Assembly: GCF_003334355.1 (NCBI RefSeq)
Contig: NZ_QOWP01000009.1
Length of the DNA stretch: 64,000 nt
Source: Escherichia coli
GTDB lineage: Bacteria > Pseudomonadota > Gammaproteobacteria > Enterobacterales > Enterobacteriaceae
Reading direction: 5' to 3' (one strand)
Part shown: in pieces, positions 1-64,000 of the stretch
How the letters are laid out: the number at the start of each line of letters is the position of its first letter
How positions within the stretch are numbered: the stretch's first letter is position 1
The notes under the pieces: generated by a model
What the model was told of the DNA's origin: nothing
The model's input: the letters and a program-made list of their open reading frames with translations, nothing else
Databases searched by the model: none
Made by a program: the position numbers and the translations under genes

Positions 1-158
1 AGCAGGGGATTGACCGGATGGCCGGACGTCACTCCGCCGGGGCACACCGAACAGGCCACGCCGGTGGGGGCACCAATACGTACCCCGGCTGAACCCTGAA
101 CAATGCTACCGCCATACTGCGTCATGTCACCCTGACGCGCCGCCGGTTTTCCGCTCAT
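1..158 (-). CDS. rhsB: Rhs-family polymorphic toxin protein, N-terminal fragment (runs off window start)
   Basis: Reverse-complement of 1..158 translates MSGKPAARQGDMTQYGGSIVQGSAGVRIGAPTGVACSVCPGGVTSGHPVNPLL, the conserved N-terminus of E. coli Rhs proteins; start codon complement at 156..158; position next to nikR matches rhsB. Shorter than the ORF-track cutoff, so hand-translated. Confidence 0.8.
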   Translation of the reverse strand, partial: MSGKPAARQGDMTQYGGSIVQGSAGVRIGAPTGVACSVCPGGVTSGHPVNPL

Positions 159-360
159 CGTAAAATCCTTTTCTATTATTTTAATGACAGTATCTTCATA
201 CGAAAAAGCGAAGAAAAACTTGTGGTCACAATGAATTGAAGATTTTTAGGAATATATTTAGAACGTTACAAAAGAGAAGGTTCGGATAGGGTATTTAGAG
301 AGGAATCAGGTGTGCTAGTGGCCCTTTGTTGATCGTTCACCAAAGGACCCAATAATAGAC

Positions 361-3164
<2,804 letters not shown>

Positions 3165-3168
<4 letters not shown>

Positions 3169-4109
3169 GCGTGCGCTCCTTCATGACGACGAATGCGCGG
3201 GTCCAGCGCGGCGTTGAGCAAATCGACAATCAAATTACAGACCACAAAAACCACCACCATCATCAGCGTAAAGCACTGGATCACCGGATAGTCACGGTTA
3301 AAAATCGCCGACACCGCATAGCGCCCGACGCCCGGCCAGGCAAAGATGTTTTCGATAATCATCGTCCCGCCAATCAGTTCGCCGATGTGCATCCCCACGG
3401 CGGTGATCATCGGCAGCGAGGCATTGCGCAGGATGTGGCGACGTTCGGTCTGTTTGTCGTTCAGGCCGCGCAGACGCGCCCAGGTGACGTGACGCTGACC
3501 GGCGACGTCCAGCATACTGGCGCGCAGTAAACGCGCGTTAATCGCCAGCGACATAAAGGCAATGGAAACCGCAGGCAAAATGATGTGCTGCCAGCCGCCG
3601 TAACCCATCGCGGGTAGCCATTGCAGATACACCGAAAACGCCATCACCAGTAAAAACGCCAGCCAGAAGTTAGGCATCGACACGCCAAGAAACGCGATGA
3701 AACGTACGGCGAAATCCGGCAGACGGTCGCGATGGCGCGCCGCCCAGATACCGAGCGGTACGGAAGTGAGCAGAATTAATACCAGCGCCGCACCTGCAAG
3801 TTCCAGCGTGGCGGGCAGGAAGTTCAGCATATCGTCCAGTACCGGGCGTTGGCTGGCGAATGAGATACCAAAGTCAAGATGCAGCGCCTTCCACAACCAG
3901 GTGCCGTACTGGACGTACAGCGGCTGATCCAGTCCCAGCATGGTGCGGGTAGAGGCCAGCATCTCCGGCGTCGGCGGCAGGTTAGACAGACGCAAATAAT
4001 CGAGCGCCGGGTCGCCGGTACCGAGGCGCAGCATCAGAAAAATGATCACCGAGGCGGCGAGCACCATCGGGATCAGCAGCAGAAAGCGGCGTAATACGTA
4101 ACGCAACAT
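3165..4109 (-). CDS. nikB: Nickel ABC transporter permease NikB
   Basis: 314 aa hydrophobic ORF; overlaps nikC by 4 bp. Confidence 0.92.
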
Positions 4110-5683
4110 TAAGGTTTCACCGGTTTAATCTGTTCGAACGGAATTTCGGTGGCGATCGGCGCGTAGGGGATGTTACCCAGCTCCGGTTTTGATACCACCA
4201 TCATTGAGATGTAACTGATAGGCAGATAAACCGCCTCGTCATGCAGACGGGTCAGAATGTCGCGATACAGCGCCTGATGTTGCGTTTCGTCATGGGTCGC
4301 CAGCACTTCGCCGATCTCTTTATCAATCAGCGGTTTGTCGGCTAATCCTTGCTGTGCCTGGAAGTCAGCGTGTGACGGTACGCGCATTGAACTGAGGAAG
4401 GCGTGTGGATCATATGGCGCGCCCCAGGTGCGGTGGAAAATCATGCCAAAACGACCGTCGCGCTGACGAGCATAGATACTGCTCTCTTCTTCGCCAATCA
4501 GCGAGACATCTGCGCCAATCTGGCGCATATCAGCCTGAATGATTTCCGCCATCGATTTGCTTAACGCATCGGTGCCGATGAACGACAGTTCAATGCGCAG
4601 CGGCTGACCATTTTTCTCGCGGATGTCTTTGCCCGCAGGCAGCGTCCAACCGGCTTTTTCCAGCAACGCTTTCGCTTTCTGCGGATCGTACTGGCGCGGT
4701 TTCAGGCCGAGGTTGGCGTAGGGCACAGAAGGGGCAAACAGGGTGTCGGCGACCTGCTGGGTGCCATACAACGCGTTATCAATCAGCGATTTTTTGTTTA
4801 CCGCGTAATTAAGAGCTTCACGTACTGCCAGCTCATTGGTGGGGGCTTTGGCGGTATTAAGCGCCAGCATCACGGTTTCGATCGGCTGTGACAGTTGGGT
4901 ATGGTAAGCCGGGTTCTGGCTAAAGCGGGCGAAGGTATCGAGCGGTAATAACCCTTCGTTTCCGTACAGCAGGTCGATATCGCCAGTTTCAAACGCCACC
5001 GCGCGGGTAGTCGGGTCCGGGATGACGTTAAAGGTGATCTTTTTAATCGCTGGCTTTTCGCCCCAGTAGTTTTCGTTACGGACGAAGACATCGTACTGAT
5101 TCAGTTTCGATTCCTGCAAAATCCACGGTCCGGTGCCAATCGGCGCTTTAATTCCGTTCATGGTTTCATGGTTTTTAAACTGCGAGGGGGCGATAAAGCG
5201 GAAAGGGCGCGGCAGGGCCAGTTCTTGCAGGAAAGGATAGTAGGCGCTTTTCAGGGTGATTTGCAGCTCTGTTTTACTGAGTGCTTTAACATCAACAATC
5301 TGGTTTGCCAGCTCCAGCCAGGCGTGACGTTGACGGTTATCGAGCACTGCGCGGAAGTTTTCTGCCGCCGCCTCGGCATCGAACGGTTCACCGTTGGAGA
5401 ATTTCACGTCATCACGCAGGGTGAAGGTCCAGGTTTTACCATCTTCTGAATGAGTCCAGCTTTTTGCCAGCCACGGGATCACCGAACCGTCTGCCTGATA
5501 TTTCACCAATGGTTCATAAACCATGCTCTGGGCGAACATCTGGTTAGGCGTGTAAAGGTGCGGGTTTAGTGGCCCGACATTCACCGGCCAGGCGGTGGTG
5601 ATTTCATCTGGTGCAGCGGCATGGACGATAAAAGACGCACAAGCCAGCAGCGCAAATAGAGTGCGGCGGAGTGTGGAGAGCAT
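4109..5683 (-). CDS. nikA: Periplasmic nickel-binding protein NikA
   Basis: 524 aa ORF with N-terminal signal peptide ([25 protein letters not shown]); family-5 solute-binding protein; first gene of the operon. Confidence 0.93.
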
Positions 5684-5720
5684 GGTAACCCCAATGGATT
5701 AAAATAGATGGCGGAAATAA

Positions 5721-5748
5721 GTATGACGATTTTAAGTATTCGTCATAC
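5721..5748. promoter_or_regulatory. NikR operator (GTATGA-N16-TCATAC) in the nikA promoter
   Basis: Exact GTATGA at 5721..5726 and TCATAC at 5743..5748 separated by 16 nt, 38-65 bp upstream of the nikA start codon; matches the established NikR operator architecture. Confidence 0.8.
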
Positions 5749-5793
5749 TGATTACCTGTTCTGGATCAATAGATGGGCAGTCGGGTGGGCGGA

Positions 5794-6381
5794 TCAGTTA
5801 ACTGAATCGATCCATTGCACACTCTCGGCGGTGAGCGTAAAGGGGGTGGGGGTGCAGATCGCAAGGCTTAAATTTTCTAGCTGACAATGGCTGACTGACA
5901 GCGAGGAGTGATAGGTGCTATCTACGCTGACGATTTGCCAGGCGCTGCCGCCACGCTGTTTAACGATGGCTTCTTTGCGCGTCCAGATGCGCCAGAACAT
6001 TTCCAGTTGCTGCTCAGGATGCACGGCGTCCATTTCAGCGTGTTCCCCGAGGCTGAACACGGCGTTCGCCAGCCAGCGCCAGTTGGCGCGCGGGCGAATC
6101 ACTTCGATATCGCAGCCGACTTCGCCTTCATCGCTCAACAGCAGAGCGATATCGTCACCGCTATGGCTTAAGTTGAACCATAGCGGCGTTTCCGGCGCGA
6201 ATGCAGGTTTGCCTTGTTCGCCATAGATGATCTCCGGTAGCGGGGAAAGCGTGTGCGAAAGCAATGCACGCCCCGCCAGCCAGCGTTCGCGTCGTGGACC
6301 TTGCGGTGCTTGCTCGCGTAAACCCGGTGGCAGTGGAGCTGCGCTTAAGGTCGAAACTTTCCCCAGAACTATCCGATACAT
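5794..6381 (-). CDS. acpT: Holo-ACP synthase 2 / 4'-phosphopantetheinyl transferase AcpT
   Basis: 195 aa ORF; position between nikA and yhhT; length matches AcpT. Confidence 0.88.
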   Translation of the reverse strand: MYRIVLGKVSTLSAAPLPPGLREQAPQGPRRERWLAGRALLSHTLSPLPEIIYGEQGKPAFAPETPLWFNLSHSGDDIALLLSDEGEVGCDIEVIRPRANWRWLANAVFSLGEHAEMDAVHPEQQLEMFWRIWTRKEAIVKQRGGSAWQIVSVDSTYHSSLSVSHCQLENLSLAICTPTPFTLTAESVQWIDSVN

Positions 6382-6435
6382 ATCAGGGCCAACGTTTAAT
6401 GGAAAATGAAAGTGCGTATCGTATCACTTGTCGCC

Positions 6436-7485
6436 TCATCCCGGTAACCGACTTTTCGGTCTGCCTGGCCCCAGTAAAATCGCCAGTTTGCTACCGCCTT
6501 TGGTGGTTTCCATCCAGATTTTACACACACTGGTTAATGGCACCGAAAGTAGCATCCCTACCGGGCCGAGCAGCCATCCCCAAATTAACAATGAAAGAAA
6601 TACCACCATGGTGGACATCCCCAGGCGATGGCCCATCATCCGTGGCTCTAAAATATTGCCGATGACCATATGGACAACTAAAAACAATGCGCCGACCAGA
6701 ATACATTCGTAAATACCATTAAACAGCAGCACCTGAATCATTGGCGGTACGGCGGAAATTACCGCGCCGATATTGGGCACGTAGTTAAGCAAAAACGCCA
6801 GTACTGCCCACATCAGCGCAAACTGTACCCCCATCAGCTCCAGCCCCAGCCAGACGATGACACCTGTCCATAAACTGAGTAGCGTCTTCAATGCAAGATA
6901 GTGCGAAACGCCTTTAAGTGCGCGGTGTAATCCCGCGATGTGAATCTGTGGATTATTCAGCGCAAAACGCATTTTGTAAGGGACGTGGCGCACTTCAAAC
7001 AGCATAAAAACTACGGTCATCACCAGCAAAAACACGCTCGCCATTGCCCCGGAAAGCCCGGTCATTAGCGCTGTGGTGAAGGTAACCACTTTTTCCGAGT
7101 CCATCCGCTGCAGCATTCGCTCCGGCGACATATGCAAATTAAGAAAAGGCAACATCTCCTGCAATTTAAAAAGTTTGCGCGTCAGCTCCTTATTAAACTT
7201 CGGCAGCATAGAGATAAATTCGTTAAACGATGCCGCCAGTACGCCGACCAGCGCGGTTAGTGCGATCAGCATCACCACCACTACAATCGTAATGGCAACG
7301 GGGCGTTGTACTCCCCGACGAATAAACCAGGTGACGAGCGGGTTGAGGACGATGGCAAAAAACAGCGCCAGTAACAGCTGCACAATGATATCTGCCGCTG
7401 CGTGAATGCCCGCGAGGATCACTACCAGCGAGGCCAGCTTGAGCAGAATGTGCATGCCCGTTTTATCGGGTTGAGGGGTTTCCAT
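6436..7485 (-). CDS. yhhT: AI-2E (PerM) family membrane transporter YhhT
   Basis: ORF track 6436..7566 (376 aa); start placed at internal Met (METPQPDKTG..., codon complement 7483..7485) to give 349 aa; multi-TM protein. Upstream in-frame ATG at 7566 is an alternative start. Confidence 0.85.
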   Translation of the reverse strand: METPQPDKTGMHILLKLASLVVILAGIHAAADIIVQLLLALFFAIVLNPLVTWFIRRGVQRPVAITIVVVVMLIALTALVGVLAASFNEFISMLPKFNKELTRKLFKLQEMLPFLNLHMSPERMLQRMDSEKVVTFTTALMTGLSGAMASVFLLVMTVVFMLFEVRHVPYKMRFALNNPQIHIAGLHRALKGVSHYLALKTLLSLWTGVIVWLGLELMGVQFALMWAVLAFLLNYVPNIGAVISAVPPMIQVLLFNGIYECILVGALFLVVHMVIGNILEPRMMGHRLGMSTMVVFLSLLIWGWLLGPVGMLLSVPLTSVCKIWMETTKGGSKLAILLGPGRPKSRLPG

Positions 7486-7616
7486 TGGGGCTTCCTTGTG
7501 ACTTTTTGTATTAAGTGTAGCGGGAGTCACGCCAGCAATATTCTGATTCTTACTGCTGATTTTCACGTCAGCACATGGTAAAAATGAAACACTGTTGTAA
7601 AAATGTGGTGATCCTC

Positions 7617-8834
7617 ATGCCCGAACCCGTAGCCGAACCCGCGCTAAACGGATTGCGCCTGAATTTGCGCATTGTCTCCATTGTCATGTTTAACTTCGCC
7701 AGCTACCTCACCATCGGGTTGCCGCTCGCTGTATTACCGGGCTATGTCCATGATGTGATGGGCTTTAGCGCTTTCTGGGCAGGATTGGTTATCAGCCTGC
7801 AATATTTCGCCACCTTGCTGAGCCGCCCTCATGCCGGACGTTATGCCGATTTGCTGGGACCCAAAAAGATTGTCGTCTTCGGTTTATGCGGCTGCTTTTT
7901 GAGCGGTCTGGGATATCTGACGGCAGGATTAACCGCCAGTCTGCCCGTCATCAGCCTGTTATTACTTTGCCTGGGACGCGTGATCCTTGGGATTGGGCAA
8001 AGTTTTGCCGGAACGGGATCGACCCTGTGGGGCGTTGGCGTGGTTGGCTCGCTGCATATCGGGCGGGTGATTTCGTGGAACGGCATTGTCACTTACGGGG
8101 CGATGGCGATGGGTGCGCCGTTAGGCGTCGTGTTTTATCACTGGGGCGGCTTGCAGGCGTTAGCGTTAATCATTATGGGCGTGGCGCTGGTGGCCATTTT
8201 GTTGGCGCTCCCGCGTCCGACGGTAAAAGCCAGTAAAGGCAAACCGCTGCCGTTTCGCGCGGTGCTTGGGCGCGTCTGGCTGTACGGTATGGCGCTGGCA
8301 CTGGCTTCCGCCGGATTTGGCGTCATCGCCACCTTTATCACGCTGTTTTATGACGCTAAAGGTTGGGACGGTGCGGCTTTCGCGCTGACGCTGTTTAGCT
8401 GTGCGTTTGTCGGTACGCGTTTGTTATTCCCTAACGGCATTAACCGTATCGGTGGCTTAAACGTAGCGATGATTTGCTTTAGCGTTGAGATAATCGGCCT
8501 GCTACTGGTTGGCGTGGCGACTATGCCGTGGATGGCGAAAATCGGCGTCTTACTGGCGGGGGCCGGGTTTTCGCTGGTGTTCCCGGCATTGGGTGTAGTG
8601 GCGGTAAAAGCGGTTCCGCAGCAAAATCAGGGGGCGGCGCTGGCAACTTACACCGTATTTATGGATTTATCGCTTGGCGTGACTGGACCACTGGCTGGGC
8701 TGGTGATGAGCTGGGCGGGCGTACCGGTGATTTATCTGGCGGCGGCGGGACTGGTCGCAATCGCGTTATTACTGACGTGGCGATTAAAAAAACGGCCTCC
8801 GGAACACGTCCCTGAGGCCGCCTCATCATCTTAA
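7617..8834 (+). CDS. yhhS: MFS transporter YhhS
   Basis: ORF track 7575..8834; start placed at ATG 7617 (MPEPVAEPALNG...) giving 405 aa; 12-TM MFS pattern; divergent from yhhT. Confidence 0.85.
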   Translation: MPEPVAEPALNGLRLNLRIVSIVMFNFASYLTIGLPLAVLPGYVHDVMGFSAFWAGLVISLQYFATLLSRPHAGRYADLLGPKKIVVFGLCGCFLSGLGYLTAGLTASLPVISLLLLCLGRVILGIGQSFAGTGSTLWGVGVVGSLHIGRVISWNGIVTYGAMAMGAPLGVVFYHWGGLQALALIIMGVALVAILLALPRPTVKASKGKPLPFRAVLGRVWLYGMALALASAGFGVIATFITLFYDAKGWDGAAFALTLFSCAFVGTRLLFPNGINRIGGLNVAMICFSVEIIGLLLVGVATMPWMAKIGVLLAGAGFSLVFPALGVVAVKAVPQQNQGAALATYTVFMDLSLGVTGPLAGLVMSWAGVPVIYLAAAGLVAIALLLTWRLKKRPPEHVPEAASSS

Positions 8835-8837
8835 AAC

Positions 8838-9395
8838 TTACTGAATAACCAGCGTATTAATGATGTTTTCTGCGGTGGTCTGCGCTTTTTGCTGATCGTC
8901 AGCGGGCAGCGTAATTTGCATGGTCAGCAGTTGATTACCCACGTTACCCAGAATAACGGAAGAGTACGCCGTCTGGCCTTTCGCGGAGATAATACTGTCT
9001 AACTGCTGCATTTTGTGACCTTTCAGCTCAATGGCTTTATTGGTTACCACTTGCAGCTGCGGATCGCGGCTACGTTGCTGATCTTCCAGACGCTTCGCCA
9101 GCACCGCCAGATCTTCTTTCGGATCATCGCCCATGATGACGATGACTGCTTTCTGCCCGGTGGCGTCGGACCAGACATGCATGTTATTGGCCTGCGTTCC
9201 CAGCTTACCGCTCTGGTCGGTCATATCCGCTGGCAGCGAGAAACTTAACTTGCCATCAAGCAGGTTGACGGGATTCCCGGTAGCGTTACTTTCCGCGACC
9301 GAACCCTGCGCCGTAGCGTTAGTGTCTTTATCATCACAGGCCGCAAGCCCCATAACCAGCAGGCCAATTCCGACATATTTAACCAGATTGCGCAT
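8838..9395 (-). CDS. dcrB: Periplasmic lipoprotein DcrB
   Basis: ORF track 8838..9449; start at internal Met ([20 protein letters not shown]...) gives 185 aa with lipobox LAAC. Confidence 0.85.
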
Positions 9396-9467
9396 TGACT
9401 TCTTCCTTTCGATAAACGGCCATAACGGCTCATTCATCCATCTTATCACAACTCTGATAACGAACCT

Positions 9468-10133
9468 TTAACTCGCCTGCAAAGCGTTGATTTCGGATTT
9501 ATCTGCCAGTCTTTTCAACAGCATATTGAGTAATACGCCATACATTGGCAGGAAGAAAACGATACTGATTAACACTTTGAAACAGTAATCGACCAGCGCG
9601 ATTTCCATCCAGTGTTCAGCCATAAAGGCATCCGGGCTACGCCAGAAGGCAATGAAGAAAAAGGCCAGCGTGTCGCTGACGTTACCGAACAGTGTGGACG
9701 CTGTCGGTGCCAGCCACCAGCGGCGACTCTGACGCAGGCGGTTAAAAACGTGCACGTCGAGGATTTGCCCCAGCGCGTAGGCCATGAAACTGGCGGTGGC
9801 GATACGGGCGACAAACAGGTTGAAGTGGGCGAGTGCGCCGAATCCCTGCCAGGAACCCATATAGAATAGCGACGAGATGACGTAGGAGATTAATAACGCA
9901 GGGATCATTACCGCGAAGATAATGCGTCGGGCCAGCGGTGCGCCAAAAATACGCACGGTCAGGTCGGTAGCAAGAAAAATAAACGGAAAGCTAAACGCGC
10001 CCCAGGTGGTATGGAAACCCAAAATGGAGACGGGAAGCTGAACCAGATAGTTACTGGAGGTGATCACCAGCAGATGAAATAACGATAACCAGAACAACGC
10101 CTTATAGCGTTGAGTTTGCGAGAAAACGTTCAT
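9468..10133 (-). CDS. yhhQ: Queuosine precursor transporter YhhQ
   Basis: 221 aa polytopic membrane ORF; position and length match YhhQ. Confidence 0.88.
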   Translation of the reverse strand: MNVFSQTQRYKALFWLSLFHLLVITSSNYLVQLPVSILGFHTTWGAFSFPFIFLATDLTVRIFGAPLARRIIFAVMIPALLISYVISSLFYMGSWQGFGALAHFNLFVARIATASFMAYALGQILDVHVFNRLRQSRRWWLAPTASTLFGNVSDTLAFFFIAFWRSPDAFMAEHWMEIALVDYCFKVLISIVFFLPMYGVLLNMLLKRLADKSEINALQAS

Positions 10134-10353
10134 ATTGTACCTTTTTGATTAACCATTGGGGTGAGGGAACCCAATACGTACGACACGTCTGTTACCTTAA
10201 CATAATAACGTGCTTACCCTTTTTTCGAGCCGCCGCATGATACTGCTTTACGTTGACAATGCAATGGTTAATTTTCACGCAATCGTTAACCTGGTTTGCT
10301 TACGGACTCACAGGGCGTAAACTAGCGCCGTTTTTTTATGTGATGAGAAGAAA

Positions 10354-10599
10354 ATGACCGATCTCTTTTCCAGCCCTGACCACACACTCGACGCACTTGG
10401 CCTGCGCTGCCCGGAACCCGTAATGATGGTGCGCAAAACTGTGCGCAATATGCAGCCCGGCGAAACGTTGCTGATTATCGCCGACGATCCGGCCACTACC
10501 CGCGATATTCCTGGGTTTTGTACCTTTATGGAACACGAACTGGTTGCGAAAGAGACGGATGGACTGCCTTATCGTTATTTGATTCGTAAAGGCGGTTGA
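10354..10599 (+). CDS. tusA: Sulfur carrier protein TusA
   Basis: 81 aa ORF with the conserved CPxP motif (LRCPEPVMM). Confidence 0.92.
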
Positions 10600-10643
10600 T
10601 GGGGGCTGATTGGCTTCGATGCCGCCTTTTCCCCTCACCCTAA

Positions 10644-10695
10644 CCCTCTCCCCAGAGGGGCGAGGGGACCGATCGCGCTCAATGTTGCGATCGGT
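10644..10695. terminator. GC-rich palindromic region between convergent tusA and zntA (probable bidirectional terminator)
   Basis: Imperfect inverted repeat CCCTCTCCCC..AGGGGCGAGGGG (10644..10667) followed by a perfect 9-bp inverted repeat ACCGATCGC-N10-GCGATCGGT (10668..10695); lies between two stop codons. No clean U-tract, so the terminator role is inferred. Confidence 0.45.
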
Positions 10696-10700
10696 TTGCC

Positions 10701-12899
10701 TTATCTCCTGCGCAACAATCTTAACGCATTCGCTGTCACCAGCACCGTCGCACCCGTATCTGCCAGCACCGCCAGCCATAGTCCGGTCATCCCTAAAAGC
10801 GTGGTGACGAGGAAGATCCCTTTCAGTCCCAGCGCAATGGTGATGTTCTGGCGGATATTGGCGTGAGTGGCGCGTGCCAGTTCAATCATTTGCACCAGGC
10901 CGCGCAGGTGGTTATGGGTTAATGCTGCATCAGCGGTTTCCAGCGCCACGTCTGTGCCACTGCCCATTGCAATCCCAATGGCGGCAGCTTTCATCGCTGG
11001 CGCGTCGTTAATACCGTCACCGACCATCGCCAGCGGCGCATGTTGATTCAGCTCGGTCACCGCTTTGACTTTATCTTCCGGCAACAGGCCCGCTTTAAAC
11101 TCCAGCCCCAGCTCCCCGGCAATTGCCGCCGCTGCGCGTGGATTATCGCCGGTGAGGATCACCCCTTTGACGCCCAGCGCGTTCAGTTCACTGATGGCAG
11201 TTGCAGCATCGGCGCGCAGGGTATCCTGTAACGCAATGACACCAAGCACGTCATCGTTACGTACTACCAGCACTACCGTTTGCCCGGCGCTTTCCAGTTC
11301 GTTAATTAAACCAGCAAATGCATCAGCGGGATGTTTCCCGGCAGCGCAAATCAATACGCGCTCACCGTTAACCTGCGCTTCAATGCCAGACCCGACCAGC
11401 GCCCGCTGTGATTCGGCGGCGGGAATGGCGAGTGCAGCAACCTGTGCTTCGCGCACGATCGCCTGCGCCAGTGGATGCGTCGCGCCTTGCTCGACCGCCG
11501 CCGCCAGTGTCAGCAGTTCAGATTCACTAATACCCGTTGCCGGATGAATCGCGGTAACGCGCGGTTTACCGACGGTCAGCGTACCGGTTTTATCAAACGC
11601 CACCTGGGTAACACGACCTAGCTGCTCCAGCGCCGCACCGCCTTTAATTAACGCCCCACGACGTGCCGCTGCTGCCAGCCCGGAGGTAATCGCCGCGGGC
11701 GTGGAGATAACTAACGCACACGGGCAGCCAATCAGCAGCAGCGTCAGCCCTTTATAAATCCACTCTTGCCAGCTGGCGGCAAACAGCAGCGGCGGCACCA
11801 GCGTTACCAGCAGGGCGACGGCCATAATTGCTGGCGTATAAATACGGCTGAAACGGTCGATAAACCGCTCAATGGGGGCGCGGCGCTCTTCGGCTTCTTC
11901 GATCAGTTTCAGAATCCGGTCAATGGCGCTGGCACCCGGTTCTGACAGCACTTCCAGCGTTACCAGACGGTCTACGCTGGTGGCTCCTGCAGGAACTTTA
12001 TCGCCCGTTGCGCGCTCCACCGGAATGGATTCGCCGGTCAGGGCGCTTTCATCAAAACTGGCAAAGGGCGAGAGCAGTTTACCGTCGGCAGGCAAACGCC
12101 CGCCCGCCGCAACTTCAATCACATCGCCAGGGCGCAGGCTGTTAATCGCCACCTCTTCCCGCTCACCGTTACGCAGGCGCGTGGCGGTTTCTGGTTTCAG
12201 CGCCATTAACGCGCTAACGCCCTGACGCGCGCGGCTGGCGGCCCAGCCTTCCAGTCGTTCACCAATCAAAAACAGCAGCAACACCATCGCAGCTTCAGCC
12301 GTTGCGCCAATAAACAGCGCACCAATAGCAGCTACGCTCATTAACGTTTCAATGGCGAAGTAACTGCCTGATTTGATCAGCCGTAATGCCTGACGAGCAA
12401 TCGGGTACAGCCCAACCAGCGTGGTCGCGATAAACGCCAGTTGCCCGAACGGATGATTGAACTGCTCCAGACCCCAGCTGATTGCCATCATCACGATTAG
12501 CGTAATCAGCGGCAGATTCTCTTTCAGGCGCGATGCTTGTGGCTCGTCGGCGGCCTGCTCATCACGCAGGGAATAGCCCGCTTTTTGCACCGCAGATTCA
12601 ACTTGTGCACGGATGTCATTGTCGGCATCAACCACCAGTTTTTCGGTGGCGAACAGTACCTGCACCTGATTCACGCCTGCAAGCTGGCGCACGGCATTTT
12701 CTACCTTGCGCGCACAGGCGGCGCAGTCCATGCCGCTGACTTTCCAGCTATAGCGGGTGCCGGAGACGTTTTCAGAGAGCGTTGGCGTGCTGGAACATGC
12801 GCCGTCGCAGCAACAGTCGTTGGCGTTCTGTACCGTGGTTAGCGGTTTGAACGCGGCAAATTGAGGGGCTTTCTTGCCGTGATTGTCAGGAGTCGACAT
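10701..12899 (-). CDS. zntA: Zn/Cd/Pb-exporting P-type ATPase ZntA
   Basis: 732 aa ORF with N-terminal metal-binding GMDCAAC motif, CPC transmembrane motif, DKTGTLT phosphorylation site and GDGINDAPA hinge motif. Confidence 0.95.
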   Translation of the reverse strand: MSTPDNHGKKAPQFAAFKPLTTVQNANDCCCDGACSSTPTLSENVSGTRYSWKVSGMDCAACARKVENAVRQLAGVNQVQVLFATEKLVVDADNDIRAQVESAVQKAGYSLRDEQAADEPQASRLKENLPLITLIVMMAISWGLEQFNHPFGQLAFIATTLVGLYPIARQALRLIKSGSYFAIETLMSVAAIGALFIGATAEAAMVLLLFLIGERLEGWAASRARQGVSALMALKPETATRLRNGEREEVAINSLRPGDVIEVAAGGRLPADGKLLSPFASFDESALTGESIPVERATGDKVPAGATSVDRLVTLEVLSEPGASAIDRILKLIEEAEERRAPIERFIDRFSRIYTPAIMAVALLVTLVPPLLFAASWQEWIYKGLTLLLIGCPCALVISTPAAITSGLAAAARRGALIKGGAALEQLGRVTQVAFDKTGTLTVGKPRVTAIHPATGISESELLTLAAAVEQGATHPLAQAIVREAQVAALAIPAAESQRALVGSGIEAQVNGERVLICAAGKHPADAFAGLINELESAGQTVVLVVRNDDVLGVIALQDTLRADAATAISELNALGVKGVILTGDNPRAAAAIAGELGLEFKAGLLPEDKVKAVTELNQHAPLAMVGDGINDAPAMKAAAIGIAMGSGTDVALETADAALTHNHLRGLVQMIELARATHANIRQNITIALGLKGIFLVTTLLGMTGLWLAVLADTGATVLVTANALRLLRRR

Positions 12900-12941
12900 G
12901 GCATCCTCCGGTTAAGTTTTTTCTCATTAACCGAAGGATAC

Positions 12942-12963
12942 ACTCTGGAGTCGACTCCAGAGT
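12942..12963. promoter_or_regulatory. ZntR (MerR-family) operator in the zntA promoter spacer
   Basis: Perfect 22-bp palindrome ACTCTGGAGTCGACTCCAGAGT, 43-64 bp upstream of the zntA start; on the coding strand it sits between TTGACT and TATCCT hexamers with a long spacer, the MerR-type promoter architecture. Confidence 0.8.
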
Positions 12964-12972
12964 CAAGTTTTA

Positions 12973-13599
12973 TCAGAGATACAGCGAGCGGACGATGAGG
13001 AAGTGACCGGCAAAGTAGCAGGCCGCAGCAATCGCGTTATCCGCACGGAAGCGTCGGCGATAGTGGCTACCCAGCCAGACAAAGTTACTGATAAACAGCA
13101 ACGAAGCGCCGACAAACGCAGAGAGCGCCGGAGCGGTCGGACGGAAGAACCACAGTTCACCTACCAGCCACACCATCACCAGCGTCATGCCGATAAACGT
13201 GCAGATAGGCCAACGATACTCTTCCAGCCGCGTCCAGATAATCGCCAGTAACAGCGCGCCCAGAACCAGCAGTACCAACGGCAGAGGCCAGAAGAAAGAG
13301 AGCGTCATCTGACTGGCGAAATAGATGGTGTACAGCAGGTGCGAGAGGAAAAACGCGCCGATGGCGTACATCAGACGTTGACGTGGCAACAGGGTTAGCG
13401 CATCGCCCAGCAGTGAGGCGCACAGCCCCGCCAGCACCAGATAGCTAATGGCGTCAAACATCGGCGCTTGCCAGGCCAGTAACAACAGGAGAAGAAGGGT
13501 TAACGGTTTAAACACCCAGCGTTGCCAGGTTGGCCCACGATACGATGCATCCACAGATAGCCATGCGGAAAGACAGACAGCGATAAACGACCAAAGCAT
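12973..13599 (-). CDS. yhhN: YhhN-family membrane protein (lysoplasmalogenase-like)
   Basis: 208 aa polytopic membrane ORF; position upstream of zntA. Confidence 0.85.
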
Positions 13600-13739
13600 C
13601 TTAGTTCCTTGAATTCGTTATTTTTTCGTAAGCGGAATGCCTACGGTCTTGCTTCCAGTTTAGTGGCGAGGGTGGACGGATGACAACACCATAACTGGCA
13701 GGGTATGCTTATTTCCGCATTTTCCGATGAGGGATAAAG

Positions 13740-14099
13740 ATGAGCAAACCACCTCTTTTCTTTATTGTTATCATTGGCTTAATTGTCGTCGCCGCATCGT
13801 TTCGTTTTATGCAACAGCGACGGGAAAAAGCTGATAATGATATGGCTCCGCTCCAGCAAAAGCTGGTGGTGGTGAGCAACAAGCGGGAAAAACCGATTAA
13901 CGATCGCCGTTCGCGCCAGCAGGAAGTGACTCCGGCAGGCACCAGTATGCGCTATGAGGCAAGCTTCAAACCGCAAAGCGGAGGAATGGAGCAAACGTTT
14001 CGCCTCGACGCCCAGCAGTACCACGCCCTGACAGTGGGCGATAAAGGTACGCTGAGCTATAAAGGAACGCGCTTTGTTAGCTTTGTTGGCGAACAATAA
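13740..14099 (+). CDS. yhhM: DUF2500 protein YhhM
   Basis: 119 aa ORF with N-terminal TM/signal anchor; synteny. Confidence 0.8.
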   Translation: MSKPPLFFIVIIGLIVVAASFRFMQQRREKADNDMAPLQQKLVVVSNKREKPINDRRSRQQEVTPAGTSMRYEASFKPQSGGMEQTFRLDAQQYHALTVGDKGTLSYKGTRFVSFVGEQ

Positions 14100-14101
14100 G
14101 G

Positions 14102-14371
14102 TTATTTTTTAACTTTAAATTTCTTCTGCCAGACCAGCAGTTCAAACACGCCGAAAAGGAAAATCCGCACCTTTTCGGCGGTGGTCATCTGCGGGCCATC
14201 TTTCGGTAAAGTGGATTTCAATAGCGCCAGCTGCATACCATGCATCAGCACGGTAAAAATCAGCGCCACGTTAACGAAAATATTCAGCGGGCGCGGGAAG
14301 GGATGCACCAGGTTGAGGATTAAAAATCCCCAAACGCAGAGCATTAACAAACGTCCAATATTAATCAGCAT
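14102..14371 (-). CDS. yhhL: DUF1145 small membrane protein YhhL
   Basis: ORF track 14102..14494; start placed at internal Met (MLINIGRLLML..., codon complement 14369..14371) giving 89 aa; overlaps rsmD 3' end by 11 bp. Confidence 0.7.
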   Translation of the reverse strand: MLINIGRLLMLCVWGFLILNLVHPFPRPLNIFVNVALIFTVLMHGMQLALLKSTLPKDGPQMTTAEKVRIFLFGVFELLVWQKKFKVKK

Positions 14372-14957
14372 CACTTTCTCCTTGTGCTTCGCGTTGATAC
14401 AGCCGATAAGCCACCTGACCCGCCACTTTTTCCCGATGCAATGACCAGTTTGCCGGAACAGTGGGCAGACCGTTTTCGACTTCGCTTTCGACATAAATCA
14501 GGGCTTCGTCAGCCAGCCAGCCGTTATCTTCCAGTAAATTTATCGTCTCTTCTAACAAGCCACGGCGGAACGGTGGATCGACAAACACTATATTATGCGG
14601 TGTGCCTTTTTGCGCCAGGAATGACATCGCGTTGCTGTTCACTACGCGTGCATTGCCTGCTTTTAGTGTCGCCAGATTCTTAATTAACTGCTGAGAAACT
14701 GCACGATCCATCTCAATCAACGTGGCCTCCGCAGCGTAGCGTGATAACGCTTCCAGCCCCAGCGCGCCGCTTCCGGCGAAGCAATCCAGACATTGGGCGT
14801 CAACAATGACCGGAGCCAGCCAGTTAAATAACGTTTCGCGTACGCGGTCGGTGGTGGGGCGCAGACCTGGGCTATCAGGAACCGGTAGTTTACGGCCTCG
14901 CCACTGCCCGCCAATAATGCGGATTTGGCCGCTGCCGGAATGATTCGGTTTTTTCAT
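14361..14957 (-). CDS. rsmD: 16S rRNA m2G966 methyltransferase RsmD
   Basis: 198 aa ORF with SAM-methyltransferase motifs (LDCFAGSGALGLEALSR; DPPF). Confidence 0.9.
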   Translation of the reverse strand: MKKPNHSGSGQIRIIGGQWRGRKLPVPDSPGLRPTTDRVRETLFNWLAPVIVDAQCLDCFAGSGALGLEALSRYAAEATLIEMDRAVSQQLIKNLATLKAGNARVVNSNAMSFLAQKGTPHNIVFVDPPFRRGLLEETINLLEDNGWLADEALIYVESEVENGLPTVPANWSLHREKVAGQVAYRLYQREAQGESDAD

Positions 14958-15106
14958 GATAAATTGCTCAATCCGCCAGATAACACATACTTGCAGGCGG
15001 TGATGTGAATTAAGTTAAGTGATAGACTATTTCATCATTTTTTTAGCTGCTATGTACATAGCGTTAACGCTGTGCCATGAAGCAACAGCGAGGAGTGTAG
15101 TCGCAA

Positions 15107-16603
15107 ATGGCGAAAGAAAAAAAACGTGGCTTTTTTTCCTGGCTGGGCTTTGGTCAAAAAGAGCAGACCCCGGAAAAAGAGACAGAAGTTCAGAATGAAC
15201 AATCGGTTGTAGAAGAAATCGTTCAGGTGCAAGAGCCTGCGAAGGCTTCTGAACAAGCCGTTGAAGAGCAGCCGCAGGCGCATACTGAAGCCGAGGCGGA
15301 AACTTTTGCTGCCGACGTTGTGGAAGTCACTGAACAGGTTGCTGAAAGTGAAAAAGCGCAGCCTGAAGCGGGAGTCGTTGCACAGCCGGAACCGGTCGTA
15401 GAAGAAACGCCGGAGCCAGTGGCTATCGAACGTGAAGAGCTGCCGTTGCCGGAAGACGTCAACGCCGAAGAGGTTTCGCCAGAAGAGTGGCAGGCTGAAG
15501 CGGAAACCGTAGAGATTGTCGAAGCGGCGGAAGAAGAAGCGGCTAAAGAAGAAATCACCGACGAAGAGCTGGAAGCACAGGCGCTGGCTGCCGAAGCGGC
15601 AGAAGAGGCGGTGATGGTGGTTCCTCCGGCAGAAGAAGAGCAGCCGGTGGAAGAAATCGCTCAGGAGCAGGAAAAACCGACCAAAGAAGGTTTCTTCGCG
15701 CGCCTGAAACGCAGCCTGTTAAAAACCAAAGAAAATCTCGGTTCCGGATTTATCAGCCTGTTCCGCGGTAAAAAAATCGACGATGATCTGTTTGAAGAGC
15801 TGGAAGAACAGCTTTTGATCGCCGATGTGGGCGTGGAAACCACACGTAAAATTATCACCAATCTGACGGAAGGCGCATCCCGCAAGCAGCTTCGTGATGC
15901 CGAGGCGCTCTATGGCCTGCTGAAAGAAGAGATGGGCGAGATTCTGGCGAAAGTCGATGAGCCGCTGAATGTTGAAGGTAAAACGCCGTTCGTGATCCTG
16001 ATGGTGGGCGTCAACGGTGTGGGTAAAACCACGACGATTGGTAAGCTGGCACGTCAGTTTGAGCAGCAGGGTAAATCGGTGATGCTGGCGGCGGGCGATA
16101 CTTTCCGTGCAGCAGCGGTTGAACAGCTTCAGGTCTGGGGTCAGCGCAACAATATTCCGGTGATTGCCCAGCATACCGGTGCGGATTCCGCCTCTGTTAT
16201 CTTCGACGCCATTCAGGCAGCTAAAGCGCGTAATATCGACGTCCTGATTGCCGATACCGCCGGACGCCTGCAGAACAAATCGCACCTGATGGAAGAGTTG
16301 AAGAAAATCGTCCGCGTGATGAAGAAACTCGACGTTGAAGCGCCGCATGAAGTTATGCTGACTATCGATGCCAGCACCGGGCAGAACGCGGTAAGCCAGG
16401 CCAAACTGTTCCATGAAGCCGTTGGTTTAACCGGCATCACGCTAACGAAACTGGACGGCACGGCGAAAGGCGGGGTAATTTTCTCGGTGGCTGACCAGTT
16501 TGGTATCCCTATCCGCTACATTGGTGTCGGCGAACGTATTGAGGATTTGCGTCCGTTTAAGGCGGACGACTTTATAGAGGCACTTTTTGCCCGAGAGGAT
16601 TAA
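15107..16603 (+). CDS. ftsY: Signal recognition particle receptor FtsY
   Basis: 498 aa ORF; acidic Glu-rich N-terminal domain followed by SRP GTPase domain (GVNGVGKTTT, DTAGR); first gene of ftsYEX. Confidence 0.95.
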   Translation: MAKEKKRGFFSWLGFGQKEQTPEKETEVQNEQSVVEEIVQVQEPAKASEQAVEEQPQAHTEAEAETFAADVVEVTEQVAESEKAQPEAGVVAQPEPVVEETPEPVAIEREELPLPEDVNAEEVSPEEWQAEAETVEIVEAAEEEAAKEEITDEELEAQALAAEAAEEAVMVVPPAEEEQPVEEIAQEQEKPTKEGFFARLKRSLLKTKENLGSGFISLFRGKKIDDDLFEELEEQLLIADVGVETTRKIITNLTEGASRKQLRDAEALYGLLKEEMGEILAKVDEPLNVEGKTPFVILMVGVNGVGKTTTIGKLARQFEQQGKSVMLAAGDTFRAAAVEQLQVWGQRNNIPVIAQHTGADSASVIFDAIQAAKARNIDVLIADTAGRLQNKSHLMEELKKIVRVMKKLDVEAPHEVMLTIDASTGQNAVSQAKLFHEAVGLTGITLTKLDGTAKGGVIFSVADQFGIPIRYIGVGERIEDLRPFKADDFIEALFARED

Positions 16604-16605
16604 CA

Positions 16606-17274
16606 ATGATTCGCTTTGAACATGTCAGCAAGGCTTATCTCGGTGGGAGACAGGCGCTGCAGGGCGTTACGTTCCATATGCAGCCGGGTGAGATGGCGTT
16701 TCTGACCGGTCATTCCGGCGCAGGGAAAAGTACCCTCCTGAAGCTGATCTGTGGGATTGAGCGGCCCAGCGCCGGGAAAATCTGGTTTAGCGGCCATGAC
16801 ATCACGCGTCTGAAAAACCGTGAAGTTCCGTTTCTGCGCCGCCAGATTGGCATGATTTTCCAGGATCACCATCTACTGATGGACCGTACTGTCTACGATA
16901 ACGTGGCGATCCCGCTGATTATCGCTGGTGCCAGCGGTGACGATATTCGTCGCCGGGTGTCGGCGGCACTGGATAAAGTCGGGCTACTGGACAAAGCGAA
17001 GAACTTCCCTATTCAGCTTTCGGGCGGTGAACAACAGCGTGTTGGCATTGCCCGCGCGGTGGTGAATAAGCCCGCGGTACTGCTGGCGGACGAACCGACT
17101 GGTAACCTGGACGACGCGTTGTCGGAAGGGATTCTACGTCTGTTTGAAGAGTTTAACCGCGTTGGGGTAACCGTATTGATGGCAACGCACGACCTCAACC
17201 TGATTTCACGGCGTTCCTATCGCATGCTCACCCTGAGCGATGGTCACTTGCATGGAGGCGTGGGCCATGAATAA
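16606..17274 (+). CDS. ftsE: Cell division ABC transporter ATP-binding protein FtsE
   Basis: 222 aa ORF; Walker [10 protein letters not shown] and LSGGEQQR signature. Confidence 0.95.
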
Positions 17275-18325
17275 GCGCGATGCAATCAATCATATTCGGC
17301 AGTTTGGCGGGCGTCTGGATCGCTTCCGTAAATCGGTCGGCGGCTCAGGCGATGGCGGTCGTAACGCACCGAAACGCGCGAAATCCTCGCCAAAACCGGT
17401 AAATCGCAAAACCAACGTTTTCAACGAACAGGTGCGCTATGCCTTCCACGGCGCATTGCAGGATCTGAAAAGCAAACCGTTCGCCACATTTTTAACGGTG
17501 ATGGTTATCGCCATCTCCCTGACGCTGCCCAGCGTCTGTTATATGGTGTACAAAAACGTTAACCAGGCGGCGACGCAGTATTATCCGTCACCGCAAATCA
17601 CTGTTTATCTGCAAAAAACGCTGGACGATGACGCTGCTGCGGGCGTGGTGGCACAGTTGCAGGCCGAGCAAGGCGTGGAGAAAGTGAATTATCTTTCTCG
17701 TGAAGACGCGCTGGGCGAGTTCCGTAACTGGTCTGGCTTTGGCGGCGCGCTGGATATGCTAGAAGAAAACCCGCTTCCGGCAGTGGCGGTGGTGATCCCG
17801 AAACTCGATTTTCAGGGGACGGAATCACTCAATACGCTGCGTGATCGTATCACGCAGATTAACGGCATTGACGAAGTGCGGATGGATGACAGCTGGTTTG
17901 CCCGTCTGGCGGCGTTGACTGGGCTGGTCGGGCGCGTTTCGGCGATGATCGGCGTATTGATGGTGGCGGCCGTGTTCCTCGTCATCGGCAACAGCGTACG
18001 TCTGAGCATCTTTGCTCGCCGTGACTCCATTAACGTGCAGAAACTGATTGGTGCGACGGATGGTTTCATCCTGCGCCCGTTCCTGTACGGTGGCGCACTG
18101 CTGGGATTTTCTGGCGCATTGTTGTCACTAATTTTGTCAGAAATTCTGGTACTGCGATTGTCATCGGCGGTTGCGGAAGTGGCACAGGTTTTCGGAACGA
18201 AGTTTGATATCAATGGTTTATCGTTCGATGAATGCCTGCTGTTGCTGCTGGTATGCTCGATGATTGGCTGGGTGGCAGCGTGGCTTGCCACGGTACAACA
18301 TTTACGCCACTTTACGCCTGAATAA
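17267..18325 (+). CDS. ftsX: Cell division ABC transporter permease-like protein FtsX
   Basis: ORF track 17240..18325; start at ATG 17267 ([12 protein letters not shown]...) gives 352 aa, overlapping the ftsE stop by 8 bp. Confidence 0.9.
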
Positions 18326-18449
18326 TAAAAGCGTGTTATACTCTTTCCCTGCAATGGGTTCCGTAGCAGGGAAAGAGACCCCGTTGTCTCTTCCCGGTAT
18401 TTCATCTCTATGTCACATTTTGTGCGTAATTTATTCACAAGCTTGCATT

Positions 18450-18476
18450 GAACTTGTGGATAAAATCACGGTCTGA
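18450..18476 (+). promoter_or_regulatory. SigmaE-type promoter upstream of rpoH (P3-like)
   Basis: GAACTT (18450..18455), 16-nt spacer, TCTGA (18472..18476), matching the sigmaE consensus; about 95 bp upstream of the rpoH start. Confidence 0.65.
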
Positions 18477-18569
18477 TAAAACAGTGAATGATAACCTCGT
18501 TGCTCTTAAGCTCTGGCACAGTTGTTGCTACCACTGAAGCGCCAGAAGATATCGATTGAGAGGATTTGA

Positions 18570-19424
18570 ATGACTGACAAAATGCAAAGTTTAGCTTTAG
18601 CCCCAGTTGGCAACCTGGATTCCTACATCCGGGCAGCTAACGCGTGGCCGATGTTGTCGGCTGACGAGGAGCGGGCGCTGGCTGAAAAGCTGCATTACCA
18701 TGGCGATCTGGAAGCAGCTAAAACGCTGATCCTGTCTCACCTGCGGTTTGTTGTTCATATTGCTCGTAATTATGCGGGCTATGGCCTGCCACAGGCGGAT
18801 TTGATTCAGGAAGGTAACATCGGCCTGATGAAAGCAGTGCGCCGTTTTAACCCGGAAGTGGGTGTGCGCCTGGTCTCCTTCGCCGTTCACTGGATCAAAG
18901 CAGAGATCCACGAATACGTCCTGCGTAACTGGCGTATCGTCAAAGTTGCGACCACCAAAGCGCAGCGCAAACTGTTCTTCAACCTGCGTAAAACCAAGCA
19001 GCGTCTGGGCTGGTTTAACCAGGATGAAGTCGAAATGGTGGCCCGTGAACTGGGCGTAACCAGCAAAGACGTTCGTGAGATGGAATCACGTATGGCGGCA
19101 CAGGACATGACCTTTGACCTGTCTTCCGACGACGATTCCGACAGCCAGCCGATGGCACCGGTGCTCTATCTGCAGGATAAATCATCTAACTTTGCCGACG
19201 GCATCGAAGATGATAACTGGGAAGAGCAGGCGGCAAACCGTCTGACCGACGCGATGCAGGGTCTGGACGAACGCAGCCAGGACATCATCCGTGCGCGCTG
19301 GCTGGACGAAGACAACAAGTCCACGTTGCAGGAACTGGCTGACCGTTACGGTGTTTCCGCTGAACGTGTGCGCCAACTGGAAAAGAACGCGATGAAAAAA
19401 TTGCGTGCTGCTATAGAAGCGTAA
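18570..19424 (+). CDS. rpoH: RNA polymerase heat-shock sigma factor sigma-32
   Basis: 284 aa ORF with sigma-70 family regions ([37 protein letters not shown]); follows ftsX. Confidence 0.96.
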
Positions 19425-19444
19425 TTTCCGCTATTAAGCAGAGA

Positions 19445-19477
19445 ACCCTGGATGAGAGTCCGGGGTTTTTGTTTTTT
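19445..19477 (+). terminator. Rho-independent terminator of rpoH
   Basis: Imperfect hairpin ACCCTGGA..TCCGGGGT followed by TTTTTGTTTTTT, 20 bp after the rpoH stop. Confidence 0.65.
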
Positions 19478-19694
19478 GGGCCTCTACAATAATCAATTCC
19501 CCCTCCGGCAAAACGTCAATCCCCACGCAGATTGTTAATAAACTGTCAAAATAGCTATTCCAATATCATAAAAATGGGGTATGTTTTAGCAGAGTATGCT
19601 GCTAAAGCACGGGTAGTCATGCATAAAACGAAATAAAGTGCTGAATCACAACACCACAACACACGTAATAACCAGAAGAATGGGGATTCTCAGG

Positions 19695-20798
19695 ATGAAT
19701 ATAAAGGGTAAAGCGTTACTGGCAGGATGTATCGCGCTGGCATTCAGCAATATGGCTCTGGCAGAAGATATTAAAGTCGCGGTCGTGGGCGCAATGTCCG
19801 GTCCGGTTGCGCAGTACGGTGACCAGGAGTTTACCGGCGCAGAGCAGGCGGTTGCGGATATCAACGCTAAAGGCGGCATTAAAGGCAACAAACTGCAAAT
19901 CGTAAAATATGACGATGCCTGTGACCCGAAACAGGCGGTTGCGGTGGCGAACAAAGTCGTTAACGACGGCATTAAATATGTGATTGGTCACCTCTGTTCT
20001 TCATCAACGCAGCCTGCGTCTGATATCTACGAAGACGAAGGCATTTTAATGATCACCCCAGCGGCAACCGCGCCGGAGCTGACCGCCCGTGGCTATCAGC
20101 TGATCCTGCGCACCACCGGCCTGGACTCCGACCAGGGGCCGACGGCGGCGAAATATATTCTTGAGAAAGTGAAACCGCAGCGTATTGCTATCGTTCACGA
20201 CAAACAGCAATACGGCGAAGGTCTGGCACGAGCGGTGCAGGACGGCCTGAAGAAAGGCAATGCTAACGTGGTGTTCTTTGATGGTATCACCGCCGGGGAA
20301 AAAGATTTCTCAACGCTGGTGGCGCGTCTGAAAAAAGAGAATATCGACTTCGTTTACTACGGCGGTTATCACCCGGAAATGGGGCAAATCCTGCGTCAGG
20401 CACGCGCGGCAGGGTTGAAAACTCAGTTTATGGGGCCGGAAGGCGTGGCTAACGTCTCGCTGTCTAACATTGCGGGCGAATCAGCGGAAGGGCTGCTGGT
20501 GACCAAGCCGAAGAACTACGATCAGGTTCCGGCGAACAAACCCATTGTTGACGCCATCAAAGCGAAAAAACAGGACCCAAGTGGCGCGTTCGTCTGGACC
20601 ACCTACGCCGCGCTGCAATCTTTGCAGGCGGGCCTGAATCAGTCTGACGATCCGGCTGAGATCGCCAAATACCTGAAAGCGAACTCGGTTGATACCGTGA
20701 TGGGTCCGCTGACGTGGGATGAGAAAGGTGATCTGAAAGGCTTTGAGTTCGGTGTGTTTGACTGGCACGCCAACGGCACAGCGACCGATGCGAAGTAA
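19695..20798 (+). CDS. livJ: Leu/Ile/Val-binding periplasmic protein LivJ
   Basis: ORF track 19638..20798; start at ATG 19695 ([23 protein letters not shown] signal peptide) gives 367 aa; paralog of livK. Confidence 0.93.
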
Positions 20799-20857
20799 TT
20801 GTTAATCGGCAACTTTGGGTTGCCGCCAAATTGCTAATATCGAGTACGTTGCTTCAT

Positions 20858-20957
<100 letters not shown>

Positions 20958-20997
20958 ATTTCTCGTTGGTCATCACTTTTGAAATCAAACTTGACGA

Positions 20998-21381
20998 TTA
21001 ACGCTTTTCCCAGCCGCCCTGTTGTGCCGTAAATCCCAGTGCCTGCATAAACGCCGTCATCACACCGCGATCTTCCACGCCTGCATCCGCCATCCACCAG
21101 GATGAAACGCTGGGATTATCACGCAAAACCTCTTCCAGTAGATATTGCCCCACGCCGCGACGTCGGGTGACTTCCCGCACGCGCAGAGAATCCAGTGTTC
21201 CCCCAATGCCGCTCAAGGTTACGCGTACAGCCGCAAGCAGGCGCTCGTTAAAACGCGCGGCGTAGATGCGGTGGTTATCGTTAACCTGTAAAGAGGAAGG
21301 GGAATACTCCGGCCAGATCTTTTGCAGGTCAATCCGGTCCTGGTCGCTAAAGTTTTCTAATCGAATGATGGTCAGCTTCAT
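20998..21381 (-). CDS. panM: PanD maturation factor PanM (GNAT-like)
   Basis: 127 aa ORF between livJ and livK on the opposite strand. Confidence 0.85.
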   Translation of the reverse strand: MKLTIIRLENFSDQDRIDLQKIWPEYSPSSLQVNDNHRIYAARFNERLLAAVRVTLSGIGGTLDSLRVREVTRRRGVGQYLLEEVLRDNPSVSSWWMADAGVEDRGVMTAFMQALGFTAQQGGWEKR

Positions 21382-21804
21382 GGGTAACCCGTGTAAATCA
21401 CAAAAGTGGAACCAGTGTAGCGAAATAATTTAATCGGAGGCTTTCTCTTTTTTATTTCTTTTGGCAGGTGATTAATTTTTTAACAGCAATAATTACAAAG
21501 TTAAAACATTAGAGAATGAAAAATGTCCAGCATAATCCCCTGAATGGTAGTGAATTATTCCGCTCTTTGTGCCGTTATTTTATGCTGACAAAGGCACCTT
21601 TTTCTGTTTATCTATCAATAAATTCAGAATATTATCTGTTCTTAATCGACTGAAAAATAGGGATTTTAATCGCTATCATCACAAAATACTGCGCTAACCC
21701 CTTAATCAGACAGGTAAAAACAGTGCAGTATAAAAAAAGAACAGTCTGATTTGTTAACACATAAAAACAAAGCAACACAACATCACGAATGGGGATTTTT
21801 GACT

Positions 21805-22914
21805 ATGAAACGGAATGCAAAAACTATCATCGCAGGGATGATTGCACTGGCAATTTCACACACCGCTATGGCTGACGATATTAAAGTCGCCGTTGTCGGC
21901 GCGATGTCCGGCCCGATTGCCCAGTGGGGCGATATGGAATTTAACGGCGCGCGTCAGGCGATTAAAGACATTAATGCCAAAGGGGGGATTAAAGGCGATA
22001 AGCTGGTTGGCGTGGAATATGACGACGCCTGCGACCCGAAACAAGCCGTTGCGGTCGCCAACAAAATCGTTAATGACGGCATTAAATACGTTATTGGTCA
22101 TCTGTGTTCTTCTTCTACCCAACCTGCATCAGATATCTACGAAGACGAAGGTATTCTGATGATCTCGCCGGGAGCGACCAACCCGGAGCTGACCCAACGC
22201 GGTTATCAACACATTATGCGTACTGCCGGGCTGGACTCTTCCCAGGGGCCAACGGCGGCAAAATACATTCTTGAGACGGTGAAGCCCCAGCGCATCGCCA
22301 TCATTCACGACAAACAACAGTATGGCGAAGGGCTGGCGCGTTCGGTGCAGGACGGGCTGAAAGCGGCTAACGCCAACGTCGTCTTCTTCGACGGTATTAC
22401 CGCCGGGGAGAAAGATTTCTCCGCGCTGATCGCCCGCCTGAAAAAAGAAAACATCGACTTCGTTTACTACGGCGGTTACTACCCGGAAATGGGGCAGATG
22501 CTGCGCCAGGCCCGTTCCGTTGGCCTGAAAACTCAGTTTATGGGGCCGGAAGGTGTGGGTAACGCATCATTGTCGAATATTGCCGGTGATGCTGCCGAAG
22601 GCATGTTGGTCACTATGCCAAAACGCTATGACCAGGATCCGGCAAACCAGGGCATCGTTGATGCGCTGAAAGCAGACAAGAAAGATCCGTCCGGGCCTTA
22701 TGTCTGGATCACCTACGCGGCGGTGCAATCTCTGGCGACTGCCCTTGAGCGTACTGGCAGCGATGAGCCGCTGGCGCTGGTGAAAGATTTAAAAGCTAAC
22801 GGTGCAAACACCGTGATTGGGCCGCTGAACTGGGATGAAAAAGGCGATCTTAAGGGATTTGATTTTGGTGTCTTCCAGTGGCACGCCGACGGTTCATCCA
22901 CGGCAGCCAAGTGA
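21805..22914 (+). CDS. livK: Leucine-specific binding protein LivK
   Basis: ORF track 21751..22914; start at ATG 21805 ([23 protein letters not shown] signal peptide) gives 369 aa; highly similar to LivJ. Confidence 0.93.
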
Positions 22915-22961
22915 TCATCCCACCGCCCGTAAAATGCGGGCGGGTTTAGAAAGGTTACCTT

Positions 22962-23888
22962 ATGTCTGAGCAGTTTTTGTATTTCTTGCAGCAGATGTTT
23001 AACGGCGTCACGCTGGGCAGTACCTACGCGCTGATAGCCATCGGCTACACCATGGTTTACGGCATTATCGGCATGATCAACTTCGCCCACGGCGAGGTTT
23101 ATATGATTGGCAGCTACGTCTCATTTATGATCATCGCCGCGCTGATGATGATGGGCATTGATACCGGCTGGCTGCTGGTGGCGGCGGGATTCGTCGGCGC
23201 AATCGTCATTGCCAGCTCCTACGGCTGGAGTATCGAACGGGTGGCTTACCGCCCGGTGCGTAATTCTAAGCGCCTGATTGCGCTTATTTCCGCAATCGGT
23301 ATGTCCATCTTCCTGCAAAACTACGTCAGCCTGACCGAAGGTTCGCGCGATGTGGCGCTGCCCAGCCTGTTTAACGGTCAGTGGGTGGTGGGCCATAGCG
23401 AAAACTTCTCTGCCTCTATTACCACCATGCAGGCGGTGATCTGGATTGTCACCTTCCTCGCCATGCTGGCGCTGACGATTTTCATTCGCTATTCCCGTAT
23501 GGGGCGCGCCTGTCGTGCCTGCGCGGAAGATCTGAAAATGGCGAGCCTGCTTGGCATCAACACCGACCGGGTGATTGCTTTGACCTTTGTTATTGGCGCG
23601 GCGATGGCGGCAGTGGCTGGCGTACTGCTCGGTCAGTTCTATGGCGTCATTAACCCCTATATCGGCTTTATGGCCGGGATGAAAGCCTTTACCGCTGCGG
23701 TGCTCGGTGGGATTGGCAGCATTCCAGGGGCGATGATTGGCGGGCTGATCTTGGGGATTGCGGAGGCGCTCTCTTCTGCCTATCTGAGTACGGAATATAA
23801 GGATGTGGTTTCATTTGCCCTGCTGATTCTGGTGCTGCTGGTGATGCCGACCGGTATTCTGGGTCGCCCGGAGGTAGAGAAAGTATGA
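22962..23888 (+). CDS. livH: Branched-chain amino acid ABC permease LivH
   Basis: 308 aa hydrophobic ORF; operon context. Confidence 0.93.
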
Positions 23889-25162
23889 AACCGATGCATA
23901 TTGCAATGGCGTTGCTCTCTGCCGCGATGTTTTTTGTCCTGGCGGGCGTCTTTATGGGCGTACAACTGGAGCTGGATGGCACCAAACTGGTGGTCGACAC
24001 GGCTTCAGACATCCGTTGGCAGTGGGTGTTTATCGGCACGGCGGTGGTCTTTTTCTTTCAGCTTTTGCGACCTGCTTTCCAGAAAGGGCTGAAAAGCGTT
24101 TCCGGACCGAAGTTTATTCTGCCTGCAATTGATGGCTCCACGGTGAAGCAAAAGCTGTTCCTCGTGGCGCTGCTGGTGCTTGCGGTGGCGTGGCCGTTTA
24201 TGGTGTCGCGCGGGACGGTGGATATCGCCACCCTGACCATGATCTACATTATTCTCGGTCTCGGGCTGAACGTGGTTGTTGGTCTTTCTGGTCTGCTGGT
24301 GCTGGGGTACGGCGGCTTTTACGCCATCGGCGCTTACACCTTTGCGCTGCTCAATCACTATTACGGCTTGGGCTTCTGGACTTGTCTGCCGATTGCCGGG
24401 TTAATGGCAGCGGCGGCGGGCTTCCTGCTCGGCTTTCCGGTGCTGCGTCTGCGTGGTGATTATCTGGCGATCGTTACCCTTGGCTTCGGCGAAATTGTGC
24501 GCATATTGCTGCTCAATAACACCGAAATTACCGGCGGCCCGAACGGAATCAGTCAGATCCCGAAACCGACTTTCTTCGGCCTTGAGTTCAGCCGTACCGC
24601 TCGTGAAGGCGGCTGGGACACGTTCAGTAATTTCTTTGGCCTGAAATACGATCCCTCCGATCGCGTCATCTTCCTGTATCTGGTGGCGTTGCTGCTGGTG
24701 GTGCTAAGCCTGTTTGTCATTAACCGCCTGCTGCGGATGCCGCTGGGGCGTGCGTGGGAAGCATTGCGTGAAGATGAAATTGCCTGCCGTTCGCTGGGCT
24801 TAAGCCCGCGTCGTATCAAGCTGACCGCCTTTACCATCAGCGCCGCGTTTGCCGGTTTTGCCGGAACGCTGTTTGCGGCGCGTCAGGGCTTTGTCAGCCC
24901 GGAATCCTTCACCTTTGCCGAATCGGCGTTTGTGCTGGCGATAGTGGTGCTCGGCGGTATGGGCTCGCAATTTGCGGTGATTCTGGCGGCAATTTTGCTG
25001 GTGGTGTCGCGCGAATTGATGCGTGATTTCAACGAATACAGCATGTTAATGCTCGGTGGTTTGATGGTGCTGATGATGATCTGGCGTCCGCAGGGCTTGC
25101 TGCCCATGACGCGCCCGCAACTGAAGCTGAAAAACGGCGCAGCGAAAGGAGAGCAGGCATGA
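23885..25162 (+). CDS. livM: Branched-chain amino acid ABC permease LivM
   Basis: 425 aa hydrophobic ORF; 4-bp overlap with livH. Confidence 0.93.
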
Positions 25163-25926
25163 GTCAGCCATTATTATCTGTTAACGGTCTGATGATGCGC
25201 TTCGGCGGCCTGCTGGCGGTGAACAACGTCAATCTTGAACTGTACCCGCAGGAAATCGTCTCGTTAATCGGCCCTAACGGTGCCGGAAAAACCACGGTTT
25301 TTAACTGCCTGACCGGTTTCTACAAACCCACCGGCGGCACCATTTTACTGCGCGATCAGCATCTTGAAGGTTTACCGGGGCAGCAAATTGCCCGCATGGG
25401 CGTGGTGCGCACCTTCCAGCATGTGCGTCTGTTCCGTGAAATGACGGTAATTGAAAACCTGCTGGTGGCGCAGCATCAGCAACTGAAAACCGGGCTGTTC
25501 TCTGGCCTGTTGAAAACGCCTTCTTTCCGTCGCGCCCAGAGCGAAGCGCTCGACCGCGCCGCCACCTGGCTTGAGCGCATTGGTTTGCTGGAACACGCCA
25601 ACCGTCAGGCGAGTAACCTGGCCTATGGTGACCAACGCCGTCTGGAGATTGCCCGCTGCATGGTGACGCAGCCGGAGATTTTAATGCTCGACGAACCGGC
25701 GGCAGGTCTTAACCCAAAAGAAACCAAAGAGCTGGATGAGCTGATTGCCGAACTGCGCAATCATCACAACACCACTATCTTGTTGATTGAACACGATATG
25801 AAGCTGGTGATGGGGATTTCAGACCGAATTTATGTGGTCAATCAGGGGACGCCACTGGCAAACGGTACGCCGGAGCAAATCCGTAATAACCCGGACGTGA
25901 TCCGTGCCTATTTAGGTGAGGCATAA
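25159..25926 (+). CDS. livG: Branched-chain amino acid ABC ATP-binding protein LivG
   Basis: 255 aa ORF; Walker [10 protein letters not shown]. Confidence 0.93.
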
Positions 25927-25927
25927 G

Positions 25928-26641
25928 ATGGAAAAAGTCATGTTGTCCTTTGACAAAGTCAGCGCCCACTACGGCAAAATCCAGGCGCTGCATGAGGTGA
26001 GCTTGCATATCAATCAGGGCGAGATTGTCACGCTGATTGGCGCGAACGGGGCGGGGAAAACCACCTTGCTTGGTACGTTATGCGGCGATCCGCGCGCCAC
26101 CAGCGGGCGAATTGTGTTTGATGATAAAGACATTACCGACTGGCAGACGGCGAAAATCATGCGCGAAGCGGTAGCGATTGTCCCGGAAGGGCGTCGCGTC
26201 TTCTCGCGGATGACGGTGGAAGAGAACCTGGCGATGGGCGGCTTCTTTGCCGAACGTGACCAGTTTCAGGAGCGCATAAAGTGGGTGTATGAACTGTTTC
26301 CACGTCTGCATGAGCGCCGTGTTCAGCGGGCGGGCACCATGTCCGGCGGTGAACAGCAGATGCTGGCGATTGGTCGCGCGCTGATGAGCAATCCGCGTTT
26401 GCTGCTACTTGATGAGCCATCGCTCGGTCTTGCGCCGATTATCATCCAGCAAATTTTCGACACCATCGAGCAGCTGCGCGAGCAGGGGATGACTATCTTC
26501 CTCGTCGAGCAGAACGCCAACCAGGCGCTAAAGCTGGCGGATCGCGGCTACGTGCTGGAAAACGGCCATGTGGTGCTCTCCGATACCGGCGACGCGCTGC
26601 TGGCGAACGAAGCAGTGAGAAGTGCGTATTTAGGCGGGTAA
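25928..26641 (+). CDS. livF: Branched-chain amino acid ABC ATP-binding protein LivF
   Basis: ORF track 25916..26641; start at ATG 25928 (MEKVMLSFDKV...) gives 237 aa; Walker A GANGAGKTT. Confidence 0.92.
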   Translation: MEKVMLSFDKVSAHYGKIQALHEVSLHINQGEIVTLIGANGAGKTTLLGTLCGDPRATSGRIVFDDKDITDWQTAKIMREAVAIVPEGRRVFSRMTVEENLAMGGFFAERDQFQERIKWVYELFPRLHERRVQRAGTMSGGEQQMLAIGRALMSNPRLLLLDEPSLGLAPIIIQQIFDTIEQLREQGMTIFLVEQNANQALKLADRGYVLENGHVVLSDTGDALLANEAVRSAYLGG

Positions 26642-26702
26642 TAACACGTTGATTGATAAGGAGTCAAAAGACTCCTTTGAGACAGGTGACAAATGTAAAA
26701 TT

Positions 26703-26802
26703 GCCTGATGCGCTGCGCTTATCAGGCCTACTGGGTGAGTTGCAATATATTGAATTTGCACGATCTTGTAGGCCGGATAAGGCGTTTACGCCGCATCTGG
26801 CA
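26703..26802. repeat. REP/BIME: two inverted REP units after livF
   Basis: GCCTGATGCGCTGCGCTTATCAGGCCTAC (26703..26731) and TGTAGGCCGGATAAGGCGTTTACGCCGCATCTGGCA (26767..26802). Confidence 0.85.
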
Positions 26803-26901
26803 TGAAACGATGAGTAATCTGTAGAGTTTGATTCAGACCTTCTATTTTTCCGCTTATCCGTGCCCCATCTCCCATTTTCCCTCACCCACGCCGTCACCGC
26901 C

Positions 26902-26919
26902 TTGTCATCTTTCTGACAC
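26902..26919 (+). promoter_or_regulatory. Candidate Pho box in the ugpB promoter region
   Basis: TTGTCATCTTTCTGACAC resembles the direct-repeat CTGTCAT-N4-CTGTCA Pho box; ugp is a known Pho regulon operon. Match is approximate. Confidence 0.4.
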
Positions 26920-27037
26920 CTTACTATCTTATAAATGTAACAAAAAAGTTATTTTTCTGTAATTCGAGCATGTCATGTTACCCCGCGAGCATAAAACGCG
27001 TGAATTCGCGCATTCGGTACAACAAGAGAGATAAACG

Positions 27038-28354
27038 ATGAAACCGTTACATTATACAGCTTCAGCACTGGCGCTCGGACTGGCGTTAATGGGGAATGCA
27101 CAGGCAGTGACGACCATTCCGTTCTGGCATTCTATGGAAGGGGAACTGGGTAAAGAGGTGGATTCTCTGGCCCAGCGTTTTAACGCCGAAAATCCGGATT
27201 ACAAAATTGTACCGACCTATAAAGGCAACTACGAACAGAATTTAAGCGCGGGGATTGCCGCATTTCGTACCGGCAACGCTCCGGCTATTTTGCAGGTTTA
27301 TGAAGTTGGCACCGCCACCATGATGGCATCGAAAGCCATTAAACCGGTATATGACGTGTTTAAAGAGGCGGGGATTCTATTCGATGAGTCGCAGTTTGTG
27401 CCGACGGTTTCCGGTTACTACTCCGACAGCAAAACGGGCCACTTACTCTCCCAGCCATTCAACAGCTCGACCCCCGTTCTCTATTACAACAAAGACGCCT
27501 TCAAGAAAGCAGGATTAGACCCGGAACAACCGCCGAAAACCTGGCAGGATCTGGCGGACTATGCCGCGAAACTGAAAGCCTCCGGTATGAAGTGCGGCTA
27601 CGCCAGCGGCTGGCAGGGCTGGATCCAACTGGAAAACTTTAGCGCCTGGAACGGTCTGCCGTTTGCCAGCAAAAACAACGGCTTTGACGGCACGGACGCG
27701 GTGCTGGAGTTCAACAAGCCGGAGCAGGTGAAACACATCGCCATGCTCGAGGAGATGAACAAGAAGGGCGACTTCAGCTACGTCGGTCGTAAGGATGAAT
27801 CCACCGAGAAGTTCTATAACGGTGATTGCGCGATGACCACCGCCTCTTCCGGTTCTCTTGCCAACATTCGCGAGTACGCCAAATTTAACTACGGCGTAGG
27901 CATGATGCCTTACGACGCCGATGCGAAAGATGCGCCACAAAACGCTATTATCGGCGGAGCCAGCCTGTGGGTGATGCAGGGTAAAGATAAAGAAACGTAT
28001 ACCGGTGTGGCGAAGTTCCTCGATTTCCTCGCGAAGCCAGAAAACGCTGCCGAGTGGCATCAGAAAACCGGTTATCTGCCAATCACCAAAGCAGCGTATG
28101 ACCTGACCCGTGAGCAGGGCTTTTATGAGAAAAACCCAGGGGCGGATACCGCGACGCGTCAGATGCTGAATAAGCCGCCGTTGCCGTTCACCAAAGGGCT
28201 GCGTCTGGGCAACATGCCGCAGATCCGCGTGATTGTGGATGAAGAGCTGGAGAGCGTGTGGACCGGTAAGAAGACACCACAGCAGGCACTGGATACCGCC
28301 GTTGAGCGTGGAAATCAGTTGCTGCGCCGCTTTGAGAAATCGACGAAGTCTTAA
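27038..28354 (+). CDS. ugpB: sn-Glycerol-3-phosphate-binding periplasmic protein UgpB
   Basis: 438 aa ORF with signal peptide ([23 protein letters not shown]); first gene of ugpBAECQ. Confidence 0.94.
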
Positions 28355-28363
28355 TCAGTGTAA

Positions 28364-28431
28364 TGTCGGATGCGTTTCGCTTATCTGACCTGGCATCGCG
28401 TGTAGGCCGGATAAGCGAAGCGCATCCGGCA
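28364..28431. repeat. REP pair between ugpB and ugpA
   Basis: TGTCGGATGCGTTTCGCTTATCTGACCTGG and inverted TGTAGGCCGGATAAGCGAAGCGCATCCGGCA. Confidence 0.8.
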
Positions 28432-28451
28432 CAGTTCAGGAATTAACCGTA

Positions 28452-29339
28452 ATGTCATCATCCCGTCCGGTGTTCCGCTCGCGCTGGCTGCCTTATCTGC
28501 TGGTCGCGCCGCAGCTCATCATCACCGTTATCTTTTTTATCTGGCCTGCGGGCGAAGCGTTGTGGTACTCGCTACAAAGCGTCGATCCGTTTGGTTTCTC
28601 CAGCCAGTTTGTCGGCCTGGATAACTTCGTCACGCTGTTCCATGACAGCTACTATCTCGACTCCTTCTGGACGACGATAAAATTCAGCACCTTTGTCACC
28701 GTCAGCGGTTTGCTGGTATCGCTGTTCTTTGCGGCGCTGGTGGAGTACATCGTGCGCGGCAGCCGTTTCTATCAAACCTTAATGTTGCTGCCTTACGCCG
28801 TGGCTCCCGCCGTTGCCGCCGTATTGTGGATCTTCCTGTTTAACCCCGGTCGCGGGCTGATCACCCATTTTCTCGCGGAGTTCGGCTACGACTGGAACCA
28901 CGCGCAAAACAGCGGTCAGGCAATGTTTCTGGTGGTGTTTGCCTCAGTATGGAAGCAAATCAGCTACAACTTCCTGTTCTTCTATGCCGCGCTGCAATCC
29001 ATTCCCCGTTCGTTGATCGAAGCCGCAGCCATCGACGGTGCAGGCCCAATTCGCCGCTTCTTTAAGATTGCGCTGCCGCTTATCGCTCCGGTGAGTTTCT
29101 TCCTGCTGGTGGTGAACCTGGTGTATGCCTTCTTCGACACCTTCCCGGTGATCGACGCCGCCACGTCCGGCGGGCCGGTTCAGGCCACCACGACGCTGAT
29201 TTATAAGATCTACCGCGAAGGTTTTACCGGACTGGATCTGGCTTCGTCTGCCGCACAGTCGGTGGTGTTGATGTTCCTCGTCATCGTGCTGACGGTGGTG
29301 CAGTTCCGCTATGTTGAAAGCAAGGTGCGTTACCAATGA
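28452..29339 (+). CDS. ugpA: G3P ABC transporter permease UgpA
   Basis: 295 aa hydrophobic ORF; operon context. Confidence 0.93.
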
Positions 29340-30181
29340 TTGAGAACCGTCCGTGGCTGACGATATTCAGCCATACCATGCTGATCCTCGGGATCGCGGT
29401 GATCCTCTTCCCGCTGTACGTGGCGTTTGTCGCGGCGACGCTGGATAAACAGGCCGTCTATGCCGCGCCGATGACGCTCATCCCCGGCACACATCTGCTG
29501 GAAAACATCCACAACATCTGGGTGAACGGGGTAGGCACGAATAGCGCGCCGTTCTGGCGGATGTTGCTTAACAGCTTTGTGATGGCGTTCAGCATTACGC
29601 TCGGCAAAATTACCGTCTCGATGCTCTCGGCATTTGCCATTGTCTGGTTTCGTTTTCCGCTACGTAACCTCTTCTTCTGGATGATTTTTATCACCCTGAT
29701 GCTGCCGGTTGAAGTACGTATCTTCCCGACGGTGGAAGTCATCGCCAACCTGAAGATGCTCGACAGCTACGCCGGTTTAACGCTGCCGCTGATGGCCTCG
29801 GCGACCGCCACGTTTCTGTTTCGCCAGTTCTTTATGACGCTGCCGGATGAACTGGTGGAAGCGGCGCGGATCGACGGCGCGTCACCAATGCGTTTCTTTT
29901 GCGACATCGTTTTTCCGCTCTCCAAAACCAATCTGGCGGCGCTGTTTGTGATCACCTTTATTTACGGCTGGAACCAGTATTTGTGGCCGTTGTTGATTAT
30001 TACCGATGTGGATCTCGGCACCACCGTGGCAGGGATCAAAGGGATGATCGCTACAGGCGAAGGCACCACGGAATGGAACTCAGTGATGGCGGCGATGTTG
30101 TTAACGCTTATCCCTCCGGTGGTGATTGTTTTAGTGATGCAGCGTGCCTTCGTGCGCGGCCTGGTCGATAGTGAGAAATAA
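29336..30181 (+). CDS. ugpE: G3P ABC transporter permease UgpE
   Basis: 281 aa hydrophobic ORF; 4-bp overlap with ugpA. Confidence 0.93.
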
Positions 30182-30182
30182 G

Positions 30183-31253
30183 ATGGCAGGACTGAAATTA
30201 CAGGCAGTAACCAAAAGCTGGGATGGTAAAACCCAGGTCATTAAACCGCTGACCCTTGATGTGGCGGATGGCGAATTTATCGTGATGGTCGGGCCGTCTG
30301 GCTGCGGGAAATCGACGCTGCTGCGCATGGTTGCCGGGCTGGAGCGGGTGACAGAAGGCGATATCTGGATCAACGACCAGCGCGTGACTGAAATGGAGCC
30401 AAAAGATCGCGGGATTGCGATGGTGTTCCAGAACTACGCGCTTTATCCGCATATGAGTGTCGAAGAAAACATGGCGTGGGGGCTGAAAATTCGCGGCATG
30501 GGCAAGCAGCAAATTGCCGAGCGCGTTAAAGAAGCGGCGCGCATTCTGGAGCTGGACGGTCTGCTCAAACGTCGCCCGCGCGAGCTTTCCGGCGGTCAGC
30601 GCCAGCGTGTGGCGATGGGCCGCGCGATTGTGCGCGATCCGGCGGTGTTCCTGTTTGATGAGCCGCTCTCTAACCTCGATGCCAAGCTGCGCGTGCAGAT
30701 GCGTCTTGAACTGCAACAGTTGCACCGTCGCCTGAAAACGACTTCACTCTACGTTACTCACGATCAGGTTGAAGCGATGACGCTCGCCCAGCGAGTAATG
30801 GTGATGAACGGCGGCGTTGCCGAACAGATTGGCACACCAGTTGAAGTCTACGAAAAGCCCGCCAGCCTGTTTGTAGCGAGTTTTATCGGCAGTCCGGCGA
30901 TGAATCTGCTGACAGGCCGCGTGAATAACGAAGGCACGCATTTCGAACTGGACGGCGGTATTGAGCTGCCGCTAAACGGTGGCTACCGTCAGTATGCCGG
31001 GCGTAAAATGACTCTCGGCATTCGCCCGGAACATATTGCGCTAAGCTCGCAGGCAGAAGGCGGCGTACCGCTGGTGATGGACACGCTGGAGATCCTCGGC
31101 GCAGATAACCTGGCGCACGGACGCTGGGGCGAGCAGAAGCTGGTGGTGCGACTGGCGCATCAGGAGCGCCCGACGGCAGGCAGCACGCTGTGGCTGCATC
31201 TGGCGGAAAATCAGCTGCATCTTTTTGATGGTGAAACAGGACAACGAGTATGA
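30183..31253 (+). CDS. ugpC: G3P ABC transporter ATP-binding protein UgpC
   Basis: ORF track 30144..31253; start at ATG 30183 ([12 protein letters not shown]...) gives 356 aa; Walker [18 protein letters not shown] signature. Confidence 0.93.
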
Positions 31254-31993
31254 GTAACTGGCCTTATCCCCGCATCGTCGCTCATCGTGGCGGCGGTAAG
31301 CTGGCCCCGGAAAACACCCTGGCGGCAATCGACGTCGGGGCAAAATACGGTCATAAGATGATCGAATTTGACGCGAAGTTATCGAAAGATGGCGAGATCT
31401 TCCTGCTCCATGACGACAATCTCGAACGCACCAGCAACGGCTGGGGCGTCGCGGGTGAACTGAACTGGCAGGATTTACTGCGCGTGGATGCGGGCAGTTG
31501 GTACAGCAAAGCGTTTAAAGGTGAGCCGCTGCCGTTGCTTTCGCAGGTGGCGGAACGCTGTCGTGAACACGGGATGATGGCGAATATCGAAATCAAACCC
31601 ACCACTGGCACTGGACCATTAACGGGCAAAATGGTGGCGCTGGCGGCACGCCAACTGTGGGCCGGTATGACGCCGCCGCTGCTGTCATCGTTTGAGATTG
31701 ATGCTTTAGAAGCCGCACAACAGGCAGTACCGGAACTGCCGCGCGGTTTGTTGCTGGATGAGTGGCGCGACGACTGGCGCGAACTGACCGCGCGGCTGGG
31801 CTGCGTCTCTATTCATCTCAATCATAAGTTACTCGATAAAGTGCGAGTGATGCAGTTGAAAGACGCCGGACTGCGGATTCTGGTTTATACCGTCAATAAA
31901 CCCCAGCGCGCGGCAGAGTTGCTGCGCTGGGGCGTGGATTGCATCTGTACCGATGCGATTGACGTGATTGGTCCGAACTTTACGGCCCAATAG
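31250..31993 (+). CDS. ugpQ: Glycerophosphodiester phosphodiesterase UgpQ
   Basis: 247 aa ORF; GDPD family pattern; last gene of the ugp operon. Confidence 0.93.
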
Positions 31994-32420
31994 TTTTCAA
32001 CGGAATGTCAGGCTGCGGCGTGCTGGGCTGATTCAGCATGTCGCCGTTTCTCCTCTCCGGCAGCATATGCTGCTGATTCAACGAACTATCCGGATTACGG
32101 TTGCTGTTTAACATCCCGCCGTTGGTGTTGGGCAGCATTTGCTGCCGGGCGGGATTTCGCTCCCCCGGCTGTGACTGCAACACCCGCTGAGAATTATTGT
32201 TTATCTGGTTTTCTAAATGCTGCTGTTGCAACTGAGTTTGCGTTTTCAGTTGCTGATTCAGCATCCCTTTTTGCTGGATTTGCTGCGTTTGCATCTGGGT
32301 TTGCATCCGCTGCTGGCTGGGTATCTGATACCCCGGCTGGTTAGGGTTGTTCAGAGTATTAATGGGCTGTGCAAAGCCGACAAACGGCAGGAGTGCCGTA
32401 AGAATCAGAAGTCGTTTCAT
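31980..32420 (-). CDS. yhhA: Secreted Gln-rich protein YhhA (DUF2756)
   Basis: 146 aa ORF with signal peptide and Q-rich low-complexity repeats; 3' end overlaps ugpQ by 14 bp. Confidence 0.8.
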
Positions 32421-32539
32421 CGCGTATCCTCCTCTGAAGATATCCTTTAAGTTTACTCGCTTCCCGACAAAACGATGATTAATTCAGAGTTATATACCAG
32501 GCTTAGCTGGGGTTGCCCCTTAATCTCTGGAGAATAACG

Positions 32540-34282
32540 ATGATAAAACCGACGTTTTTACGCCGGGTGGCCATTGCTGCTCTGCTCTCAGGAAGTTGTT
32601 TTAGCGCCGCCGCCGCGCCTCCTGCGCCGCCCGTCTCGTATGGTGTGGAGGAAGATGTCTTCCACCCGGTACGCGCGAAACAGGGAATGGTAGCGTCTGT
32701 GGACGCCACTGCCACTCAGGTGGGGGTGGATATCCTCAAGGAGGGCGGGAATGCCGTTGATGCCGCCGTGGCGGTGGGCTACGCGCTGGCGGTAACGCAT
32801 CCGCAGGCAGGGAATCTGGGCGGTGGTGGTTTTATGTTAATCCGCTCGAAAAATGGCAATACCACGGCTATCGATTTCCGCGAAATGGCACCCGCCAAAG
32901 CGACCCGCGATATGTTCCTCGATGATCAGGGCAACCCGGACAGCAAAAAATCACTCACTTCGCATCTGGCTTCCGGCACACCGGGTACGGTAGCAGGTTT
33001 CTCGCTGGCGCTGGATAAATACGGCACCATGCCGCTGAACAAAGTCGTGCAGCCCGCGTTTAAACTGGCACGCGATGGTTTTATCGTTAACGACGCGCTG
33101 GCTGACGATCTCAAAACCTACGGTAGCGAAGTGTTGCCGAATCACGAAAACAGTAAAGCTATCTTCTGGAAAGAGGGCGAGCCGCTGAAAAAGGGCGACA
33201 CGCTGGTGCAGGCGAACCTGGCAAAGAGCCTGGAGATGATTGCTGAAAACGGCCCGGACGAATTCTATAAAGGCACGATTGCGGAACAGATCGCCCAGGA
33301 GATGCAGAAAAACGGTGGCTTGATCACTAAAGAAGATTTAGCGGCCTATAAAGCGGTCGAACGCACTCCGATAAGCGGCGATTATCGCGGGTATCAGGTT
33401 TACTCCATGCCACCGCCATCCTCCGGCGGGATCCATATCGTACAAATCCTCAATATTCTGGAAAACTTCGATATGAAGAAATACGGCTTTGGCAGCGCCG
33501 ATGCGATGCAAATCATGGCAGAAGCGGAGAAATACGCCTACGCCGACCGCTCGGAATATCTTGGCGACCCGGATTTTGTCAAAGTCCCGTGGCAGGCACT
33601 GACCAATAAAGCCTATGCCAAATCCATTGCCGATCAAATTGATATCAACAAAGCGAAGCCGTCCAGTGAGATTCGCCCTGGCAAGCTTGCGCCTTATGAG
33701 AGTAATCAAACTACCCATTACTCTGTAGTGGATAAAGACGGTAACGCGGTGGCGGTGACCTATACGCTGAACACCACCTTCGGTACGGGTATTGTCGCGG
33801 GCGAGAGCGGTATTCTGCTTAATAACCAGATGGATGATTTCTCCGCCAAACCGGGCGTACCGAACGTTTACGGGCTGGTGGGCGGTGATGCCAACGCCGT
33901 CGGGCCGAACAAACGCCCGCTGTCGTCGATGTCGCCGACCATTGTGGTGAAAGACGGTAAAACCTGGCTGGTTACCGGTAGCCCAGGCGGTAGCCGGATC
34001 ATCACTACAGTGCTGCAAATGGTGGTGAATAGCATCGATTATGGCATGAACGTCGCCGAAGCGACCAATGCGCCGCGTTTCCACCATCAGTGGTTGCCGG
34101 ACGAGCTGCGTGTCGAAAAAGGGTTTAGCCCGGATACGCTCAAGCTGCTGGAAGCAAAAGGTCAGAAAGTGGCGCTGAAAGAGGCGATGGGCAGTACACA
34201 AAGCATTATGGTTGGGCCGGACGGTGAGTTGTACGGCGCATCCGACCCGCGCTCGGTGGATGATTTAACGGCGGGGTACTAA
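32540..34282 (+). CDS. ggt: Gamma-glutamyltranspeptidase Ggt
   Basis: ORF track 32513..34282; start at ATG 32540 (MIKPTFLRRVAIAALLSGSCFSAAAA signal peptide) gives 580 aa; autocatalytic-site context (NQTTHYSVVDKDGNAVAVT). Confidence 0.94.
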   Translation: MIKPTFLRRVAIAALLSGSCFSAAAAPPAPPVSYGVEEDVFHPVRAKQGMVASVDATATQVGVDILKEGGNAVDAAVAVGYALAVTHPQAGNLGGGGFMLIRSKNGNTTAIDFREMAPAKATRDMFLDDQGNPDSKKSLTSHLASGTPGTVAGFSLALDKYGTMPLNKVVQPAFKLARDGFIVNDALADDLKTYGSEVLPNHENSKAIFWKEGEPLKKGDTLVQANLAKSLEMIAENGPDEFYKGTIAEQIAQEMQKNGGLITKEDLAAYKAVERTPISGDYRGYQVYSMPPPSSGGIHIVQILNILENFDMKKYGFGSADAMQIMAEAEKYAYADRSEYLGDPDFVKVPWQALTNKAYAKSIADQIDINKAKPSSEIRPGKLAPYESNQTTHYSVVDKDGNAVAVTYTLNTTFGTGIVAGESGILLNNQMDDFSAKPGVPNVYGLVGGDANAVGPNKRPLSSMSPTIVVKDGKTWLVTGSPGGSRIITTVLQMVVNSIDYGMNVAEATNAPRFHHQWLPDELRVEKGFSPDTLKLLEAKGQKVALKEAMGSTQSIMVGPDGELYGASDPRSVDDLTAGY

Positions 34283-34290
34283 GGTTAGCG

Positions 34291-34319
34291 GCCCTCTTCG
34301 TGGGAAGAGGGCTATTTTG
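34291..34319. terminator. Rho-independent terminator after ggt (possibly bidirectional with yrhB)
   Basis: Perfect 9-bp stem GCCCTCTTC-GTGG-GAAGAGGGC followed by TATTTT, between convergent ggt and yrhB. Confidence 0.75.
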
Positions 34320-34604
34320 TCAGGGCAAGCCGAAGGTAGCCTTTTTTATTTCGTAATCCTGTAGATATTCTTCCAGCGGCTTTGCCGTTCCCAGAGAATG
34401 AATTTCACCACTGTCTTTATCAATAATAAAAGGTGCGTTACCAGCTAAGCGCGCGGCCTCATCTCCAGTTTCGAGAAATTCTCGTGCTTCGAAACAGAAA
34501 TACCAGCCCTGGCTAAAGCGTCCATGTAGAGTAATGACGACCGGGAGATCTGCATCATCAAGGTAATGGTTCGCTTTCGCGAATGCGTCGTGATAAGTAA
34601 TCAT
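34320..34604 (-). CDS. yrhB: Small heat-stable protein YrhB
   Basis: 94 aa ORF (MITYHDAFAKANHYLDDADL...); position matches YrhB. Confidence 0.85.
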   Translation of the reverse strand: MITYHDAFAKANHYLDDADLPVVITLHGRFSQGWYFCFEAREFLETGDEAARLAGNAPFIIDKDSGEIHSLGTAKPLEEYLQDYEIKKATFGLP

Positions 34605-35053
34605 AATTATAATAAATATTATTGTTGAGTGTTATATTATTATTCCTGTGTGATACATTGAGCAAAGACGCGTTCATCTTCGTCAAAGATATTATTAAAT
34701 GCTGGTTTTGAAAAAAGTTCATCGGATAAGATATAGTCACGAAATAAGTATCTGCTAATATTTTATGATTTCTTTTTCAGAACGTCGAACGGGATTTTCT
34801 TATTTAAGATATCAGAATCTTATGATTCGGGTAAAATTCTAAATAAATCAACATGTCATTAAAATCATCATAGCCATTAGCTATTTCGACTAAAATAGAG
34901 ACTACATGTCTTCGGTCCATCTCACTTAAGGAGTGTAGTTCCGTTGTAAGTTTTTCCATAGCTTGCACTGCTAAATTTCGAACAAGGAATTTTCTGCTGG
35001 TAATCTCTAAAAAGATGGCATGGTTTACAATGATTTTTGTTTCCTTTTGATTA

Positions 35054-35548
35054 TTATGAACAACTGTCCATGATTTCGTTTAAGAATGAAGAGAAATCAC
35101 TAAACGAACTGAATATATTTTCTGTGCCGATATTATCTCTAATTTCAAAAAAGTTACTTTTAATGTCATAAGTAAATATTGAAATGCTATCATCCCCGAT
35201 CACTAACCGTTCTTGTAGATCAGGGTTTATGAAATCATCATTATTTCTATAAAATTCATTTACGGCAAAAAGGTTTTTAACTGAAGGTTCTGGAATCGAG
35301 AGGCTAAATAATCGTAATCCATTAACTTCGAATCCATCCATTGCTCTTAAAAAAGTAAGATAATCAGGTTGATTCTTAAAAAGAATACTAACTTCATTAC
35401 ATAACTTCTCCAGGCAATTAGTTGAATTAGAATTAAATTCTATTTGGATTATACTTTCAATAAATGATTCCTTGAGCGGTGCTTCAAATGGATAGTCTAA
35501 ATCATTCATCATTTTTATTAATTTATTTATTTGGGTTTTAGTCATCAT
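35054..35548 (-). CDS. yrhA: Putative immunity protein for the YhhZ nuclease toxin (intact YrhA-like, 164 aa)
   Basis: 164 aa acidic ORF immediately downstream of yhhZ with ATGA start/stop overlap (35545..35548); AT-rich; position matches yrhA. Immunity role is inferred from the gene arrangement. Confidence 0.7.
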   Translation of the reverse strand: MMTKTQINKLIKMMNDLDYPFEAPLKESFIESIIQIEFNSNSTNCLEKLCNEVSILFKNQPDYLTFLRAMDGFEVNGLRLFSLSIPEPSVKNLFAVNEFYRNNDDFINPDLQERLVIGDDSISIFTYDIKSNFFEIRDNIGTENIFSSFSDFSSFLNEIMDSCS

Positions 35549-36723
35549 TTTGTGTGGTCCATAATATTTTTCATGGGAGGATAAATTGAGCCAGATGGAA
35601 TGGCCCAGGGAGTGATTTTGCTTTCACCTACTAATATTCCCTTAGCTATTCGTGATTGTATGTTAGTAAAAACTTTATGATATGGTTCGTTTTCGATTAA
35701 TACTAAATTTTCGAAATCATTAGTACCACCATCATCTAGAGATAGTTTATGGTGAACATTATAATTTAGAGGAACATTGCCCTTTCTCATTCTTAAAAGG
35801 TCTTCGGCGTTGAATCTTCCAGATGCTTCGGAGGTTTTTGCAAGTTTGATAAGAAAATTTTTTCTTACAGTTTTATTAAACTCCTTTCGTAAGTTAGCTA
35901 AGTCTTTTGAAGGTCTCTTAATGTATATTATTTCTATTATGTCTATACCATCAAGAAGTTTTTGTTGACCTCTAAGTTTGCCTAAGTAACTATTTATTTC
36001 TGTATATGTATCAACATTATAACGCTTTGTTAAAAGAATAGATGCTGTTGCTATCGCTATGCCCGCTGTTTTTTCATTTAGTATTTGATCATAGCCTTTT
36101 ATTGCATCTCCACCCAGTTTTTCCGCAGTATCTCTGAATCCTTCAATGTTCCCATTGTATACGCCACCAGCAGCAAGTAGCCTGCCAATAGCTTTGCTGT
36201 TTAACGTTTTGAAACGATTATTTGTTTGGTTTTTTGAATTTGGTAAAAACAAACGGTTATAATTTTCAGGGAGTGCCAAATAGCTGAACTCGGTATTTGC
36301 GATAAGATGTTGACAGAGGATAAATTCATAACTAATAGTTATTTTTTCTGTATCCAGTTGGTTTTCAATGATCTGGTGATGAATAGCCGATAAAAAAGCG
36401 CCTCTTAGTTGTATATAATAATACTTTTCCCATCTACCAAATCTATTTATTCGATAGAAGTCAAATCCCATAAATAATTGTTCATTATTGTTAATGGAAT
36501 TAATAAATAATGGAGTGCTTTTATCAATTAATTTACAAAATGTTATACCATGGAACTGTGAACCAAGCCCCGTATTATTAATATTATTTAAGAGTGAGAA
36601 TGTAAATGTTTCATCCTCATGCCCGCTCTGCCAACGATTACCTGTAGACTCAGAAGTCCCACAACCTGCGGAGATGCTTCCTTGTTGTTCTCCCGTTACT
36701 GTCAGGTAAACAATATTACTCAT
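35545..36723 (-). CDS. yhhZ: Hcp-domain protein fused to C-terminal HNH nuclease (Hcp-ET-like orphan T6SS effector)
   Basis: 392 aa ORF; N-terminal ~160 aa shows the Hcp pattern (MSNIVYLTVTGEQQGS...KLIDKSTPLF), C-terminus carries an HNH/beta-beta-alpha-Me motif (NYNVHHKLSLDDGGTNDFENLVLIENEPYH); markedly AT-rich versus flanking genes. Confidence 0.85.
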   Translation of the reverse strand: MSNIVYLTVTGEQQGSISAGCGTSESTGNRWQSGHEDETFTFSLLNNINNTGLGSQFHGITFCKLIDKSTPLFINSINNNEQLFMGFDFYRINRFGRWEKYYYIQLRGAFLSAIHHQIIENQLDTEKITISYEFILCQHLIANTEFSYLALPENYNRLFLPNSKNQTNNRFKTLNSKAIGRLLAAGGVYNGNIEGFRDTAEKLGGDAIKGYDQILNEKTAGIAIATASILLTKRYNVDTYTEINSYLGKLRGQQKLLDGIDIIEIIYIKRPSKDLANLRKEFNKTVRKNFLIKLAKTSEASGRFNAEDLLRMRKGNVPLNYNVHHKLSLDDGGTNDFENLVLIENEPYHKVFTNIQSRIAKGILVGESKITPWAIPSGSIYPPMKNIMDHTK

Positions 36724-36959
36724 CCCTGAAAAGTCCTTTTATGGCATGCTATTTTATCAATGGCACTATTATGCTTGTTAATTGTTATTTATTTACTCCA
36801 GGAAATTGTAGGCGTATATATTAAAAAATAAAATATTACACTTTAGGAAGTAATTATGAGGTAAATCTCAATATATTTATTGGGAAAATAAATACATTAA
36901 AGGAAGGTATGCCGATTTTGAATGACACCCTTTTCCCATCTCAGAAAAAGGGCACTATC

Positions 36960-37448
36960 TTACTTCACCCGCGCCATATAATACGCATCGACATATTCAC
37001 CATTACGCAATGCGTACTTCTTACCAGTCCCTTCAATTTCAAAGCCGTATTTTTTATAGACCTTAATTGCCGGGGCGTTATCGACAAACACGGTTAGTTC
37101 AATGCGATCTACCCGCAACCAGTTGTCGCACATTTCAATCATCTCTCGCATAAGGGCGCTGGCGACGCCGCGATTCTTCCAATGGGAGTCGACACAGATA
37201 CCAAAATCGGCAACATGACTGCGGCGTGGGCGCTGTTGCACGTCAATGGTGAGATGGCCCACGACGTCTCCATCAATACAGGCGACGAGTTGCTTGATGC
37301 CGGGACGATCGGCGAGTCGCTCCTGCCACATATAATCGGAAGGATGAGGCACTTGTAGCGTGTTGTAATACACCTCCGGCTGGGCGTGAATCTGCCTGAT
37401 GGCCTCGTAATCGCGCGTTTCAGCATGGCGTATCACTATCTCACTCAT
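36960..37448 (-). CDS. yhhY: GNAT-family N-acetyltransferase YhhY
   Basis: ORF track 36960..37526; start at internal Met (MSEIVIRHAETRDY..., codon complement 37446..37448) gives 162 aa; GNAT motifs. Confidence 0.85.
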   Translation of the reverse strand: MSEIVIRHAETRDYEAIRQIHAQPEVYYNTLQVPHPSDYMWQERLADRPGIKQLVACIDGDVVGHLTIDVQQRPRRSHVADFGICVDSHWKNRGVASALMREMIEMCDNWLRVDRIELTVFVDNAPAIKVYKKYGFEIEGTGKKYALRNGEYVDAYYMARVK

Positions 37449-37544
37449 TCCTTTGTCCTCTTTGGGGTAAATGTCCCTTTCAACATCATTGACTTTCGAA
37501 TGCGAGTCAAATGCATTTTTTTGCAAAAAGTGTTGGACAAGTGC

Positions 37545-37565
37545 GAATGAGAATGATTATTATTG
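37545..37565 (+). promoter_or_regulatory. Fur box in the ryhB promoter
   Basis: GAATGAGAATGATTATTATTG matches the Fur consensus GATAATGATAATCATTATC at about 13 of 16 aligned positions; ends just upstream of the ryhB 5' end. Confidence 0.65.
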
Positions 37566-37569
37566 TCTC

Positions 37570-37660
37570 GCGATCAGGAAGACCCTCGCGGAGAACCTGA
37601 AAGCACGACATTGCTCACATTGCTTCCAGTATTACTTAGCCAGCCGGGTGCTGGCTTTTT
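37570..37660 (+). ncRNA. ryhB: Iron-responsive small RNA RyhB
   Basis: GCGATCAGGAAGACCCTCGCGGAGAACCTGAAAGCACGACATTGCTCACATTGCTTCCAGTATTACTTAGCCAGCCGGGTGCTGGCTTTTTTTTT matches the RyhB sequence as I recall it; ends in hairpin GCCAGC-CGGGT-GCTGGC plus a T9 tract; lies between yhhY and yhhX. Confidence 0.9.
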
Positions 37661-37780
37661 TTTTGATCTTTCGTTCTCAATTTATCCACGGGAGTGCTTG
37701 TGTTCGTTATGCGCACTCCAGTAGGAACCACGTCCGCTTTGCGCTAAGGTGTAAATAACCACCTTAAAAAGGACGAAATC

Positions 37781-38818
37781 ATGGTCATCAACTGCGCCTT
37801 TATTGGCTTCGGCAAAAGCACCACCCGTTACCATCTGCCGTATGTACTTAACCGCAAGGATAGCTGGCATGTCGCGCATATTTTTCGTCGCCATGCGAAG
37901 CCGGAAGAACAGGCTCCCATTTATTCCCATATCCATTTCACCAGCGATCTCGACGAAGTACTAAACGATCCCGATGTTAAGCTGGTTGTTGTCTGCACCC
38001 ACGCGGACAGCCATTTCGAGTACGCGAAACGCGCGCTGGAAGCCGGGAAAAATGTGCTGGTCGAAAAACCGTTCACCCCGACGCTTGCCCAGGCGAAGGA
38101 GCTGTTTGCGTTGGCGAAAAGCAAAGGGCTGACCGTCACGCCGTATCAGAATCGTCGCTTTGACTCCTGCTTCCTGACAGCGAAAAAAGCGATTGAAAGT
38201 GGCAAGTTGGGAGAGATTGTTGAAGTGGAAAGCCATTTTGACTATTACCGCCCGGTCGCAGAAACCAAACCTGGGTTGCCGCAGGATGGCGCGTTCTATG
38301 GCCTTGGTGTGCATACGATGGACCAGATTATTTCTCTGTTCGGTCGCCCGGATCACGTCGCTTATGACATCCGCAGCCTGCGCAATAAAGCCAATCCTGA
38401 CGATACTTTCGAAGCGCAACTGTTTTATGGCGATCTAAAAGCCATCGTCAAAACCAGCCATCTGGTGAAAATCGATTATCCGAAATTTATCGTTCACGGT
38501 AAGAAAGGTTCGTTTATTAAATATGGTATCGACCAGCAGGAAACCAGCCTGAAGGCTAATATTATGCCGGGCGAACCGGGATTCTCAGCGGATGATTCGG
38601 TCGGTGTGCTGGAGTATGTCAATGACGAGGGCGTGACGGTCAGAGAAGAGATTAAGCCGGAGATGGGCGATTACGGGCGCGTTTATGATGCGTTGTATCA
38701 AACCATCACCCACGGTGCGCCAAATTACGTCAAGGAATCTGAAGTTCTTACGAATCTGGAAATCCTTGAACGCGGATTCGAGCAAGCCTCTCCCTCCACA
38801 GTGACTCTCGCGAAGTAA
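37781..38818 (+). CDS. yhhX: Gfo/Idh/MocA-family NAD(P)-dependent oxidoreductase YhhX
   Basis: 345 aa ORF with N-terminal Rossmann-like segment (INCAFIGFGKSTTRYH). Confidence 0.88.
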   Translation: MVINCAFIGFGKSTTRYHLPYVLNRKDSWHVAHIFRRHAKPEEQAPIYSHIHFTSDLDEVLNDPDVKLVVVCTHADSHFEYAKRALEAGKNVLVEKPFTPTLAQAKELFALAKSKGLTVTPYQNRRFDSCFLTAKKAIESGKLGEIVEVESHFDYYRPVAETKPGLPQDGAFYGLGVHTMDQIISLFGRPDHVAYDIRSLRNKANPDDTFEAQLFYGDLKAIVKTSHLVKIDYPKFIVHGKKGSFIKYGIDQQETSLKANIMPGEPGFSADDSVGVLEYVNDEGVTVREEIKPEMGDYGRVYDALYQTITHGAPNYVKESEVLTNLEILERGFEQASPSTVTLAK

Positions 38819-38940
38819 GTTTGATGGCCCCTCGAATAGTTCAATTTTTTTGAACAGAGGGGTCAATTTTCACCCTCTATCATCCCAGGCAGATCGGGTC
38901 CACACTAAGCCCATCGAAATCATTCAGGGGGCGAATACAA

Positions 38941-39636
38941 ATGATCTACTTACGCAAAGCAAATGAACGTGGTCATGCAAATCATGGCTGGCTGGACTCC
39001 TGGCATACTTTCTCTTTTGCCAACTATTACGATCCGAACTTTATGGGCTTCTCCGCGCTGCGCGTGATTAACGACGACGTGATTGAAGCAGGGCAGGGCT
39101 TCGGCACTCACCCACATAAAGATATGGAAATTTTGACCTACGTGCTGGAAGGTACTGTTGAGCACCAGGACAGCATGGGCAATAAAGAGCAGGTTCCGGC
39201 GGGTGAGTTCCAGATTATGAGTGCTGGTACGGGTATTCGTCACTCAGAGTACAACCCAAGCAGCACCGAGCGTCTGCATCTGTATCAGATCTGGATCATG
39301 CCTGAAGAAAACGGTATTACGCCGCGTTATGAACAGCGTCGCTTCGATGCCGTACAGGGCAAACAGCTGGTGCTCTCGCCGGATGCGCGAGATGGTTCAT
39401 TGAAAGTGCATCAGGATATGGAACTGTACCGCTGGGCGTTGCTGAAAGATGAGCAGTCGGTGCATCAGATTGCCGCTGAACGCCGCGTCTGGATCCAGGT
39501 GGTGAAAGGCAATGTCACCATTAACGGCGTGAAAGCCTCGACCAGCGATGGTCTGGCAATCTGGGATGAGCAGGCAATCTCCATCCATGCGGATAGCGAC
39601 AGCGAAGTGTTACTGTTCGATCTGCCGCCGGTTTAA
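38941..39636 (+). CDS. yhhW: Pirin-like quercetin 2,3-dioxygenase YhhW
   Basis: 231 aa ORF with cupin His motifs (GFGTHPHKDMEILTYVLEG). Confidence 0.88.
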   Translation: MIYLRKANERGHANHGWLDSWHTFSFANYYDPNFMGFSALRVINDDVIEAGQGFGTHPHKDMEILTYVLEGTVEHQDSMGNKEQVPAGEFQIMSAGTGIRHSEYNPSSTERLHLYQIWIMPEENGITPRYEQRRFDAVQGKQLVLSPDARDGSLKVHQDMELYRWALLKDEQSVHQIAAERRVWIQVVKGNVTINGVKASTSDGLAIWDEQAISIHADSDSEVLLFDLPPV

Positions 39637-39859
39637 AACTCAACGGCATCTTTGAAGCCTGCCTTTTTGCAGGCTTCCTCGCTCGCTCCGGTCGCGTGCT
39701 GATGTACGCTTCCGGGGTTTTGCCGCGTCGTTAGCACAATGCGATGCAATTGATTTAGTGTATATCTAATAATTGTAAACAAGCACTGTTTTCCCCGGGA
39801 AGGTTCTGATGTGTCCGTGTTAAACTAAGAGAATCTATCTCTTTTGTACCTTCAGGACG

Positions 39860-40855
39860 ATGAAAAAGAAAAGACCCGTACTTCAGGATGTGGCTGACCG
39901 TGTAGGCGTGACCAAAATGACGGTCAGCCGTTTTTTACGCAACCCGGAGCAGGTTTCCGTCGCTCTACGCGGCAAGATTGCCGCGGCTCTTGATGAACTG
40001 GGCTATATTCCCAATCGTGCGCCCGATATCCTCTCTAACGCCACCAGCCGGGCGATTGGCGTCCTGTTACCTTCTCTCACCAACCAGGTTTTCGCGGAAG
40101 TATTACGCGGAATCGAAAGCGTCACCGACGCGCACGGTTATCAGACCATGCTGGCGCACTACGGTTATAAACCGGAAATGGAGCAAGAACGCCTCGAATC
40201 CATGCTCTCCTGGAATATCGACGGCCTGATCCTCACCGAACGTACCCACACGCCGCGCACCTTAAAGATGATTGAAGTGGCGGGTATTCCCGTGGTGGAA
40301 CTGATGGACAGCAAGTCGCCATGCCTTGATATCGCCGTCGGTTTTGATAACTTTGAAGCAGCACGCCAGATGACCACTGCCATTATTGCTCGCGGGCATC
40401 GCCACATTGCCTATCTCGGCGCACGTCTCGACGAACGTACTATCATCAAACAGAAGGGATACGAACAGGCGATGCTGGATGCAGGCCTGGTGCCATATAG
40501 CGTGATGGTTGAGCAATCTTCTTCTTACTCTTCCGGTATTGAACTGATTCGCCAGGCGCGGCGGGAATATCCGCAGCTGGATGGCGTGTTCTGTACGAAT
40601 GATGACCTGGCGGTCGGCGCGGCGTTTGAATGTCAGCGTCTGGGGTTAAAAGTTCCTGACGATATGGCGATTGCCGGTTTCCACGGTCATGACATTGGTC
40701 AGGTGATGGAGCCACGACTTGCGAGCGTGCTGACGCCGCGTGAGCGGATGGGCAGTATTGGCGCTGAACGCCTGCTGGCGCGTATTCGTGGCGAATCTGT
40801 GACACCGAAAATGTTAGATTTAGGTTTCACCTTGTCACCGGGCGGATCTATTTAA
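39860..40855 (+). CDS. gntR: Gluconate repressor GntR (LacI family)
   Basis: 331 aa ORF with N-terminal HTH (LQDVADRVGVTKMTVSRFL) and periplasmic-binding-like fold. Confidence 0.93.
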   Translation: MKKKRPVLQDVADRVGVTKMTVSRFLRNPEQVSVALRGKIAAALDELGYIPNRAPDILSNATSRAIGVLLPSLTNQVFAEVLRGIESVTDAHGYQTMLAHYGYKPEMEQERLESMLSWNIDGLILTERTHTPRTLKMIEVAGIPVVELMDSKSPCLDIAVGFDNFEAARQMTTAIIARGHRHIAYLGARLDERTIIKQKGYEQAMLDAGLVPYSVMVEQSSSYSSGIELIRQARREYPQLDGVFCTNDDLAVGAAFECQRLGLKVPDDMAIAGFHGHDIGQVMEPRLASVLTPRERMGSIGAERLLARIRGESVTPKMLDLGFTLSPGGSI

Positions 40856-40934
40856 GCCCACAAATTTGAAGTAGCTCACACTTATACACTTAAGGCATGG
40901 ATGGATATTGCTTCTGATATTGTCCGGCTGGACA

Positions 40935-40963
40935 ATGTTACCGATAACAGTTACCCGTAACAT
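40935..40963 (+). promoter_or_regulatory. Candidate GntR operator upstream of gntK
   Basis: ATGTTACCGATAACAGTTACCCGTAACAT contains overlapping ATGTTAC...GTAACAT palindromic half-sites, 30-60 bp upstream of gntK. Confidence 0.5.
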
Positions 40964-40993
40964 TTTTAATTCTTGTATTGTGGGGGCACCACT

Positions 40994-41521
40994 TTGAGCA
41001 CGACTAACCATGATCACCACATTTACGTCTTGATGGGCGTATCGGGCAGCGGCAAATCTGCGGTCGCCAGTGAAGTGGCGCATCAACTTCATGCCGCGTT
41101 TCTTGATGGCGATTTCCTCCATCCACGGCGCAATATCGAAAAAATGGCGTCTGGCGAACCACTGAATGACGACGATCGCAAACCGTGGTTGCAGGCGCTG
41201 AACGACGCCGCGTTTGCTATGCAGCGCACTAATAAAGTGTCGCTGATCGTCTGTTCTGCATTGAAAAAACACTATCGCGACTTGCTGCGTGAAGGTAATC
41301 CGAATCTCTCTTTCATCTATTTGAAAGGCGATTTTGATGTGATTGAAAGCCGCCTGAAAGCGCGCAAAGGCCATTTCTTTAAAACCCAAATGTTGGTGAC
41401 GCAGTTTGAAACGCTGCAGGAGCCGGGTGCGGACGAAACCGATGTACTGGTGGTGGATATCGATCAACCGCTGGAAGGTGTTGTGGCAAGCACCATTGAG
41501 GTTATTAAAAAAGGCAAATAA
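40994..41521 (+). CDS. gntK: Thermoresistant gluconokinase GntK
   Basis: ORF track 40973..41521; protein matches the 175-aa GntK if started at in-frame TTG 40994 (STTNHDHHIYVLMGVSGSGKS, P-loop); ATG 40973 is an alternative start. Confidence 0.85.
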   Translation: MSTTNHDHHIYVLMGVSGSGKSAVASEVAHQLHAAFLDGDFLHPRRNIEKMASGEPLNDDDRKPWLQALNDAAFAMQRTNKVSLIVCSALKKHYRDLLREGNPNLSFIYLKGDFDVIESRLKARKGHFFKTQMLVTQFETLQEPGADETDVLVVDIDQPLEGVVASTIEVIKKGK

Positions 41522-41524
41522 GTA

Positions 41525-42865
41525 GTGACTACATTAACGCTTGTTTTAACAGCAGTAGGGTCTGTTTTACTGCTGCTGTTTTTAGTCATGAAGGCGCGTA
41601 TGCACGCTTTCCTGGCTTTAATGGTGGTGTCCATGGGGGCTGGCCTTTTTTCCGGTATGCCGCTCGATAAAATCGCAGCGACGATGGAAAAAGGGATGGG
41701 AGGCACCCTCGGCTTCCTGGCGGTGGTTGTCGCCCTGGGAGCTATGTTTGGCAAGATCTTACATGAAACCGGCGCAGTCGATCAGATTGCCGTCAAAATG
41801 CTCAAATCCTTCGGTCACAGCCGCGCGCATTATGCCATCGGCCTTGCGGGGCTGGTCTGTGCGCTACCGCTGTTCTTTGAAGTGGCGATTGTTCTGCTGA
41901 TTAGCGTTGCTTTCTCAATGGCGCGCCACACCGGTACGAACCTGGTGAAGCTGGTAATCCCATTATTCGCAGGCGTGGCGGCAGCGGCGGCGTTCCTGGT
42001 GCCAGGGCCAGCGCCAATGCTGCTGGCATCGCAGATGAACGCCGATTTTGGCTGGATGATCCTGATTGGCCTGTGTGCGGCAATTCCGGGAATGATTATT
42101 GCCGGGCCGCTGTGGGGTAATTTCATCAGCCGTTACGTGGAGTTGCATATTCCTGACGACATCAGCGAACCGCATCTCGGCGAAGGCAAAATGCCGTCCT
42201 TCGGATTCAGCCTGTCGCTGATCCTGTTGCCGCTGGTGCTGGTGGGGCTGAAAACCATTGCCGCGCGTTTTGTGCCAGAAGGCTCTACCGCTTACGAATG
42301 GTTCGAGTTTATTGGTCATCCGTTTACCGCGATTCTGGTTGCTTGTCTGGTGGCGATTTATGGCCTGGCGATGCGTCAGGGCATGCCAAAAGACAAAGTG
42401 ATGGAGATTTGCGGTCACGCGCTGCAACCGGCGGGGATCATTCTGCTGGTGATTGGTGCGGGCGGCGTGTTCAAACAGGTGCTGGTTGACTCTGGCGTAG
42501 GTCCGGCACTGGGCGAAGCGTTAACCGGCATGGGCCTGCCGATTGCTATCACCTGCTTCGTGCTGGCCGCTGCAGTGCGCATCATTCAGGGGTCTGCCAC
42601 CGTAGCCTGTTTAACGGCGGTGGGACTGGTGATGCCAGTCATTGAACAACTGAACTACTCTGGTGCGCAAATGGCGGCACTGTCGATTTGTATCGCTGGT
42701 GGTTCGATTGTTGTCAGCCACGTTAACGACGCTGGTTTCTGGTTGTTCGGTAAATTTACCGGCGCGACCGAAGCCGAAACGCTGAAAACCTGGACCATGA
42801 TGGAAACCATTCTCGGCACTGTCGGTGCCATCGTTGGGATGATTGCGTTCCAGCTGTTGAGTTAA
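41525..42865 (+). CDS. gntU: Low-affinity gluconate transporter GntU
   Basis: 446 aa polytopic GntP-family ORF. Confidence 0.92.
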   Translation: MTTLTLVLTAVGSVLLLLFLVMKARMHAFLALMVVSMGAGLFSGMPLDKIAATMEKGMGGTLGFLAVVVALGAMFGKILHETGAVDQIAVKMLKSFGHSRAHYAIGLAGLVCALPLFFEVAIVLLISVAFSMARHTGTNLVKLVIPLFAGVAAAAAFLVPGPAPMLLASQMNADFGWMILIGLCAAIPGMIIAGPLWGNFISRYVELHIPDDISEPHLGEGKMPSFGFSLSLILLPLVLVGLKTIAARFVPEGSTAYEWFEFIGHPFTAILVACLVAIYGLAMRQGMPKDKVMEICGHALQPAGIILLVIGAGGVFKQVLVDSGVGPALGEALTGMGLPIAITCFVLAAAVRIIQGSATVACLTAVGLVMPVIEQLNYSGAQMAALSICIAGGSIVVSHVNDAGFWLFGKFTGATEAETLKTWTMMETILGTVGAIVGMIAFQLLS

Positions 42866-42874
42866 GTTTGTTCG

Positions 42875-42905
42875 CCCGGTAGTTGTGACGCTACCGGGTT
42901 CTTTT
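42875..42905. terminator. Terminator hairpin after gntU
   Basis: CCCGGTAG-TTGTGACG-CTACCGGG followed by TTCTTTT; between convergent gntU and yhgN. Confidence 0.65.
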
Positions 42906-42921
42906 CGAAAAACTCTCCTCG

Positions 42922-43515
42922 TTACCCCTTCATCCACATTCGAATGCCGTCGAGGAACATCTGGGTTGCCATCATCACCAGAATCAATCCCATCAGGCGT
43001 TCAAGTGCGTTCACCCCTTTCTCGCCCAGCAGACGTAAAAATAGCGAAGACTGTAGCAGGATGACAAAGGTGCCGCCCCAGGCCAGCAGCAGAGCAATCA
43101 CCAGATGCCCCATCTGATTCGGGTACTGATGAGACAACAACATCAGCGTGGCGAGAATAGTCGGCCCGGCGACTAACGGAATTGCCAACGGCACGATAAA
43201 TGGCTCTTCACCTGCAGGAAGCCCGCTGCTATTTCCTGAAGCGCTGGGGAAAATCATCTTAATGGCGATCAGAAACAGAATGATGCCGCCAGAAATGGAG
43301 ACGGTTTCTGCTCGCAGGCTGAGAAATGCCAGAATTTTCTCACCCGCAAACAGGAACACCAGCATCACCAGGAGAGCAATAAGCAACTCTCGCACCATGA
43401 TTGCCCGCCGTCTTTTCGGTTCAGTATGTTTCAGTACGGACATGAAAATAGGCAGGTTTCCGAGCGGATCCATAATCAGGATCAATAAAACTGCTGCAGA
43501 AATGATTTCATTCAT
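42922..43515 (-). CDS. yhgN: MarC-family inner membrane protein YhgN
   Basis: 197 aa polytopic ORF; synteny. Confidence 0.88.
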   Translation of the reverse strand: MNEIISAAVLLILIMDPLGNLPIFMSVLKHTEPKRRRAIMVRELLIALLVMLVFLFAGEKILAFLSLRAETVSISGGIILFLIAIKMIFPSASGNSSGLPAGEEPFIVPLAIPLVAGPTILATLMLLSHQYPNQMGHLVIALLLAWGGTFVILLQSSLFLRLLGEKGVNALERLMGLILVMMATQMFLDGIRMWMKG

Positions 43516-43706
43516 AACTCAAATTCCCTGATAATTGCCGCGGACTTTCTGCGTGCTAACAAAGCAGGATAAGTCGCATTACTGATGGCTTCGCTATCAT
43601 TGATTAATTTCACTTGCGACTTTGGCTGCTTTTTGTATGGTGAAAGATGTGCCAAGAGGAGACCGGCACATTTATACAGCACACATCTTTGCAGGAAAAA
43701 ACGCTT

Positions 43707-44810
43707 ATGAAAAATGTTGGTTTTATCGGCTGGCGCGGTATGGTCGGCTCCGTTCTCATGCAACGCATGGTTGAAGAGCGCGACTTCGACGCCATTCGCC
43801 CTGTCTTCTTTTCTACTTCTCAGCTTGGCCAGGCTGCGCCGTCTTTTGGCGGAACCACTGGCACACTTCAGGATGCCTTTGATCTGGAGGCGCTAAAGGC
43901 CCTCGATATTATTGTGACCTGTCAGGGCGGCGATTATACCAACGAAATCTATCCAAAGCTTCGTGAAAGCGGATGGCAAGGTTACTGGATTGACGCAGCA
44001 TCGTCTCTGCGCATGAAAGATGACGCCATCATCATTCTTGACCCCGTCAATCAGGACGTCATTACCGACGGATTAAATAATGGCATCAGGACTTTTGTTG
44101 GCGGTAACTGTACCGTAAGCCTGATGTTGATGTCGTTGGGTGGTTTATTCGCCAATGATCTTGTTGATTGGGTGTCCGTTGCAACCTACCAGGCCGCTTC
44201 CGGCGGTGGTGCGCGACATATGCGTGAGTTATTAACCCAGATGGGCCATCTGTATGGCCATGTGGCAGATGAACTCGCGACCCCGTCCTCTGCTATTCTC
44301 GATATCGAACGCAAAGTCACAACCTTAACCCGTAGCGGTGAGCTGCCGGTGGATAACTTTGGCGTGCCGCTGGCGGGTAGCCTGATTCCGTGGATCGACA
44401 AACAGCTCGATAACGGTCAGAGCCGCGAAGAGTGGAAAGGGCAGGCGGAAACCAACAAGATCCTCAACACATCTTCCGTAATTCCGGTAGATGGTTTATG
44501 TGTGCGTGTCGGGGCATTGCGCTGCCACAGCCAGGCATTCACTATTAAATTGAAAAAAGATGTGTCTATTCCGACCGTGGAAGAACTGCTGGCTGCGCAC
44601 AATCCGTGGGCGAAAGTCGTTCCGAACGATCGGGAAATCACTATGCGTGAGCTAACCCCAGCTGCCGTTACCGGCACGCTGACCACGCCGGTAGGCCGCC
44701 TGCGTAAGCTGAATATGGGACCAGAGTTCCTGTCAGCCTTTACAGTGGGCGACCAGCTGCTGTGGGGGGCCGCGGAGCCGCTGCGTCGGATGCTTCGTCA
44801 ACTGGCGTAA
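43707..44810 (+). CDS. asd: Aspartate-semialdehyde dehydrogenase
   Basis: ORF track 43647..44810; start at ATG 43707 ([17 protein letters not shown]...) gives 367 aa; catalytic-Cys context (GGNCTVSLM). Confidence 0.94.
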
Positions 44811-45082
44811 TCTTTATTCATTAAATCTGGGGCGCGATGCCGCCCCTGTTAGTGCGTAATACAGGAGTAAGCGCAGATGTTTCATGATTTACCGGGAGTT
44901 AAATAGAGCATTGGCTATTCTTTAAGGGTGGCTGAATACATGAGTATTCACAGCCTTACCTGAAGTGAGGACGACGCAGAGAGGATGCACAGAGTGCTGC
45001 GCCGTTCAGGTCAAAAAAATGTCACAACCAGAAGTCAAAAATCCAATTGGATGGGGTGACACAATAAAACAGGAAGACAAGC

Positions 45083-47269
45083 ATGTCCGATCGTATCGAT
45101 AGAGACGTGATTAACGCGCTAATTGCAGGCCATTTTGCGGATCCTTTTTCCGTACTGGGAATGCATAAAACCACCGCGGGACTGGAAGTCCGTGCCCTTT
45201 TACCCGACGCTACCGATGTGTGGGTGATTGAACCGAAAACCGGGCGCAAACTCGCAAAACTGGAGTGTCTCGACTCACGGGGATTCTTTAGCGGCGTCAT
45301 TCCGCGACGTAAGAATTTTTTCCGCTATCAGTTGGCTGTTGTCTGGCATGGTCAGCAAAACCTGATTGATGATCCTTACCGTTTTGGTCCGCTAATCCAG
45401 GAAATGGATGCCTGGCTATTATCTGAAGGTACTCACCTGCGCCCGTATGAAACCTTAGGCGCGCATGCAGATACTATGGATGGCGTCACAGGTACGCGTT
45501 TCTCTGTCTGGGCTCCAAACGCCCGTCGGGTCTCGGTGGTTGGGCAATTCAACTACTGGGACGGTCGCCGTCACCCGATGCGCCTGCGTAAAGAGAGCGG
45601 CATCTGGGAACTGTTTATCCCTGGGGCGCATAACGGTCAGCTCTATAAATACGAGATGATTGATGCCAATGGCAACTTGCGTCTGAAGTCCGACCCTTAT
45701 GCCTTCGAAGCGCAAATGCGCCCGGAAACCGCGTCTCTTATTTGCGGGCTGCCGGAAAAGGTTGTACAGACTGAAGAGCGCAAAAAAGCGAATCAGTTTG
45801 ATGCGCCAATCTCTATTTATGAAGTTCACCTGGGTTCCTGGCGTCGCCACACCGACAACAATTTCTGGTTGAGCTACCGCGAGCTGGCCGATCAACTGGT
45901 GCCTTATGCTAAATGGATGGGCTTTACCCACCTCGAACTACTGCCCATTAACGAGCATCCCTTCGATGGCAGTTGGGGTTATCAGCCAACCGGCCTGTAT
46001 GCACCAACCCGCCGTTTTGGTACTCGCGACGACTTCCGTTATTTCATTGATGCCGCACACGCAGCTGGTCTGAACGTGATTCTCGACTGGGTGCCAGGCC
46101 ACTTCCCGACTGATGACTTTGCGCTTGCCGAATTTGATGGCACGAACTTGTATGAACACAGCGATCCGCGTGAAGGCTATCATCAGGACTGGAACACGCT
46201 GATCTACAACTATGGTCGCCGTGAAGTCAGTAACTTCCTCGTCGGTAACGCGCTTTACTGGATTGAACGTTTTGGTATTGATGCGCTGCGCGTCGATGCG
46301 GTGGCGTCAATGATTTATCGCGACTACAGCCGTAAAGAGGGGGAGTGGATCCCGAACGAATTTGGCGGGCGCGAGAATCTTGAAGCGATTGAATTCTTGC
46401 GTAATACCAACCGTATTCTTGGTGAGCAGGTTTCCGGTGCGGTGACAATGGCTGAGGAGTCTACCGATTTCCCTGGCGTTTCTCGTCCGCAGGATATGGG
46501 CGGTCTGGGCTTCTGGTACAAGTGGAACCTCGGCTGGATGCATGACACCCTGGACTACATGAAGCTCGACCCGGTTTATCGTCAGTATCATCACGATAAA
46601 CTGACCTTCGGGATTCTCTACAACTACACTGAAAACTTCGTCCTGCCGTTGTCGCATGATGAAGTGGTCCACGGTAAAAAATCGATTCTCGACCGCATGC
46701 CGGGCGACGCATGGCAGAAATTCGCGAACCTGCGCGCCTACTATGGCTGGATGTGGGCATTCCCGGGCAAGAAACTACTGTTCATGGGTAACGAATTTGC
46801 CCAGGGCCGCGAGTGGAACCATGACGCCAGCCTCGACTGGCATCTGTTGGAAGGCGGCGATAACTGGCACCACGGTGTCCAGCGTCTGGTGCGCGATCTG
46901 AACCTCACCTACCGCCACCATAAAGCAATGCATGAACTGGATTTTGACCCGTACGGCTTTGAATGGCTGGTGGTGGATGACAAAGAACGCTCGGTGCTGA
47001 TCTTTGTGCGTCGCGATAAAGAGGGTAACGAAATCATCGTTGCCAGTAACTTTACGCCGGTACCGCGTCATGATTATCGCTTCGGCATTAATCAGCCGGG
47101 CAAATGGCGTGAAATCCTCAATACCGATTCCATGCACTATCACGGCAGTAATGCAGGCAATGGCGGCACGGTACACAGCGATGAGATTGCCAGCCACGGT
47201 CGTCAGCATTCACTAAGCCTGACGCTACCACCGCTGGCCACTATCTGGCTGGTTCGGGAGGCAGAATGA
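45083..47269 (+). CDS. glgB: 1,4-alpha-glucan branching enzyme GlgB
   Basis: 728 aa ORF; GH13 motifs (e.g. GFDGFRFDGV-like region [10 protein letters not shown]). Confidence 0.95.
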
Positions 47270-49239
47270 CACAACTCGCCATTGGCAAACCCGCTCCCCT
47301 CGGCGCGCATTACGACGGTCAGGGCGTCAACTTCACACTTTTCTCCGTTCATGCCGAGCGGGTAGAACTGTGTGTCTTTGACGCCAATGGCCAGGAACAT
47401 CGCTATGACTTGCCAGGGCACAGTGGCGACATTTGGCACGGTTATCTGCCGGATGCGCGCCCGGGTTTGCGTTATGGTTATCGCGTTCATGGCCCCTGGC
47501 AACCCGCCGAGGGGCATCGCTTTAACCCGGCGAAGTTGTTGATTGATCCTTGCGCGCGGCAAATTGACGGGGAGTTTAAAGATAACCCGCTGCTGCACGC
47601 CGGTCATAATGAACCTGACTATCGCGACAACGCCGCCATTGCGCCGAAATGCGTAGTGGTGGTTGATCACTATGACTGGGAAGATGATGCCCCGCCGCGC
47701 ACGCCGTGGGGCAGCACCATCATTTATGAAGCCCATGTCAAAGGATTAACGTACTTGCACCCGGAGATCCCGGTCGAGATCCGTGGCACTTATAAAGCCC
47801 TCGGGCATCCGGTGATGATCAACTATTTGAAACAATTGGGCATTACCGCGCTGGAACTGCTGCCAGTGACGCAGTTTGCCAGTGAACCACGTCTGCAACG
47901 CATGGGGCTAAGTAACTACTGGGGTTACAACCCGGTGGCGATGTTTGCGCTGCATCCGGCGTATGCCTGCTCGCCAGAAACGGCGCTGGATGAGTTTCGC
48001 GATGCAATCAAAGCACTGCATAAAGCGGGTATCGAAGTCATTCTTGATATCGTGCTCAACCATAGTGCGGAACTGGACCTCGACGGCCCGTTATTCTCGC
48101 TGCGTGGGATCGATAACCGTAGCTATTATTGGATAAGAGAAGACGGCGATTATCACAACTGGACCGGTTGCGGCAACACGCTCAATTTGAGTCATCCGGC
48201 GGTGGTGGATTATGCCAGCGCCTGCCTGCGTTATTGGGTAGAAACCTGCCACGTCGATGGTTTCCGCTTTGATCTGGCGGCAGTCATGGGCCGTACGCCA
48301 GAGTTCCGTCAGGATGCGCCGTTGTTTACCGCTATCCAGAACTGCCCGGTGCTCTCGCAGGTGAAGTTAATTGCTGAACCGTGGGATATCGCTCCTGGTG
48401 GTTATCAGGTGGGAAATTTCCCGCCGCTGTTTGCCGAGTGGAACGATCATTTCCGCGATGCTGCCCGTCGTTTCTGGCTGCATTATGATTTGCCTCTGGG
48501 GGCGTTTGCCGGGCGTTTTGCTGCCTCCAGCGATGTTTTTAAACGTAATGGTCGTCTGCCGAGTGCCGCGATTAATCTCGTCACCGCACATGACGGTTTT
48601 ACGCTTCGCGACTGCGTTTGCTTCAACCATAAACACAATGAAGCAAACGGAGAAGAAAATCGCGACGGGACCAACAACAATTACAGTAACAATCATGGTA
48701 AAGAAGGGTTAGGCGGTACTCTTGATCTGGTTGAACGGCGGCGCGACAGCATTCATGCCCTGTTAACAACGTTGTTGCTCTCCCAGGGCACGCCGATGTT
48801 ACTGGCCGGTGACGAACATGGTCACAGCCAGCATGGCAATAACAATGCCTACTGTCAGGATAACCAATTAACCTGGTTGGACTGGTCGCAGGCAAGCAGT
48901 GGTTTAACCGCATTTACCGCCGCGTTAATCCATCTGCGCAAGCGTATTCCCGCTTTGGTGGAGAATCGCTGGTGGGAAGAAGGCGACGGCAATGTCCGTT
49001 GGCTAAATCGATATGCTCAACCTTTAAGCACGGATGAGTGGCAAAACGGGCCGAAACAGCTGCAAATTCTGCTCTCGGATCGCTTTTTGATCGCAATTAA
49101 CGCCACGCTTGAGGTAACAGAGATTGTTTTACCTGCTGGGGAGTGGCACGCCATTCCCCCATTCGCTGGAGAGGATAACCCAGTGATTACGGCTGTCTGG
49201 CAGGGACCTGCACACGGATTGTGTGTGTTCCAGAGATGA
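47266..49239 (+). CDS. glgX: Glycogen debranching enzyme GlgX
   Basis: 657 aa ORF; GH13; 4-bp overlap with glgB. Confidence 0.95.
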
Positions 49240-49250
49240 TAAAAAAGGAG
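49211..49250 (+). promoter_or_regulatory. glgC leader: GGA-loop hairpin and GGA-containing Shine-Dalgarno (CsrA target sites)
   Basis: Hairpin CACAC-GGATT-GTGTG (49211..49225) with GGA in the loop, then AAGGAG (49245..49250) 6 nt before the glgC ATG; matches the described CsrA-binding architecture of the glgC leader. Confidence 0.6.
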
Positions 49251-49256
49251 TTAGTC

Positions 49257-50552
49257 ATGGTTAGTTTAGAGAAGAACGATCACTTAATGTTGGCGCGCCA
49301 GCTGCCATTGAAATCTGTTGCCCTGATACTGGCGGGAGGACGTGGTACCCGCCTGAAGGATTTAACCAATAAGCGAGCAAAACCGGCCGTACACTTCGGC
49401 GGTAAGTTCCGCATTATCGACTTTGCGCTGTCTAACTGCATCAACTCCGGGATCCGTCGTATGGGCGTGATCACCCAGTACCAGTCCCACACTCTGGTGC
49501 AGCACATTCAGCGCGGCTGGTCATTCTTTAATGAAGAAATGAACGAGTTTGTCGATCTGCTGCCAGCGCAGCAGAGAATGAAAGGGGAAAACTGGTATCG
49601 CGGCACCGCAGATGCGGTCACCCAAAACCTCGATATTATCCGCCGTTATAAAGCGGAATACGTGGTGATCCTGGCGGGCGACCATATCTACAAGCAAGAT
49701 TACTCGCGTATGCTTATCGATCACGTCGAAAAAGGCGCACGTTGCACCGTTGCTTGTATGCCAGTACCGATTGAAGAAGCCTCCGCATTTGGCGTTATGG
49801 CGGTTGATGAGAACGATAAAATTATCGAATTCGTTGAAAAACCTGCTAACCCACCGTCAATGCCGAACGATCCGAGCAAATCTCTGGCGAGTATGGGTAT
49901 CTACGTCTTTGACGCCGACTATCTGTATGAACTGCTGGAAGAAGACGATCGTGATGAGAACTCCAGCCACGACTTTGGCAAAGATTTGATTCCCAAGATC
50001 ACCGAAGCCGGTCTGGCCTATGCGCACCCGTTCCCGCTCTCTTGCGTACAATCCGACCCGGATGCCGAGCCGTACTGGCGCGATGTGGGTACGCTGGAAG
50101 CTTACTGGAAAGCGAACCTCGATCTGGCCTCTGTGGTGCCGGAACTGGATATGTACGATCGCAATTGGCCAATTCGCACCTACAATGAATCATTACCGCC
50201 AGCGAAATTCGTGCAGGATCGCTCCGGTAGCCACGGGATGACCCTTAACTCACTGGTATCCGGCGGCTGTGTGATCTCCGGTTCGGTGGTGGTGCAGTCC
50301 GTTCTGTTCTCGCGCGTTCGCGTGAATTCATTCTGCAACATTGATTCCGCCGTATTGTTACCGGAAGTATGGGTAGGTCGCTCGTGCCGTCTGCGCCGCT
50401 GCGTCATCGATCGTGCTTGTGTTATTCCGGAAGGCATGGTGATTGGTGAAAACGCAGAGGAAGATGCACGTCGTTTCTATCGTTCAGAAGAAGGCATCGT
50501 GCTGGTAACGCGCGAAATGCTACGGAAGTTAGGGCATAAACAGGAGCGATAA
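49257..50552 (+). CDS. glgC: Glucose-1-phosphate adenylyltransferase GlgC
   Basis: ORF track 49221..50552; start at ATG 49257 ([17 protein letters not shown]...) gives 431 aa; GGRGTRL nucleotide-binding motif. Confidence 0.94.
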
Positions 50553-51985
50553 TGCAGGTTTTACATGTATGTTCAGAGATGTTCCCGCTGCTTAAAACCG
50601 GCGGTCTGGCTGATGTTATTGGGGCATTACCCGCAGCACAAATCGCAGACGGCGTTGACGCTCGCGTACTGTTGCCTGCATTTCCCGATATTCGCCGTGG
50701 CGTGACCGATGCGCAAGTAGTATCCCGTCGTGATACCTTCGCCGGACATATCACGCTGTTGTTCGGTCATTACAACGGGGTTGGCATATACCTGATTGAC
50801 GCGCCGCATCTCTATGATCGTCCGGGAAGCCCGTATCACGATACCAACTTATTTGCCTATACCGACAACGTATTGCGTTTTGCGCTGCTGGGGTGGGTTG
50901 GGGCAGAAATGGCCAGCGGGCTTGACCCATTCTGGCGTCCTGATGTGGTGCATGCGCACGACTGGCATGCAGGCCTTGCGCCTGCGTATCTGGCGGCGCG
51001 CGGGCGTCCGGCGAAGTCGGTGTTTACTGTGCACAACTTGGCCTATCAAGGCATGTTTTATGCACATCACATGAATGACATCCAATTGCCATGGTCATTC
51101 TTTAATATTCATGGGCTGGAATTCAACGGACAAATCTCTTTCCTGAAGGCCGGTCTGTACTATGCCGATCACATTACGGCGGTCAGTCCAACCTACGCTC
51201 GCGAGATCACCGAACCGCAGTTTGCCTACGGTATGGAAGGTCTGTTGCAACAGCGTCACCGTGAAGGGCGTCTTTCCGGCGTACTGAACGGCGTGGACGA
51301 GAAAATCTGGAGTCCTGAGACGGACTTACTGTTGGCCTCGCGTTACACCCGCGATACGTTGGAAGATAAAGCGGAAAATAAGCGCCAGTTACAAATCGCA
51401 ATGGGGCTTAAGGTTGACGATAAAGTGCCGCTTTTTGCAGTGGTGAGCCGTCTGACCAGCCAGAAAGGTCTCGACCTGGTGCTGGAAGCCTTACCGGGCC
51501 TTCTGGAGCAGGGCGGGCAGCTGGCGCTACTCGGCGCGGGCGATCCGGTGCTGCAGGAAGGTTTCCTTGCGGCGGCAGCGGAATACCCCGGTCAGGTGGG
51601 CGTTCAGATTGGCTATCACGAAGCATTTTCGCATCGCATTATGGGCGGCGCGGACGTCATTCTGGTGCCCAGCCGTTTTGAACCGTGCGGCTTAACGCAA
51701 CTTTATGGATTGAAGTACGGTACGCTGCCGTTAGTGCGGCGCACCGGTGGGCTTGCTGATACGGTTTCTGACTGTTCTCTTGAGAACCTTGCAGATGGCG
51801 TCGCCAGTGGGTTTGTCTTTGAAGATAGTAATGCCTGGTCGCTGTTACGGGCTATTCGGCGTGCTTTTGTACTGTGGTCCCGTCCTTCACTGTGGCGGTT
51901 TGTGCAACGTCAGGCTATGGCAATGGATTTTAGCTGGCAGGTCGCGGCGAAGTCGTACCGTGAGCTTTACTATCGCTTGAAATAG
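50552..51985 (+). CDS. glgA: Glycogen synthase GlgA
   Basis: 477 aa ORF; KTGGL motif near the N-terminus. Confidence 0.95.
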
Positions 51986-54451
<2,466 letters not shown>

Positions 54452-54466
54452 TTTCACTAATAAATA

Positions 54467-54495
54467 GAACGGGGCCAAAGGGTCCCGTTTTTTTC
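54467..54495 (+). terminator. Rho-independent terminator after glgP
   Basis: Hairpin AACGGGGCC-AAAG-GGTCCCGTT followed by TTTTTTT. Confidence 0.7.
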
Positions 54496-54566
54496 GCCAT
54501 CATTTCGGAAAAGTGTCCAGAAGGGGCAAGGGGACTCGGGGAGTATAATTTCGCCATTCAGAAAGA

Positions 54567-56083
54567 ATGGAAAGAATAATGCAAAACAGAAAATGGATTT
54601 TGACCTCGCTGGTAATGACTTTTTTCGGCATCCCCATTCTGGCGCAGTTTTTGGCGGCGGTTATTGCCATGCTGGGTGTCGGACTTGCCGGTATTATTGA
54701 AGTTTGTAATATCTTTATCACGCCAACAATTTACCTTCTGCTCAACGTCTTTATGCTGACGCTGGGGGCGATAATAATATTTTTCTCTGGTCGCGTGTGG
54801 GCCGGTGATAGCGCGCCAGAAAACAGAGAAATAGCCGTCTGGCGGCAATGCTTTTTTCTCTTACCCGCGCTATTAACCCTGGTTGGCTGGATAATCACGC
54901 TACATCTGGCAGATTATCAATTTCGCCAGATGGGAGCTGGTTGGTTGGCAAACCTTATGCTTCCCTGGTTGGCGTTTTTTTAGTCTCATTAGTGGGTGGT
55001 GAGTACTGGTGGATGGTCATTATTCCCGTTGGGGCGCATATCAGTTTTTCGCTGGGATACGCCTGGCCGACCAGATATCCTTTATCCGGCACGTCCGGAC
55101 TACGTTGCCGTAACTTACTCCTGTTTCTACTTCTCTTACTTGGTATTGTCGCCGGGTATCAGGCCCATTTATATAAGCAGCAAAATCCTGGTGTCGGTGT
55201 ACGCGAAAATATTGATATCTGGGCCTGGCGACCCGATAAACTCAATAATCGACTGACGCCGCTGCGTGGCAAACCGCAAATTCAGTTTAGGCAAAACTGG
55301 CCGCGAATCGATGGCGCCACGGCTGCGTACCCAATTTATGCTTCTGCATTTTATGCATTAAGTGTAATACCAGAGGATTTTCACGTTTGGGATTATCTGG
55401 AAAACTCTCGTACGCCAGAAGCATATAACAAAATCGTTAAGGGCGATGCTGATATTATTTTCGTGGCGCAACCTTCCGGTGGGCAAAAAAAACGTGCAAA
55501 GGAATCTGGTGTCACTTTGCTGTACACCCCCTTTGCCCGTGAAGCATTCGTTTTCATCGTCAATGCGGATAATCCGGTTAATTCCCTGACTGAACAACAG
55601 GTGCGTGACATTTTCAGTGGTGCAATTACCAATTGGCGTGCTGTTGGCGGTAACGATCAGGAGATCCAGACCTGGCAGCGCCCGGAAGACTCTGGCAGCC
55701 AGACAGTGATGCAATCACAGGTCATGAAAAATGTCCGCATGATCTCGCCGCAGGAAACGAAAGTGGCAAGCGTGATGGAGGGAATGATTAAAGTCGTTGC
55801 CGAATACCGTAATACAAACAACGCAATAGGCTATACCTTCCGCTATTACGCGACGCAAATGAATGCTGATAAAAATATAAAATTGCTAGCGATTAACGGT
55901 ATTACACCGACGGCGGAAAACATTCGCAACGGCAAATATGCGTACATCGTCGATGCATTTATGGTGACGAGAGAAAATACAACGTCAGAAACACAAAAAC
56001 TGGTCGAATGGTTTTTAACGCCGCAGGGGCAGAGTCTGGTAGAAGATGTGGGATATGTGCCGCTGTATCCAACAATGGAATAA
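54567..56083 (+). pseudogene. Membrane-anchored PstS-like periplasmic-binding-domain protein, apparently disrupted by a +1 frameshift at a T7 tract (yzgL-like locus)
   Basis: Frame A ORF 54567..54983 (multi-TM) ends at TAG inside a T7 run (54975..54981); frame B ORF 54848..56083 continues with TM-like segments and a C-terminal PBP/PstS-like domain (DSGSQT..AIGYTFRYY..YVPLY). One extra T would fuse them into a single ~505-aa ORF. TATAAT at 54544..54549. Confidence 0.5.
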
Positions 56084-56108
56084 CGCTCGAGAGAAAGGAA
56101 TCAGCGAG

Positions 56109-57101
56109 ATGAATAAATTCACCGGTGTTTTACTATTAGGCACGGCGTTACTGGCGGGATGTGTCGACCGGGAAGGGTACTATAACAGCGTTAGGGAAGA
56201 AGAGAGCCATGGACTGACGTCTCTGCGGGGGCAACCTGCATTACGTTACAGCGATGATTGGTCAAGATGGCCGAGAGTGTACGGCGCTACAGCCTTATAC
56301 CCGCTGTATGCCTCCGCGTATTATAAATTAGTACCCGAGCCAAAAGATAAGGATCGAACCTCGCTGGCCTGGCAGGCGTATGGTTTGCAGCAAACCCGAA
56401 CAGCTGAAGCCTACGATAGTCTGATTAAAGGTTCCGCGACGGTTATTTTTGTTGCACAACCGTCGGAAGGACAGAAAAAACGTGCAGAAGAAGCGGGTGT
56501 TAAACTGAAATATACCGCTTTCGCCCGCGAAGCCTTTGTCTTTATCGTTGATATTAATAACCCGGTAAATTCTCTCTCTGAGCACCAGGTTAAAGATATT
56601 TTTAGCGGCAAAACTAGCCGCTGGAATAAAGTAGGTGGTAGTGACGAACATATAAAAGTCTGGCAGCGCCCTGAAGATTCTGGAAGCCAAACGATTATGA
56701 AGGGGTTGGTTATGCAAGACACCCCAATGCTGCCAGCTAAAAAATCCACTGTGATTGATCTTATGGGCGGTTTAATTACTGAAGTTGCCGACTATCAAAA
56801 CACGCCATCTTCCATTGGGTACACCTTCCACTATTACGTCACTCGTATGAATGACAATATGCTCAAAATGCGCAAGCAGATTAAACTTTTGGCTATAAAT
56901 GGCGTTGCGCCTACCGAGGAAAATATCCGCAACGGCACTTATCCATACATTGTGGATGCCTATATGGTGACGCGTGAAAATCCCACGCCGGAAACGCAGA
57001 AATTTGTTGACTGGTTTATAAGTCAGCAGGGGCAACAGTTGGTAGAGGATGTGGGGTATGTGCCGCTGTATGAAGCATCCCCCGAATCATCAGGACAATA
57101 A
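56109..57101 (+). CDS. Lipoprotein with PstS-like periplasmic substrate-binding domain (paralog of the upstream gene's C-terminal domain)
   Basis: ORF track 56046..57101; start at ATG 56109 (MNKFTGVLLLGTALLAGC lipobox) after AAAGGA; the domain aligns by eye with 54848..56083 (AREAFVFIV, NPVNSL, WQRPEDSGSQT, IGYTF.YY, LLAINGV.PT.ENIRNG, VEDVGYVPLY). Confidence 0.7.
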   Translation: MNKFTGVLLLGTALLAGCVDREGYYNSVREEESHGLTSLRGQPALRYSDDWSRWPRVYGATALYPLYASAYYKLVPEPKDKDRTSLAWQAYGLQQTRTAEAYDSLIKGSATVIFVAQPSEGQKKRAEEAGVKLKYTAFAREAFVFIVDINNPVNSLSEHQVKDIFSGKTSRWNKVGGSDEHIKVWQRPEDSGSQTIMKGLVMQDTPMLPAKKSTVIDLMGGLITEVADYQNTPSSIGYTFHYYVTRMNDNMLKMRKQIKLLAINGVAPTEENIRNGTYPYIVDAYMVTRENPTPETQKFVDWFISQQGQQLVEDVGYVPLYEASPESSGQ

Positions 57102-57703
57102 TGATGAATATAATCAGACTTTATATTTATCCGTTATTTCTCGGCTTTGTTATTGTGCCGTTGTTGGTGTGGCCGATGGTGGTTGCGCTGGCTGCTTGTA
57201 TTATCACGCTGAGTTTTCTGGGGGAAATGCTGTTCTCAATCCCGCTCATGATCAGGCGTATTTCACTTCTGCAATTACAACTTTGGTTATCGGCTGAATA
57301 TGCGCTTTTCTTCTGTGTAATGTGTTGCGTTGGTTGGCAATTTACTCGTAGAACTCAATCTGAATTGAAAAGCAGGCTCCATTGTTGATTGGTATTCGCA
57401 CCGATCTATTTATGGTTGATCCTCTGGAATATCATTTTTTACATCGCGCCAGCGAAAATTGCGTTGCTGGAAAGTATCCGCAATTTCTTTCTGCTTGTTG
57501 TCTGGCTACCCCTGAATTTTTCGCCATTTTGGCCTCAGCCGTGGACGGATTTTATCGGTCCAATAAGCGCACAGCTTGGTTTTGCGTTGGGATATTATTG
57601 CCAGTGGTGCAGCAAAAATAGATGCCAGATACGGAAGTTGAGTGAGTGGGGAACGTGCTTAAGTTTTGTTACGTTGGGTATGATGGCGTGGGCTTTGCGG
57701 TAA
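57101..57703 (+). pseudogene. Small polytopic membrane protein ORF interrupted by an in-frame TGA (two ORF-track pieces 57101..57388 and 57389..57703)
   Basis: ATG 57101 overlaps the stop of the upstream lipoprotein gene (TAATG); ORF reads through to TGA at 57386..57388 and continues in the same frame from 57389 to 57703. The distal part (GPISAQLGFALGYYCQW) resembles the membrane segment of 54567..56083 (PVGAHISFSLGYAWPTR). Confidence 0.35.
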
Positions 57704-57747
57704 TTCCCTGAATCAAAAAGTAGGTCAGATTGTTGACAACGTGGCGC

Positions 57748-57846
57748 TTTGTTCATGCCTGATGCGGCGCGAACGCCTTATCAGGCCTACAAAATCATGC
57801 AAATTCAATATATTGTATAAACAACGTAGGCCAGATAAGCGTAGCG
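57748..57846. repeat. REP/BIME: two inverted REP units downstream of glpD
   Basis: GCCTGATGCGGCGCGAACGCCTTATCAGGCCTACA (57748..57782) and CGTAGGCCAGATAAGCGTAGCGCATCTGGCA (57816..57846); a 10-bp stem hairpin follows at 57870..57893. Confidence 0.85.
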
Positions 57847-57918
57847 CATCTGGCAGTTTTTTGGTTTGTCATCAGTCTCAGGTCAGATTGAAATCTGACC
57901 TGGCCACCTTACATTAAA

Positions 57919-59424
57919 TCACGACGCCAGCGACAGCTTCTGCTGCGTATACTCCACCAGCCACTGACTCACACGAGATTGTTGATCCGCATTTAGCCAC
58001 ATGCCTTGTTTTGTGCGACGCCACAGGGCGTCGTCGGCGCGGCGGACCCATTCGTGATCCACCAGGTATTTCAGCTCCGCTTCGTAGAACTCATGACCGA
58101 AATCTTCCCCGAGATCGCTTACCGTTCCCGCATTGCCGAGCAGCAGCTCGCTGTTGCTGCCGTAAGTGCGAGCGTAATGACGCGCCAGCGATTCAGTCAG
58201 GAACGGATAGCGGCGGCGCAGGCGAGCGGCATAATCGTCGCGGTCGCCTTCAATGGCGCCACCCGGTAGCACACTCTCTTTCGTCCATGCCGGGCCAATA
58301 CCCTGATAATACGGCGTTAGTTTTTCCAGCGCATGTTCCGCCAGTTTTCGGTAGGTGGTCAGCTTACCGCCGAATACCGACAGCAGCGGTGCTTTGCCAT
58401 TTTCATCATGAATATCAAGGGTGTAATCACGGGTAATAGCCTGCGGCGAGTCGGACTCATCATCACACAGCGGACGCACACCGGAGTAGGTCCAGACGAT
58501 ATCGTCACGGCTTAACTGCTTTTTAAAGTGCGTGTTATACACATTCAGCAGGTAATTGATTTCACTCTCTTCAATCTTCACCGCTTTCGGATCGCCTTTG
58601 TACTCGACATCGGTAGTGCCGATGATGGAAAACTCGTCCATCCACGGGATCACGAACACAATACGTTTATCTTCGTTTTGCAGAATGTAGGCTTGCTTCT
58701 GGGTATGCACGCGCGGCACCACAATATGGCTGCCTTTGATCAGGCGAATGCCATAAGGCGAAGGCAGATGCATCCCGTCGTCGAAGAACTGTTTCACCCA
58801 CGGGCCGGTGGCGTTAACCAAGCCGCGCGCTTGCCAGCTATATTTTTTGCCGGTATCGATATCTTCCGCTTCCACAATCCACAGGCCGTTTTCGCGGCGA
58901 GCAGAGGTGGCGCGAGTCCGAGTAAGCACTTCGCCGCCTTTACGCACCACCATCTGGGCGTTGGCGAGTACCAGACGGGCGTCGTCTACCCAACAGTCAG
59001 AATATTCGAATCCGCGCTTAATTTCCGGTTTTAACACTGAATTTGCGCCAAAACGCAAACCAGTTGATCCCGGCAAGCTGGTGCGTTTACCCAGATGATC
59101 GTACATAAACAGACCAATGCGAATCATCCACGCCGGGCGCAGATGCGGACGATGTGGCAGGCGAAAACGCATCGGGAAGGCGATATGCGGGGCCATTTTC
59201 AGCAGCACTTCACGTTCAGCCAGCGCCTCGCTGACCAGGCGGAATTCATAGTGCTCAAGGTAGCGCAGGCCACCGTGAATGAGTTTTGAACTGGCGGAAG
59301 AGGTCGCGCAAGCGAGATCCTGCGCCTCCAGCATCAGCACGGATAAACCGCGTCCAGCGGCGTCTGCCGCGATACCAGCACCATTGATGCCGCCCCCTAT
59401 CACAATCAGATCTTTGGTTTCCAT
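57919..59424 (-). CDS. glpD: Aerobic glycerol-3-phosphate dehydrogenase GlpD
   Basis: ORF track 57919..59439; start at internal Met (METKDLIVIGGGINGAG, FAD-binding GxGxxG) gives 501 aa. Confidence 0.94.
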   Translation of the reverse strand: METKDLIVIGGGINGAGIAADAAGRGLSVLMLEAQDLACATSSASSKLIHGGLRYLEHYEFRLVSEALAEREVLLKMAPHIAFPMRFRLPHRPHLRPAWMIRIGLFMYDHLGKRTSLPGSTGLRFGANSVLKPEIKRGFEYSDCWVDDARLVLANAQMVVRKGGEVLTRTRATSARRENGLWIVEAEDIDTGKKYSWQARGLVNATGPWVKQFFDDGMHLPSPYGIRLIKGSHIVVPRVHTQKQAYILQNEDKRIVFVIPWMDEFSIIGTTDVEYKGDPKAVKIEESEINYLLNVYNTHFKKQLSRDDIVWTYSGVRPLCDDESDSPQAITRDYTLDIHDENGKAPLLSVFGGKLTTYRKLAEHALEKLTPYYQGIGPAWTKESVLPGGAIEGDRDDYAARLRRRYPFLTESLARHYARTYGSNSELLLGNAGTVSDLGEDFGHEFYEAELKYLVDHEWVRRADDALWRRTKQGMWLNADQQSRVSQWLVEYTQQKLSLAS

Positions 59425-59457
59425 GCTGCCCTCATTCACTTTCGTTAAAGCTCATAA

Positions 59458-59475
59458 ATGTTCGTTATCGAACAT
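59458..59475. promoter_or_regulatory. GlpR operator in the glpD/glpE divergent control region
   Basis: Perfect inverted repeat ATGTTCG-TTAT-CGAACAT, matching the GlpR operator half-site TGTTCGAT-like consensus, 34-51 bp upstream of the glpD start. Confidence 0.6.
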
Positions 59476-59535
59476 ATTAGCAAAGAATCGCGCTTTAGGT
59501 AACATTGAAAAAACATTTTAGAGTGATATGTATAA

Positions 59536-59940
<405 letters not shown>

Positions 59941-59972
59941 CGCTTTATACTGTCCCCTTTTGTGTGGAATAA

Positions 59973-60815
<843 letters not shown>

Positions 60816-60831
60816 TTCCAGGGATTTATAA

Positions 60832-61590
60832 ATGAAACAAACACAACGTCACAACGGTATTATCGAACTGGTTAAACAGCAGGGTTATGTCAGTACCGAA
60901 GAGCTGGTAGAGCATTTCTCCGTCAGCCCGCAGACTATTCGCCGCGACCTCAATGAGCTGGCGGAGCAAAACCTGATCCTGCGCCATCATGGCGGTGCGG
61001 CGCTGCCTTCCAGTTCGGTTAACACGCCGTGGCACGATCGCAAGGCCACCCAGACCGAAGAAAAAGAGCGCATCGCCCGCAAAGTGGCGGAGCAAATCCC
61101 CAATGGCTCGACGCTGTTTATCGATATCGGCACCACGCCGGAAGCGGTAGCGCACGCACTGCTCAATCACAGCAATTTGCGCATTGTCACCAACAATCTC
61201 AACGTTGCTAACACGTTGATGGTAAAAGAAGATTTTCGCATCATTCTCGCCGGTGGCGAATTACGCAGCCGCGATGGCGGGATCATTGGCGAAGCGACGC
61301 TCGATTTTATCTCCCAGTTCCGCCTTGATTTCGGCATTCTGGGGATAAGCGGCATCGATAGCGACGGCTCGCTGCTGGAGTTCGATTACCACGAAGTTCG
61401 CACCAAACGCGCCATTATTGAGAACTCGCGCCACGTTATGCTGGTTGTCGATCACTCGAAATTTGGCCGTAACGCGATGGTCAATATGGGCAGCATCAGC
61501 ATGGTAGATGCCGTCTACACCGACGCCCAGCCGCCAGTAAGCGTGATGCAGGTGCTGACGGACCACCATATTCAACTGGAGCTGTGCTGA
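60832..61590 (+). CDS. glpR: Glycerol-3-phosphate regulon repressor GlpR (DeoR family)
   Basis: 252 aa ORF with N-terminal DeoR HTH (ELVEHFSVSPQTIRRDLNEL). Confidence 0.93.
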   Translation: MKQTQRHNGIIELVKQQGYVSTEELVEHFSVSPQTIRRDLNELAEQNLILRHHGGAALPSSSVNTPWHDRKATQTEEKERIARKVAEQIPNGSTLFIDIGTTPEAVAHALLNHSNLRIVTNNLNVANTLMVKEDFRIILAGGELRSRDGGIIGEATLDFISQFRLDFGILGISGIDSDGSLLEFDYHEVRTKRAIIENSRHVMLVVDHSKFGRNAMVNMGSISMVDAVYTDAQPPVSVMQVLTDHHIQLELC

Positions 61591-63170
61591 TCCTGCAATG
61601 CTTCCCAGGTCAGACCAAAACGCGCCAGGTATTTGCGTAGCCGATCCGCGTCATTGACGCTGGCTTTGCCCTGGCGCGAAACATCAAAAAGCTGTCGTCC
61701 GGCAGCAGAAAGCGACTTTGCCTGGCGGCAGATAGCGATAACGTGTTCCAGTTGCATACGGTCGAAGAGATCGATGTTTTCTGCCTCTGCGCCCAGCAGT
61801 TGCGTAAGCGCGGAGGGACGGCTCTCCTGCCAGTTATAGCGCAGACGGTTTATCTCATCTTCAACCACGTCCAGAGTGATGCGTCCGCTAGTGGCAAAGG
61901 TTGCCATCCGCGTGACGCTGGCAGAAAGCTCGCGAAAGTTACCGCGCCATGTCGCCTGAGGAGATGTTGCAAAGGCCAGCCAGGCACGCCGCGCTTCGGT
62001 GTTAAAACGCACGCTGTCGCCGGTGAGTGAGGCGTGGCGCTCCACTTCATAATCCAGGTTAGGTTCAATATCTTCCTGGCGCTGGCGTAGCCCCGGCAGG
62101 GTGAAGGTCCAGAGATTGATCCGCGCGTACAGATCTTCGCGGAATTTGCCTTCGGCAACCAGCTGGCGCAAATCGCGCACCGTTCCGGCGATAAGCTGAA
62201 AATCACTGCTCACCTGGCGATCGCTGCCAAACGGGTAAAAGGTTTTCTCTTCAATGGCTTTTAGCAGCATTGCTTGTTCGTCTGCGCCCAGTTCGCCAAT
62301 CTCATCAAGAAACAACATTCCGCCGTTGGCGCTGCGTAATAAACCTTCACGAGATTCCCGCGCCCCGGTAAACGCGCCTTTTACATGACCAAACAGCGTC
62401 GACATGGCGGTATCGCCGCGCAGGGTGGCGCAGTTCACTTCCACAAACGCGCCGCTAAACTGACGCCGCGCCTGTTTTAACTCGAAGATGCGTCGCGCCA
62501 GAAATGACTTGCCCGCGCCGGTTGGACCGTTAAGCAGAATCGGCGCGCGGGATTTGATCGCCACTTTTTCGATCTGCTCAATCATGCGGTTGAAGTGGGG
62601 GTTACGCGTGGCAATGCCGGACTTAAGAAAATCAAGCGTTTGCTGGCGTTCCTCGGCAAAGCGGCTGGCGATGGCGTTATAACGGCTTAAATCGAGATCG
62701 ATAATCGTCACTTCACCTGCGCCGCGCGGCTGTTCTTTTTTGCGCGGAGGTGAAGATTGTATCAGCCGGGCGGGCAGGTAACGCGCTTCCGCCAGCAGAA
62801 ACCAGCAAATCTGCGCGACGTGGGTGCCGGTGGTAATGTGAATTAAATAGTCTTCTTTTTCTGGCTGAAACTCGTAACCACGGGCGAAATCATGCAGGCA
62901 AGCGTAAACCTCTTCGAAATCCCACGGGTTATGCAGTTCAATCTCAACGCTCACCACTTCTGTTTCTGGCGAAACGCTGGCGATATCGCGTTTAAGCGTT
63001 TCAAATAGCGAGCGCGAGCGGGCGTCATGCAATAATTCCAGTCGATCGATGACCAACGATTCTTGCTGGCATAAACAGAGTGTCGGAAGCCATTTCGACC
63101 AGCGCTGACTGCCGCGCCCGGCATAATCCAGCACGGTACCGACAAAGCCAAAAGCCACTGTTTTACGCAT
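61572..63170 (-). CDS. rtcR: Sigma54-dependent transcriptional activator RtcR
   Basis: 532 aa ORF with AAA+ bEBP core (GPTGAGKS Walker A, GAFTGA sigma54-contact motif); divergent from rtcB. Confidence 0.93.
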
Positions 63171-63304
63171 CTTAGATATCCTTATAAAAGACGATATTTC
63201 ATTATCGGTGAATTGGTTTTGTGGAAAATCTCCGTTTACGGACGTAAAGATTTAACCTATTTAAAAACAATGAATTAAAAAATTAATCTGCTTATTTAAT
63301 TTTC

Positions 63305-63320
63305 TGGCACGACGGTTGCA
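63305..63320 (+). promoter_or_regulatory. Sigma54 (-24/-12) promoter of rtcB
   Basis: TGGCAC-N5-TTGCA (TGGCACGACGGTTGCA), a perfect match to the sigma54 consensus, about 40 bp upstream of the rtcB start and adjacent to divergent rtcR. Confidence 0.85.
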
Positions 63321-63358
63321 ATTATCACGACAGCAAACAACGAAAAGAGAAAAACAAA

Positions 63359-64000
63359 ATGAATTACGAATTACTGACCACTGAAAATGCCCCGGTAAAA
63401 ATGTGGACCAAAGGCGTGCCGGTAGAAGCCGATGCGCGTCAGCAACTTATTAATACGGCGAAGATGCCGTTTATTTTCAAACACATTGCGGTAATGCCTG
63501 ATGTACACCTGGGTAAAGGTTCCACCATTGGTAGCGTGATCCCGACCAAAGGGGCGATTATTCCGGCGGCGGTGGGCGTGGATATTGGCTGTGGAATGAA
63601 CGCGCTGCGTACCGCGTTAACGGCGGCAGACCTGCCTGAAAACCTGGCAGAGCTGCGTCAGGCGATTGAAACGGCCGTGCCGCACGGGCGTACCACTGGC
63701 CGTTGTAAACGTGATAAAGGCGCATGGGAAAACCCGCCTGTTAACGTCGATGCGAAATGGGCTGAGCTTGAAGCCGGTTATCAGTGGTTAACGCAAAAAT
63801 ATCCCCGTTTCCTGAATACCAATAACTATAAACACCTGGGAACGCTGGGAACCGGTAACCACTTTATTGAAATCTGCCTTGATGAGTCGGAGCAGGTGTG
63901 GATTATGCTGCACTCCGGTTCACGCGGAATTGGTAACGCCATCGGGACTTACTTTATCGATCTGGCACAAAAAGAGATGCAGGAAACGCTTGAGACGTTG
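63359..64000 (+). CDS. rtcB: RNA-splicing ligase RtcB, N-terminal part (runs off window end)
   Basis: ORF from ATG 63359 (MNYELLTTENAPVKMWTKGVPVEADARQQL...) continues to the window end. Confidence 0.9.
   Translation, partial: MNYELLTTENAPVKMWTKGVPVEADARQQLINTAKMPFIFKHIAVMPDVHLGKGSTIGSVIPTKGAIIPAAVGVDIGCGMNALRTALTAADLPENLAELRQAIETAVPHGRTTGRCKRDKGAWENPPVNVDAKWAELEAGYQWLTQKYPRFLNTNNYKHLGTLGTGNHFIEICLDESEQVWIMLHSGSRGIGNAIGTYFIDLAQKEMQETLETL

Follow-up and report, generated by a model that had tools for sequence, protein, structure and literature searches.

The analysis of the 64-kb stretch of Escherichia coli DNA considered here (64,000 nucleotides; hereafter, the window) leaves little doubt that the region upstream of gntK serves the E. 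coli gntKU operon as promoter, operator, and translation-initiation region, with gntK starting at the TTG codon at 40994. The gene, its regulatory region, and the curated TTG start are already known, and no new biology is implied by the results on either the start or the operator. The value of the analysis lies, rather, in annotation quality, namely, in that the curated 175-aa model with the TTG start is favored over the 162-aa and 182-aa models present in databases. The comparison across the Enterobacteriaceae adds that the gntKU double operator has a conserved spacing and a nearly conserved sequence.

The open reading frames and the RefSeq annotation place the genes in the order gntR-gntK-gntU on the plus strand, at 39860-42865 of the window. 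The first of these encodes a protein that scores 776 bits against the NCBIfam model NF011563 (cutoff 433); E. coli GntR is a repressor of the LacI/GalR family, not a member of the "GntR family". In RefSeq/PGAP, gntK is annotated at 40994-41521 as the gluconokinase WP_000108330.1. The assignment to the GntK/IdnK-type gluconokinases comes from family-model scores above the curated cutoffs, that is, 374 bits against NF008583 (cutoff 265; aligned over 1-174 of 177) and 242 bits against TIGR01313 (cutoff 114), together with the P-loop GxSGSGKS, and the 175-aa translation is identical to residues 1-175 of the gluconate kinase chain in PDB 1KNQ. GntU scores 916 bits against NF007781. The 801-nt stretch that covers the region of interest (40800-41600) is 100% identical in many E. 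coli chromosomes, including K-12 derivatives, and is found in 5425 of the 5426 complete genomes. The features discussed below are collected in the table.

Features of the gntR-gntK-gntU locus, in coordinates of the window
Feature	Coordinates	Strand	Basis or remark
gntR, LacI-family gluconate repressor, 331 aa	39860..40855	+	ORF, RefSeq, NCBIfam NF011563
cAMP-CRP binding site, AAATTTGAAGTAGCTCACACTT	40861..40882	+	PMC2395238; core conserved
Putative -35 hexamer, TTGCTT	40908..40913	+	TTGC-T invariant in alignment A1
Putative -10 hexamer, GACAAT	40931..40936	+	Last 2 nt overlap operator 1
GntR operator 1, ATGTTACCGATAACAG	40935..40950	+	1 mismatch to ATGTTA-N4-TAACAT; 80/80 species
GntR operator 2, CAGTTACCCGTAACAT	40948..40963	+	2 mismatches, 13-nt register; 80/80 species
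Upstream in-frame TTG, 182-aa model	40973..40975	+	No Shine-Dalgarno sequence; start codon in 14/80 species
Shine-Dalgarno-like GGGGG	40982..40986	+	Duplex energy with 16S rRNA 3' tail
gntK initiation codon, TTG	40994..40996	+	RefSeq start, 80-species codon signature, conservation boundary
gntK coding sequence, thermoresistant gluconokinase, 175 aa + stop	40994..41521	+	NCBIfam NF008583, PDB 1KNQ
gntU, low-affinity gluconate transporter, second cistron, GTG start	41525..42865	+	ORF, RefSeq, NCBIfam NF007781

The principal evidence on the start codon is comparative and comes from 80 Enterobacteriaceae loci taken from species-representative genomes, at 90% or greater protein identity, among which Escherichia, Salmonella, Citrobacter, Klebsiella, Raoultella, Enterobacter, Kosakonia, Kluyvera, Leclercia, Buttiauxella, and other genera are represented. 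The codon homologous to that at 40994 is TTG in 77 of the 80 species and ATG in the other three (Yokenella, Trabulsiella, and Buttiauxella), with no other codon and, in particular, no synonymous leucine codon in this position. Internal leucine codons of gntK behave differently: all 18 vary synonymously among the same species, and of the six internal codons that are TTG in E. coli, each is kept as TTG in just 0 to 20 of the 80 species. The codon at 40994, which undergoes no synonymous change, therefore does not evolve as an internal leucine codon. Complete invariance is rare in this gene, with only 7 of the 172 codons unchanged across the 80 species.

The boundary of protein-level conservation falls in the same place. 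In codons 2 to 13, the mean variability at the first, second, and third codon positions is 0.036, 0.017, and 0.207, respectively, compared to 0.48, 0.40, and 0.35 in the 21 nt upstream of 40994 read in the same frame, and the 5' edge of the three-base-periodic conservation is located exactly at this TTG. The TTG codon is in frame with ...STTNHDHHIYVLMGVSGSGKS and is followed by AGC ACG ACT AAC CAT GAT CAC CAC (S T T N H D H H), and the alignment with the NCBIfam gluconokinase model NF008583 reaches residue 1 of GntK. At the RNA level, the GGGGG element is predicted to pair with the 3' tail of 16S rRNA with an energy of -8.4 kcal/mol, leaving a spacer of 6-7 nt to the TTG, and is the only element in the leader complementary to the anti-Shine-Dalgarno sequence. 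The 80-species comparison shows a conserved purine-rich G/A block at -12 to -8, within which the G at -10 is invariant.

A sequence-only reading of this DNA had already placed the gntK start at TTG 40994, and this placement is borne out by the RefSeq annotation, the start-codon signature in the 80 species, and the position of the Shine-Dalgarno element. We infer, with very strong support, that this codon is the gntK start and that the product has 175 amino acids. The supplements of the N-terminomics (TRAINSPOTTER) and INRI-seq studies contain no gntK entries, which is to be expected given that gntK is repressed without gluconate, and a full-text literature search combining gntK, TTG, and "start codon" returned nothing relevant. 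Regulation by RNA structure in the leader was considered and rejected, the predicted fold having an energy of -14.8 kcal/mol with z = +1.0 relative to shuffled sequence.

Two other start codons have to be weighed. The frame upstream of 40994 is closed by TAA at 40967-40969, which leaves the TTG at 40973 as the sole upstream in-frame candidate. The sequence-only reading described this codon, 21 nt upstream, as an in-frame ATG; this was in error, and since the codon is actually TTG, the rival start is weaker still. Translation from it would yield a 182-aa protein, MYCGGTTLSTT..., which we regard as most improbable. To be sure, this TTG reads in frame into 40994 without an intervening stop; 14 of the 80 species, all Escherichia among them, keep a TTG at -21; and a 182-aa GntK model is present in GenBank for some O157:H7 genomes. 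However, there is no Shine-Dalgarno sequence in front of it (the duplex energy for the preceding 22 nt is +0.5 kcal/mol), the homologous position holds no start codon in 66 of the 80 species, including two with TGA, and in many species, in-frame stops occur between -24 and -21. Furthermore, the 21 nt from 40973 up to 40994 show no codon periodicity, the length of the spacer between the operators and the start differs across species by amounts not divisible by 3, and the curated gntK records are 175 aa long, not 182 aa. Thus, TTG 40973 is probably not used as a start codon, with the qualification that it may see minor use in the groups that keep it, namely, Escherichia and part of Citrobacter and Kosakonia.

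The other candidate, which the sequence-only reading missed, is the ATG at 41033, that is, codon 14, the start in the original K-12 annotation, from which a 162-aa protein, MGVSGSGKS..., would be produced ("ORF_f162"). This ATG is invariant in all 80 species, and the 162-aa model, under the name ORF_f162 for MG1655, is carried by about 998 public contigs, compared with at least 1000 for the 175-aa model (that of GNTK_ECOLI and RefSeq) and 25 for the 182-aa model of some O157:H7 genomes. The CRP site of gntKU, AAATTTGAAGTAGCTCACACTT, moreover, is given in the literature at position -171 (PMC2395238), which appears to fit a start at ATG 41033 rather than at TTG 40994 and suggests that the older 162-aa annotation was then in use. 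Against this start, codons 2 to 13 are conserved at the protein level, with variation mainly at third positions, which excludes ATG 41033 as the beginning of the protein; the alignments with NF008583 and TIGR01313, the core of which begins at residue 11, both start before Met14; no properly spaced Shine-Dalgarno sequence precedes this ATG; and Met14 lies within the conserved YVLMGVSGSGKS strand and P-loop stretch. Accordingly, translation from ATG 41033 is highly unlikely, and TTG 40994 stands as the preferred start.

The second part of the main finding concerns the operators. The sequence-only reading noticed ATGTTAC and GTAACAT half-sites upstream of gntK, and these indeed are found at 40935-40941 and 40957-40963, where they form the ends of a 29-mer, ATGTTACCGATAACAGTTACCCGTAACAT (40935-40963), that begins 80 nt past the gntR stop codon. 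The element can be described in more than one way. It is an inverted repeat, with arms at 40934-40948 and 40950-40964 that are complementary at 13 of 15 positions and with ATGTTAC and GTAACAT as the outer half-sites; at the same time, this stretch contains two direct copies of the 13-nt GTTACC(G/C)(A/G)TAACA, offset by 13 nt. When ATGTTA-N4-TAACAT, which we took to be the GntR operator consensus and then checked against other promoters of the regulon, is used as the query, the element resolves into two operators that are offset by 13 nt and have 3 nt in common. A scan with the GntR motif, the check proposed in the sequence-only reading, thus recovers site 1 with one mismatch and site 2 with two.

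The statistics of the window are less telling than conservation. At no more than one mismatch, the motif has a single match in the 64-kb window compared to 0.12 expected; at no more than two mismatches, there are four matches compared to 1.8 expected; and there are two 29-mers in which 12 or more of the 14 pairs are palindromic, compared to 0.1 in shuffled sequences. These counts are only modestly above chance, so that the case for the operators rests on conservation and on the motif being shared regulon-wide. The second of the two near-perfect palindromes, also 29 nt long (CCGCTATGGCTTAAGTTGAACCATAGCGG, 12 of 14 pairs), is located at 6158-6186, inside the span of an open reading frame for 195 aa on the minus strand (5794-6381).

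The 29-mer is present, with no more than three mismatches, in all 80 species, amid flanks that have diverged and at a distance from the start codon that ranges from 16 to 85 nt. Variation within it is largely confined to two positions, the center base and the last base. The last base is T just in Escherichia and one other genome. At the center base (40949 in the window), 48 species have A, giving a better right half in operator 1 (TAACAg), and 32 have T, giving a better left half in operator 2 (cTGTTA), so that a gain for one of the overlapping sites looks to be a loss for the other. The 11 loci of the Klebsiella/Raoultella group stand apart in the spacing between the operators and the start, 72-85 nt as opposed to 16-43 nt, and contain an extra leader segment of approximately 45-55 nt between the operators and the Shine-Dalgarno sequence.

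The same motif, with no more than two mismatches, occurs in MG1655 at two sites upstream of gntT, at edd (one site upstream and one at the 5' end of the coding sequence), and at one site in the idnD-idnK intergenic region; within the gntT, edd, and idn loci of MG1655 (4-5.5 kb each), it is found nowhere besides these sites. A search at +/-13 of the other GntR-regulon sites of K-12 for a second site with up to five mismatches found none.

The literature provides the functional side of the argument. Ravcheev et al. 2014 (PMC4052901), citing Tsunedomi 2003, describe the overlapping GntR sites in front of E. coli gntKU, at a distance of approximately 13 bp, as functional. The same study reports overlapping LacI-family operators in the approximately 13-bp arrangement for 110 operons and for the majority of the GntR-regulated operons of gamma-proteobacteria, points out that simultaneous occupancy at 13 bp does not fit easily with LacI-DNA structures, and treats binding at this spacing as structurally unexplained. 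In a 2026 study (PMC13386637), GntR lowers the activity of a P_gntK reporter more than 5-fold. With GntR binding and repression taken from these sources, the assignment of the 29-bp element as GntR operators is supported, and the identification of the palindromes with such operators in the sequence-only reading is upheld by the regulon-shared motif, the conservation in 80 of the 80 species, and the published work. That the palindrome is instead a chance inverted repeat, the site of some other factor, or a leader RNA hairpin can be set aside as exceedingly improbable: although the motif count at up to two mismatches in the window is not significant (4 vs 1.8), an unrelated palindrome of the same length is present at 6158-6186, and IdnR/GntH is reported to recognize the same sites (PMC2395238), the element is kept in every species amid diverged flanks, its motif recurs at gntT, edd, and idn, functional GntR sites (PMC4052901) and GntR-dependent repression of P_gntK (PMC13386637) have been published, and the leader RNA folds no better than shuffled sequence (z = +1.0).

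The promoter that these operators appear to control can be traced by conservation in an alignment of 23 species (A1). The TTTGA...TCACA core of the CRP site is invariant in A1, and the spacing between TTGCTT and GACAAT is constant at 17 nt; in the latter hexamer, no species departs from the other five bases, and the C is kept by 90% or more of them. A scan with the sigma-70 consensus detected no promoter on the plus strand, which is why the hexamers are deduced from conservation, and their weakness explains the miss. With these putative hexamers, the transcription start would be located near 40943, the center of the CRP site near -71.5, and the centers of the operators near -0.5 and +12.5. The CRP site itself is conserved, and a class I geometry (a CRP site centered near -61.5, -71.5, or -82.5), here with CRP at -71.5, would depend on the putative -10 hexamer and transcription start; the supplements of two genome-wide transcription-start studies contain no gntK entries. 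Another pair of hexamers, with TTGTCC (40920-25) as -35 and GATAAC (40943-48) as -10, was rejected in view of TTGTCC not being conserved in A1. The two loci of Kluyvera ascorbata have 11 nt inserted downstream of the CRP site and ahead of the putative -35 hexamer, approximately 100-110 nt before position 1501 of these loci, in what resembles a tandem duplication of ATTCACTT...; judging by the alignment, CRP would thereby shift by one helical turn, from about -71.5 to about -82.5, with the phase kept.

The end of the -10 box and the transcription start of a CRP-dependent promoter, then, probably both fall within the 29-bp element, which points to the following scenario. Transcription would proceed from a weak, CRP-assisted sigma-70 promoter, starting near 40943. 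GntR, which is encoded immediately upstream, would bind the 29-bp element at 40935-40963, that is, two 16-bp operators in a 13-bp register, which covers the 3' end of the putative -10 box and some 20 bases at the beginning of the transcript. In that position, the repressor would block RNA polymerase, presumably by steric occlusion, until gluconate releases it. In the resulting leader of approximately 50 nt, GGGGG (40982-86) would position the ribosome, and initiation at TTG 40994 would give the 175-aa kinase MSTTNHDHH....

The second cistron likewise starts at a non-AUG codon. The GTG of gntU at 41525 is located 3 nt past the gntK stop codon TAA (window 41519-41527), and all 80 species have either GTG or TTG in the homologous position, in many cases sharing bases with the gntK stop (GTGA). 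With TTG in gntK and GTG or TTG in gntU, both cistrons of the operon have weak start codons. Within the first gntU codons, at 41550-41585, there is a hairpin that resembles an intrinsic terminator, CAGCAGTAGGGTCTGTTTTACTGCTG followed by CTGTTTTTAG. Its predicted fold has an energy of -17 kcal/mol (z = -1.8), and most of the 80 loci keep both the stem and the T-run. This hairpin probably corresponds to the gntK/gntU attenuator of the 1990s literature.

Beyond the reading presented above, it is conceivable, but on balance unlikely, that gntKU initiation has been under selection to be weak or that the 29-bp element, with its four half-sites, is bound in a non-canonical manner, such as in mutually exclusive registers or through sharing with IdnR. 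The first idea comes to mind because TTG is kept in 77 of the 80 species even though a single T-to-A change gives the stronger ATG, and because gntU has GTG or TTG family-wide, whereas idnK has ATG behind AGGAG. The second idea comes from the difficulty of fitting two LacI-type dimers into the fixed 13-bp register and from the A/T switch at the center base, which favors one site or the other.

The comparison with known systems places the locus squarely within the established gluconate regulon. The E. coli K-12 gntK (b3437; NP_417894.2; GNTK_ECOLI; PDB 1KNQ) is the same gene, with a protein identical over 175 aa; its coordinates in MG1655, 3577065..3577592, correspond to 40994-41521 of the window, the annotated TTG start is in the same position, and the order gntR-gntK-gntU is the same. 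The 3-kb locus is not byte-identical between MG1655 and the window, but nothing of substance differs. The double operator likewise does not differ from the overlapping operators described by Ravcheev et al. 2014 (PMC4052901), for which gntKU is the cited experimental example and type case. The operators of gntT, edd-eda, and idnD/idnK are the same 16-bp palindrome of the ATGTTAC-N2-GTAACAT type, with one or two mismatches, and are bound by the same LacI-family repressor, but in K-12, these sites are single, and the overlapping 13-bp pair is found at gntK only. The paralogue idnK (gntV), which encodes the thermosensitive gluconokinase, belongs to the same GntK/IdnK kinase family as gntK and shares with it the GntR/IdnR control and the operator motif; the two genes differ in how translation begins, with idnK starting at ATG behind a canonical AGGAG and gntK at TTG behind GGGGG.

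Follow-up and report, generated by a model that had tools for sequence, protein, structure and literature searches.

The leader of glgC in the analysed window, which is the whole 64-kb stretch of E. coli chromosome studied here, presents one GGA in the loop of a hairpin and a second in the Shine-Dalgarno (SD) sequence, and this element is almost certainly the CsrA operator of the glgC (glgCAP) mRNA. We found nothing that contradicts this reading. The element is already known and well studied, the glgC leader being the founding example of CsrA translational repression and a standard reporter of CsrA activity. Direct binding of CsrA and CsrA-dependent repression are reported for this exact sequence, and the literature is also our source for bridging by the dimer, exclusion of the ribosome, and destabilisation of the mRNA.

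In the mechanism proposed here, the hairpin at 49210-49226, with ACGGAUU at its tip, would dock the CsrA homodimer with high affinity by one of its RNA-binding faces. The second face of the tethered dimer would then reach the weaker site 31 nt downstream, in the AAGGAG at 49245-50. Occupation of the SD would keep the 30S subunit out and block glgC translation, and the untranslated message would then decay faster. Sequestration of CsrA by the CsrB and CsrC RNAs would free the SD and raise glycogen synthesis.

Gene layout and leader boundaries

All features of this locus are on the plus strand. The upstream gene, glgX (glycogen debranching enzyme, 47266..49239), ends in the stop codon TGA at 49237..49239, 17 nt before the ATG of the regulated gene, glgC (glucose-1-phosphate adenylyltransferase, 49257..50552). 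Both coding sequences come from the ORF list and from annotation, for glgX that of RefSeq on an identical E. coli record, in which the glgX end and the glgC start fall at exactly these points of the sequence. An in-frame GTG at 49221 opens a 443-aa ORF but was rejected as the glgC start, because it is the annotated ATG, at 49257, that follows an AAGGAG by 6 nt and serves as the start in all orthologues. The last 39 codons of glgX overlap the glgC leader, and both glgBXCAP and glgCAP operon transcripts have been reported.

The 5′ end of the glgCAP leader can be placed at two positions. The published 134-nt leader would span 49123..49256, with the +1 at 49123 inferred from primer arithmetic: the glgC leader transcript used for gel shifts is a primer-defined 134-nt RNA from +46 to +179, and its primers match the window exactly at 49168-49301 (PMC2896534). 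A proximal alternative is 49196, where the 61-nt glgC 5′UTR of published reporters begins (PMC6028588, supplementary table), and the window from 49196 to 49356 is letter for letter the glgC 5′UTR reporter sequence of that study. No sigma-70 consensus promoter was detected in a scan of 48700-49400, so the inferred +1 at 49123 lacks support from a consensus promoter. No Rfam family covers the glgC leader, the sole Rfam match in the window being RyhB (37599-37663).

The hairpin and its accessibility

The CACAC-GGATT-GTGTG hairpin given in the preliminary description was borne out both by direct reading of the sequence (CACAC 49211-49215, GGATT 49216-49220, GTGTG 49221-49225) and by folding, and an independent hairpin scan also lists it. 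The stem reaches six pairs with G49210-U49226, so that the upper hairpin, the high-affinity CsrA site, spans 49210..49226 (GCACAC 49210-15, loop GGAUU 49216-20, GUGUGU 49221-26). In E. coli, five further pairs are predicted between GGGAC (49203-07) and GUUCC (49227-31), a lower stem that encloses the upper hairpin in a larger stem-loop, H3 (49203..49231). The lower stem was rejected as a conserved feature, as in most other genera its two outer pairs do not form. The AAGGAG of the SD (49245..49250) ends 6 nt before the ATG; its GGA (49247-49) is described in the literature as the lower-affinity CsrA site, at which CsrA competes with the 30S subunit. The distance from the loop GGA (49216) to the SD GGA (49247) is 31 nt, in agreement with the roughly 30 nt first estimated. 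Placement of the element inside the 3′ end of glgX holds for the hairpin, which is made of the final glgX codons, but not for the SD, which sits in the 17-nt glgX-glgC spacer.

The loop GGA had been expected to stay unpaired, and it largely did: in the fold of 49190-49270, the GGAUU loop is present in both the minimum free energy (MFE) and centroid structures. The stem pairs have a probability of 0.81-0.93 (about 0.9) across folding contexts of 36 to 401 nt, and every context folded leaves G49217 and A49218 unpaired (P = 1.0). At G49216 the unpaired probability falls to about 0.6: the (GU)n 3′ arm permits a 2-nt register shift, and a triloop closed by a G-U pair could form as well. For the SD GGA it is about 0.85-0.96. 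The hairpin z-scores are modest, at −1.65 over 36 nt (H3, MFE −13.4 kcal/mol) and −2.2 over 21 nt. Over the whole region the folding energy is unremarkable (z = −0.11 over 81 nt, and −0.69 when the 138-nt leader is taken), and unusual stability is confined to individual hairpins.

The position of the hairpin could also suit a stem-loop that serves mainly RNA metabolism or coupling, not CsrA docking. It begins 14 nt into the 61-nt 5′UTR and lies 11 nt upstream of a glgX stop codon that is itself only 17 nt from the glgC ATG, and glgBXCAP and glgCAP transcripts are both reported. It might be a 5′ stabilising hairpin of the short transcript with the 61-nt leader, a boundary at which an RNase separates glgX from glgC, or, on the glgBXCAP polycistron, an element of ribosome pausing or unfolding by which initiation at glgC is coupled to termination at glgX. 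However, such roles are not reported in the cited glgC literature, none of them explains the retained loop GGA, and they could coexist with CsrA binding without replacing CsrA. The scan of 48700-49400 also found no terminator-like feature, and a terminator role for the hairpin was rejected on that ground. We consider this explanation very unlikely.

Published evidence on the same sequence

The identification of this sequence as the classic CsrA-repressed glgC leader proved correct. The sequence is identical to that of the E. coli leader studied by Baker et al. 2002 and Mercante et al. 2009 (after the accounts in PMC7652899 and PMC2896534); it is the same element with no difference, down to the loop and SD GGAs, the location in the glgX 3′ end, and the tether-and-bridge mechanism. 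We took the footprint details from later papers that describe Baker 2002, Mercante 2009, and Dubey 2005. CsrA footprints on both the hairpin loop and the SD of glgC (PMC7652899), so that the footprint maps to the hairpin seen here, and the same two primary sites are given in PMC2896534; a review counts four CsrA sites in the glgC leader, two of them primary. The hairpin is a high-affinity tether from which one CsrA dimer bridges to the SD (PMC7652899, PMC2896534), and full repression is lost with a one-sided dimer (PMC7652899). Bridging has a range of 10-63 nt with an optimum above 18 nt (PMC7652899); the 31 nt in glgC lie within the range and above 18 nt. The footprinted site outside the SD is ACGGA (PMC6028588), which corresponds to 49214-49218 in the window, and point mutations in it alter repression in vivo (PMC6028588). 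In Salmonella, CsrA CLIP-seq reads overlap the GGA hairpin near-perfectly in vivo, and derepression of glgC-gfp depends on CsrB (PMC5207318); the same fusion is a standard CsrA reporter (PMC10729762). For each outcome that would speak against CsrA binding or repression at the two GGAs, published work reports the opposite.

The Salmonella enterica hairpin (PMC5207318) is orthologous and keeps the geometry seen here (41 nt from the loop G to the ATG, 31 nt from one GGA to the other), but its letters differ (GCGCAU-GGACU-GUGUGU in L055 and L060), with one U-G wobble and one G-U pair. The leader of the ColE7 lysis gene cel (PMC2896534) is alike in its T1 hairpin-loop GGA, its SD GGA, and ribosome exclusion, whereas its plasmid sequence is unrelated and its hairpin terminates transcription of the genes that precede it; glgC RNA is a competitor of this leader for CsrA (PMC2896534). 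CsrB also displays GGA in hairpin loops, but CsrB and CsrC are decoys, unlike the regulated glgC message. CsrA sites are more numerous than in glgC in cstA (up to 4), pgaA (6), and CsrB (22) (PMC2896534, PMC10729762). Against the SELEX consensus RUACARGGAUGU, whose ACA and GGA are invariant and whose GGA lies in the loop of a hairpin (Dubey 2005, as quoted in PMC7652899), glgC has ACAcGGAU at 49212-49219: by direct reading, ACA and GGA are present, yet only 8 of 12 positions match, with mismatches at 49211, 49215, 49220, and 49221. The SD site also scores 8/12.

Motif frequency, coding, and conservation

The motif pattern alone is not enriched beyond chance. GGA occupies the loop of such hairpins at 29 positions in the 64-kb window, compared with 33.5 in shuffles, and a composite motif (a loop GGA followed at a distance of 10-63 nt by RGGA-N5-11-ATG) turns up once, compared with 1.43 ± 1.23. 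ACANGGAT also occurs once, below the 6.2 expected by chance, and so carries no statistical weight. As the pattern is not rarer than chance, motif enrichment was not used as evidence, and the case is made by the location at a genuine gene start, by conservation, and by the published experiments.

The element is invariant in E. coli and retained across Enterobacteriaceae. For glgX/glgC, the match to E. coli is 100% in 5426 of 5426 complete genomes, and the 67-nt core has at least 99% identity in 5382 of the 5426. Among the 59 leaders in which the scan found a hairpin, the final GGA ahead of the start codon is 10 nt upstream of the ATG in 58 and 11 nt in the remaining one, L024. Among 82 distinct Enterobacterales sequences, 94% of the upper-stem cells are paired, but a partner slid by −2 pairs almost as well (92%) because of the CA/GU repeats. 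In alignment A1, 81.7% of cells are paired, compared with 80.1% in shuffles and 76.7% with a slide of −2; five pairs show double changes, a number that 21 of 500 shuffles reach. One pair in which two wobble positions face each other, 49212/49224, alternates between G-C (35), A-U (10), and G-U (9), while the two such pairs are mismatched in 12/66 and 16/66 sequences. The covariation is thus weak, since coding fixes most stem positions and the repeat allows the −2 register, and we do not claim it as statistical proof of structure.

These constraints raise the question of whether the hairpin is a by-product of codons for the GlgX C-terminal peptide, with regulation, if any, at the SD only. The peptide Ala-His-Gly-Val/Leu-Cys-Val is encoded by GCN CAY GGN GTN TGY GTN, which would be self-complementary by chance, and chance GGA-loop hairpins of similar size are common, as the 29 in the window attest. 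The tail W(H/Q)GPAHG(V/L)CVF is conserved, being near-invariant among the 84 Enterobacterales junctions that were retained and aligned. Of the six pairs in the upper stem, four (49210/26, 49211/25, 49213/23, and 49214/22) scarcely vary and are set by codon positions 1 and 2 of this tail, so that stem conservation cannot be put down to RNA alone. The span in which synonymous recoding bears on this explanation is glgX codons 649-654.

The third base of the loop codon speaks differently. The loop GGA (49216-18) doubles as an in-frame Gly codon of glgX, and 40 of 66 distinct Enterobacterales sequences (61%) use the rare GGA for this codon, against a background of 8.9% among 270 Gly codons in asd and glgBXCAP. 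A comparison Gly codon 12 nt upstream drifts freely and is GGA in only 17 of the 66. From the sequence comparisons, retention of the loop codon as GGA is the best independent signal. A compensatory exchange of G-C for A-U at two facing wobble positions also argues against a by-product, footprint, mutation, and CLIP-seq data put CsrA on the loop, and the published ACGGA mutants already change CsrA-dependent glgC expression (PMC6028588). A mere by-product of coding is, on this evidence, hardly credible.

Just as improbable is a leader that is primarily a small RNA target with the exposed loop and SD as seed-pairing sites: direct base-pairing of CyaR with the glgC transcript was reported by RIL-seq, and CyaR and ChiX raise glgC-gfp with or without CsrA, but these effects are small relative to the ~9-fold change on CsrB titration of CsrA, no pairing site was mapped to the glgC-leader hairpin (PMC10729762), and such control would be an added layer, not an alternative to CsrA.

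Other hairpins and lineage variants

Two further hairpins fold upstream of the CsrA docking hairpin. H1 (49138..49159) pairs GGGGAGUGG with CCAUUCCCC around a CACG loop (MFE −16 kcal/mol, z −3.0) and hides its GGA (49140-42) in the stem; in the 82 Enterobacterales sequences, 92% of its cells are paired, compared with 52-67% when the partner is slid. H2 (49163..49186) pairs UCGCUGG with CCAGUGA around a 10-nt loop, AGAGGAUAAC (MFE −9.1 kcal/mol, z −3.7), with 84% of cells paired, compared with 17-59% when slid. Its loop shows a further GGA (49173-75), unpaired with P = 0.96 and kept in 55 of 82 sequences, which may be an additional, accessory CsrA site. H2 did not figure in the preliminary description.

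The arrangement differs in some lineages. In Klebsiella, Raoultella, Kluyvera, Pseudocitrobacter, and Trabulsiella, a spacer insert of ~40-75 nt places the hairpin 71-104 nt from the SD, past the bridging range that has been tested. In most Erwiniaceae, GGY replaces GGA in the loop, as in Pantoea or Erwinia leaders with GGU or GGC. As side observations, the hairpin is 97 nt from the SD in the Klebsiella/Raoultella leaders L093 and L113, and Raoultella has another GGA site, CUGGGAUGU, 21 nt upstream of the ATG.

Biological implications

The preliminary description recognised a genuine cis-regulatory RNA from the raw sequence. The element adds nothing new to biology; what is new here is the coordinates, the folding probabilities, and the comparative picture only. 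The modest value of that picture is comparative, in that a regulatory RNA structure lies inside the coding end of the upstream gene and a rare codon is apparently held by RNA function.

We can only speculate on how this arrangement evolved. A tentative reading, which we regard as possible but doubtful as a whole, joins dual coding, in which the CsrA docking hairpin consists of translated glgX codons, to a rewiring of the leader in the Klebsiella group and another in Erwiniaceae. If dual coding is true, selection at the RNA level would hold the rare GGA Gly codon and help to freeze the GlgX C-terminal peptide. Ribosomes ending glgX on full-length glgBXCAP transcripts would also strip CsrA from the message, and repression would therefore be specific to the glgCAP transcript isoforms. 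The arrangement varies within Enterobacterales, and this variation may help in designing experiments on the divergence of glycogen synthesis control by CsrA.

Results

The CACAC-GGATT-GTGTG hairpin of the preliminary description can be read directly upstream of glgC (CACAC 49211-49215, GGATT 49216-49220, GTGTG 49221-49225), and its stem comes to six pairs once G49210-U49226 is added. The glgC Shine-Dalgarno sequence (SD), AAGGAG (49245-49250, + strand), lies 6 nt before the ATG at 49257, and GGA 49216 is separated from GGA 49247 by 31 nt, in agreement with the offset of about 30 nt first claimed. The same account placed the arrangement inside the 3′ end of glgX (47266-49239, + strand), which holds for the hairpin but not for the SD, located in the 17-nt spacer between the glgX stop codon TGA (49237-49239, + strand, read from the sequence) and glgC (49257-50552, + strand). 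Both genes were delimited from the ORF list and from an annotated identical E. coli record, where glgX ends at window position 49239 and glgC starts at 49257.

The genes asd, glgB (45083-47269), glgX, glgC, glgA, and glgP follow one another on the + strand. Stop and start codons overlap by 4 nt between glgB and glgX (47266-47269) and by 1 nt between glgC and glgA (50552); the glgX/glgC junction differs from these neighbors in its 17-nt spacer, the seat of the CsrA-controlled SD. The window belongs to the E. coli chromosome. Every one of the 5426 complete E. coli genomes searched contained a match to a 901-nt query around the hairpin, mostly with no less than 99% identity and over annotated glgX and glgC; for a 67-nt core, 5382 of them reached this level. 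Elsewhere in the window, two PstS-family phosphate-binding protein genes and one hypothetical gene (named after the colinear ATCC 8739 record) lie between glgP and glpD (~54576-57704). The segment 35089-36392 departs from E. coli ATCC 8739, where an IS1 insertion and a truncated tssD occur; here the yrhA-tssD (Hcp-like) region is intact, as in strain HS and ~70% of complete genomes. The RyhB small RNA is found at 37599-37663 (+ strand; full-length Rfam match, 83.1 bits).

A published 161-nt glgC 5′UTR-plus-coding sequence (PMC6028588 supplement) matches 49196-49356 exactly, its start codon at position 62 falling on 49257, and the transcript numbering of PMC2896534, together with its primer positions in the window, places the published +1 at 49123, giving a 134-nt leader. 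One CsrA site of this leader overlaps the SD and the second lies in a single-stranded hairpin loop just upstream (PMC7652899), in agreement with the two primary sites of PMC2896534. The footprinted non-SD site, named ACGGA (PMC6028588), corresponds to 49214-49218 and thus falls on this hairpin; point mutations in it alter repression in vivo (PMC6028588). For the glgC leader of Salmonella, CLIP-seq reads of CsrA “almost perfectly overlapped” the hairpin bearing GGA, and over-expression of CsrB derepressed glgC-gfp (PMC5207318), which serves as the standard CsrA reporter (PMC10729762). The exact match and the published CsrA data therefore support the interpretation originally offered, a classic CsrA-repressed two-site leader, and show that the element was already known. 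The finding is real, rightly placed, and rightly interpreted; it is not new.

Folding of 49190-49270 left the loop GGA exposed, whereas pairing of this GGA would have refuted the original interpretation: in both the minimum free energy (MFE) and centroid structures, GGAUU forms a 5-nt loop and the SD lies within a large loop. Partition functions were computed on seven nested windows, from the isolated 23-nt hairpin up to 401 nt. Each of the six stem pairs formed with a probability of 0.81-0.93 once the window was at least 36 nt long (six windows), but of only ~0.4 in the isolated hairpin. G49217 and A49218 were unpaired with a probability of 1.0 in all seven windows, and the SD GGA with 0.85-0.96 in the five that reach it. 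G49216 was unpaired with a probability of only ~0.6 in windows of at least 36 nt, because the (GU)n 3′ arm can also pair two bases out of register, as it does in the MFE structure of the hairpin folded alone (21-23 nt). The CACAC/GUGUGUGU repeat (49210-49228) has two registers, with GGAUU or GAUUG as the loop, the latter holding the first G of GGA in a G-U pair. In E. coli, a lower stem of five pairs (49203-49207 with 49227-49231) is predicted to favor the GGAUU register.

On motif grounds, the hairpin and SD pattern is not beyond chance. Across the window, 29 GGAs (13 on the + strand, 16 on the −) lie in the loop, 4-8 nt long, of a hairpin with five perfect pairs, compared with 33.5 in shuffles. 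A hairpin of this kind with RGGA-N5-11-ATG 10-63 nt downstream was seen a single time, against 1.43 ± 1.23 in shuffles, and ACANGGAT occurs once where 6.2 are expected. Hairpin stability is moderately unusual (z = −1.65 over 36 nt, −2.2 over 21 nt), and no unusual stability was found for the larger 81-nt (z = −0.11) and 138-nt (z = −0.69) regions. The case therefore rests on context, conservation, and experiment.

A degenerate pattern based on the GlgC motif GGRGTRLKD returned at least 120 loci in a single scan of species-representative genomes. Among the matches listed, to which all following counts apply, 91 had an enterobacterial-type GlgC N-terminus and at least 130 nt upstream, and 84 had the homologous end of glgX, from which 66 distinct 39-mers were obtained. 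At the protein level, the tail W(H/Q)GPAHG(V/L)CVF of GlgX is nearly invariant, and four of the six upper-stem pairs, which show almost no variation, involve codon positions one or two, so that their conservation is not attributable to RNA alone. At the two wobble-wobble pairs, the counts are 35 G-C, 10 A-U, 9 G-U, and 12 unpaired for 49212/49224, and 42 C-G, 5 U-G, 2 U-A, 1 G-U, and 16 unpaired for 49215/49221. Total pairing was 81.7% versus 80.1% in shuffles, and, owing to the CA/GU repeats, sliding the partner by −2 still left 76.7% paired. No conservation of the lower stem (49203-49207/49227-49231) was seen across the aligned sequences. The covariation evidence is no more than suggestive. 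At the sequence level, the in-frame glgX Gly codon of the loop (49216-49218) is a cleaner signal than stem covariation: it is GGA in 40 of the 66 distinct sequences (raw counts, kinship ignored), against a GGA share of 8.9% among 270 Gly codons of the six genes from asd to glgP in this window. The Gly codon 12 nt upstream (49204-49206) varies freely, with GGA in 17 of 66 (kinship likewise ignored). Codons other than GGA occur mostly in Erwiniaceae (Pantoea, most Erwinia, Mixta), and also in Siccibacter, Pluralibacter gergoviae, Leclercia, and Silvania. The Erwiniaceae named keep the hairpin with GGU or GGC in the loop (twelve loci and others); Erwinia persicina retains GGA.

The 134-nt leader holds two more hairpins, both within glgX. 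H1 (49138-49159; nine pairs, GGGGAGUGG/CCAUUCCCC; −16 kcal/mol, z = −3.0) sits close to the leader's 5′ end with its own GGA buried in the stem. H2 (49163-49186; seven pairs, UCGCUGG/CCAGUGA; z = −3.7) exposes GGA 49173-49175 in a 10-nt loop, AGAGGAUAAC, with an unpaired probability of 0.96. Across 82 distinct sequences among the matches listed, 92% of the pair-by-sequence cells were paired for H1 versus 52-67% when slid, and 84% for H2 versus 17-59%; the H2 GGA was retained in 55. H2 is a plausible candidate for an accessory CsrA site. Baker 2002 reportedly described four CsrA sites.

Discussion

The observed anatomy, exposure, spacing, and identity, combined with binding and functional effects taken from the literature, make a tether-and-bridge model almost certain for this leader. 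CsrA would dock on the hairpin loop, the docked dimer would bridge to the SD, and occupation of the SD would exclude the 30S subunit, with destabilization of the glgC mRNA as a secondary effect. The hairpin is described as a high-affinity site that tethers CsrA before the dimer bridges to the SD. Such bridging spans 10-63 nt and works best above 18 nt, and full repression takes both dimer faces (PMC7652899).

A role of the hairpin in RNA stability, processing, or coupling is improbable, although it could be an additional function: no terminator was found at the locus, and the literature consulted on the glgC leader holds no report of such a role. Still less probable is that the leader acts as a small RNA target; pairing of CyaR with the glgC transcript was reported from RIL-seq (PMC10729762), but the effects are small and no pairing site was mapped to this hairpin. 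That the hairpin is purely a by-product of glgX coding is just as hard to credit, given the footprints, mutants, CLIP data, and retained rare GGA codon.

A second glgC-like gene in Cedecea sulfonylureivorans, Enterobacter sp. 10-1, and Raoultella planticola (N-terminus MNKPENHD... or MSKIEYTD...) has neither an upstream glgX nor a homologous hairpin. Among the matches listed, Klebsiella oxytoca, Raoultella, Kluyvera, Pseudocitrobacter, Trabulsiella, and Enterobacter sp. 10-1 have their hairpin GGA 71-104 nt away from the GGA of the SD, beyond the 10-63 nt bridging range quoted in PMC7652899; in a Pluralibacter-like group the distance is intermediate, at 44-51 nt. The wide spacing is due to inserts of ~40-75 nt in the spacer that separates the end of glgX from the SD of glgC (seven loci); these inserts bring new GGA motifs, such as CUGGGAUGU. 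From sequence comparison, these spacing variants suggest that some rewiring may have taken place.

Follow-up and report, generated by a model that had tools for sequence, protein, structure and literature searches.

The interval between glgP and glpD (54452-57918) in the 64,000-nucleotide stretch of Escherichia coli DNA that we analysed, hereafter the window, is one operon of three genes, g1-g2-g3, and is apparently O-island 133 of O157:H7. Its g1 gene belongs to a family spread over at least 581 species, from Enterobacterales to Bacillota, in which a PstS-like binding domain is always membrane-anchored. An initial annotation had pictured an uncharacterised membrane-tethered binding-protein system without a transporter partner, and this description is supported here. 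As to function, our tentative reading is that the system is a membrane-tethered ligand sensor or co-sensor, not an importer. For the window itself the practical conclusion is a limited one: it has the operon, with private inactivating mutations in two of the three genes.

The glgP-glpD operon and its lesions

All the sequence features described in the initial annotation were confirmed, with coordinates that agree exactly or to within a few bases. The features of the interval, in window coordinates, are as follows.

54466..54491, + strand: intrinsic terminator of glgP, an 11-bp stem followed by a seven-U run (-17.1 kcal/mol)
54576..56083, + strand: g1, a pseudogene in the window; intact 502-aa CDS in ATCC 8739, strain B and O157:H7
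54579..55192, + strand: region of g1 for the family-specific six-helix membrane domain, with the frameshift inside it
54800..57644, no strand assigned: end points of the deletion behind K-12 yzgL (blastn of the K-12-type locus L011 against the window)
54971..54972, + strand: g1 frameshift, a 1-bp deletion (GG, versus GGG elsewhere; alignment to locus L001)
56109..57101, + strand: g2, an intact lipoprotein gene (330 aa, lipobox LLAGC, Cys18)
57101..57703, + strand: g3, a pseudogene in the window, for a 200-aa polytopic membrane protein; intact CDS in loci L001 and L002
57386..57388, + strand: premature stop in g3, codon 96 being TGA, versus TGG (Trp) elsewhere
57757..57839, no strand assigned: REP-like palindromes (a BIME-like element) in the g3-glpD gap, inverted repeats I1 and I3

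The operon is separated from glgP by the terminator at 54466..54491 (z -3.5), whose fold was equalled by none of 200 shuffles. A scan for consensus promoters and terminators did no better than shuffles and missed this clear terminator, and the sole Rfam match in the whole window was RyhB, far from the locus. We take I1 and I3 to be REP elements from the recognised GCCTGATGCGGCG...GCCTTATCAGGCCTAC consensus.

The frameshift splits g1 after about codon 131 into two open reading frames, 54567-54983, which carries the membrane helices, and 54848-56083, which carries the PBP_like_2 domain. That these are one gene, a multi-TM segment and a PstS-like domain joined across a frameshift, had been recognised in the initial annotation; the intact g1 of ATCC 8739 differs at the site by one extra G. 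The start at 54576 corresponds to the one annotated in RefSeq, and there are further in-frame ATGs at 54567 and 54579. The g3 nonsense codon had been overlooked, and a second private change at 57404 results in V102I. Neither the 71 bases around the g1 frameshift nor the 71 bases around the g3 stop had a match at ≥99% identity in 5,426 complete E. coli genomes. With g1 frameshifted, g3 truncated and both mutations private, the system in the window is largely dead, and g2 is the sole undamaged gene of the operon.

Elsewhere the genes are maintained. Between intact alleles dN/dS is 0.10-0.14 for g1, 0.11 for g2 and 0.21-0.33 for g3, ratios which indicate that the intact alleles are functional and under purifying selection. 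The decay suggested earlier is therefore correct for the window copy (g1 frameshift, g3 nonsense codon) and incorrect for the family (dN/dS 0.10-0.33; at least 581 species).

The interval is strain-variable, as proposed from the window alone: 883 of the 5,426 genomes have the full three-gene form, g1 is present in 3,343 and g2 in 885. About a quarter of E. coli, K-12 among them, are missing the system, and because these strains and the window strain lack it, any role that it has must be dispensable. K-12-type strains carry the yzgL remnant alone, again in line with the initial annotation. In the remnant (b3427), a 2.84-kb deletion has fused g1, up to about codon 78, with the final ~60 nt of g3, with 8 bp of microhomology at the junction (the two blastn segments overlap by 8 bases). 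Thus K-12 has the same genes in the same chromosomal slot as the window, reduced by deletion, and O157:H7 has in that slot an intact g1-g2-g3 operon encoding an identical g2 protein; compared with these, the window operon is full-length but has two private inactivating mutations.

The middle genes of the island are exchanged as cassettes, and its tandem binding-domain genes number one to three, with three in E. coli TA054. The commoner form of the island, h236-h255-h201, has g3 and lacks g2. Alleles are deeply diverged, with dS of 0.3-0.43 for g1 and 0.8 for g3, versus 0.02-0.11 for glgP, and the divergence extends into the 3' end of glpD.

Binding domains compared with PstS

The g1 protein combines a six-helix membrane domain (residues 1 to ~205) with a putatively periplasmic PstS-like domain (~222-501). 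This second domain matches Pfam PBP_like_2 (PF12849; E 1.3e-29), as does g2 (E 8e-30), confirming by HMM search the PstS/PBP fold proposed for both; precomputed Pfam annotation of g1 homologues shows only PF12849 and PF13531. When the g1 AlphaFold model (pLDDT 84) was searched against the PDB with Foldseek, the top matches were all PstS, headed by 9l8j and 4gd5 (E about 1e-14, TM-score 0.78 relative to the target), and TM-scores reached 0.79. Both g1 and g2 have a Venus-flytrap fold of class II that can be superimposed on that of PstS.

About half of the binding pocket is conserved. GATA aligns with the GSTS loop, and RPEDSGSQ with the REDGSGTR loop, of phosphate-bound PstS (4GD5/4Q8R); the anion-binding Thr and Arg-x3-Ser-Gly-Ser/Thr residues are present and invariant in the family, and presumably correspond to Thr10 and Arg135-x3-Ser139-Gly140-Thr141 in E. 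coli PstS numbering. The other two of the four phosphate-contacting loops are replaced by equally family-invariant sequences, RTPxAY for GSSAG and AQPS for ASRD, their equivalence to the Ser38 and Asp56 loops being based on profile alignment and not on a ligand-bound structure. In PstS, Asp56 is the residue that selects protonated phosphate over sulfate. The putative pocket residues as a set are strongly conserved across phyla.

RefSeq labels both g1 and g2 'PstS family phosphate ABC transporter substrate-binding protein'. However, their TIGR02136 scores (122.1 bits for g1, 119.1 for g2) lie below the curated cut-off of 206.6, and TIGR00975 gave 15.8 bits against a cut-off of 205. The phosphate or phosphonate ligand suggested in the initial annotation is not supported by these scores or by the replacement of the Ser38 and Asp56 loops, and the phosphate-transporter label on the family is probably wrong. 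The island proteins resemble PstS (of E. coli, and of the TIGR02136 ptsS_2 group, C. perfringens 4GD5/4Q8R and Synechocystis Sll0540 9L8J) in fold, in PBP_like_2 membership and in keeping the first-loop Thr and the Arg-x3-Ser-Gly-Ser/Thr loop. They differ from it in falling below the family cut-offs, in carrying RTPxAY and AQPS, in never being encoded with pstCAB in the loci examined, and in being either fused to a six-helix membrane domain (g1) or, by prediction, lipidated (g2).

A second, paralogous PstS-like lipoprotein of about 330 aa had been reported from the window, and g2 fits that description: it shares 57% identity with the g1 binding domain over 292 residues (E 4e-117) and its translation contains MNKFTGVLLLGTALLAGC, a signal peptide that ends in the lipobox pattern L-[AS]-[GA]-C. 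From the +2 rule (Val at +2), g2 is predicted to be sorted to the outer membrane. Its DNA is 100% identical in ATCC 8739, E. coli C and others, and its protein, WP_001032214.1, is shared by the annotations of ATCC 8739, strain B and O157:H7. We considered whether g2 arose recently by duplication of g1 and rejected this, because the E. coli, Klebsiella and Salmonella g1 genes are all about equally far from g2 (55-58% identity).

The membrane domain and its paralogue g3

Structure searches with the g1 membrane domain found no solved or predicted fold relative outside the family. The helical bundle model is confident (pTM 0.86), and the positive-inside rule gave no clean six-helix topology for g1 with the binding domain outside. 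Invariant residues are few (P19, W104 and Q195), no conserved charged residues were found within the membrane domain's intramembrane segments, and many Bacillota members have three or four helices only. All 77 full-length members are at least 379 aa long and have N-terminal membrane segments, and fusion to the same membrane module spans phyla. A binding domain covalently tethered to a polytopic membrane domain is also seen in OpuA and GlnPQ, but the island membrane domain has no sequence or fold similarity to ABC permease domains and the system has no ATPase partner.

Family members consisting of the membrane domain only also exist, and g3, whose start overlaps the g2 stop (TAATG), is an example. 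The likeness of g3 to the g1 membrane region, noted earlier by eye, stands at the profile level: hhalign gave 97.3% probability and E 1.7e-11 over 174 collinear columns (controls: reversed, E 0.14; block shuffles, 5e-6 to 4e-3), and a g1 membrane-domain profile found a g3-family protein with E 8e-9 in a library of 1.84 billion proteins. It does not stand by BLASTP, which returned only a 12-residue match between the two (E 0.033, not significant). NCBIfam produced only a meaningless 19-bit match for g3, and its precomputed Pfam annotation is empty. From the profile comparisons we conclude that g3 is homologous to the g1 membrane domain.

The initial annotation had viewed the operon as a duplicate with the gene order swapped between copies. 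A better description of the layout is a tandem array of paralogues in which domains have been lost, judging from Pseudocitrobacter, where a g2-like gene is followed by a membrane domain with an internally deleted binding domain, from TA054, and from the occurrence of g3 without g2. We also considered whether g2 and g3 are an obligate split pair; this was ruled out by g3 homologues that sit with the unrelated h236-h255 cassette, and in LF82 g3 occurs without g1.

Gene neighbourhoods and possible functions

We inspected about 90 loci (E. coli, Klebsiella, Salmonella, Budviciaceae, two distant metagenomic loci and 80 loci from other species) and found no conserved ABC permease, ATPase or PstB neighbour. 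Nor is there an ABC ATPase or permease beside the window operon, as had been stated. In four Paenibacillus-type loci (L039, L046, L075 and L089) the gene directly upstream encodes a sensor histidine kinase that has no extracytoplasmic domain, and in L039, L046 and L075 the end of the kinase gene overlaps the start of the homologue; in seven Planococcaceae-type loci an XRE-type regulator is just upstream. Both kinds of neighbour are limited to a small number of related genera in Bacillota (4 and 7 of the 80 loci), and no adjacent signal transducer was seen in the E. coli, Klebsiella or Salmonella loci. In Salmonella, two g2-like lipoproteins are located among Rhs core, PAAR and Ntox34 fragments together with HEAT or Sel1-type genes, a type known among immunity genes. 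In distant taxa, members of the family have housekeeping genes as neighbours.

Our preferred reading, which we hold tentatively, is that of a sensor or co-sensor. The working unit would be g1, its Venus-flytrap (class II PBP) domain anchored by the six-helix domain on the outer side of the inner membrane. The binding domain would capture a small anionic ligand, something other than orthophosphate alone, as suggested by the retention of the Thr and Arg...Ser-Gly-Ser anion loops and the remodelling of two others, and its closure would be transmitted to the attached membrane domain or to a membrane partner, g1 thereby acting as sensor or co-sensor instead of as receptor for an ABC importer. The g2 protein is an old lipoprotein paralogue of the binding domain, and g3 is a membrane-domain paralogue without its binding domain, which has been lost; either may modulate or partner g1, and a g1-g3 or g2-g3 partnership is conceivable.

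What points this way, if cautiously, is the combination of a PstS-like fold, a half-conserved pocket, an obligatory membrane fusion and the lack of a transporter partner. The same guarded reading also leans on the kinase and XRE neighbours and on a regulatory effect that is the sole phenotype on record: deletion of O-island 133 in EHEC TUV93-0 was reported to lower type III secretion (PMC3378721). There is a precedent for a signalling PstS-type binding protein in PstS and the chemoreceptor CtpL (PMC8050422). Like the binding proteins of P. aeruginosa PstS-CtpL and the LuxP-LuxQ and TorT-TorS co-sensors, the island system has no transporter of its own, a Paenibacillus homologue is co-operonic with a kinase lacking an external domain, and the EHEC phenotype is regulatory. 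Unlike them, it has no transducer gene beside the E. coli operon, and it carries a polytopic membrane module of its own in the same polypeptide as the binding domain. Against the sensor reading stand the missing signalling neighbour in E. coli, the narrow spread of the kinase and XRE neighbours, the lack of a clean topology by the positive-inside rule and the dispensability of the system.

In one alternative, the membrane domain, like the lipid of g2, would be a tether only, and g1 and g2 would be orphan receptors that bind phosphate or a related oxyanion or phosphonate for an ABC importer whose genes lie at another locus, PstCAB for example. Sharing of a transporter by orphan binding proteins is known to occur, and the PstS-like fold, the conserved Thr and Arg...SGS anion loops and the RefSeq assignment agree with this. 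We consider it unlikely, given scores far under the PstS cut-offs (122 versus 206.6 and 15.8 versus 205), other invariant residues at the Ser38 and Asp56 equivalents, a conserved 200-residue six-helix domain that far exceeds the needs of a tether, and the fact that these genes are never beside pst genes in about 90 loci. In another alternative, the six-helix domain, probably oligomeric and perhaps with g3, could itself be the translocation pathway, fed by the fused binding domain. Its obligatory fusion across phyla, the confident bundle model, the membrane-domain-only paralogues and the lack of any other transporter gene nearby would suit such a self-contained transporter, but the fold is unlike any known transporter or channel, invariant residues are few with no conserved intramembrane charges, and members with three or four helices are common in Bacillota, so that we regard it as rather improbable.

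Equally improbable, in our estimation, is that the island is competition or defence cargo, with binding proteins in the periplasm that act as immunity proteins do, by neutralising or sensing a toxin or phage component that enters the cell envelope. Such a role would account for the hypervariability of the island, and the deep allele divergence spilling into glpD, the cassette swapping, the variable number of tandem binding-domain genes and the Rhs-associated Salmonella lipoproteins all speak for it. However, PADLOC defence models gave no match in a scan that covered full-length g1 and the alternative-cassette proteins, the only PHROGs family found was phage PstS, for g2, and the E. coli island has no toxin gene; moreover, pocket conservation across phyla suits a small-molecule ligand better than an arms race, and the surroundings in distant taxa are those of housekeeping genes. 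Least probable of all is that the island is decaying DNA with no current role. Purifying selection between intact alleles (dN/dS 0.1-0.3) refutes this for the family, and an intact gene in 3,343 of 5,426 E. coli genomes and the breadth of at least 581 species also speak against it; it holds for the window copy.

Returning to the sensor reading, its boldest form, which we consider doubtful, is that of a new envelope device: a PstS-derived Venus-flytrap permanently coupled to a unique six-helix module, operating without ABC, TRAP or TTT components, recognising some anion, and serving either as a one-protein transmembrane ligand sensor working with kinases embedded in the membrane or as a conduit gated by its binding protein. 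The E. coli locus would then be an ancient balanced polymorphism influencing virulence regulation (type III secretion in EHEC). The ligand and output of the family, if found, would define a new role for binding-protein domains and would also account for a variable E. coli island that has long been known, represented by yzgL in K-12 and by O-island 133 in O157:H7. In the literature searched, yzgL appeared as table entries only, in a CpxR regulon table, where it is down about 2-fold, and in a 2026 'hotspot A' genotyping paper.

The glgP-glpD operon and its lesions

The window's stretch between glgP and glpD (54452-57918) is 99.9% identical to that of ATCC 8739, in which, as in strain B and O157:H7, RefSeq annotates three same-strand genes. 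The products of the first two, here called g1 (502 aa) and g2 (330 aa), bear the same name, 'PstS family phosphate ABC transporter substrate-binding protein', and g3 encodes a 200-aa hypothetical protein. The island is already known and annotated, and is therefore not a new locus. Its features are:

54451: end of glgP, followed by an intrinsic terminator
54466-54491: the strong intrinsic terminator after glgP
54576-56083 (+): g1, membrane domain plus PstS-like domain
56109-57101 (+): g2, lipoprotein with a PstS-like domain
57101-57703 (+): g3, membrane protein
57757-57839: REP-like palindromes in the g3-glpD gap (a BIME-like element)
57879-57902: perfect 11-bp hairpin just past the glpD stop codon
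57919-59439 (-): glpD (ECs4269)

Because g2 starts after a gap of only 25 nt and its stop codon overlaps the start of g3 (TAATG), the three genes form one operon. Elsewhere in the window, and unrelated to the island, lies the RyhB small RNA (37599-37663, +; 83 bits against an Rfam gathering score of 55).

Alignment to ATCC 8739 revealed three differing positions inside the interval. g1 is one G short in a GGG run (GG at 54971-54972), which breaks it into two ORFs (54567-54983 and 54848-56083), and g3 carries two G>A changes, one at 57388 that converts Trp96 to TGA and one at 57404 that results in V102I. g2 has no lesion: ATCC 8739, E. coli C and others carry it with 100% identical DNA. This copy of the operon is largely inactivated. 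Since neither of the 71-base stretches around 54971-54972 and the g3 stop had a match of ≥99% identity in 5,426 complete E. coli genomes, the lesions are either private to the window sequence or errors. Over 9.5 kb, three of the five differences from ATCC 8739 fall inside the island; the other two are at 53496 in glgP and 59897 in glpE, and the ATCC 8739 assembly (NZ_CP022959.1) is a very close relative of the window, not identical to it.

Paralogous domains and a remodelled pocket

The initial annotation described a multi-TM segment joined across a frameshift to a PstS-like domain, a second, paralogous PstS-like domain, and a membrane ORF resembling the first segment; as a whole this observation was confirmed by sequence, profile and comparative checks. 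The frameshift is the one-G loss relative to the intact ATCC 8739 gene, and Pfam PBP_like_2 matches the binding domains of both g1 and g2 (E about 1e-29), which share 57% identity across 292 residues (E 4e-117). The resemblance of g3 to the g1 membrane region escaped BLASTP, which returned only a 12-residue match (E 0.033), but was recovered with profiles: hhalign aligned a profile of 25 g1 membrane domains with one of 17 g3 proteins along 174 collinear columns that span the two (97.3% probability, E 1.7e-11). The reversed control gave E 0.14 and block-shuffled controls 5e-6 to 4e-3, the latter low because of a single strongly conserved last-helix motif (PVGAQLxFxLGYY). When the g1 membrane-domain HMM was run against 1.84 billion representative proteins, it found a g3-family protein at E 8e-9 (positions 1-180).

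The suggestion that the two membrane-plus-binding-domain units are duplicates with swapped gene order was not supported. In Pseudocitrobacter, downstream of a g2-like gene lies a membrane domain whose binding domain has an internal deletion, and in E. coli TA054 (L100 and L101, 6487-9981) the glgP-glpD slot holds three tandem PBP_like_2 genes (516, 307 or 248, and 326 aa). These arrangements point instead to a tandem array of paralogues with domain loss, in which g3 is most simply a g1-type gene minus its binding domain. g2, about equidistant (55-58% identity) from g1 of E. coli, Klebsiella and Salmonella, is an old paralogue.

In the AlphaFold2 models of g1, six long helices precede an alpha/beta binding domain (pLDDT 84 for the full model; pLDDT 89 and pTM 0.86 for the membrane domain alone), and every top-ranking PDB structure in a Foldseek search with the full model was a PstS protein (9l8j, 4gd5, 4q8r, 4exl, 1twy, and E. 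coli PstS). The g1 and g2 domains have the PstS fold but fall below the curated PstS cut-offs: they scored 122 and 119 bits with TIGR02136 (cut-off 206.6), and the TIGR00975 score was 15.8 (cut-off 205). Aligned by profile with C. perfringens PstS in its phosphate-bound form, the family-invariant GATA corresponds to GSTS and RPEDSGSQ to REDGSGTR, such that the Thr and Arg...SG(S/T) anion loops are retained. In contrast, the GSSAG and ASRD loops, which hold the equivalents of E. coli PstS Ser38 and Asp56, are replaced by RTPxAY and AQPS, and these vary little or not at all across the family. With two loops kept and two replaced by near-invariant residues, the pocket appears to be functional, though remodelled; such a predicted pocket could plausibly take an anionic ligand, not necessarily plain orthophosphate.

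Island forms and allele depth

As first proposed, the interval is strain-variable. g1 is present (≥80%) in 3,343 of the 5,426 genomes and g2 in 885, the entire window-type interval occurs in 883, and an alternative middle cassette, h236-h255, in 2,278 (about 42%; 6648-8736 in STEC1590, L010, and 3564-5652 in L012). The following arrangements were observed:

g1-g2-g3: this window, strain B, O157:H7
g1-h236-h255-h201: h201 is a g3 allele, 70% identical
as the preceding form, with g1 frameshifted and h236 absent: E2348/69
fimbrial operon, then h236-h255-h201: LF82
yzgL remnant: K-12

In LF82 there is no annotated g1 gene, and the fimbrial operon lies directly upstream of h236-h255-h201. h236 is cytoplasmic and cysteine-rich, and its Klebsiella homologue shows a weak DUF4279-like signal; h255 belongs to no family. 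The K-12 remnant reflects a 2.84-kb deletion that joined window positions 54800 and 57644 at 8 bp of microhomology; yzgL therefore consists of the g1 5' end and the g3 3' tail, and the three-gene form is ancestral to K-12. g1 occupies the same slot in Klebsiella oxytoca and Salmonella and is followed there by other genes. A 40-codon ORF in K. oxytoca (L004, 9706-9828) is what is left of the C terminus of a second PstS-like gene, the trace of an old deletion or of a cassette exchange at the conserved ...GQxLVxxxGYVPLY end. The Salmonella enterica island (L017, L018) holds two g2-like lipoprotein genes together with Rhs core C-terminal (DPLGL motif), PAAR and Ntox34 fragments, an HExxH-containing ORF, and HEAT and Sel1-like genes; the ensemble resembles an orphan array of toxin and immunity genes.

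Comparisons of intact alleles give low dN/dS (g1, 0.10-0.14; g2, 0.11; g3, 0.21-0.33); where intact, the genes are functional. The alleles are unusually deeply diverged, with a dS of 0.31-0.43 in g1 and of about 0.8 in g3. In the same strain pair, ATCC 8739 and STEC1590, dS is 0.019 in glgP, and in glpD it climbs from 0.04 (5' end) to about 0.2 (3' end, on the island side). The deep polymorphism of the island thus reaches into the adjoining core gene, a pattern that either long-standing balanced alleles or recurrent import from other lineages would fit.

A widespread family and its possible role

In collections with one genome per species, two motifs, [AS][IL]GY[TS]FRYY and [WFY]QRPx[DGN]SGSQ, identified at least 581 confirmed loci, in taxa including Enterobacterales, Pasteurella, Campylobacteraceae, many Bacillota, Actinomycetota, Treponema, Synergistaceae and Planctomycetota. 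N-terminal membrane helices are present in each of the 77 full-length members examined (379-775 aa), whose binding domain is highly conserved and whose membrane portion is variable. The g1-type membrane domain is rare (161 matches in 1.84 billion proteins) and nearly always fused to a binding domain. These proteins are a distinct, widespread, uncharacterised variant of PstS-type binding proteins, and to label them 'phosphate ABC transporter' probably misleads.

When all ORFs at 80 loci were clustered, neither a permease nor a dedicated ATPase emerged as a conserved neighbour; the initial annotation had noted that none adjoins the genes in this window. Two neighbours that do recur are regulatory. 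Four Paenibacillus-type loci (L039, L046, L075, L089) have a membrane-embedded HisKA/HATPase sensor kinase directly upstream, whose input region consists of membrane helices only and whose 3' end, in the first three, overlaps the start of the family gene; this is a candidate kinase/co-sensor pair. An XRE-type helix-turn-helix gene lies just upstream in seven Planococcaceae-type loci, and two distant metagenomic homologues are solitary genes.

The operon is carried by O157:H7, and deletion of OI-133, its apparent counterpart there, lowered type III secretion in EHEC TUV93-0 in an island-deletion screen (PMC3378721), a result restated in a review (PMC10877973). A CpxR regulon table lists yzgL at about 2-fold down, and a 2026 genotyping paper names the region 'hotspot A'; the literature on yzgL and OI-133 assigns the operon no function.

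We tentatively favour, at somewhat below even chances, a role for g1 as a membrane-tethered ligand sensor or co-sensor, because the membrane fusion is obligatory and a transporter partner absent, the pocket is remodelled yet conserved, some Bacillota loci have kinase and regulator neighbours, and the EHEC phenotype is regulatory, with PstS signalling to CtpL as precedent (PMC8050422). On this view, a small anion would be captured by the flytrap domain, and closure would be relayed through, or alongside, g1's own membrane domain. That g1 and g2 are instead orphan receptors serving a distant ABC importer is unlikely, and we are more doubtful still that g1 is a self-contained transporter dependent on its own binding protein. 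An equally doubtful reading, competition or defence cargo, would suit the hypervariability of the island and the Salmonella g2-like genes among Rhs, PAAR and Ntox34 fragments, but neither g1 nor the alternative-cassette proteins had a PADLOC match.

The initial interpretation is thus supported in part. Apart from the swapped duplication, it stands for strain variability, for the reading as an uncharacterised membrane-tethered binding-protein system and, given the two lesions, for decay of this copy; a phosphate or phosphonate ligand is not supported. Plain decay of the island is improbable: true of this copy, it is not true of the family, in which dN/dS is 0.10-0.33.

Follow-up and report, generated by a model that had tools for sequence, protein, structure and literature searches.

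How did the reading frame of one membrane protein gene come to be cut in two beside a run of seven T, and does the run itself have any part in it? The question arises in a 64,000-nt stretch of an Escherichia coli chromosome, phylogroup-A-like, that was analyzed as a whole and is called the window here. The original prediction, made from the letters alone, offered three readings of the site: a slippage-type mutation that made a pseudogene, a homopolymer sequencing error, or a place that could support frameshifting or phase variation. The reading that we favor, at a probability of about 0.9, is that the allele in the window (G2T7) is a lineage-specific frameshift pseudogene, non-programmed, within a decay-prone accessory cluster. 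The disruption is recent and ordinary in kind.

The junction of the two frames

The gene (gene 1) belongs to a three-gene accessory cluster, ordered [membrane-binding][binding][membrane], that lies between glgP (52004-54451, + strand) and glpD (57919-59439, − strand). The features on which the argument turns are the following.

54567..54983, + strand: 5′ fragment of gene 1, hydrophobic, 138 aa in the ORF list from the ATG at 54567
54971..54972, + strand: the lesion, GG in place of the GGG of all intact orthologs; deletion of one G in the Gly136 codon GGC
54975..54981, + strand: T7 homopolymer, of wild-type length, read as GTT TTT TTA (Val-Phe-Leu) in the intact gene
54981..54983, + strand: premature TAG stop of the frameshift product; the last T of T7 is its first base
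54984..56083, + strand: 3′ fragment of gene 1, in the −1 frame (Pfam PF12849; PstS fold by Foldseek)
56109..57101, + strand: gene 2, an intact 330-aa PstS-like paralog of the lipoprotein type (WP_001032214.1 in relatives)
57101..57703, + strand: gene 3, which encodes a membrane protein of 200 aa related by homology to the N-terminal membrane domain of gene 1

Positions 54960-54989 read CTTCCCTGGTTGGCGTTTTTTTAGTCTCAT, and the junction itself (...CTTCCCTGGTTGGCGTTTTTTTAGTCTC...) holds seven T at 54975-54981 and the stop at 54981-54983, coordinates that the sequence and the ORF list bear out as first given. The 5′ fragment, which is 134 aa long if started at the ATG at 54579, spans the first four to five membrane helices according to hydropathy and the AlphaFold model. 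It matches residues 1-135 of the intact 505-aa ortholog exactly, and its last three residues (AFF) derive from the frameshift. The −1 frame is open from 54812, and its first ATG, at 54848, gives the overlapping ORF of the ORF list (54848-56083, 411 aa), while gene callers start the 3′ fragment at the ATG at 55013 (356 aa), which lies 30 nt past the TAG stop and is preceded by a weak GGTGAG. The 3′ fragment comprises the last two to three membrane helices and a PstS-like (PBP_like_2) periplasmic domain, in the same sequence as in the intact ortholog, and the claim that the downstream frame holds the binding domain was upheld by its match to PF12849 (E 2e-29). Translation likewise confirmed that one extra base joins the frames into a single ORF of about 505 aa. 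When one base is added or re-read at the tract, the 505-aa product differs from the intact ortholog only by G136A and V137F, with ...LPWLAFFLVSLVGG... as the junction stretch and LPWLAFFLVSLVGGEYWW as the predicted junction peptide.

The run of seven T is statistically unremarkable in the window, which has 15 A/T runs of at least seven bases, among them an A8 within gene 1 and a T9. The A8 (GGGCAAAAAAAACGT, 55485-55492) is longer than T7; it is intact here and missing from the O157 allele. The T9, at 37656-37664 in the yhhY-yhhX intergenic region, is the longest homopolymer in the window.

The lesion is a lost G beside an unchanged T tract

We aligned the site with five intact orthologs (O157:H7, ATCC 8739, 13P484A, PSS-12, and 1297KP), all of which have T7. 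They read CTGGTTGGGCGTTTTTTTAG where the window reads CTGGTTGGCGTTTTTTTAG: one G of GGG is gone. In codons, TTG GGC GTT TTT TTA GTC (L G V F L V) has become TTG GCG TTT TTT TAG (L A F F stop), and the alignment assigns the deletion to the GGG run unambiguously. The original prediction had proposed a comparison of tract length in orthologous loci as a check, and the outcome spoke against the tract as the lesion, because T7 is shared by every intact allele of this haplotype. What stands of the slippage-type mutation is thus a one-base deletion that makes a pseudogene; what falls is its place, as the T tract is unchanged and the base lost is a G from the GGG beside it. In more divergent alleles the T run is broken, as GTTTTGTTA in LB19b, EC17CM7, and 13E0725 and as GTTTTTACA in N1131 and MRY15-117 (forms TTTTGTT and TTTTTAC), and GGG is kept in all five. 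T7 is thus ordinary coding sequence and no conserved element.

The two frames were once a single gene of about 505 aa, as had been proposed. They form one CDS of 502 aa in O157:H7, ATCC 8739, 13P484A, PSS-12, and 1297KP, and a single 502-aa CDS is also present in LB19b, N1131, EC17CM7, and MRY15-117; in relatives this protein is annotated as a 'PstS family phosphate ABC transporter substrate-binding protein'. Full-length homologs of 490-517 aa occur across the Enterobacterales, with proteins of about 500 aa in E. albertii, Klebsiella, Salmonella, Intestinirhabdus, Phytobacter, Leminorella, Budviciaceae, and others. This distribution indicates that the fused single ORF is ancestral. Orthologs with the same T7 and two separate proteins would have told against a pseudogene; the orthologs do have T7, but as part of one CDS.

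To take a census of the site, we ran exact-match searches with probes of 73-75 nt against 5,426 complete E. coli genomes. The G3T7 74-mer gave 455 exact matches, and the 73-mer of the window allele, G2T7, gave none in these 5,426 genomes, nor did G3T6 or G3T8 on this haplotype. Among the 60 matches listed for G3T7, all 59 that were full length covered the same span as the query and were free of indels. Taken together with the intact orthologs, the census indicates that the deletion is derived and phylogenetically restricted.

A second one-base deletion in other lineages

The tract has itself been hit elsewhere. A 135-aa product ending in ...LPWLGVF and named from Shigella dysenteriae (SPZ82146.1) is found on 192 contigs, and its DNA is G3T6, in which deletion of one T leads to the same TAG. 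This allele is present in 4.39-Mb S. dysenteriae-type genomes, where IS1 follows and has deleted the gene further, and in an O157-like contig that matches O157:H7 at every other position across 7 kb. Its two backgrounds, S. dysenteriae-type and O157-like, suggest that G3T6 probably arose more than once. In the G3T6 loci (L020-L027) the site lies at about 3885-3906, equivalent to 54975-54981 of the window. The T7>T6 change is a one-base deletion within 9 bp of that in the window, and it gives the same −1 frame, the same TAG, and the same kind of pieces (134/135 aa and 356 aa); it loses a T (G3T6), whereas the window allele loses a G (G2T7). The two are independent events, because their haplotype backgrounds differ. 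The mechanism first proposed, slippage in the T tract, therefore holds for S. dysenteriae-type and O157-like alleles of the same gene and does not hold for the window: these alleles mark the tract as a genuine slippage hot spot, though one that did not produce the lesion studied here.

The protein encoded by the intact gene

Residues 247-485 of the gene 1 protein match the Pfam family PBP_like_2 (PF12849, E 2e-29), and the match to NCBIfam TIGR02136, at 122 bits, is under the cut-off of 206.6, so that the protein falls outside curated PstS-family membership. An AlphaFold model of the full-length protein, built with 41 homologs (pLDDT 85), has six to seven long helices (residues 2-206) followed by a PstS fold. 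The best Foldseek matches were solved phosphate-binding proteins (E 7.5e-15, target-normalized TM-score 0.80), and the QRPEDSGSQT stretch of gene 1, with the motif R-x-E-D-S-G-S, aligns with SREDGSGTRD of 4q8r and 4gd5. Gene 1 thus shares with the PstS / PBP_like_2 proteins of ABC transporters the PF12849 domain and the PstS fold (TM-score up to 0.80), and its motif aligns with the SREDGSGT of the solved members 4q8r and 4gd5. The modeled protein combines the PstS fold with the Arg / Ser-Gly-Thr motif of anion binding. No ABC permease or ATPase genes are adjacent, the neighbors being glgP, the paralog, the small membrane protein, and glpD, and a literature search for yzgL returned no functional study. 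Our best guess is that gene 1 encodes a putative membrane-tethered oxyanion receptor.

The membrane half belongs with gene 3. The original prediction would have failed had the upstream frame been unrelated to the membrane module of the paralogous pair, and profile-profile comparison revealed the relationship, with an hhalign probability of 98.2% (E 3e-14) between the N-terminal domain of gene 1 and gene 3. Such a comparison was needed to detect the homology: BLASTP of the two gave only a 12-residue match (E 0.032). The frameshift falls within the helix at residues 132-144, and the truncated product has lost two to three helices along with the entire binding domain. From the sequence, a loss of gene 1 function would be expected.

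Decay of the cluster

In relatives the cluster encodes the 502-aa protein, the 330-aa paralog, and a 200-aa hypothetical protein. Gene 2 shares 58% identity with the gene 1 binding domain. Gene 3 of the window has an in-frame TGA at 57386-57388 where all intact orthologs have TGG (TGG>TGA nonsense, W96*), and it also carries a G>A change at 57404 (Val>Ile). The 95-aa truncated product of gene 3 is found on 15 contigs, some of them in other backgrounds, and at two loci (L014 and L015) the truncated gene 3 has G at 57404. Gene 3 was probably hit before gene 1, because its nonsense allele is the more widespread (15 vs. 3 contigs).

Beyond the window, the region matches 4,640 of the 5,426 complete E. 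coli genomes, with a coverage of at least 80% in 3,343 of these. Independent disruptions of the locus include insertions of IS1, IS2, and IS66, a frameshift in gene 1 of 13E0725, another in gene 3 of N1131, and a deletion in 88-3493 that fuses gene 1 to gene 3. K-12-type genomes retain only the first ~322 nt of the region, annotated as yzgL. This pseudogene of E. coli K-12 is the same gene at the same locus in another decayed state: K-12 lost most of the cluster by deletion, whereas all three genes remain in the window, one with a single-base deletion and another with a nonsense mutation. In some strains (loci L008 and L009, positions 3820-5300) two unrelated soluble hypothetical proteins of 236 and 255 aa replace gene 2, and genes 1 and 3 are kept. 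The glgP-glpD interval is a variable spot in E. coli. PADLOC models of defense systems matched none of the cluster proteins or the alternative cassette, and in a scan of the cluster for promoters and terminators the counts were at shuffle expectation.

The course of events was then as follows. The lineage lost one G of the GGG in the Gly136 codon, three bases upstream of a T7 of normal length. The shifted frame meets the TAG at the end of the T tract, and translation stops inside membrane helix 5, leaving the binding domain stranded in the −1 frame without a proper start of its own. The deletion is part of a wider decay of the cluster, because gene 3 has also been knocked out by its nonsense mutation, and we infer that relaxed selection may be the cause of this decay.

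Could part of the function survive?

A different view of the consequence, compatible with a frameshift pseudogene as to origin, is that the mutation is genuine and some function survives in a leaky or split gene. Several features favor this. The binding domain is unchanged, the stop is followed by an ATG with a weak GGTGAG, and T7 could permit rescue, all of which count against a complete loss of function. Two routes can be envisaged, namely a non-programmed −1 slip in the 54812-54983 overlap, which holds a U7 run ending in the stop, or translation of the 356-aa part from the ATG at 55013; we consider either one doubtful. As to the first, PMC10861913 reports that single-base deletions in E. 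coli test genes are suppressed by non-programmed −1 slips at an aggregate 1-10%. The membrane and binding modules also occur naturally as separate proteins, in genes 2 and 3. On the other side, the break lies inside a membrane helix and not between domains, and a second knockout, that of the partner membrane module in gene 3, speaks against upkeep of the system. On balance we think it unlikely that the G2T7 allele, instead of being a null, is hypomorphic and leaky through partial rescue by a slippery tract already in place. If it were, it would be a case from nature of a chromosomal gene whose frameshift is suppressed adventitiously ('savior' frameshifting).

Is the deletion present in the DNA?

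A sequencing or assembly error would mean that the genome truly has GGG and that gene 1 is intact. Two circumstances would fit this: the site adjoins a homopolymer, where some platforms miscall lengths, and no complete RefSeq E. coli genome has G2T7. We compared the window with its closest genome, PSS-12. Over the 64 kb the two differ by nine substitutions and exactly one indel, the G deletion, and PSS-12 is identical to the window over the 24.9 kb upstream and has G3. The T7 tract and the longer A8 and T9 are all unchanged. Four of the ten differences in 64 kb (the indel and three of the nine substitutions) fall within the 3.1-kb cluster (window 54480-57800), a clustering that is consistent with relaxed selection or with a small recombination patch. 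One of the three cluster substitutions is specific to PSS-12. PSS-12 also has an IS5, absent from the window, whose insertion point (about 35898-35902 of the window) lies in a degraded remnant of type VI secretion hcp/tssD.

The same allele was also recovered from other reads. By exact look-up of the truncated products we found a Logan contig of 82 kb, from ERR4578542, that is 100% identical to window positions 50579-61388, G2T7 included, an exact match of 10.8 kb assembled from other read sets. Gene callers cut its gene 1 into the same 134-aa and 356-aa pieces. The contig is present in five samples, which may be one strain re-sequenced, and this number supports reproducibility while saying nothing of population spread. 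The 134-aa product, which starts at the second ATG, is on record on three contigs only, and exact look-up of the 138-aa form returned no record. Gene 3 of the same cluster, moreover, carries a knockout of the substitution type. The homopolymer sequencing error raised at the outset was rejected on the single-indel comparison and the independent contig; on the same two grounds the lesion appears to be real in the DNA and an assembly artifact is unlikely. We regard an intact gene 1 with a misread G as highly improbable.

Programmed recoding and phase variation

Programmed recoding at the site, through a −1 frameshift on U_UUU_UAG or insertion of a U, or use of T7 as an on/off contingency switch, seems to us very improbable. 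It draws what plausibility it has from two points: a −1 slip of tRNA-Phe at UUU, or one extra U, would give a 505-aa product only two residues off the wild type, and the tract length has changed in other lineages (T6). The two-ORF layout, however, is confined to this lineage and accompanied by no conserved slippery heptamer, the homologs being single ORFs, and T7 predates the lesion as plain coding sequence and is broken in other alleles. The 69 nt downstream fold at −15.7 kcal/mol, no better than shuffled sequences (z −0.63), so that no notable RNA structure that might stimulate frameshifting was found there, and the 15 nt upstream show no SD-like motif. As to transcriptional slippage of the mxiE or IS-element type, for which a conserved A/T run of about 8-9 or more would be expected (PMC1088944), the run is seven long and unconserved. 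In many bacterial genomes, selection against A/T runs, which is read as a mark of slippage, shows from about 9 nt (PMC1088944), a length of which seven T falls short.

A phase-variable tract should be polymorphic in length, and on this haplotype we counted 455 T7, 0 T6, and 0 T8 in 5,426 complete genomes, with no on/off polymorphism among close relatives. T6 is known only as a fixed or degraded allele of other lineages, and these alleles are dead ends, IS1 deleting the gene further in S. dysenteriae-type genomes. Programmed frameshifting and phase variation, as proposed, are accordingly unsupported.

The site resembles two known kinds of recoding site. In dnaX −1 frameshifting and mxiE slippage, too, two overlapping frames meet at a homopolymeric run, and the long product arises from a −1 shift or from one added base, as would hold here. 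The sites and the two-frame layout of dnaX and mxiE are conserved among homologs, whereas here the layout is a rare derived state. Frameshift sites of the dnaX type have stimulators; at the window site no stimulator was found and the run is not conserved. The mxiE run is about nine long (PMC1088944), against seven here.

Significance

The main value of this analysis is a correction. Where two frames meet at a homopolymer, slippage comes readily to mind, yet the tract is untouched and the lesion adjoins it. For annotation, 54567-56083 should be treated as one frameshifted pseudogene and 57101-57703 as a second pseudogene with an internal stop, and not as four small genes. The glgP-glpD cluster, which pairs a membrane domain with a PstS-like module, has suffered several independent disruptions in E. 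coli and Shigella, by one-base deletions within 9 bp of each other, by IS insertions, and by larger deletions. Such repeated disruption suggests that in many niches the cluster can be spared or is selected against.

Follow-up and report, generated by a model that had tools for sequence, protein, structure and literature searches.

Can a membrane-protein gene that is cut in two by an in-frame TGA still be understood as one gene, and what would such a stop codon mean for its product? The question is raised by positions 57101-57703 of a 64,000-nt stretch of Escherichia coli DNA (contig NZ_QOWP01000009.1), to which we refer as the window. Here, we compared this locus with intact homologs, searched genomes and metagenomes for the same allele and weighed several explanations for the internal stop codon.

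Results

An interrupted reading frame between glgP and glpD

As the first-pass annotation had stated, and as can be read directly from the sequence, the ORF at 57101..57388 ends at a TGA and the same frame is open to 57703. Counted from 57101, the frame comprises 95 codons (MMNIIRLY...KSRLHC), the TGA at 57386-57388 and, beginning with a TTG at 57389, 104 further codons up to a TAA ending at 57703, which amounts to 200 in all. Exactly this interval, 57101-57703, is covered by one continuous CDS of 196-201 aa in eight E. coli alleles, so the two halves of the frame are not a chance juxtaposition. The overlap of the first ATG with the preceding stop codon (TAATG), also pointed out earlier, was confirmed with one nuance. 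The ATG at 57101-57103 has its A in common with the TAA at 57099-57101 of the upstream gene; this ATG is, however, particular to the allele type of the window (AAG to ATG), and it is the second ATG, at 57104 and 2 nt past the upstream stop, that all allele types share as a start. The latter is probably the conserved start of the gene family, named ybl142 for historical reasons after E. coli B annotations. An AGGA Shine-Dalgarno motif is located at 57092-57095, and the close juxtaposition of stop and start codon is kept across the island allele types.

The surrounding ORFs are glgP (52004-54451), glpD (57919-59439, minus strand), glpE, glpG, glpR and rtcR. With glgP and glpD as flanking genes, the locus is identified as the glgP–glpD accessory island of E. 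coli. According to RefSeq, ATCC 8739, TUM17668 and many other strains carry three genes from glgP to glpD, which code for a 502-aa 'PstS family' protein, a 330-aa 'PstS family' lipoprotein and a 200-aa hypothetical protein; we refer to them as genes 1 to 3, gene 3 being ybl142. Genes 1 and 2 both hit PF12849 (E 4.6e-28); with TIGR02136 they show a partial match of approximately 120 bits, below the cut-off of 206.6. REP-like elements delimit the island on its downstream side (Table 1).

Table 1 Features of the glgP–glpD island in the window.
Feature	Position	Strand	Remarks
Island gene 1: polytopic membrane domain fused to PBP_like_2 (502 aa intact)	54576..56083	+	Frameshifted, premature stop at 54981-54983
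Island gene 2: intact 330-aa PstS-family (PBP_like_2) lipoprotein	56109..57101	+	Identical to WP_001032214.1
5' fragment of the ybl142-family gene	57101..57385	+	Codons 1-95, three predicted hydrophobic helices and K/R-rich loop
Premature stop TGA	57386..57388	+	TGG (Trp96) in ATCC 8739, TUM17668 and all other alleles examined; +4 base T
3' fragment of the ybl142-family gene	57389..57703	+	Codons 97-200 plus TAA
REP-like palindromic elements, spacer before glpD	57719..57833	.	Matches to Rfam naRNA4 and ES036, below the gathering score

Seen across strains, the island is a mosaic (loci L004 and L012-L015), in which ybl142 is constant beside glpD and its upstream partners vary. These are either the PstS-like lipoprotein or a pair of hypothetical proteins of 236 aa and 255/258 aa; the TM–PBP fusion or a fimbrial operon may accompany them or be missing. 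The last approximately 20 nt of the upstream gene, the Shine-Dalgarno motif and the start codon are kept across island types, which suggests a recombination junction just upstream of ybl142. Elsewhere in the window (35054-36723, minus strand), an intact gene codes for a 392-aa Hcp/TssD-like protein with an HNH-like C-terminal extension; the 164-aa ORF behind it may code for an immunity protein. ATCC 8739 harbours an IS1 element and a truncated tssD pseudogene at this spot.

The stop codon takes the place of a conserved tryptophan codon

The complete genome nearest to the window is that of ATCC 8739, with six differing positions over 11 kb, and a 5-kb query from the window was 99.9% identical to E. 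coli ATCC 8739 and relatives. At the stop codon, the sole difference from ATCC 8739 and TUM17668 is an A instead of a G at 57388, i.e. TGA for TGG (Trp96). All eight E. coli alleles examined at the DNA level, which cover four island architectures, have TGG here, as part of H-(C/Y)-W-L-V. When 16 full-length family members from E. coli, E. albertii, E. marmotae and cryptic clades were aligned, Trp96 was present in every one of them. Every Escherichia homolog examined has Trp at this position and a single divergent metagenome homolog, P0130, has Gly; Cys or Sec was never found there.

The read-through translation differs from the ATCC 8739 protein WP_000981056.1 at two positions only, W96* and V102I. 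The latter (57404 G to A) is a nonsynonymous change in the distal fragment at an otherwise invariant residue. R170C (57608) was considered as a further case of drift behind the stop and was dropped, since ATCC 8739 has R170C in an intact gene; thus, only V102I is specific to the lineage of the window. With a single extra substitution distal to the stop, the lesion is young and relaxed constraint cannot be demonstrated. Three of the six differences from ATCC 8739 are located in 2.1 of the 11 kb, too few events for significance.

The first-pass annotation had read the two ORFs as one ancestral gene broken by a nonsense codon and had named TGG among the possible original codons. Alignment with intact homologs supports this reading, as the TGA replaces a sense TGG. 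The homologs are single proteins of approximately 200 aa, not pairs of small proteins separated by a conserved stop. A sense codon just one substitution away in the orthologs, together with a stop that is restricted to a sub-lineage and not conserved, is the pattern of a nonsense pseudogene. Hence, we propose with high confidence that a lineage-specific TGG-to-TGA nonsense mutation has made a pseudogene, or at the very most a leaky allele, out of an uncharacterised accessory gene for a membrane protein.

Occurrence of the TGA allele in genomes and metagenomes

How widespread is the allele? Of the 230 complete genomes to which a 75-nt probe spanning the stop could be matched, 227 differed from it by exactly one mismatch and none was identical; the TGA is thus present in none of these 230 genomes. 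Employing a degenerate 37-mer with A or G at the polymorphic site, we found six JGI/ENA metagenome contigs, and all six have G. A product identical to the 95-aa fragment is recorded in Logan assemblies of public sequencing runs. One of these contigs (L005, ERR4578542) has the TGA and is 100% identical to the window over 10.3 kb. A second one (L006, SRR36641858) has the TGA on a TUM17668-like background, with 55 mismatches to the window in 6.1 kb (99.1% identity) and an IS1 end inside gene 2, and a third Logan contig (L007) likewise has the TGA.

These contigs bear on one alternative, namely that the stop is a sequencing or assembly error at 57388. A single-base difference from the nearest complete genome is what such an error would look like. 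We rejected this explanation and regard it as extremely unlikely, given that independent SRA (Logan) assemblies also have the TGA: the same A recurs in contigs from several independent runs, and two of the contigs have backgrounds that can be told apart.

Three further short Logan contigs 'encoding' the 95-aa product (L008-L010) were left out of the TGA count since they end at 57385-57387, before the SNP. They are metagenome contigs from different samples, and each breaks off immediately ahead of the polymorphic base 57388, as would be expected from an assembly-graph bubble if TGG and TGA strains co-occur in a sample.

At sites 57388 and 57608, all four allele combinations are found among the window, L006, ATCC 8739 and TUM17668. 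The TGA is hence located on at least two haplotype backgrounds and has either moved by recombination or arisen more than once. In case of recurrent mutation, this would hint at selection rather than neutral decay.

Two half-proteins or a recoded codon?

Could the interrupted frame still yield a functional product in two pieces? Termination at the UGA might be followed by re-initiation at the adjacent UUG (57389), and two half-proteins would then assemble in the membrane. UGA and UUG directly abut, the break falls within a K/R-rich loop between predicted helices, and split membrane proteins can tolerate breaks in inter-helix loops. However, UUG is a weak start codon, and a Shine-Dalgarno motif at a workable distance is lacking, as the sole purine-rich motif (AAGCAGG, 57370-57376) is located 12 nt from the TTG. 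Within the distal half, an in-frame ATG occurs only among the last residues. Gene callers left the distal ORF uncalled, its 104-aa sequence was not found in a collection of 15 billion proteins, and the two-gene organisation occurs in no homolog. We therefore consider a split gene very unlikely.

Programmed recoding of the UGA, be it as selenocysteine or otherwise, is next to impossible in our assessment. E. coli possesses the Sec machinery, and the in-frame UGA is preceded by Cys95; nothing else speaks in favour of this reading. The homologs have Trp (TGG) at the position of the UGA, not Cys or Sec, and the TGG alleles of ATCC 8739 and TUM17668 share the sequence that follows the UGA, except at window position 57404. 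Folding of the 60 nt from the UGA onward gave no SECIS-like structure (MFE −10.9 kcal/mol, z = −1.09), with 31 of 200 shuffled sequences folding as well, and Rfam yielded no RNA family match inside the ybl142 gene. Recoding is thus effectively refuted and was rejected. Measured against bacterial selenoproteins, the locus has neither a UGA aligned with Sec/Cys nor a SECIS hairpin immediately 3' of the UGA.

Proposed consequence of the stop codon

We propose the following scenario for the nonsense allele. One G-to-A transition in the lineage of the window turned the conserved Trp96 codon TGG into TGA. Translation starts at 57101/57104, tightly coupled to the upstream gene of the PstS-like lipoprotein, and RF2 would terminate at 57386-57388 to release a 95-residue N-terminal fragment with three predicted helices. 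The distal 104 codons would remain essentially untranslated, and the C-terminal half of the protein would be lost. Low-rate misreading of the UGA by Trp-tRNA(Trp) might still provide the exact wild-type protein from a small percentage of ribosomes at most. Judging from termination and Trp misreading, we infer that the TGA allele is a strong hypomorph or null and not a recoding device. As a UGA read by Trp-tRNA(Trp) rebuilds the wild-type residue, a severe hypomorph rather than a strict null is conceivable.

But, why should the TGA not be kept precisely for this residual activity? As a functional leaky stop, it would supply a reduced and variable dose of wild-type protein by Trp-tRNA(Trp) read-through, along with the N-terminal fragment. 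UGA is the leakiest stop codon in E. coli, and competition of Trp-tRNA(Trp) with RF2 is measurable, with a read-through of approximately 2-4% in a K-12 reporter (PMC10570021). Insertion of Trp would restore the ancestral Trp96, and the TGA is found on more than one background. Against this stands the base after the TGA (+4), which is a U; according to PMC5289835, this context lowers read-through in E. coli and supports the most efficient termination. Furthermore, the allele was absent from the 230 complete genomes matched by the probe (0/230) and from the six metagenome contigs (0/6), the same strain carries a frameshift in gene 1, and in other strains ybl142 has fallen to IS1 or to a deletion. 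Given the lesions across the island and the rarity of the allele, the pattern looks like loss rather than tuning, and we judge a functional leaky stop unlikely.

The intact protein family and its relation to gene 1

In ATCC 8739, the interval of window positions 57101-57703 is one intact 200-aa CDS (WP_000981056.1, ECOLC_RS01535, 'hypothetical'), and the intact ortholog of TUM17668 is WP_000981057.1. Intact Ybl142 is hydrophobic and helical, with approximately 5-7 predicted membrane segments, and codon 96 is located at the end of the K/R-rich loop (residues 83-92) between predicted helices. From its sequence, Ybl142 is predicted to be an Escherichia-restricted polytopic inner-membrane protein of approximately 200 aa. 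The copy in the window shares the full-length colinear similarity of the family and the position as last island gene, with a start within 2 nt of the upstream stop. Its frame is interrupted by the TGA at codon 96, which makes it a pseudogene allele of the Ybl142 family and not an intact member.

Family annotation gave no match for Ybl142 in Pfam (DUF6768, E 1.1), NCBIfam (19 bits against a cut-off of 120), PADLOC or PDB, and an AlphaFold2 model was unreliable (pLDDT 44.5, pTM 0.30). In the literature, we found no papers for 'ybl142', and 'yzgL', a gene name from the same island in K-12, only in passing. A search of 1.84 billion representatives with an HMM profile led to 42 matches. Apart from P0130, the matches listed were mostly short or partial, and the few inspected were fragments or frameshifted forms of the Escherichia family. 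P0130 (184 aa) is the sole clearly divergent Ybl142 homolog and is encoded on metagenome scaffold BECK22-1 (L011, ERZ28569670, 121-1499). Its gene overlaps by 13 nt a 278-aa gene, the product of which is 49% identical to the 258-aa partner preceding ybl142 in islands of the E. coli 536 type. This neighbourhood indicates that a conserved two-gene module exists beyond the type I island.

Across intact ybl142 alleles, dN/dS is 0.2-0.3, indicating that intact ybl142 is a real coding gene under moderate purifying selection. Within E. coli, the alleles of loci L001-L016 differ by dS of 0.24-1.0 and dN of 0.06-0.19, compared to the adjacent glpD with a dS of 0.04-0.24 and a dN not exceeding 0.008. 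This divergence may be due to old allelic lineages, to import from other species or to diversifying selection.

The first-pass annotation had also seen a resemblance between the distal half of the interrupted gene and the TM region of its upstream paralog. BLASTP of Ybl142 against gene 1 gave no significant match (E=2.5), and a single-sequence hhalign comparison was weak (probability 3%). We therefore compared profiles, employing the Ybl142 alignment plus P0130 on one side and an alignment of the N-terminal domain of gene 1 on the other. Residues 1-170 of Ybl142 were colinear with residues 1-167 of gene 1 over 156-161 columns (26% identity, probability 71%, P 3.7e-5, score 37.4). The reversed control scored 16.7, and none of 200 block-shuffled controls reached the real score (maximum 31.1). 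Both share the motif P(I/V)(S/G)A(Q/H)(L/I)(G/S)F(A/S)LGY. Homology of Ybl142 to the membrane domain of gene 1 is thus probable, but not proven. The similarity noted earlier holds as a remote, profile-level one; its restriction to the distal half does not, since it spans residues 1-170. With the binding protein followed by the membrane protein, genes 2 and 3 look like a split and permuted counterpart of gene 1, in which the membrane domain precedes the binding protein.

Discussion

Decay of the island

The stop at Trp96 is part of a general decay of the island, with a frameshift in gene 1 of the same strain, IS1 insertions elsewhere and a deletion in K-12. In gene 1, one G was lost from a GGG run at approximately 54968-54970, a 1-bp deletion compared to ATCC 8739, and the resulting frameshift splits the 502-aa gene into ORFs of 138 aa and 411 aa. 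An 81-nt probe across this lesion matched 694 complete genomes, none of them exactly, and the 462 best matches differ by one 1-nt gap (the extra G); the deletion is thus present in none of the 694 genomes matched. Strain BKQ37E (L015, NZ_CP170328.1, 906-5430) has independent IS1 insertions in genes 1 and 3 and an intact gene 2, i.e. the same two genes are hit as in the window. This may hint at a functional link between the two membrane-domain genes, or it may be coincidence. L006 carries IS1 in gene 2, and many database entries of the gene 1 and ybl142 families are truncated or frameshifted. The glgP–glpD region has been described as a hotspot of structural variation in E. coli (PMC13185298).

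A more far-reaching idea is that genes 1 and 3, the membrane domains of which appear to be paralogous, cooperate in a membrane module that is specific to Escherichia and serves to tether PstS-like binding proteins, and that the two genes are counter-selected together in some niches, in which case the lesions would not be neutral. The combination of frameshift and nonsense mutation in the window, the double IS1 insertion of BKQ37E in the same genes and the TGA on two haplotypes, where recurrent mutation may have placed it, are hints in this direction; we nevertheless regard it as a speculative and rather improbable reading. If true, Trp read-through would leave carriers of the UGA allele with wild-type protein at the percent level, and diversifying or balancing selection on an envelope function would account for the divergence of the island, with a dS of up to 1.0 against a maximum of 0.24 in glpD.

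For annotation, our results imply that 57101..57703 should be described as one pseudogene of the ybl142 family with an internal stop instead of two small ORFs, and that island gene 1 should be marked as frameshifted. As a phenomenon, the nonsense allele is ordinary, one more example of the recurrent loss of the glgP–glpD island in E. coli. The wider interest relates to the uncharacterised island, where a TM/PstS-like fusion occurs side by side with a PstS-like lipoprotein and with the membrane domain as a protein of its own, and which is Escherichia-restricted and unusually divergent between strains. On the island itself, the stop codon of the window adds nothing new.

Comparison with known systems

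The neighbours of ybl142 carry the label 'phosphate ABC transporter', which invites comparison with PstSCAB. A binding domain of the PstS/PBP_like_2 type is present, but an adjacent permease and ATPase, with Ybl142 in the role of a PstC/PstA-type permease, are not. With only three genes between glgP and glpD, the island contains no ABC permease or ATPase genes, and the label thus reflects a domain and not a demonstrated system. Within the island, the closest relative of Ybl142 would be the N-terminal polytopic membrane domain of gene 1 (approximately 170 aa of a TM–PBP_like_2 fusion), with which it is colinear in the profile comparison. Unlike the product of gene 1, Ybl142 stands alone without a binding-protein domain, and the two show no similarity at the BLASTP level.

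With leaky UGA stops of E. coli, the locus has in common the UGA itself and a near-cognate tRNA that would insert the ancestral residue. It differs in that the stop is not conserved and its +4 U is unfavourable (PMC5289835).

The intact orthologs WP_000981056.1 and WP_000981057.1 occupy the same locus between the gene of the PstS-like lipoprotein and glpD, and agree in start, length and frame; with TGA for TGG at codon 96, the allele of the window is a pseudogene or hypomorph. In E. coli K-12, yzgL, annotated as a partial gene or pseudogene between glgP and glpD, is a remnant of the same island and corresponds to the first approximately 74 codons of gene 1. Downstream of yzgL, the last approximately 115 nt of the ybl142 region survive. 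K-12 has lost almost the entire island by a deletion of approximately 2.9 kb that reaches the 3' end of ybl142, whereas in the window all three genes are still present and two of them, genes 1 and 3, have point lesions.

Follow-up and report, generated by a model that had tools for sequence, protein, structure and literature searches.

Overlapping ends of the convergent glpR/rtcR and ugpQ/yhhA genes in Escherichia coli as probable by-products of tight gene packing

Convergent genes that share nucleotides at their stop codons raise the question of where their transcripts end, and whether the shared interval has a role of its own. We examined two such junctions in a 64-kb stretch of Escherichia coli DNA (hereafter the window). 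The glpR gene (60832..61590, + strand) is an intact CDS of 252 aa with a TGA stop at 61588-61590 in the ORF list, the raw sequence and RefSeq, and it faces rtcR (61572..63170, - strand), which encodes the 532-aa sigma-54-dependent activator of rtcBA. They overlap by 19 nt (61572..61590), which code for the end of GlpR (QLELC and stop) on one strand and for the RtcR tail (QHSSS and stop) on the other, with third codon positions opposite each other. In the second pair, ugpQ (31250..31993, + strand, 247 aa, stop TAG), the last gene of ugpBAECQ, overlaps yhhA (31980..32420, - strand, 146 aa, DUF2756) by 14 nt (31980..31993), where UgpQ ends in TAQ and YhhA in TIGP. The initial annotation had reported the two overlaps, and both proved exact to the base in the ORF lists, the raw sequence, RefSeq and MG1655. 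The MG1655 RefSeq coordinates give the same overlaps (rtcR 3558268..3559866 and glpR 3559848..3560605; yhhA 3586943..3587383 and ugpQ 3587370..3588113), as does the RefSeq/PGAP annotation of the near-identical strain 214-4 (NZ_CP025840). The window aligns with this strain over its full length at 99.5-99.9% identity, and the 601-nt queries at both junctions are 100% identical to it. Strain 214-4 carries one IS66-family insertion (ISEc43, about 2.5 kb) that splits a PstS-family gene and is missing from the window at ~54929-54936.

The four proteins were compared with curated NCBIfam equivalog profiles, and their scores with the family cut-offs. GlpR matches its 252-position profile over residues 1-252 (553 bits, cut-off 331), RtcR matches positions 1-529 of 530 with residues 1-527 of 532 (848 bits, cut-off 650), UgpQ matches positions 4-250 of 251 with residues 1-246 (458 bits, cut-off 264), and YhhA matches positions 1-145 of 145 with residues 1-146 (265 bits, cut-off 136). 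Since these equivalog matches run end to end and lie far above the cut-offs, the frames and stops of all four genes are real. As the two stop codons fix a convergent 3′ overlap, the choice of start codon cannot alter it. Removal of the overlaps by other start or stop choices is excluded, the stops being set by frames that the NCBIfam matches validate. Both pairs are convergent overlapping protein-coding genes, with genuine ORFs on opposite strands and common 3′ nucleotides.

Neither overlap is out of the ordinary in this genome. Convergent genes meet at nine places in the window, at spacings of 3, 101, 2, 198, -14, 37, 56, 215 and -19 nt, so that four of the nine have a spacing of 3 nt or less, and the two overlaps are no excess over chance expectation. 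The yhhS/dcrB junction has a 3-nt gap (window 8834/8838) and the yhhM/yhhL junction a 2-nt gap (14099/14102). In the E. coli genome, 58 convergent overlaps have been counted, and a model of stop-codon mutation accounts for convergent overlaps (Lillo & Krakauer 2007, PMC2174442). Our two pairs are plain instances of this tail-to-tail class, from which they show no material difference: each is a short 3′-3′ overlap of two real genes (19 nt in phase 123:213 for glpR/rtcR, 14 nt in phase 123:132 for ugpQ/yhhA), for which an origin by stop-codon loss and extension into the neighbour, and terminators within the partner CDS, are possible as in the rest of the class. Both overlaps are already annotated and standard in E. 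coli K-12, and the class has been surveyed repeatedly. A literature search on rtcR, glpR and their overlap returned nothing specific.

We then compared the junctions between species. The spacing of ugpQ and yhhA ranges from -17 to +24 nt across the enterobacteria: it is -14 in E. coli, -4 in Salmonella, Yokenella and Kosakonia, -17 in Citrobacter amalonaticus and Enterobacter, +11 in Scandinavium, and +24 or +23 in Klebsiella-type loci. UgpQ is conserved as far as IGPxF and its tail is variable after that, and YhhA tails vary too. It is the tight convergent layout that is kept, and not the overlap.

For glpR, 80 species-representative loci were compared. Among them, rtcR adjoins glpR in few lineages only, namely Escherichia spp., K. 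oxytoca/spallanzanii, Intestinirhabdus and Superficieibacter. The spacing is -19 in Escherichia spp. and K. oxytoca/spallanzanii, -35 in Intestinirhabdus, where the RtcR tail is frameshifted, and -4 in Superficieibacter. In most Enterobacteriaceae, rtcR does not lie at glpR, and malT is the convergent neighbour at a spacing of -4 to about 200 nt. The GlpR C-terminus QLELC and its stop are kept at all the compared loci. The conservation of RtcR stops at about RFGLTWE and the tail beyond it varies; the E. coli tail QDQHSSS is the antisense reading of the last codons of glpR to the first stop. Together, the two junctions carry the signature of stop-codon mutation: RtcR, UgpQ and YhhA have tails that differ from genus to genus, and the spacings at both junctions together range from -35 to +24 nt.

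With no intergenic space, each mRNA must run into the partner gene, and hence the 3′ regions of the paired transcripts are mutually antisense. The initial annotation had suggested such antisense pairing, and published data bear it out in kind, since RNA of the glpR strand reaches a Rho region antisense to rtcR. In DirectRNA-seq of MG1655 with and without bicyclomycin, a Rho termination region classed as ‘antisense rtcR’ was mapped on the glpR strand at MG1655 3559514 (-) (Adams et al. 2021, PMC7815308, Supplementary file 2). Its upstream/downstream coverage was 154/29 without bicyclomycin and 153/256 with it (Rho score 8.9, p = 2.7e-27), so read-through of this Rho-dependent glpEGR terminator rises under the drug in the published MG1655 data. 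Transferred to the window, the position is ~61924 on the + strand, 334 nt past the glpR stop, and we give it as a region (61900..61950), which is coarse because the measure uses 800-nt windows. Many of the regions in the part of Supplementary file 2 considered here are also classed as ‘antisense’, so that the rtcR-antisense region appears typical of these. As glpR is a frameshifted pseudogene in MG1655 and intact in the window, the Rho data may not transfer exactly to strains with an intact gene; the early loss of translation in the MG1655 glpR could shift the action of Rho.

The glpR-strand RNA at 61560-61720 is untranslated and antisense to rtcR, and its C/G ratio on the + strand is 1.1-1.2, a slight form of the C>G bias that a rut site should show. 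It can fold into a stem-loop without a U-tract at 61621..61678 (+ strand), 31-88 nt past the glpR stop and within the rtcR CDS. Rho-dependent transcripts have been described as ending in a protective, stable stem-loop that lacks a U-tract and is closely followed by rut sites (Dar & Sorek 2018, PMC6061677). The glpR strand resembles these transcripts in having such a stem-loop shortly beyond the stop and then a bicyclomycin-sensitive region (Adams et al. 2021) that lies antisense to the convergent rtcR, and differs in that its stem-loop is predicted and its Rho data were obtained in MG1655, whose glpR is a pseudogene. We infer that the structure is a candidate protective 3′ stem-loop of the Rho-terminated transcript. 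It is conserved within Escherichia and only partly in Klebsiella and Superficieibacter.

On the yhhA strand, a candidate intrinsic terminator lies in the ugpQ CDS at 31895..31933 (- strand), 47-85 nt past the yhhA stop. It combines a 10-bp G+C-rich stem (CCCCAGCGC.../...GCGCUGGGG; z = -4.3) with the sequence UUUAUU, an imperfect U-tract that is degraded in other genera to UUGAUU, GUUGUU or UUCAUU. The stem was found in nine enterobacterial species. It is dictated in large part by the conserved UgpQ residues KPQR...LRWG, whose codons supply most of it with their first and second positions. Covariation in the hairpin across nine genera did not rise above shuffled controls (six of the 10 stem pairs are invariant, with one compensatory change), and synonymous sites in its codons are not unusually conserved (of the 12 invariant-residue codons in and around the hairpin, just one is the same in every species, against 8.7% over the whole gene). 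On the opposite strand, the ugp-operon RNA has a predicted hairpin of 12-13 bp followed by CGUUUCUCCU within the yhhA CDS (32015..32054, + strand), 22-61 nt past the ugpQ stop, which is a candidate weak terminator or 3′ stabilising hairpin.

To compare these structures with what the host proteins impose, codons were resampled synonymously with the host protein held fixed. The glpR-strand structure in rtcR has a native MFE of -33.8 kcal/mol (resampled -17.2 +/- 4.0; 0.07% of the resampled sequences as stable), that of the yhhA strand in ugpQ -24.0 kcal/mol (-13.0 +/- 3.9; 1.2%) and that of the ugp strand in yhhA -21.6 kcal/mol (-13.8 +/- 3.3; 1.3%). In a follow-up scan of every antisense window of each host CDS, with no prior selection, the hairpins ranked first for excess stability in rtcR (1/128 windows), ugpQ (1/78) and yhhA (1/44), where two other windows nearly tie with the top one. 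For the rtcR-strand RNA within glpR, the stop-proximal window ranks fourth, and the best one is found 216-284 nt downstream of the rtcR stop. This most excess-stable structure antisense to glpR (61288-61380, - strand; z about -4 against synonymous resampling) could mark the 3′ end of the rtcR transcript. The top window lies just past the stop in three of the four cases, for which a rough estimate gives a chance of the order of 10^-3. Because the hairpins had already been seen before the scan, this stop-proximal enrichment is suggestive only. The signature that these embedded hairpins, just past three of the four stops, leave at synonymous sites is the sole point of this analysis that is even mildly new.

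A consensus terminator scan returned counts no higher than shuffled sequences (4 against 2.5 +/- 1.6, and 3 against 1.7 +/- 1.3), and it missed the yhhA hairpin because the outer loop exceeds the limit of the tool. No inverted repeat within 40 nt was found at 61450-61720, around the glpR/rtcR junction. When the whole window was scanned against Rfam, nothing appeared at either junction; the only match is the small RNA RyhB at 37599-37663 (+ strand, 83 bits). The Term-seq tables of Adams et al. 2021 (PMC7815308) list no 3′ end at either junction, and none at MG1655 35874xx, the position of the yhhA U-tract, where low expression could explain the absence. The TERMITe supplements mention none of the four genes. 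A bidirectional intrinsic terminator is also absent, there being no intergenic DNA and no single palindrome between the stops. In the work of Ju et al. 2019, as described in bioRxiv 10.1101/2022.10.23.513370, bidirectional terminators likewise serve convergent pairs with little space, and their hairpins are proposed to position polymerase pausing and collisions. Unlike those terminators, our junctions have no common palindrome, and each direction has its own predicted hairpin within the partner CDS. The initial annotation had concluded that the overlaps leave no room for separate terminators. This does not hold: the published Rho region and the three predicted hairpins sit within the partner CDS, and for 21 of the 58 overlaps of this kind in E. 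coli, rho-independent terminators had already been reported within the partner gene (PMC2174442).

Taken together, we consider with a probability of roughly 85% that both overlaps arose as ordinary by-products of the tight packing of convergent genes, whose transcripts have their 3′ ends inside the partner gene. In each pair the conserved protein cores end before the overlap, and the variable C-terminal tails would extend to the first in-frame stop that happens to lie antisense to the 3′ end of the neighbour, a run-on that would correspond to the stop-codon-mutation origin described for convergent overlaps. The 19- and 14-nt intervals would then hold no dedicated element, and transcription would pass beyond them instead of stopping there. 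In the published MG1655 data, the glpEGR mRNA runs ~330 nt antisense into rtcR, where Rho terminates the untranslated RNA, and it would probably then be trimmed back to the stem-loop at 61621-61678. The yhhA mRNA would meet the predicted G+C-rich hairpin and U-rich tract in the ugpQ codons (31933->31895), and the ugp operon mRNA the predicted hairpin in the yhhA codons (32015-32054). The paired mRNAs would in this way be complementary over tens to hundreds of nucleotides, like those of more than 100 other convergent pairs in E. coli.

Such complementarity could have a function, and the two pairs could be convergent excludons, in which induction of one gene (ugpBAECQ under phosphate starvation, for example, or glpEGR) represses the partner through colliding RNA polymerases and/or cleavage of the sense-antisense duplex by RNase III. 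The published MG1655 map of 165 convergent excludons includes yhhA-ugpQ (ExcludonFinder 2025, PMC12288877), which upholds the antisense 3′ overlap proposed for the second pair, and it also includes yhhL-yhhM and dcrB-yhhS, both in the window; rtcR-glpR is not on this list, which argues against the idea for the first pair. Published data thus place overlapping transcription units in vivo at yhhA-ugpQ and in the glpR-to-rtcR direction, where transcription goes antisense into rtcR until Rho halts it. A p19-captured pair of ~21-nt sense and antisense RNAs (93 and 125 reads) has been reported within glpR (Huang et al. 2020, PMC7373196), so that there is some antisense transcription across this gene. 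The pair maps approximately to window ~61125-61150, ~445 nt upstream of the glpR stop, and the antisense RNA may stem from rtcR read-through or from an internal promoter. It is the one hint of RNase III processing or mutually exclusive expression. The conservation of the tight junction across enterobacteria would also fit an excludon, but the overlap of the coding sequences varies and is missing in Klebsiella and Scandinavium, most relatives have no rtcR beside glpR, and read counts are low (154 reads per 800 nt). Anticorrelated expression of either pair was not found in published data. Our pairs share with convergent excludons (Toledo-Arana & Lasa 2020, PMC7154746; ExcludonFinder 2025, PMC12288877) opposite-strand neighbours and overlapping transcription units; mutual exclusion and RNase III dependence are excludon features, whereas here there is transcript overlap alone. 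As overlapping transcripts are common at convergent pairs, an overlap alone is weak evidence of regulation, and we regard functional excludons at these junctions as unlikely.

A more specific version of this idea is that the hairpins past the stops and the antisense 3′ extensions form a cross-regulatory link, in which ugp silences yhhA and glpEGR read-through damps rtcR, which we judge to be quite improbable. If it were true, yhhA would fall silent when Pho or cAMP induces ugp transcription, the threshold of Rtc RNA repair would be tied to glycerol metabolism through the damping of rtcR by glpEGR read-through, and the rtcR remnant of rtc-deleted E. coli would be retained as the 3′ UTR and terminator of glpEGR.

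These remnants also bear on the proposal that the overlap has been selected as a physical coupling, with common 3′ ends that guard against deletion or hold the pair syntenic. The junction DNA was found in 5425 of 5426 complete E. coli genomes, and 4858 match the body of rtcR (window 62100-63170). About 567 genomes have therefore lost the rtcR body but still contain the junction together with no less than 310 nt from the 3′ end of rtcR, which speaks for coupling, and one MAG retains a 19-aa RtcR remnant abutting glpR. However, the two E. coli deletions examined look alike and may stem from a single event, no rtcR remnant follows glpR in most Enterobacteriaceae, and the piece that is kept may equally persist because it contains the glpEGR 3′ UTR and its Rho terminator. 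In strain AVS0754 (locus L004, 1773-2171), a 399-nt rtcR 3′ remnant (window 61572-61970) is fused to an rtcA fragment, followed by malT, and it covers both the glpR overlap and the mapped Rho region. In E. coli ETEC1701 (locus L007, 1033-3158), a deletion at the glpR/rtcR junction has left glpR a pseudogene that lacks its C-terminus and has given rtcR a new 3′ end. With the junction lost and both genes cut short by this deletion, the junction cannot be called indispensable, and selection for coupling has in our view very little chance of being the explanation.

There is next to no likelihood of an annotation artefact, in which one ORF of each pair would have a wrong frame or end and no true coding overlap would exist, since, even though YhhA is small, Q-rich, of low complexity and of unknown function and the RtcR tail falls outside its family profile match, all four proteins fit curated models from end to end, their stop codons are fixed by frame, and the same ORFs occur with the same neighbours in at least nine genera.

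In itself, the finding that the two overlaps are probably by-products of tight packing matters little, as the overlaps are known and their class is well described. What it corrects is the intuition that overlapping convergent genes lack terminators: they have them, and the signals for the 3′ ends (Rho regions and hairpins) are written in the CDS of the partner. Hence, deleting or engineering rtcR, glpR, ugpQ or yhhA also costs the partner gene its 3′ UTR and its terminator, and changes the codons of its C-terminus.

Follow-up and report, generated by a model that had tools for sequence, protein, structure and literature searches.

The interval between rtcR and rtcB, at 63171..63358 of the 64,000-nt stretch of Escherichia coli DNA analysed here (the window), is almost certainly the divergent rtcR–rtcBA spacer that controls the E. 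coli RNA-repair operon, and it carries an already characterised, textbook sigma-54 promoter under the neighbouring activator RtcR. This promoter is in routine use as a reporter and in itself adds nothing new. The one new part of the present analysis is that it proposes an RtcR enhancer and an IHF site in testable form, the conservation footprint narrowing 63171..63300 to two elements (Table 1). Later work speaks of "the rtc UAS" and of "the rtc IHF site" and gives no coordinates for them, and a phased dyad together with an IHF-like site provides a testable map of these cis elements. Induction of Rtc has a bearing on tolerance to antibiotics that target the ribosome and on signalling by tRNA fragments.

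TABLE 1. Features of the rtcR–rtcB control region and its surroundings (window coordinates; A2, alignment of 11 enterics).
Feature	Position	Strand	Details
rtcR	61572..63170	-	sigma-54 enhancer-binding activator; N-terminal RtcR/CARF, AAA+, C-terminal helix-turn-helix
A2 island 1	63168..63207		rtcR start, ribosome-binding region and dyad
Probable Shine-Dalgarno of rtcR	63179..63183	-	AAGGA, 8 nt before ATG; block kept in A2
Conserved dyad, candidate RtcR UAS	63192..63207	.	CGATATTTCATTATCG (CGATA-N6-TATCG); centre 131.5 bp upstream of the start
Escherichia-specific segment	63215..63242	.	inverted repeat TCCGT-TT-ACGGA at 63231..63242; AtoC 20-mer at 63215..63234
A2 island 2	63259..63280		AAAAATCAAT block
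IHF-like site	63265..63277	+	AAACAATGAATTA; WATCAANNNNTTR with one mismatch; centre at -60
A2 island 3	63304..63322		-24/-12 element
Sigma-54 -24/-12 promoter of rtcBA	63305..63320	+	TGGCACGACGGTTGCA = TGGCAC-N5-TTGCA; GG 63306-63307, GC 63318-63319
rtcBA transcription start	63331	+	C after A63330; 28-nt leader; prediction in PMC4591121 and ApC primer in PMC9650030
A2 island 4	63339..63352		leader AACGGAAATGGGA
rtcB leader, purine-rich ribosome-binding region	63339..63358	+	AACGAAAAGAGAAAAACAAA; homologous to the AACGGAAATGGGA leader before rsr in other enterics
rtcB, 5' part (RNA ligase)	63359..64000	+	ORF cut by the window end; rtcA beyond the window

The rtcR–rtcB locus and its sigma-54 promoter

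Within the window the surroundings of the spacer read glpD / glpE-glpG-glpR / rtcR / rtcB. The same order, continued as glpD, glpE, glpG, glpR, rtcR, rtcB, rtcA, malT, is found in E. coli BLR(DE3), which is identical to the window over 63000..63500, and E. coli genomes with 100% identity across this interval carry annotations of rtcB followed by rtcA. In a profile search, the product of the divergent gene matched the NCBIfam model NF038308 over residues 1-527 with 847.7 bits against a cut-off of 650, and the Pfam domains RtcR (PF06956, residues 2-185) and Sigma54_activat (PF00158, residues 187-354) were identified in it. The protein has the complete set of RtcR/CARF, AAA+ and C-terminal helix-turn-helix regions of the full-length RtcR equivalog. 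The activator required by a sigma-54 promoter is encoded by this divergent neighbour gene, an AAA+ protein with a GAFTGA loop at residues 265-270. The first 213 residues of the rtcB ORF match RtcB-family models, with scores below the whole-protein cut-offs because the ORF is cut at the window end.

The gap between the two genes is 188 bp long with a G+C content of 30%. Its part at 63171..63300 reaches 26% G+C compared with 52% window-wide, a value equalled or undercut by 28 of 6387 windows of 130 nt. Close to the rtcR start codon, AAGGA is probably the Shine-Dalgarno sequence of this gene, as judged from its position and conservation. On the other side of rtcR, the convergent 3' ends of glpR (60832..61590, +) and rtcR overlap by 19 bp (61572..61590), as is likewise annotated in BLR(DE3).

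The exact pattern TGGCAC-N5-TTGCA occurs once in the window, compared with 0.08 expected matches, and at least one match was found in 8 of 100 shuffles. With its flanks (CTGGCACGACGGTTGCAAT) the motif agrees with every specified position of the extended consensus YTGGCACGrNNNTTGCW, and GG and GC lie exactly 10 bp apart within TGGCAC-N5-TTGCW. We also scanned the window with a sigma-54 matrix built from 28 Salmonella ChIP-chip sites, from which the orthologous rsr site had been left out. The rtcBA motif received the top score of the window, 19.5 bits (the training sites range from 16.1 to 23.2), a value reached by 5% of 300 random 64-kb windows. By itself, the motif is only suggestive, and it is its position and context that make it non-random: it is intergenic and oriented toward rtcB, with 38 nt between the end of its -12 element and the rtcB ATG at 63359.

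These results agree in most details with the earlier note, which had placed TGGCAC-N5-TTGCA at 63305..63320 on the plus strand, about 40 bp upstream of rtcB and adjoining a divergent enhancer-binding protein RtcR with a GAFTGA motif. The motif was found exactly there, its spacing and the identity of RtcR are as claimed, and the sigma-54 matrix scan proposed in that note ranks it first. The view that this is the expected architecture of the RNA-repair operon is borne out by the identities of rtcR and rtcB and by the identical published promoter of K-12. The span assigned to the feature, 63171-63360, corresponds to the spacer, but it ends within the rtcB start codon, at the second base.

The rtcBA promoter was reportedly first mapped, by primer extension, by Genschik et al. 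in 1998, and the sigma-54 promoter has reportedly been confirmed since then. The identical K-12 motif, CTGGCACGACGGTTGCA, is OS35, a peak from ChIP-seq of sigma-54, which has a fold above threshold of 17 and is flagged as experimentally confirmed in EcoCyc (Bonocora et al., PMC4591121). The transcription start predicted for OS35, 19 bp past the motif centre and 28 bp before rtcB (PMC4591121), maps to window position 63331. In vitro, the native promoter has been primed at -1/+1 with ApC (Kotta-Loizou et al., PMC9650030), a primer that fits A63330/C63331; no other AC occurs in this part of the K-12 sequence. A start at 63331 places GC at -13/-12 and GG at -25/-24 and is thus compatible with the -12 element; the incompatible start named in the earlier note as evidence to the contrary does not appear in these secondary sources.

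Dependence of the rtcBA promoter on RtcR and sigma-54, as well as repression by the CARF domain, has been published (PMC9650030). The 175 nt before the rtcB ATG suffice for RtcR-dependent activation and titrate RtcR in multicopy (PMC5175333; PMC9650030), and the published reporter fragment (PMC5175333) corresponds to window 63184..63358. Although it has the consensus sequence, the native promoter has been reported as very weak in vitro (PMC9650030). In Salmonella, the orthologous site TGGCACGCTGGTTGCAAT is bound by sigma-54 in ChIP-chip and has sigma-54-dependent reporter activity (PMC3844500). Nothing contradicts the promoter assignment.

Two other elements of the window were recognized in the course of these scans. 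A second consensus sigma-54 motif, CTGGCACAGTTGTTGCT, is present at 18513..18529 (+), 56 nt before the rpoH ORF (18570..19424, +), and is identical to ChIP-seq site OS36, a published sigma-54-dependent rpoH promoter (PMC4591121). Its matrix score of 15.3 bits is at chance level for such a window, and its identification relies on position and literature, not on the score. The small RNA RyhB is encoded at 37599..37663 (+) (RF00057, 83 bits) and is the sole Rfam family that reaches its gathering score within the window.

Conserved elements of the spacer across RtcR loci

A total of 26 RtcR loci were gathered, 18 by genome scan and 8 through protein look-ups. About 24 of them contain a sigma-54 motif 130-190 bp from the rtcR start codon that points away from rtcR, and the loci with such a motif span Escherichia, Pseudomonas, Betaproteobacteria, Desulfobulbus, and Desulfovibrio. 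The alignment of 11 enterics (A2) revealed four conserved islands amid otherwise unalignable sequence, including approximately 55 bp next to the dyad in which these enterics could not be aligned. A C-terminal segment of RtcR (AGR.LF..SR..K followed by a ten-residue stretch) is nearly invariant, and the ten-residue stretch is invariant across 16 taxa. This is the predicted recognition segment, and its invariance across the same taxa leads us to expect a shared DNA target.

The arms of the dyad CGATATTTCATTATCG are invariant in the 11 enterics except at one position (T28; G in one sequence), and its central 6 bp vary. At the genus level it is perfect in nine of 21 loci and present with at most one mismatch in 12 of 21, compared with shuffle means of 0.00 and 0.06, respectively; the nine perfect copies are all enteric and share ancestry, and they are not independent. 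The copies with at most one mismatch include those of Pseudomonas sp. GD03944 and Chitinolyticbacter, the flanks of which are unrelated. The dyad centre precedes TGGCAC by 103-107 or by 115-118 bp, distances that form two classes about one helical turn apart, and in the window a further half-site-like TATA (63183..63186) is located one helical turn from the dyad. Across 11 non-enteric loci, 29 copies of GATA/TATC were counted in the 65 nt adjoining rtcR and four in the remaining spacer, a ninefold enrichment, and these half-sites are often 10 bp apart. A clear dyad was not seen in the distant loci of Calditrichia, Desulfogranum, and Desulfovibrionaceae. The dyad pattern with at most one mismatch is not rarer in the window than expected by chance, and therefore only its conservation carries weight.

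Other repeats were considered as well. A repeat finder with a 6-nt seed missed the dyad, which has 5-nt arms, and the AT-rich repeats that it returned were dropped since they are not conserved in A2. An unbiased count of 4-mer dyads in 14 loci also gave ATAA-N14-TTAT and TTAT-N8-ATAA, which are AT-rich and have a different centre.

The dyad lies within the published 175-nt RtcR-responsive fragment, and its position at -131.5 is a typical enhancer distance. It is a strong candidate, from its sequence and placement, for the activator dyad expected 80-150 bp upstream of the start, and it is phased to the -24 element. We lean slightly toward regarding the dyad, together with GATA/TATC half-sites one turn apart, as the enhancer of RtcR in taxa that range from Enterobacteriaceae to Pseudomonas and Betaproteobacteria. 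Bound RtcR would also repress its own gene, given that the dyad is 21 nt from the rtcR start codon and reads CGATAAT, with a -10-like GATAAT, on the rtcR strand. The suggestion in the earlier note that the AT-rich stretch 63171..63300 probably holds the upstream activating sites is consistent with the 175-nt reporters, and the candidate can now be narrowed to 63192..63207. According to PMC9650030, the rtc region contains a UAS as well as a site for IHF, and the "rtc IHF binding site" is named there without its sequence; the sequence of the hybrid promoter is absent from the supplements of that paper. The RtcR enhancer was listed as not known in a 2016 review (PMC4987338), and in the accessible literature, including that later than this review, we found no RtcR binding-site sequence or footprint.

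Between the candidate enhancer and the promoter, AAACAATGAATTA agrees with the IHF consensus WATCAANNNNTTR at all but one position and forms a conserved block in A2. In 19 of the 25 loci scanned, an IHF-like match on the same strand has its centre 24-25 or 34-36 bp ahead of TGGCAC, nine times without and ten times with one mismatch. In Escherichia the distance from this site to the -24 element is approximately 10 bp longer than in other enterics, so that the helical phase is preserved and the spacing equals that in Pseudomonas and Betaproteobacteria. Both the dyad and the IHF-like site keep their distance to the -24 element across taxa, allowing for one helical turn. We infer that AAACAATGAATTA is an IHF site.

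Downstream of the promoter, the AACGGAAATGGGA…ATG leader (window 63339..63361) precedes rsr, which encodes Ro60, in most enterics (L024, L025, L026, and L027), whereas E. coli, L028, and a single lineage of Salmonella (L023) have it directly before rtcB. This sharing of the leader by rsr and rtcB suggests that the rsr/Y-RNA module was excised exactly at the start codon. A 27-codon remnant starting with MANLLQFRS, which is followed by rtcB, is kept in Klebsiella oxytoca (L005). In Accumulibacter (L008), Pseudomonas sp. GD03944 (L009), and Chitinolyticbacter (L030), tRNA-like elements (Rfam tRNA, 41-60 bits) are found between the sigma-54 promoter and any ORF; these elements are probably Y-RNA-like modules below the threshold of the YrlA model.

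Alternative explanations and a proposed mechanism

The enhancer might instead be sought in the Escherichia-specific segment 63215..63242, whose repeat lies about 95 bp upstream of the start, with the dyad serving only the expression of rtcR. The distance of this segment is typical of an enhancer, it falls within the 175-nt functional fragment and contains an inverted repeat, and its first 20 nt (63215..63234) are the reverse complement of a 20-mer from the K-12 rtcB-rtcR spacer that was positive in ChIP of overexpressed AtoC, another enhancer-binding protein (PMC3118216); the window strain differs from K-12 at three of these 20 positions. However, the segment is unalignable outside Escherichia, yet the predicted recognition helix of RtcR is invariant from E. 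coli to Desulfovibrio. K-12 and the window differ at four positions within the segment, the K-12 base at 63235 shortening the arms of the repeat, and no equivalent repeat is found in Salmonella, Klebsiella, and Enterobacter, where the promoter is likewise RtcR-dependent. Not conserved and variable between strains, the segment was rejected as the enhancer and is probably not part of the conserved control logic, which makes this explanation quite improbable. A different explanation, which we regard as rather unlikely, is that the block 63171..63207 is conserved as the rtcR promoter or leader, or as the operator of another regulator, and that RtcR binds elsewhere or weakly and activates largely from solution. 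Several observations fit it: the dyad read on the rtcR strand is CGATAATGAAATATCG, which contains a -10-like GATAAT that is kept in most enterics and makes the right arm with two spacer bases (ATTATCG) more conserved than strict symmetry needs, and the Shine-Dalgarno sequence and start codon of rtcR adjoin the dyad. Some enhancer-binding proteins also activate without DNA binding, and one such variant was used in PMC3844500. On the other hand, RtcR is titrated in vivo by multicopy promoter fragments (PMC9650030). Both arms of the dyad are symmetrically conserved around a variable centre, as is characteristic of a site for a dimer and not of a -10 box alone; the dyad is phased to the sigma-54 element even in Pseudomonas sp. 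GD03944 and Chitinolyticbacter with their unrelated flanks; and a simple sigma-70 and terminator scan of 63100..63420 found no promoter or terminator. A use of GATAAT as the rtcR -10 element is speculative. Part of the dyad conservation could serve the promoter or leader of rtcR itself, and this role and that of an RtcR site are not exclusive. It is common among such activators, for example PspF and NtrC, that one site activates the target and autoregulates the activator gene.

It is hardly credible that the rtcBA motif is a chance or non-productive site, similar to many intragenic ones in E. coli, and that rtcBA uses another promoter. An equally good motif is found in about 5-8% of random 64-kb windows, most E. 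coli sigma-54 ChIP sites are not known promoters (PMC4591121), and some RtcR-independent rtcBA expression has been mentioned (PMC9650030). Against this, the motif is intergenic, correctly oriented and close to the rtcB ATG, it lies beside the gene of its cognate activator, and its position is conserved across phyla; moreover, the published reporter activity is sigma-54- and RtcR-dependent, and the idea of a chance site is already contradicted by published genetics.

With the dyad as the preferred enhancer, the following sequence of events may be proposed. As published, sigma-54 RNA polymerase waits on 63305..63320 as a closed complex; it is unable to start alone. RtcR from the divergent gene is held inactive by its N-terminal CARF domain until RNA-damage signals appear, the release from CARF being published. 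Freed RtcR might then assemble about 131 bp upstream on the dyad 63192..63207 with its flanking half-site, and a bend by IHF at the putative site around -60 (63265..63277) may bring it to the polymerase. ATP hydrolysis by the AAA+ domain of RtcR, acting with its GAFTGA loop, then opens the promoter, and rtcB-rtcA is transcribed from C63331, in line with published work. The general enhancer-dependent sigma-54 model is restated in PMC9879122.

Comparison with known systems

The region is the same locus as the K-12 PrtcBA promoter with rtcR (Genschik et al., 1998; Engl et al., 2016; Kotta-Loizou et al., 2022). K-12 and the window do not differ by a single base in the dyad, the -24/-12 element, the IHF-like core, or the rtcB leader, and they share glpR and malT as flanking genes. 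Within the 188-bp spacer, single bases differ at 11 positions, all of them outside the conserved elements and none in 63168..63209 or 63288..63327; C63328, 3 nt before the start, is G in K-12. The window allele matches that of B and C strains of E. coli (501-nt probe 63000..63500, 100% identical). This probe was found in 4858 of 5426 complete E. coli genomes, always annotated as rtcR next to rtcB, and the remaining 568 are without the junction. Where present, the rtcR-rtcB junction is unusually polymorphic, with 828 genomes only 90-95% identical to the window allele.

The rsr promoter of Salmonella Typhimurium, which drives the RtcR-dependent rsr-yrlBA-rtcBA operon, shares the divergent rtcR, the IHF consensus, and the same leader with the E. 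coli region. It contains the dyad CGATA-N6-TATCG 21 nt from the rtcR start and a promoter element of the form TGGCACG-N4-TTGCAAT, and its IHF-like site is separated from the -24 element by 10 bp less than in Escherichia. In LT2, as in most of the other enterics, transcription begins with rsr (Ro60) and the genes of the Y RNAs YrlA/YrlB, whereas rtcB directly follows the leader in E. coli.

In the model promoters pspA/PspF and glnAp2/NtrC, dimer-type enhancer sites are located about 100-150 bp upstream, an IHF site is placed between the enhancer and the -24/-12 element (the IHF bend in the case of pspA), and the activator gene is divergent, with the sites overlapping its own control region. The rtcBA region has the same layout, with the candidate enhancer and the IHF-like site in the corresponding places. 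RtcR differs from PspF and NtrC in its sensing domain (CARF), in its candidate enhancer sequence, and in the signal to which it responds, RNA damage.
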